Shown here one piece after another: positions 1-10,858 of a DNA stretch of 10,858 bases (positions are counted from its first letter, which is position 1; each line of letters starts with the position of its first letter). A program made the translations under genes and the position numbers. The notes beneath the pieces are model-generated. The model was not told the origin of the DNA and did no database searches. It saw only the letters and a list, made by a program, of their open reading frames with translations. Location of the stretch: NCBI GenBank assembly GCA_965644295.1, contig CBFFRP010000562.1, forward strand, positions 1 to 10,858, read 5' to 3'. Origin of the DNA: Paraphysomonas bandaiensis. Lineage: Eukaryota; Protista; Chrysophyceae.

Positions 1-149
1 TTTGAAGACTAGGGTGAATGATAATTAAAATTTAGTTGTTTGTATATTTTCAATTGTAATATATTTTAAAAATATTTTACTAAAATATTGTATTATATTG
101 TTACTTTTCATATAAATCTACTGTATTACTACTTACTACACCAGCCAAC

Positions 150-3100
150 CTACGCTGTAGCCCGTTTCCGCCGTACACGACCATCACCATCTAGTTCAAT
201 AGGTCGTCTAGTAGATATATACGAACCCATACCTTGCTCATCCTGAGCCCGCAAATCTTGCTGTGTGGGAGGAGCCCCGCTCGCATCCCCAGACCCACGG
301 TCTGTCAAGGTCTGCAACCTCACGACTGTCTGTTGACAGGTTGGGTCAGGACTCTCCTGGAACCCTCCAGGTCTTCCCTGGTCCAGCTCCCTGGCTGGCG
401 TAGTACTCAGGGCGTCCCCCTTTCCTATGTACCCGGTATTCCCGGGGGTTTCTGCAGTCATACGCACCACGTCTTCGACGTGTATAGGCACCCGGTGCTC
501 TATATGCTCGCGACCTGCAGTAACAAGTGAACGGTATGCTACAATCACACCCTTACGTTCTACAACTCTTGTTGTCTTATACAGAAGTCCGTCCTCATCA
601 TCAATATGATACGTTCCTTCTAAGCTGACATAGTCGGATGCAAGCTTGGGTCTAGCGGCCTCCCGCACTCGAAGAGCATCAATCTCTGCGAAATACTTCT
701 CTGATCGTGATGGCGTTGACTCATCAGTCAATATATGGACTGTAGTCACCACCTTGTTTGATTCAGGAAGATATACATGGTATCCTACCTTCTCATCAGA
801 GTAACCCATTAAATATCCAACTAGAGCCTTATCCTCCCAATCCTTTCGTCGATCCGCCTTCGGTGAAAGAACATAAGTTCGACACCCCCATACCCTAAGA
901 TATCTCAAATTTGGAGGCTCACCCGTTAGAAACTCTATAGGAGACATATACCCTTTATCTGTTTTCGTTGGCAATCGAATCAAAATATATCTGGCTGCCA
1001 TGTATGCATCCAGCCAAAATTGCGGTGGCAGTCCAGATTGGATTAGCATTGCAAGAGTCATCTCTCCAGCAGTTCTGAACTTCCTCTCCTCTATGGCATT
1101 CATTTCTGGAGAGTCTGTTGAGCTCCACGTATGTTGATAGCACTCCTGTGTCCTAAGATACTGACGCAGCTCTTCACTGATTAACTCTCTTGCACCATCT
1201 GCATGATAGTGCTCCATCTTGAGCTTGTACCTTCTAACATCTCCTCTAAATAGCTCTTTGAAGACTTCTAAGATCGCTTCCCCAGTTCTGTGGACTAAAC
1301 CCGTCGCCCAGAACATTTTGCTGGCATGATGCGTTATCTTTAACACATACCTCTCACCTCCTCTAGCAGGACAATTTAAGTACACAGCGATATCTGCTGA
1401 AAAATTCGGTCTAACGGAATTCTCGTCCTTCGTTCGGAAGCTGACTCGGGTTATCTTAGACCTGGCACACACATCACACAAACACTGATTTTTGTGTACC
1501 TTGGCTGTGAGGTGTTTCCGTTTCAACCCTGTACCCATGATGAGCATCCTCTTATGTGCCTCTACTAAAGCATGTTTGTTGAAGTGACCCGCTCTCCGAT
1601 GCAGCAACTCCAGCTCGTCCTCACCAGTCCTATCGCTAAGATTTACTTCACAATTACTCGGTGTAGACACATCTGGAAGCTCCAACAGCTGCTGAGTTGG
1701 AACTGCAGTCATTCCATTCTTCATGGGTCCCTCCAGTACCAGTTCACCAGTATTACAGTCATAAATTTGGATCCCATACCACACCGTGAATCGATAGCCC
1801 ATTTCGTTCAGCTTACGTCCGGAGCACAGGCATCGATTGATCTGATCTGAAATTTCTATGTCTCTCCATGCTCCACGGGAACCCACACTTGTGATATGAA
1901 TCTCTGATCCCTTCTTAGAGCCGTTTATCACCTTTGATGTATTCATATGAGTGTCAAGCATGGTCACATCATTCATCAAGAACATTGATGATGAACAGCA
2001 GGTGTCAATATATGTATAATGCATGTCATCATTTACACTACATATATTCGTTTCATGTATATTGCATGACAATTTCATAACATCCTCGATCATATTTGCT
2101 TCATCTTCATCAGAGAATTCTGCTGGTTCTCCACGCCGTATATTCTCTACTGTCAGCAGCCTTTTGTCCGGCTTCCTACCATGATTCTTCCCTTTCTCTC
2201 CTCTTCTAGAATGCTTTTTCTTCGTCGTTGGACAATCAGCAGCAAGATGTTCCAGAGACTTGCAATTTCTGCATCCCGTGTATTCAGCACTTCCAGGACG
2301 CTGCCCTGATATCTCTCCATCCTTCTTCCTCTGCTTCCTCCTGCACTGTTCAGTTGAATGGCTATGAGGAATTCCTTCTTTCCTGCAATATCTACAGTTG
2401 CCCTTCTTACGCTTATCCCGTTCCGTTCGAGACCGTTTGCTCTTTTCAATGAAATTCAGCTCCTCCACCTTCTTGCGTTTCCGCTCTAACGCAATCCTTC
2501 CAGGAATGGTATCATCATACCGTTCTATCTTCCTTGATAATGTTGCATAATCAACATCATCAGGCATCAAATACAAAGCAACATTCAGAGGAGCATATTC
2601 TTCATTCAACAGACCTTCTCGTAACCGTGTTATTTTTGAGAGCTCCGATATGTCCTGCTGCTGCTCCTGTAGCTCTTTCAGCAGTATTTCAAACCGTATT
2701 ATATAGTCCTTCGCAGTCTCCTCCGGACGCATACGGAAAGAGCCATACTGAGTCAACAGCTCACTGATCTTGTTTTGCTTCCCTCCAGCAAAGCACTTCT
2801 TCAACTCATCAATCATAATATGCGCCTTAAACCTGTTGCTTCCTTTTCCATCAGCCTTGAACCCTTTATGTAGAAGATGGAATTTCTGAAGCGCCTTCGA
2901 AGATGTTTGCACTGCCTCTCTGCAGTACGAATACGCTATGGCATTCGCCTTCCAGTACTTCTTCACAGCCTGTCTGTAAGACTTCTCCTCCATTAACGTG
3001 AGTGGCTGTTCCCCAAAGTCGCTTTCCTTCGGTGGTGGCTCCACCGCTACTTCACTTTGCTCTTTCCTCATGAGGAATGTTTCGAAGTCCTCAATCCATT

Positions 3101-3188
3101 GTTCAACATTGCTCTCATTAAACTGTGGCACTACTCCTCTATCCTCCTTCTCTCCTCCTCGCTCGCTACCATGTTGAAAAATGCTCAT
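150..3188 (-). CDS. Ty1/copia-type Gag-protease-integrase polyprotein (1012 aa), ending before RT/RNase H
   Basis: Motifs read in copia order. Gag-like region (ETAKDYIIRFEILLKEL...LREGL). Zn knuckles CRYC-x8-H-x4-C (~2343-2396) and CRNCKSLEHLAADC (~2232-2273). Protease-like YIDTCCS (DTC at 1998-2006) followed by LCSGRKLNEMGY. Integrase HHCC (LHRRAGH...CDVC). Catalytic core SADI / HADGARE / NAIEER. Copia-typical LRYLRVWGCRTY...GYLMGY...GYHVY after the core. No YVDD or SDADW motif before the stop. Confidence 0.93.
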   Translation of the reverse strand: MSIFQHGSERGGEKEDRGVVPQFNESNVEQWIEDFETFLMRKEQSEVAVEPPPKESDFGEQPLTLMEEKSYRQAVKKYWKANAIAYSYCREAVQTSSKALQKFHLLHKGFKADGKGSNRFKAHIMIDELKKCFAGGKQNKISELLTQYGSFRMRPEETAKDYIIRFEILLKELQEQQQDISELSKITRLREGLLNEEYAPLNVALYLMPDDVDYATLSRKIERYDDTIPGRIALERKRKKVEELNFIEKSKRSRTERDKRKKGNCRYCRKEGIPHSHSTEQCRRKQRKKDGEISGQRPGSAEYTGCRNCKSLEHLAADCPTTKKKHSRRGEKGKNHGRKPDKRLLTVENIRRGEPAEFSDEDEANMIEDVMKLSCNIHETNICSVNDDMHYTYIDTCCSSSMFLMNDVTMLDTHMNTSKVINGSKKGSEIHITSVGSRGAWRDIEISDQINRCLCSGRKLNEMGYRFTVWYGIQIYDCNTGELVLEGPMKNGMTAVPTQQLLELPDVSTPSNCEVNLSDRTGEDELELLHRRAGHFNKHALVEAHKRMLIMGTGLKRKHLTAKVHKNQCLCDVCARSKITRVSFRTKDENSVRPNFSADIAVYLNCPARGGERYVLKITHHASKMFWATGLVHRTGEAILEVFKELFRGDVRRYKLKMEHYHADGARELISEELRQYLRTQECYQHTWSSTDSPEMNAIEERKFRTAGEMTLAMLIQSGLPPQFWLDAYMAARYILIRLPTKTDKGYMSPIEFLTGEPPNLRYLRVWGCRTYVLSPKADRRKDWEDKALVGYLMGYSDEKVGYHVYLPESNKVVTTVHILTDESTPSRSEKYFAEIDALRVREAARPKLASDYVSLEGTYHIDDEDGLLYKTTRVVERKGVIVAYRSLVTAGREHIEHRVPIHVEDVVRMTAETPGNTGYIGKGDALSTTPARELDQGRPGGFQESPDPTCQQTVVRLQTLTDRGSGDASGAPPTQQDLRAQDEQGMGSYISTRRPIELDGDGRVRRKRATA

Positions 3189-3427
3189 TTTACACTAGAT
3201 CACAGAGAGAATTTGTCGTAAGACTAGATAGATTTATTAGTATCGTTTACACGAAGTTGTGATAACCAACACTAACTCATTATAATCCCTGCATAATATC
3301 CTACATATGCGAACCTCTCGTTACTGAACATATCTTGAACGATCAAACTATTTCAGTTTCTCAATATCATCACAGCATTTGTACATCACTATATTTCACT
3401 GTATTCTCGTACATTGTCTTGAAGTGA
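150..3427 (-). mobile_element. Copia-derived segment lacking RT/RNase H; LTRs not identifiable in the window
   Basis: Protein motifs as above. The ORF stop is followed almost directly by very AT-rich DNA (1-130). The upper boundary is set at the adjacent repeat module and is approximate. Confidence 0.7.
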
Positions 3428-3595
3428 CATAGTAGTGAATGTCTGATTATTTAGCAATAGGCGTTGAGACCTTGCAGCAATTAGTGGCTAGAAGAATGCT
3501 AGTCATACTAGTTAGACCACTACCCGTAACTAATCAATACAAACTCTTTTATCCTACTATTTAACGCTACGAAAGCTGCTTGTGCGTCGCCGCAA
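3428..3595. repeat. Conserved non-coding module, copy A (upstream of the copia ORF and downstream of the LINE ORF on the minus strand)
   Basis: By manual alignment, 3542-3595 matches 7364-7424 at 46/54 positions plus a 7-nt insertion in copy B. Exact 15-mer AGCTGCTTGTGCGTC at 3574-3588. Second block TAGCAATAGGCGT at 3452-3464 and CATAGTAGTGAATG at 3428-3441. Confidence 0.85.
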
Positions 3596-6500
3596 GCACC
3601 AAGGTGCAACCACTTCCGTTCTTTTTGTGTGATATGAAATTCGCCTTTGTCGTGTGTCCGTGGACTCACCGGCGCTATTGATCTGGGGGTCTCCCTTTGG
3701 GATGGGTCTCCATTGGTGTTGGAGGGGGTTCAGCGTTCTGGATTAGGGTCCTGAGTGCACCTAGTTCCAGATGTGTGGGTTGGGAGTGGTGGGGATTGTT
3801 GGGAGGAGGAGTTGGGTTTGTAGTATGTGTTACTGTGCTCCTGTGGGGCCGCGGGTGTAGATAGAGTTGTCGAAGCCGTCGGCGTTGTGGAGGTCTGGGC
3901 AGTCCAGTGCTCTGTCGGGTAGGACCTGTGAGGTGTGCACGTGTGTCTGGAGTCGGATACGCTGTGGGGGGTCTTCGTTGGACCCCTAGTAGTCGAAGGA
4001 CTCTCGGACGTTGTCTTGACTGACTGCGTTTCGGACGGGGTCTCGGGAGTAGCCTGGGCGGCCTTTTGGACATGGTGATATAGCGACAACCGCGATCCTG
4101 TAACATAAGCTTCGCTGCAGTGTAAAGCGGTTGCAGGAGATTAATAACCACTGTTTCTAGGTTCCGTAGACTGTGAGCCGTCAGGTGGTTGTGTATGTCA
4201 TCTCCGAAGACCGTTTCCAGTTGGGCTGCTGTGATGGTTCCAGTCCAGTATCTCTCGACCTGTGGGATGGAGGGATTCCAGGCTCTGCTGGAGAGTCTCC
4301 GTAGTGCAGATGTGATCCAGTTGGGTAAGGTCTGAGTTCTCTGTATTTCGTGTAGCACATTTTTATGCGATTGAAATGCAGTTTCCCTTATTTGGGTGAT
4401 GGATTCATGTGTGCAGTCGAGGCACATATGTTTTAGGGAATCTAGTCGAAACCCGCAGTCAGAGCATGCGGCTTTGGTCAGGTCAAGCCCCTGTTTGGTT
4501 TTGGCCCGGTTCCTCCCTATGCAGAAAGATTTGTCCCATGTCAGTGCCGTGTTGAGAATTCTTTGGCGTAGATTTGAGCTGAGTTTGTCTTTGGATGCAC
4601 TGCCATCCGCTTGAGCTAGTTTGCGCGGGAGGTGTACTCCGCTATTGGTCCAGTAGCCAGGCGCTCGATCAGGATTGTTTCCGTAGCGTTGATCTCTGGT
4701 TGAAGTGTAGTTCTCAAGTGTCCTTAGGTCGCAGAGATCTTGGAAATCAGTAAGGAGTGGGCTAGAGTAGTATGGCCGTCTTGTACTGTGCAAACGCCAG
4801 TGCCATAATCCAGCGGTTAGTAAGCGTTCAATGGCACTGTCAATCGCAATTGTACAGACAGTGTAGTTATTTTTTCCAAGGATGCGATCGACTTCATGCC
4901 AGTCTTCACCCGCGACTGCGTCCGCAATATAGATGCCCTTGTCCTCAAACGTCCACTCCGTTTCATCTGTGGTACGTCGTTCGGGATGGGACCTCACCCA
5001 GGTCACCTGTCGTTTGCAATCTCTACTGGCCGCGATGCTTTCGAGTAGTACCCCTTTTGCACGGTGACCGAGAGCTCTGCGTCTTGTGGAGAGTGCTTCC
5101 TCAGTACGGGTGCACACTGCCTGACAGTCTGTGTGGCTTCTTATGTGTTCGGGAATGCGTGTTGAGAGTATAAGCCCCATGGCTGTGCCTATGAGTTCAT
5201 ATGCGTATGAGTCCAAACCTGGCACATCACGAAAGGGTGTATCTAGTCGTAGTATTATGGTTGTACCATCTTCCCAGGCATTTTCTGGGGGTAAGTAGAC
5301 GACCGCTGCACCTCCTCGGTGTGTCCATCGTGTTCGCGGATTGACATGAGTGAGGCGACGCGTGGAGAGCGCACTGGCTGTGTATGATCCATCTGTGAAG
5401 ATTGCCTTGAAAGTATCTGGTTGGACGCTATTAAGGCCGAGTTCTTGTTTTAGATTGGTCAGCATGTGTTCATCCTGTGGTTCGGGGGGCTCAGGTTGCT
5501 GAAGGGTAAGGCCCAATTCCGTTCCCCATTCCCTGAGGCTGAGAACATAGTGGTGGTATTGGGGCTGTGGCTCTGTTGTCTGAGTGAGTAGAAAATGTGC
5601 TGCTTGACCTGCTTCTCCCCCGAGGGTTATTGCGCGCTGTAGAGATCCCCATTTTTGCTCCTGCGCCGAGTCTGAGAAACGTTTCATACCTAATCCGTTG
5701 TGCTTGAGTGAGAGGTAGATCAGTTCCGTGGGGTATCCAGGGCCTAGACTGAGGGCCTTTCTGTAGAGGGTTGCGCAAGCAGCGTCAATTTCTCTGTACC
5801 AGTGTAGCGGCCATGAAGCTTTGGTGGCTCTATAGAGCAAAGTCGGTATGATTTGGGTCTCGATAACCATGACTTTACAGCCGGCTGAGGCCTGTTTAAT
5901 CCCTAGGTGTGTGGTCACGACTTTCAGGTATTTTAGACACCAATCATGGGAGGCCTTGTCTGTGATTGTGAGAGGAAGGTCTGCTCCGAGGTAATGTATC
6001 GACTCTAGTGATGTTTGGATAGGGACTGGGTGTGGACGCCACGACCAGTCGTAGAGAATGATGTAGCCAATGGGGTCGGAGGACTTGTTGGAATCTTGTA
6101 GGATCGGAAACACTGTGCAAACTACTTTGGGGATAGAGAGTTCCATTCCCGAAAGTACGCAGAACGCAGATATTTGTTGGGCAATGAGTTGGGCAGCGTG
6201 TATGGATTTAGCTATTGTGTTAAGATCATCCGCGAAGGAGATCTTTATTTCGCCGGTAGTCGGAGTCGTGAGTTGAATAGTTGGTAACGTTGGACTCGTT
6301 GTTGACAGTTCAATGTCCAGCCACGTGAGAAGGATGTCGTAGAGTGCCACCCAGGCGCATGTGGATTCTGTGCCCCCTTGGGTGATACCCCTTTCGGCTT
6401 CGAAACCCAGACTGAATAGTGCAATGAAGTGGCCGTCTGCGGACAGGAGGTCAAGGAGAGAACGTGGCTCTATGTTGTTTGCCATGAATGGTGTCCAGGG

Positions 6501-7278
6501 AAATGTTAGACCGCCGGCATCTAAGTTGCCAAACCAGTCAACTACATCGTCCGGAACGCCCAGTCGTGCCCACGCGAGACGCATGAGGTTAGGCGCAATT
6601 GAGTCGAAGGCCTTCTTGAAGTCCCAGAGTGTACATATATGCTGGTCGCCTTTTCGTCTTGCTTCTTCTGCAGCCGCGAGTACCCTTAGTATCGCTGTGT
6701 CCGTCCCGTTCCTCCAGCGATAACCATGCTGGGACGGATGCAAAACTTTCTGTTCCTCCCATACGGTAAGAATTCTATGAGTGATTATCCTTGTTAATAT
6801 TTTCCTACTGACTTCAAGCAGACCAATCGGTCGGAGATTAGTGAGGGAGGATTCTCCTGGTTTCTTGAGAATGGGAGACATTACCCTGTCTCTCCACCAA
6901 ATGGGCACATGTTTATGTTTCCAGAGAGATCTGGTGAGGATGTAAGCCTCTCGCTGAACTACCGGTGGCCAGGATTTGACCATGTTGGAGGAGACCATTG
7001 AGGGTCCAGGCGCGCGGTTGAAGGAGAGAGAGTGAAGTGTGCAGTAGAATTCATCCTGGGTGATGTCTTTTGCAAGAGTAGATTTGAGTGTGGCTGCCAT
7101 GGCCGGAGTGGTCTTGGTACAAAGGGCCCGTCGTAACCCCAGTTGCAGGGGAAGAGGGATTTTCGAGCGGGGGTGGAGTGGTTCCTGGCATGTCGCTGAG
7201 CCCGGATCAAGAAGGGATTTCTGTTATATTTAACGCGACTTGGGCTGTTTGGTGTTTGGTAGTTTCGTCATCCTCGTC
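3596..7278 (-). mobile_element. Endonuclease-less non-LTR retrotransposon body between two diverged direct repeats
   Basis: RT-RH ORF with no poly(A) tail visible after the stop at 3675. Bounded by the repeat modules at 3428-3595 and 7279-7424. Confidence 0.7.
3675..7100 (-). CDS. Non-LTR (LINE-type) reverse transcriptase + RNase H + C-terminal CCHC-like zinc finger, no endonuclease (1141 aa; frame open upstream to 7223)
   Basis: LINE RT motifs: RAPGPS (domain 0), PILKKPG...NLRPIGLL, QHGYR, WDFKKAFDSI, RGITQG, FADDL (FADD at 6225-6236), HYLG. RNase H: IFTDGS (D at 5391-5393), AYELIG, HTDCQAV, VTWVRSH, IADAVA. Zn finger CSDC-x8-H-x4-C (~4413-4466). In-frame TAA at 7224-7226. Confidence 0.93.
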   Translation of the reverse strand: MAATLKSTLAKDITQDEFYCTLHSLSFNRAPGPSMVSSNMVKSWPPVVQREAYILTRSLWKHKHVPIWWRDRVMSPILKKPGESSLTNLRPIGLLEVSRKILTRIITHRILTVWEEQKVLHPSQHGYRWRNGTDTAILRVLAAAEEARRKGDQHICTLWDFKKAFDSIAPNLMRLAWARLGVPDDVVDWFGNLDAGGLTFPWTPFMANNIEPRSLLDLLSADGHFIALFSLGFEAERGITQGGTESTCAWVALYDILLTWLDIELSTTSPTLPTIQLTTPTTGEIKISFADDLNTIAKSIHAAQLIAQQISAFCVLSGMELSIPKVVCTVFPILQDSNKSSDPIGYIILYDWSWRPHPVPIQTSLESIHYLGADLPLTITDKASHDWCLKYLKVVTTHLGIKQASAGCKVMVIETQIIPTLLYRATKASWPLHWYREIDAACATLYRKALSLGPGYPTELIYLSLKHNGLGMKRFSDSAQEQKWGSLQRAITLGGEAGQAAHFLLTQTTEPQPQYHHYVLSLREWGTELGLTLQQPEPPEPQDEHMLTNLKQELGLNSVQPDTFKAIFTDGSYTASALSTRRLTHVNPRTRWTHRGGAAVVYLPPENAWEDGTTIILRLDTPFRDVPGLDSYAYELIGTAMGLILSTRIPEHIRSHTDCQAVCTRTEEALSTRRRALGHRAKGVLLESIAASRDCKRQVTWVRSHPERRTTDETEWTFEDKGIYIADAVAGEDWHEVDRILGKNNYTVCTIAIDSAIERLLTAGLWHWRLHSTRRPYYSSPLLTDFQDLCDLRTLENYTSTRDQRYGNNPDRAPGYWTNSGVHLPRKLAQADGSASKDKLSSNLRQRILNTALTWDKSFCIGRNRAKTKQGLDLTKAACSDCGFRLDSLKHMCLDCTHESITQIRETAFQSHKNVLHEIQRTQTLPNWITSALRRLSSRAWNPSIPQVERYWTGTITAAQLETVFGDDIHNHLTAHSLRNLETVVINLLQPLYTAAKLMLQDRGCRYITMSKRPPRLLPRPRPKRSQSRQRPRVLRLLGVQRRPPTAYPTPDTRAHLTGPTRQSTGLPRPPQRRRLRQLYLHPRPHRSTVTHTTNPTPPPNNPHHSQPTHLELGALRTLIQNAEPPPTPMETHPKGRPPDQ

Positions 7279-7281
7279 CAT
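7207..7281 (-). other. Short upstream ORF MDEDDETTKHQTAQVALNITEIPS* overlapping the start of the open RT frame
   Basis: The ATG sits at the edge of module B (7281-7279), with TGA at 7209-7207. The RT frame is +1 relative to it and opens at 7223. Confidence 0.35.
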
Positions 7282-7424
7282 GTAGTAATGAATGCATTAC
7301 TAATAGCAGTAGGCGTGTAAGAGTCAGATCCAAGTTAGCGAAACAATTTAACAAATAGTGCTTAACTCTGATATCCTATTATTTTACACTACACACTACG
7401 ATAGCTGCTTGTGCGTCACCGTAA
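7279..7424. repeat. Conserved non-coding module, copy B (immediately upstream of the LINE ORF on the minus strand)
   Basis: AGCTGCTTGTGCGTC at 7403-7417, TAGCAGTAGGCGT at 7304-7316 (12/13 match to copy A) and CATGTAGTAATGAATG at 7279-7294. Same block order and orientation as copy A. Confidence 0.85.
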
Positions 7425-7470
7425 CCTTCAAATAATTCAAAAAGTTATGACAGACATAGAGAGTGACAAG

Positions 7471-7834
7471 GAAAGAGTTATATAATACGATACGAAGAGC
7501 CTCTCTAGCTCAGGAATAAGAAAGCCTAATAGGCAGCTACAGCTTCCGGTTGTCCCATTATCTGCCTCTGTGTATACTTACTTTTCTGATGCAGATTGGG
7601 CTCCGACCCAAGCCGGATATATACATATTGTAGTTTTGCTGCAGGTGAACAAACCACATGCTTGTTGGCAGTCTATTATACAAGTCACAGCCTTGACTTC
7701 ATCAATGCAGAGTGAGTATCAGGCCATCAGTCTTCGACTGTACGAACTCGTACGACATCCACTCCATTTTCCTGTGTACAACCAGAGCGATCGTGATTTA
7801 CCACTGATCCCACCCAGCAGTTTCCAATACCTTA
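7471..7834 (+). pseudogene. Decayed Ty1/copia RT C-terminus / RNase H remnant
   Basis: One frame reads ERVI*YDTK...YFSDADWA...CWQSIIQVTALTSSMQSEYQA...YNQSDRDL. This matches the copia consensus RVLRYL...YSDADWA...SWxSxxQxxVAxSSxExEYxA...DNQSAI, with a stop, deletions and a lost catalytic D. Confidence 0.8.
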
Positions 7835-7958
7835 AACAAAGTTGGACTCGAACCTTTTCGTGGTGTTCTCTGGGAAACTAACGTAAGCTACATATATAGT
7901 CAACAGATATTGTTCTGCCCACTCATAGCCTAATAATCTTGTCTGGCACAAGGGACAC
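7835..7958. repeat. Dispersed direct repeat, copy 1 (27 nt shorter than copy 2)
   Basis: AACAAAGTTGGACTCGAACCTTTTCGTGGTGTTCT...TTCTGCCCACTCATAGCC...ACAAGGGACAC aligns with 8535-8683. Confidence 0.85.
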
Positions 7959-7989
7959 TTATATTGGAAGCAACAACAGTACGTATAAC

Positions 7990-8400
7990 TCACACTCAAT
8001 AATCAATTAGTAAATTGACTTATTCATTCTTTGTCATTCTTTACAATTATATTCTCTCAACTTCCAATCAATATTATTCGATCTTAGATATATATATATT
8101 ATTATGTAGTCAATGTAATATATTTTTGGGTTAGTTCATAATATATATTATTTATGTTCTCTAACATAATTCATAGTATACCATCATATATATATAATAT
8201 TAAACCATTAGTAGTTCATGTACTGCAGTTCTAAACACCTGTATTCTTAAACTAGCAGGTATATAGTTCAAATATATATATAGTTAAAAGTACGGATTTT
8301 AATTTCTCAAACAAATAGTTCTTTAGAGGTAGTTTCTCTAGGAATATACCTATATATAATATATAGGTAGATAGGTAGGTACCTAATCATCAGGGCCTAT
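7990..8400. other. AT-rich low-complexity tract with several short (TA)n runs
   Basis: TATATATA runs near 8088-8099, 8186-8196, 8272-8282 and 8351-8365. No ORF. Confidence 0.7.
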
Positions 8401-8534
8401 GGCCATATATGAGAGTAGTAGCATCCCAAAACATCATGTCACTAGCTCGAAGGAATAGAAACAATTCTAGACGACGATATGGATTCATGCGCAAGTGTCA
8501 TATCACCAACATTGCACGACTAAATATCCCCCTC

Positions 8535-8683
8535 AACAAAGTCGGACTCGCACCTTTTCGTGGTGTTCTGGGGGATAAGTACCGGAGAGATTCTCTCTGT
8601 GAAACTAACGTGAGCCGCAAACATAGTCAGCAGATATTCTTCTGCCCACTCATAGCCGAATGCATGTGTGGTACAAGGGACAC
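8535..8683. repeat. Dispersed direct repeat, copy 2
   Basis: Aligns with 7835-7958 and carries an extra 27 nt at ~8570-8596. Confidence 0.85.
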
Positions 8684-9068
8684 CAATCAGTGTCACTTGT
8701 AAGTCGAGGTAATACCAAAACCTGGTAAAGCAATTTCACCAGGTTTCATATATAAGTATTGAGTTATTATTTTACTGTAATTTGTATCTGAGAGGTTAAA
8801 GATAAAGAAAAAGTCGCAAGTATAGTTGTTATTAGCAGTATTTATTGCGTTAAAAGTTGGCCCTGCTATTATTACTTGTGTTTTGTAATATCATATTCTC
8901 ATATAGCTACACCTGCTTCGCTTGAGACTGCAAACGCTCCAACCGAATAGCCTGATTTCGGATACATTGCATACGCATATAGCCATCTTTACCACTACTA
9001 CTTACAGTAGTATTAGTACCTATGCTCGGAAACGACGCGGCAACAGCCGCTGGGGGCACATTGCTAGT

Positions 9069-9106
9069 AGGTGGAGGATCATAAGCAGGTGAAGGATCAT
9101 AAGCAG
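9069..9106. repeat. 18-bp tandem duplication
   Basis: AGGTGGAGGATCATAAGC AGGTGAAGGATCATAAGC AG. Confidence 0.8.
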
Positions 9107-9207
9107 TTAGTACAGTGTATAGTAACAACGCACAACAATAATCAGAACAATACCGCATATATACGACATACGACCCCGTCACCATCTTTATGAACAGTAT
9201 TACTTAC

Positions 9208-9309
9208 CCTGCTCGTGCGCTTTCGTGGTATCTCTTCCTCCGCCTCCGGGTCGTCGTTGGATATGTCGCCACGAATGTTGACAACATTCTTCTTCCCGTT
9301 GCACTTCTC
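9208..9309 (-). other. Putative 102-nt spliceosomal exon (repeated at 9433-9534, partial at 9658-9721)
   Basis: On the minus strand: acceptor GGTGTAG| before it, donor |GTAAGT after it (9207-9202), and branch point CACTAAC at 9337-9331. Stop-free, and its length is a multiple of 3. Confidence 0.6.
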
Positions 9310-9432
9310 CTACACCATAATATGTACACAGTTAGTGCAGTGTATAGTAACAACGCACAACAATAATCAGAACAATACCGCATATATACGACATACGACC
9401 CCGTCACCATCTTTATGAACAGTATTACTTAC
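9310..9432 (-). other. Putative 123-nt GT-AG intron (repeated at 9535-9657; related 144-nt intron at 9064-9207)
   Basis: GTAAGT...CACTAAC...GTAG. The 9064-9207 copy has TACTAAC, a pyrimidine-rich tract and CTAG. Confidence 0.6.
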
Positions 9433-9723
9433 CCTGCTCGTGCACTTTCGTGGTATCTCTTCCTCCGCCTCCGGGTCGTCGTTGGATATGTCGCCACGAA
9501 TGTTGACAACATTCTTCTTCCCGTTGCACTTCTCCTACACCATAATATGTACACAGTTAGTGCAGTGTATAGTAACAACGCACAACAATAATCAGAACAA
9601 TACCGCATATATACGACATACGACCCCGTCACCATCTTTATGAGCAGTATTGCTTACCCTGCTCGTGCACTTTCGTGGTATCTCTTCCTCCGCCTCCGGG
9701 TCGTCGTTGGATATGTCGCCATG

Positions 9724-10030
9724 TCTGAGAGTGGTATCAGCTCTGCAGCAATCTGATGTATGTGTACGTGTCTGTCTGTCTGTCTGTGTGCTCAGGAGGT
9801 GTGATCCACACAACAATGAACACCTCATCCGATAAACCACACCTCCTGAGCACTCCTCACTGTCATCAACAATGTCACCATATTAACATCAGAAGATACT
9901 AACTCAGAAGATACATGCATCACTCTATATGTATGCATGTGTATGGTGTGTTAAGTTATGCATATATATATATTATTGTCATGATGTGCGTGTTGTAAGC
10001 ACTGCTCGTGCAGTGTGGTTGCGGTGTAGT
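9724..10030. repeat. ~305-bp direct repeat, copy 1 (possible small non-autonomous element)
   Basis: Aligns end to end with 10277-10578. 9777-9881 is identical to 10330-10434, while the flanking parts are diverged and microsatellite-rich. Confidence 0.9.
9788..9853. repeat. Perfect 16-bp inverted repeat with 34-nt spacer (identical copy at 10341-10406)
   Basis: GTGCTCAGGAGGTGTG (9788-9803) ... CACACCTCCTGAGCAC (9838-9853). Confidence 0.9.
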
Positions 10031-10276
10031 ATGATGGGTTCAATGTTCAGGTGGGCTCAAAGCAGGGGGAATAGGAAGTGTTCTAACGTGCACAATCAAA
10101 CGATGTTATAATGTTTCGTCTGCTTGTACTTGTTGGACCTCTCTACACGAGTCCACACTCCTCAATCCACTGTATGAGGCTCTGTGCTACAGCCTCGTGA
10201 CCAAACACTGTCATGAAGACCTTCCTGGAAGGCAGTTATAAGCCTGCAACTCTGAACCACATAGTAAGAAGTGTCA

Positions 10277-10578
10277 TCTGAGAGTGGTGTGACCTCTGCA
10301 GCATTCGGAGGTGTGTGTATGTATGTGTGTGTCTGTCTGTGTGCTCAGGAGGTGTGATCCACACAACAATGAACACCTCATCCGATAAACCACACCTCCT
10401 GAGCACTCCTCACTGTCATCAACAATGTCACCATCTAAGCACCAGAAGATACTGACTCAGAAGATCCATCCCTCTATATGTATGTATGTGTGTGTGTGTG
10501 TGTTAAGTTATGCATATGTATTATGGTCAAGATGTGCGTGTTGTAGTCACTGCTCGTGCAGTGTGGTTGCGGCGTAGT
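10277..10578. repeat. ~305-bp direct repeat, copy 2
   Basis: Aligns with 9724-10030 at an offset of about 550 bp. Confidence 0.9.
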
Positions 10579-10820
10579 GTATGCACACCGCGTCCTCACC
10601 ACACACTCATGACGCGTGTTCGACGCTCTTGTGGGGCGTTTTTGGTCAAATTCAAATTTTTTTTGTACGTGTTTTTCTATATGTTATGCTGCGCCGTGCT
10701 CGATCTGGGCGCACATGCATGTCTAGATGTGTCCGGTGCGAGGAACATATTTTGAAATGCATGCACTTCATCTCCATGTGCAGTTAGTTTCTATCACATC
10801 AACACCATATCAATAGTAGC

Positions 10821-10844
10821 ATGTGATGTGATGTGATGTGATGT
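10821..10844. repeat. (ATGTG)n microsatellite, ~4.8 units
   Basis: ATGTGATGTGATGTGATGTGATGT. Confidence 0.85.
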
Positions 10845-10858
10845 CATCTGGGACACAC

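Follow-up and report, generated by a model that had tools for sequence, protein, structure and literature searches.

Many LINEs need their own 3′ tail, and the SINEs that accompany them carry the same tail, the stem-loop of which is bound by the ORF2 protein (PMC4176376, PMC3747384). The closest described systems are eel UnaL2/UnaSINE1 and zebrafish ZfL2-1 and ZfL2-2, as in the model of the Okada laboratory (PMC4176376, PMC3747384). A second likeness is to the RIME/ingi and NARTc/L1Tc pairs of trypanosomes and to “SIDE” elements. In addition, template switching by reverse transcriptase yields chimeric retrocopies, such as U6/L1 chimeras and R2 end-to-end template jumps, and LINEs are known for 3′ transduction.

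The DNA analysed here (the window) is a stretch of 10,858 nt from Paraphysomonas bandaiensis. It contains two copies of a bipartite non-coding module, copy A (3428-3595) and copy B (7279-7424). The module is the 3′ end of a LINE, designated LINE A, together with a damaged copy of a short parasitic element with the same, borrowed tail, which is the known LINE/SINE shared-tail arrangement. As in the eel and zebrafish elements, the tail forms the very 3′ end of the LINE, beyond the ORF stop, and recurs on a short non-coding retroposon with an unrelated body. Poly(A) is absent, the terminus is short and fixed, stem-loops are predicted and target duplications occur. The differences concern the host, which belongs to another organism group, and the tail itself, which in LINE A is bipartite, about 195 nt long and features a predicted long-range helix enclosing a variable domain, instead of the single short stem-loop of those elements. 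The LINE A terminus shows no evident short tandem repeat. LINE A is also unusually large (9.4 kb) and carries a SET domain, and the function of its tail is predicted from sequence.

Copy A and the 3′ end of LINE A

The exact 15-mer AGCTGCTTGTGCGTC occurs at two sites in the window, 3574-3588 and 7403-7417, with none expected by chance. The best local alignment of 3428-3595 with 7279-7424 scored 53, whereas the scores of 1000 shuffles averaged 16 and did not exceed 27. On the minus strand, both copies end in CATTCAYTACTA. The two copies are thus present where the original prediction had placed them; its borders are too narrow, and homology to repeat families extends to about 3622-3628 for copy A and to about 7432 for copy B.

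The window copy of LINE A spans 7221 to 3430 on the minus strand. Its coding part (3675..7221) is closed by the stop codon at 3675-3677 and followed by a 3′ UTR (3430..3674), the last part of which is copy A. More than 40 genomic copies with 99-100% identity cover 3430-3680; they run continuously from the ORF through the module, end in ...CATTCACTACT(A) and are then followed by unrelated flanks. The element terminus, ...CATTCACTACTA, was placed at 3430, with individual copies ending at 3429-3432. The ORF encodes an RVT_1 reverse transcriptase domain (Pfam), matching the LINE-1 ORF2p reverse transcriptase in a PDB sequence search, and a Cys/His region at the C-terminus; the last 741 aa gave no Pfam match at E ≤ 5, so that no RNase H domain is assigned. 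Eleven other copies share sequence upstream of 7221, which indicates that the window copy is 5′-truncated. Compared with the 9.4-kb element, it lacks the 5′ UTR and the part that encodes SET and the endonuclease.

A full-length LINE A of 9,400 bp was found on C434. Its 5′ end is fixed in at least 40 copies, it carries SET and Exo_endo_phos domains, and it is inserted 12 nt into a copia LTR, flanked by a 12-bp target duplication without mismatches. Short copies, too, sit between target duplications of 10-12 bp, and 5′-truncated copies are numerous; together, these features point to target-primed reverse transcription. The tail is thus the last 3′ part of an autonomous non-LTR element, which carries it behind the reverse transcriptase ORF. 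In all copies the terminus is CATTCACTAC(TA) with no A-run, that is, a specific end and not a poly(A) tail. Diverged LINE families (74-81%) were also seen in the genome.

Two internally deleted derivatives of LINE A, each present in several copies, keep the tail. One joins positions 1-1218 to 9051-9400 of the element and the other joins 1-1302 to 8931-9400. The retention of the 5′ 1.2-1.3 kb and the last 350-470 nt, with identical deletion points in several copies, resembles the RIME/ingi, NARTc/L1Tc and SIDE elements. In contrast to those, the LINE A derivatives are side products at other loci, outside the window, and are presumably mobilised by the LINE.

Copy B and the SINE-like family

Copy B, with its family homology included (7279..7432, minus strand), is the 5′-truncated and decayed tail of a very abundant SINE-like retroposon of about 490 nt, of the short-spacer type. 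It matches many copies at about 80% identity (998 first-look candidates), all of which share the terminus and then pass into unrelated flanks. Across tail queries, the first look at the genome gave about 1,000 to 2,600 candidates per query. Longer members of the family have a common non-coding body with a fixed 5′ start, about 490 nt in all. Hence, the tail of the LINE is also found at the end of a short non-coding element that is unrelated to the LINE in its body.

The spacer between the two conserved blocks of copy B is 89% identical to the SINE consensus and 55% identical to LINE A. The spacers of copies A and B had been described as non-alignable; they do align once more family members are added, and the short type proves to be a version with an internal deletion of about 34 nt and more substitutions.

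Two 5′ parts (“heads”) of the SINE-like family are also located in the window. The first (7822..7964, plus strand) is oriented opposite to copy B, has many genomic matches, belongs to repeat families D3, D5 and D12 and matches the family start; the second is at 8530-8683. Single-copy DNA (7433-7820) lies between copy B and the first head. The degenerate heads in the window gave no Rfam match to ribozyme families.

Proposed function of the tail

We consider it very likely (probability about 0.85) that the module is the 3′-terminal cis element of the recently active 9.4-kb LINE A, that copy B is an old SINE-like tail fragment carrying a version of the same tail, and that the tail is read by the LINE reverse transcriptase. 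The most likely function would be that of a cis signal which this enzyme binds and primes on, i.e., “stringent” 3′-end recognition. Of the three roles put forward in the original prediction, a 3′-end signal for the reverse transcriptase is the one that fits, the tail being common to the autonomous LINE, its deleted derivatives and the unrelated short non-coding retroposon.

In the proposed mechanism, the LINE reverse transcriptase would bind the structured tail on its own RNA, and likewise where it occurs on RNAs from the SINE-like element or from the internally deleted derivatives. Target-primed reverse transcription would then begin at the terminal bases, with no need for a poly(A) tail. The pairing of block 1 with block 2 would enclose the variable spacer, and block 1 would form a small multi-helix domain comprising a hairpin with a CUUG loop and a hairpin with a GNRA loop. 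This assignment defines a 3′ cis element for a very active LINE/SINE system, the host of which is a microbial eukaryote that has been little studied.

Linker and neighbouring elements

Copy B is separated from the truncated 5′ end of the window LINE by a linker of 57 nt (7222..7278, minus strand; 62-66 nt with ambiguous end bases). The one other linker copy in the genome, C125:233791-233856, is 100% identical and lies immediately after the 3′ end of another LINE A copy. In a comparison with the full-length LINE and all fetched loci, the sole match of the linker was 10-13 nt to the GCGTTAAATA core of block 1. The linker may be related to a third, very decayed tail. A simple assembly chimera at 7221/7222 was also considered and is unlikely: neither C434 nor C125 has the linker beside LINE position 7221, and 7433-7820 is single-copy.

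The position of the linker beside a tail terminus, both in the window and on C125, may record template switching, or homology-primed initiation, by the LINE reverse transcriptase at existing tail ends; we offer this as a tentative and rather doubtful explanation. In the window, the LINE cDNA truncated at 7221 would have jumped, by way of a GAA microhomology, to a second template, namely the 3′ end of a read-through transcript of an old SINE copy. On C125, the terminal ACTAC of that old SINE copy would have served as the exact priming site for a new LINE copy, which would have taken the place of the SINE copy. The tail of the other RNA with a short extra piece, followed by the 5′-truncated LINE, with the 3-nt GAA at 7219-7221, is the order expected from a jump from the LINE RNA to a second RNA, as in known template-switch chimeras. 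Unlike in such chimeras, the 3′ junction of the window LINE/copia block recurs on C434, so that a long read-through template, or else a rearrangement at the DNA level, would also have to be assumed. Moreover, no target duplications were found around the window LINE, copy B or the C125 LINE copy, which keeps this explanation tentative. If true, it would provide a natural record of how the enzyme chooses and swaps templates and a route to head-to-tail chains.

Head-to-tail chaining as a rule, either in telomere-type arrays or with the tail serving as a site-specific insertion target, is improbable. Such an arrangement is suggested by the SINE tail in the window, 57 nt upstream of the LINE copy in the same orientation, by the C125 LINE A tail, which ends exactly where copy B ends relative to the linker, and by locus L059, where an older LINE tail directly abuts a truncated SINE. 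Second tails in the fetched loci were counted by hand as 10 in the same and 6 in the opposite orientation; however, this bias is not significant. Against chaining, 26 of the 28 LINE A ends and all inspected SINE ends are followed by unrelated sequence with no common target motif, and the nearby pairs at L026 and L045 have their own duplications of 12 and 10 bp, indicating independent insertions. The 3′ junction shared with C434 likewise means that the window LINE/copia block is not an independent insertion beside copy B. The analogy with HeT-A/TART arrays or Terminons is therefore not borne out: copies are dispersed among unrelated flanks with target duplications of 10-12 bp, and the window contains no telomere repeat of the TTAGGG type.

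Tail architecture and predicted structure

The tail of LINE A consists of two conserved blocks and a variable spacer domain, all given here on the minus strand. Block 1 (3550..3619) shows 94-96% identity between family consensuses, with 96% between the SINE and LINE consensuses. The spacer (3466..3549) is 83% identical to older LINE-type tails, those compared being the ones that lie in already fetched loci, and 58% identical to the SINE type. Block 2 (3430..3465) is 100% identical between LINE A and the SINE consensus and 83% identical to the older LINE tails.

These values bear on the simplest alternative, that the similarity reflects neutral decay of two dispersed-repeat copies and that the tail has no function. 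Copy B is dead and truncated, individual copies do decay neutrally, and folding energies are unremarkable (z = −0.54 for the copy A tail and +0.67 for copy B, no better than shuffles). Nevertheless, the family consensuses retain 94-100% identity in the blocks against 58-83% in a spacer that tolerates a 34-nt deletion, the tail is kept by all three amplified kinds of element, and paired positions covary. Neutral decay is accordingly very improbable, and the original prediction was right to regard the blocks as kept beyond it.

Within block 1, three helices are predicted: P1 (3612-3619 with 3569-3576), P2 with a CUUG loop (3604-3607 with 3596-3599) and P3 with a GNRA loop (3591-3594 with 3583-3586). 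Blocks 1 and 2 can pair across the spacer in a long-range helix, P4, with its 5′ strand at 3553-3559 in block 1 and its 3′ strand at 3455-3461 in block 2 (UAGUAGG with CCUAUUG, and a GAG/CUC extension). The last 25 nt or so after P4, ending in CATTCACTACTA, are predicted to be unpaired.

The P1-P4 model was drawn from the LINE A fold and has 93.1% of its cells paired. It scores 0.108 for covariation, a value that none of 500 shuffles attained (0.090 in shuffles), and six pairs are changed on both sides against 2.3 expected; the aligned sequences are mostly dead copies sharing changes by descent, so that a few lineage-level events account for this covariation. At one P1 pair, older LINE tails have G-C, LINE A has G-U and the SINE type has A-U. 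For the long-range helix, 95.2% of cells are paired and 8 are double-changed against 1.8 expected (0 of 500 shuffles). RNAalifold, unaided, recovers P3 and the long-range helix; it does not recover the 5′ domain of P1 and P2, where it proposes a different pairing.

The original prediction had also named a structured RNA as a possible role and suggested covariation and Rfam analyses. Covariation gives this idea weak to moderate support, with some compensatory changes among sequences that are close relatives, and neither folding energy nor Rfam adds to it. No Rfam family matched copies A or B: a search at E ≤ 5 over 3300-8800 found nothing in either copy, and the window and three SINE loci gave no match at gathering scores. 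Metagenome scans with a 23-nt block-1 pattern and with the C-terminal 508 aa of the LINE ORF found no relatives. What results is a testable model of two blocks pairing across a dispensable spacer, with a GNRA hairpin and, at the terminus, a free primer site. It points to bases for mutation, and the tail provides a handle for annotating the element copies of the genome.

Copia element and ORF context

The second long ORF of the window (150-3188, minus strand) encodes the gag, protease and integrase of a copia element, as identified by Pfam matches. The copia LTR (3172..3431, minus strand; TG...CA) starts one base after the LINE end. At least 38 copies at 98-100% identity all start at 3431, and the LTR is repeated on C434. 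It is followed by the primer-binding-site-like sequence TGGTAGCGAGC. This ORF is not headed by the module, because it belongs to an independent copia element with its own LTR between module and ORF.

On the minus strand, a long ORF lies downstream of each module copy, and an ATG follows the copy, which had led to the proposal of a shared promoter or 5′ leader with each copy driving the ORF downstream. This proposal is refuted. In more than 40 copies, the sequence of copy A runs on without a break from the upstream LINE ORF, and its family ends at 3430, leaving the 260-bp LTR of the independent copia family between it and the second ORF, while the LINE ORF downstream of copy B is truncated, its true upstream part with SET and endonuclease being absent. 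Repeat-family boundaries at 3430/3431 and 7221/7222 thus separate the two module copies from the ORFs that follow them. Nor does the ATG belong to the module: in copy A its TG is the start of the copia LTR, in copy B it sits in the separate segment of 57-66 nt, neither ATG is in frame with the long ORFs, and unrelated sequence follows the terminus in dozens of other copies. Copies A and B have no role in starting either ORF.

A single composite element with the copies as its terminal repeats, whether as a bipartite copia-LINE chimera or as an LTR-like or TSD pair, is highly improbable in spite of the co-oriented reverse transcriptase and gag-integrase ORFs with a copy before each, since the LINE/copia junction on C434 is a plain full-length LINE insertion, LINE and copia are each found alone in dozens of copies, and copy B belongs to a third family. 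The earlier statement that the copies are neither a TSD nor an LTR pair holds. A false lead is thereby removed: neither a shared promoter nor a copia-LINE chimera nor a LINE devoid of endonuclease is present, and what the window presents is an ordinary LINE copy, truncated and lying next to a copia LTR and a SINE-tail fragment.

The copia element is itself interrupted, at about 135-144, by the end of a further repeat family (1..135, strand not assigned), at least 40 copies of which, at 80-99% identity, end at query position 134-135. The contig ends inside this repeat, and the copia copy on C434 continues through the same site with no interruption.

Window ORFs and the Paired Module

The genome searched was a 62.5-Mb eukaryotic assembly of 669 contigs, one entire small contig of which is the window. 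Two long ORFs are located on its minus strand. The first (7100→3675) encodes a reverse-transcriptase domain (RVT_1, E = 3.7e-15) and, at the sequence level, matches human LINE-1 ORF2p over its RT part (E ~1e-7). The second (3188→150) encodes a copia-type gag, a zinc knuckle and an integrase SH3-like domain. The module, a non-coding repeat of two blocks separated by a spacer, is represented on the minus strand by copies A (3428–3595) and B (7279–7432). The 15-mer shared by the copies occurs exactly twice in the window (3574–3588 and 7403–7417; 0 expected by chance), the two stretches are aligned locally with a score of 53 (none of 1000 shuffles scored above 27), and the minus-strand ends of both copies are CATTCAYTACTA. 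The two-copy module reported in the original prediction is thus confirmed.

Copies A and B as Tails of Two Different Elements

A genome search with region 3400–3680 returned, among 2,592 first-look candidates, more than 40 matches of 99–100% identity, all spanning 3430–3680 and stopping at 3429–3432. In the LINE sense these copies end in ...CAGACATTCACTACT(A), after which the sequence is different in each. Since near-identical copies cover 3430–3680 and then continue into unlike flanks, copy A is the distal two thirds of the 245-nt 3′ UTR of the LINE itself, a non-LTR retrotransposon designated here LINE A. The query 3100–3470 gave at least 38 matches (98–100%), every one beginning at 3431, where a 260-bp copia LTR (TG...CA) starts; a primer-binding-site-like sequence comes after this LTR. 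The module had been proposed to head both ORFs, each copy running into an ATG; because the copia LTR family starts at 3431, the ATG after copy A is a composite of the last A of the LINE and the first TG of the LTR and is not part of the module.

Matches to region 7200–7560 (998 first-look candidates) were 78–84% identical and limited to 7279–7424(–7432). All these relatives of copy B have one common terminus with unrelated flanks beyond it, and the longer ones have in common a non-coding body that is ~490 nt long and starts at a fixed 5′ position, a SINE-like element. The tail terminus common to the LINE and the SINE-like element is CATTCACTACTA. The spacer of copy B is 89% identical to the SINE-like consensus versus only 55% to LINE A, and on this basis copy B is a decayed, 5′-truncated tail of the SINE-like element. 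Sequence 7433–7820, upstream of copy B, is single-copy DNA. The SINE-like family is also represented on the plus strand by two 5′ parts, at 7822–7964 and 8530–8683; an Rfam scan of these degenerate heads gave no ribozyme match.

The Full-Length LINE

Genomic copies matching 6800–7300 all lose similarity to the window at 7221, and 11 share sequence upstream of this point. Because genomic copies continue past 7221, the window LINE is a 5′-truncated copy; its reading as an endonuclease-less element is ruled out by the shared upstream sequence. The full element, found on contig C434 of the same assembly, is 9,400 bp long, with a 5′ end fixed in at least 40 copies. Its upstream part (L073:4358–9640) contains an ORF of 1,761 aa with a SET domain (aa 1101–1205) just ahead of an Exo_endo_phos endonuclease, and the RT frame, which is a different one, opens 314 nt before the end of this ORF. 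The element lies 12 nt inside a copia LTR and is flanked by perfect 12-bp duplications (TGTCACTTCAAG), the signature of an ordinary target-primed insertion. The C434 locus and window 144–7221 are 99.96% identical. Both the family boundaries and the C434 insertion contradict a reading of the window stretch as a copia-LINE chimera.

The RT ORF is unbroken in the window copy (3675–7221), where it spans 1,141 codons counted from its first ATG, and in the C434 copy a one-base length difference relative to the window splits the RT frame. On C434, copia internal sequence lies ahead of the LTR into which the LINE inserted, and a primer-binding site and gag come after this LTR, so that two copia units in tandem share one LTR. 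The 5-bp flanks of the C434 LTR pair do not match.

Conservation and Predicted RNA Structure of the Tail

The tail alignment, built from fetched genomic loci, comprised the LINE A tail, 6 older LINE-type tails, and copy B with 24 SINE-type tails. Identities for the pairs LINE A/older LINE, LINE A/SINE consensus and older LINE/SINE consensus were 96%, 96% and 94% in block 1 (LINE A tail positions 7–76), 83%, 58% and 63% in the spacer (77–160), and 83%, 100% and 83% in block 2 (161–196), respectively. Conserved blocks around a looser spacer are a real feature at the level of formerly active lineages, as the family consensuses show this pattern. The spacers, originally described as non-alignable, proved to be homologous (58–83% between consensuses), with ~34 nt missing from SINE-type tails.

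The minimum-energy fold predicted for the LINE A tail encloses the spacer by pairing UAGUAGG, at the end of block 1, with CCUAUUG, at the start of block 2. Within block 1 it predicts a closing stem (P1) and two hairpins, P2 with a CUUG loop and P3 (UGCG/CGCA) with a GNRA loop, which reads GCGA in the LINE and GUGA in the SINE-like element. On the alignment, which consists of close relatives and mostly dead copies, the model is 93.1% paired, with a covariation score of 0.108 versus 0.090 in shuffles (reached by 0/500) and both-sided changes in 6 pairs versus 2.3 expected. At one pair of P1, older LINE tails have G-C, LINE A has G-U and the SINE type has A-U. An independent RNAalifold run on the tail alignment recovered P3 and the long-range helix, the latter extended by GAG/CUC, which is AAA/UUU in older LINE tails; P1 and P2 were not recovered. 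Taken alone, the long-range helix found by RNAalifold has 8 double-changed cells versus 1.8 expected (0/500) and is 95.2% paired in these same mostly dead, closely related copies. The folding energy is not exceptional (z = −0.54 for the tail of copy A and +0.67 for copy B). An Rfam scan gave no match for the tail, and metagenome searches for relatives of the tail or the LINE in other organisms found none.

Relation to Known LINE/SINE Systems

The tail terminates each of the three kinds of element that have multiplied in the genome: the 9.4-kb LINE, its internally deleted derivatives and the SINE-like element. In the derivatives, LINE A positions 1–1218 are joined to 9051–9400 (~1.5 kb) or positions 1–1302 to 8931–9400 (~1.8 kb). 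Each recurs in several copies whose deletion points are the same (L010, L011, L019, L027 and L081, L083), and they look like non-autonomous elements that are still moving. In “stringent” LINEs, the element’s own protein recognises a stem-loop of its own 3′ tail, and SINEs borrow this tail (PMC4176376, PMC3747384). The pattern of such LINEs is present here, namely a shared tail, target duplications (10–12 bp), frequent 5′ truncation and the absence of poly(A), and the module system is a fresh example of the already known LINE/SINE tail sharing. What is new is the long bipartite tail with a predicted helix bridging both blocks. The identity and anatomy of the module are established by these copies; since the amplified element kinds, duplications, truncation and lack of poly(A) match stringent LINEs, we infer that the LINE reverse transcriptase would use the module as its signal for binding and priming.

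The Linker between Copy B and the LINE

The terminus of copy B and LINE position 7221 are separated by a linker of 57 nt (7222–7278), or 62–66 nt counting ambiguous end bases. It is 100% identical to C125:233791–233856, on another contig, and these two are the only copies in the genome. On C125, the linker comes immediately after another LINE A copy, 2 kb long, whose 3′ end reads ...CATTCACTAC, and the other side of the linker is unique DNA beside the 3′ end of a candidate coding gene (judged by eye). At both loci the linker starts after ACTAC, ends ...ACAGAA and adjoins a LINE or SINE tail terminus; target duplications were looked for at both and none were found. The last ~35 nt of the linker bear a faint likeness to tail block 1, with the GCGTTAAATA core in common.

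A discrete piece with identical ends beside two different neighbouring tails suggests an RNA intermediate, in which read-through transcription of an old SINE copy could have been combined with template switching or with priming at the old tail’s terminus. A DNA-level rearrangement at the junction is at least as likely, given that the window LINE/copia block has its 3′ junction in common with C434, and an assembly error at this point is possible. The proposed head-to-tail chaining of units does not agree with the flanks, which are unrelated in nearly all copies, nor with the separate duplications carried by neighbouring tail pairs, and a search of the window for a telomere-type repeat, as in telomeric arrays, found none.

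Other Repeats in the Window

The break in copia at ~135–144 is the end of a further family of repeats, nested inside the copia ORF region. This end occupies 1–135, is present in at least 40 copies (80–99% identical), and the contig terminates inside it. A tandem repeat with a 225-nt unit in three copies (79–99% identical) is located at 9104–9778, and a 222-nt direct repeat at 9724–9945 and 10277–10498, 553 nt apart. Within these 225-nt and 222-nt repeats there are also perfect inverted repeats of 16 nt.
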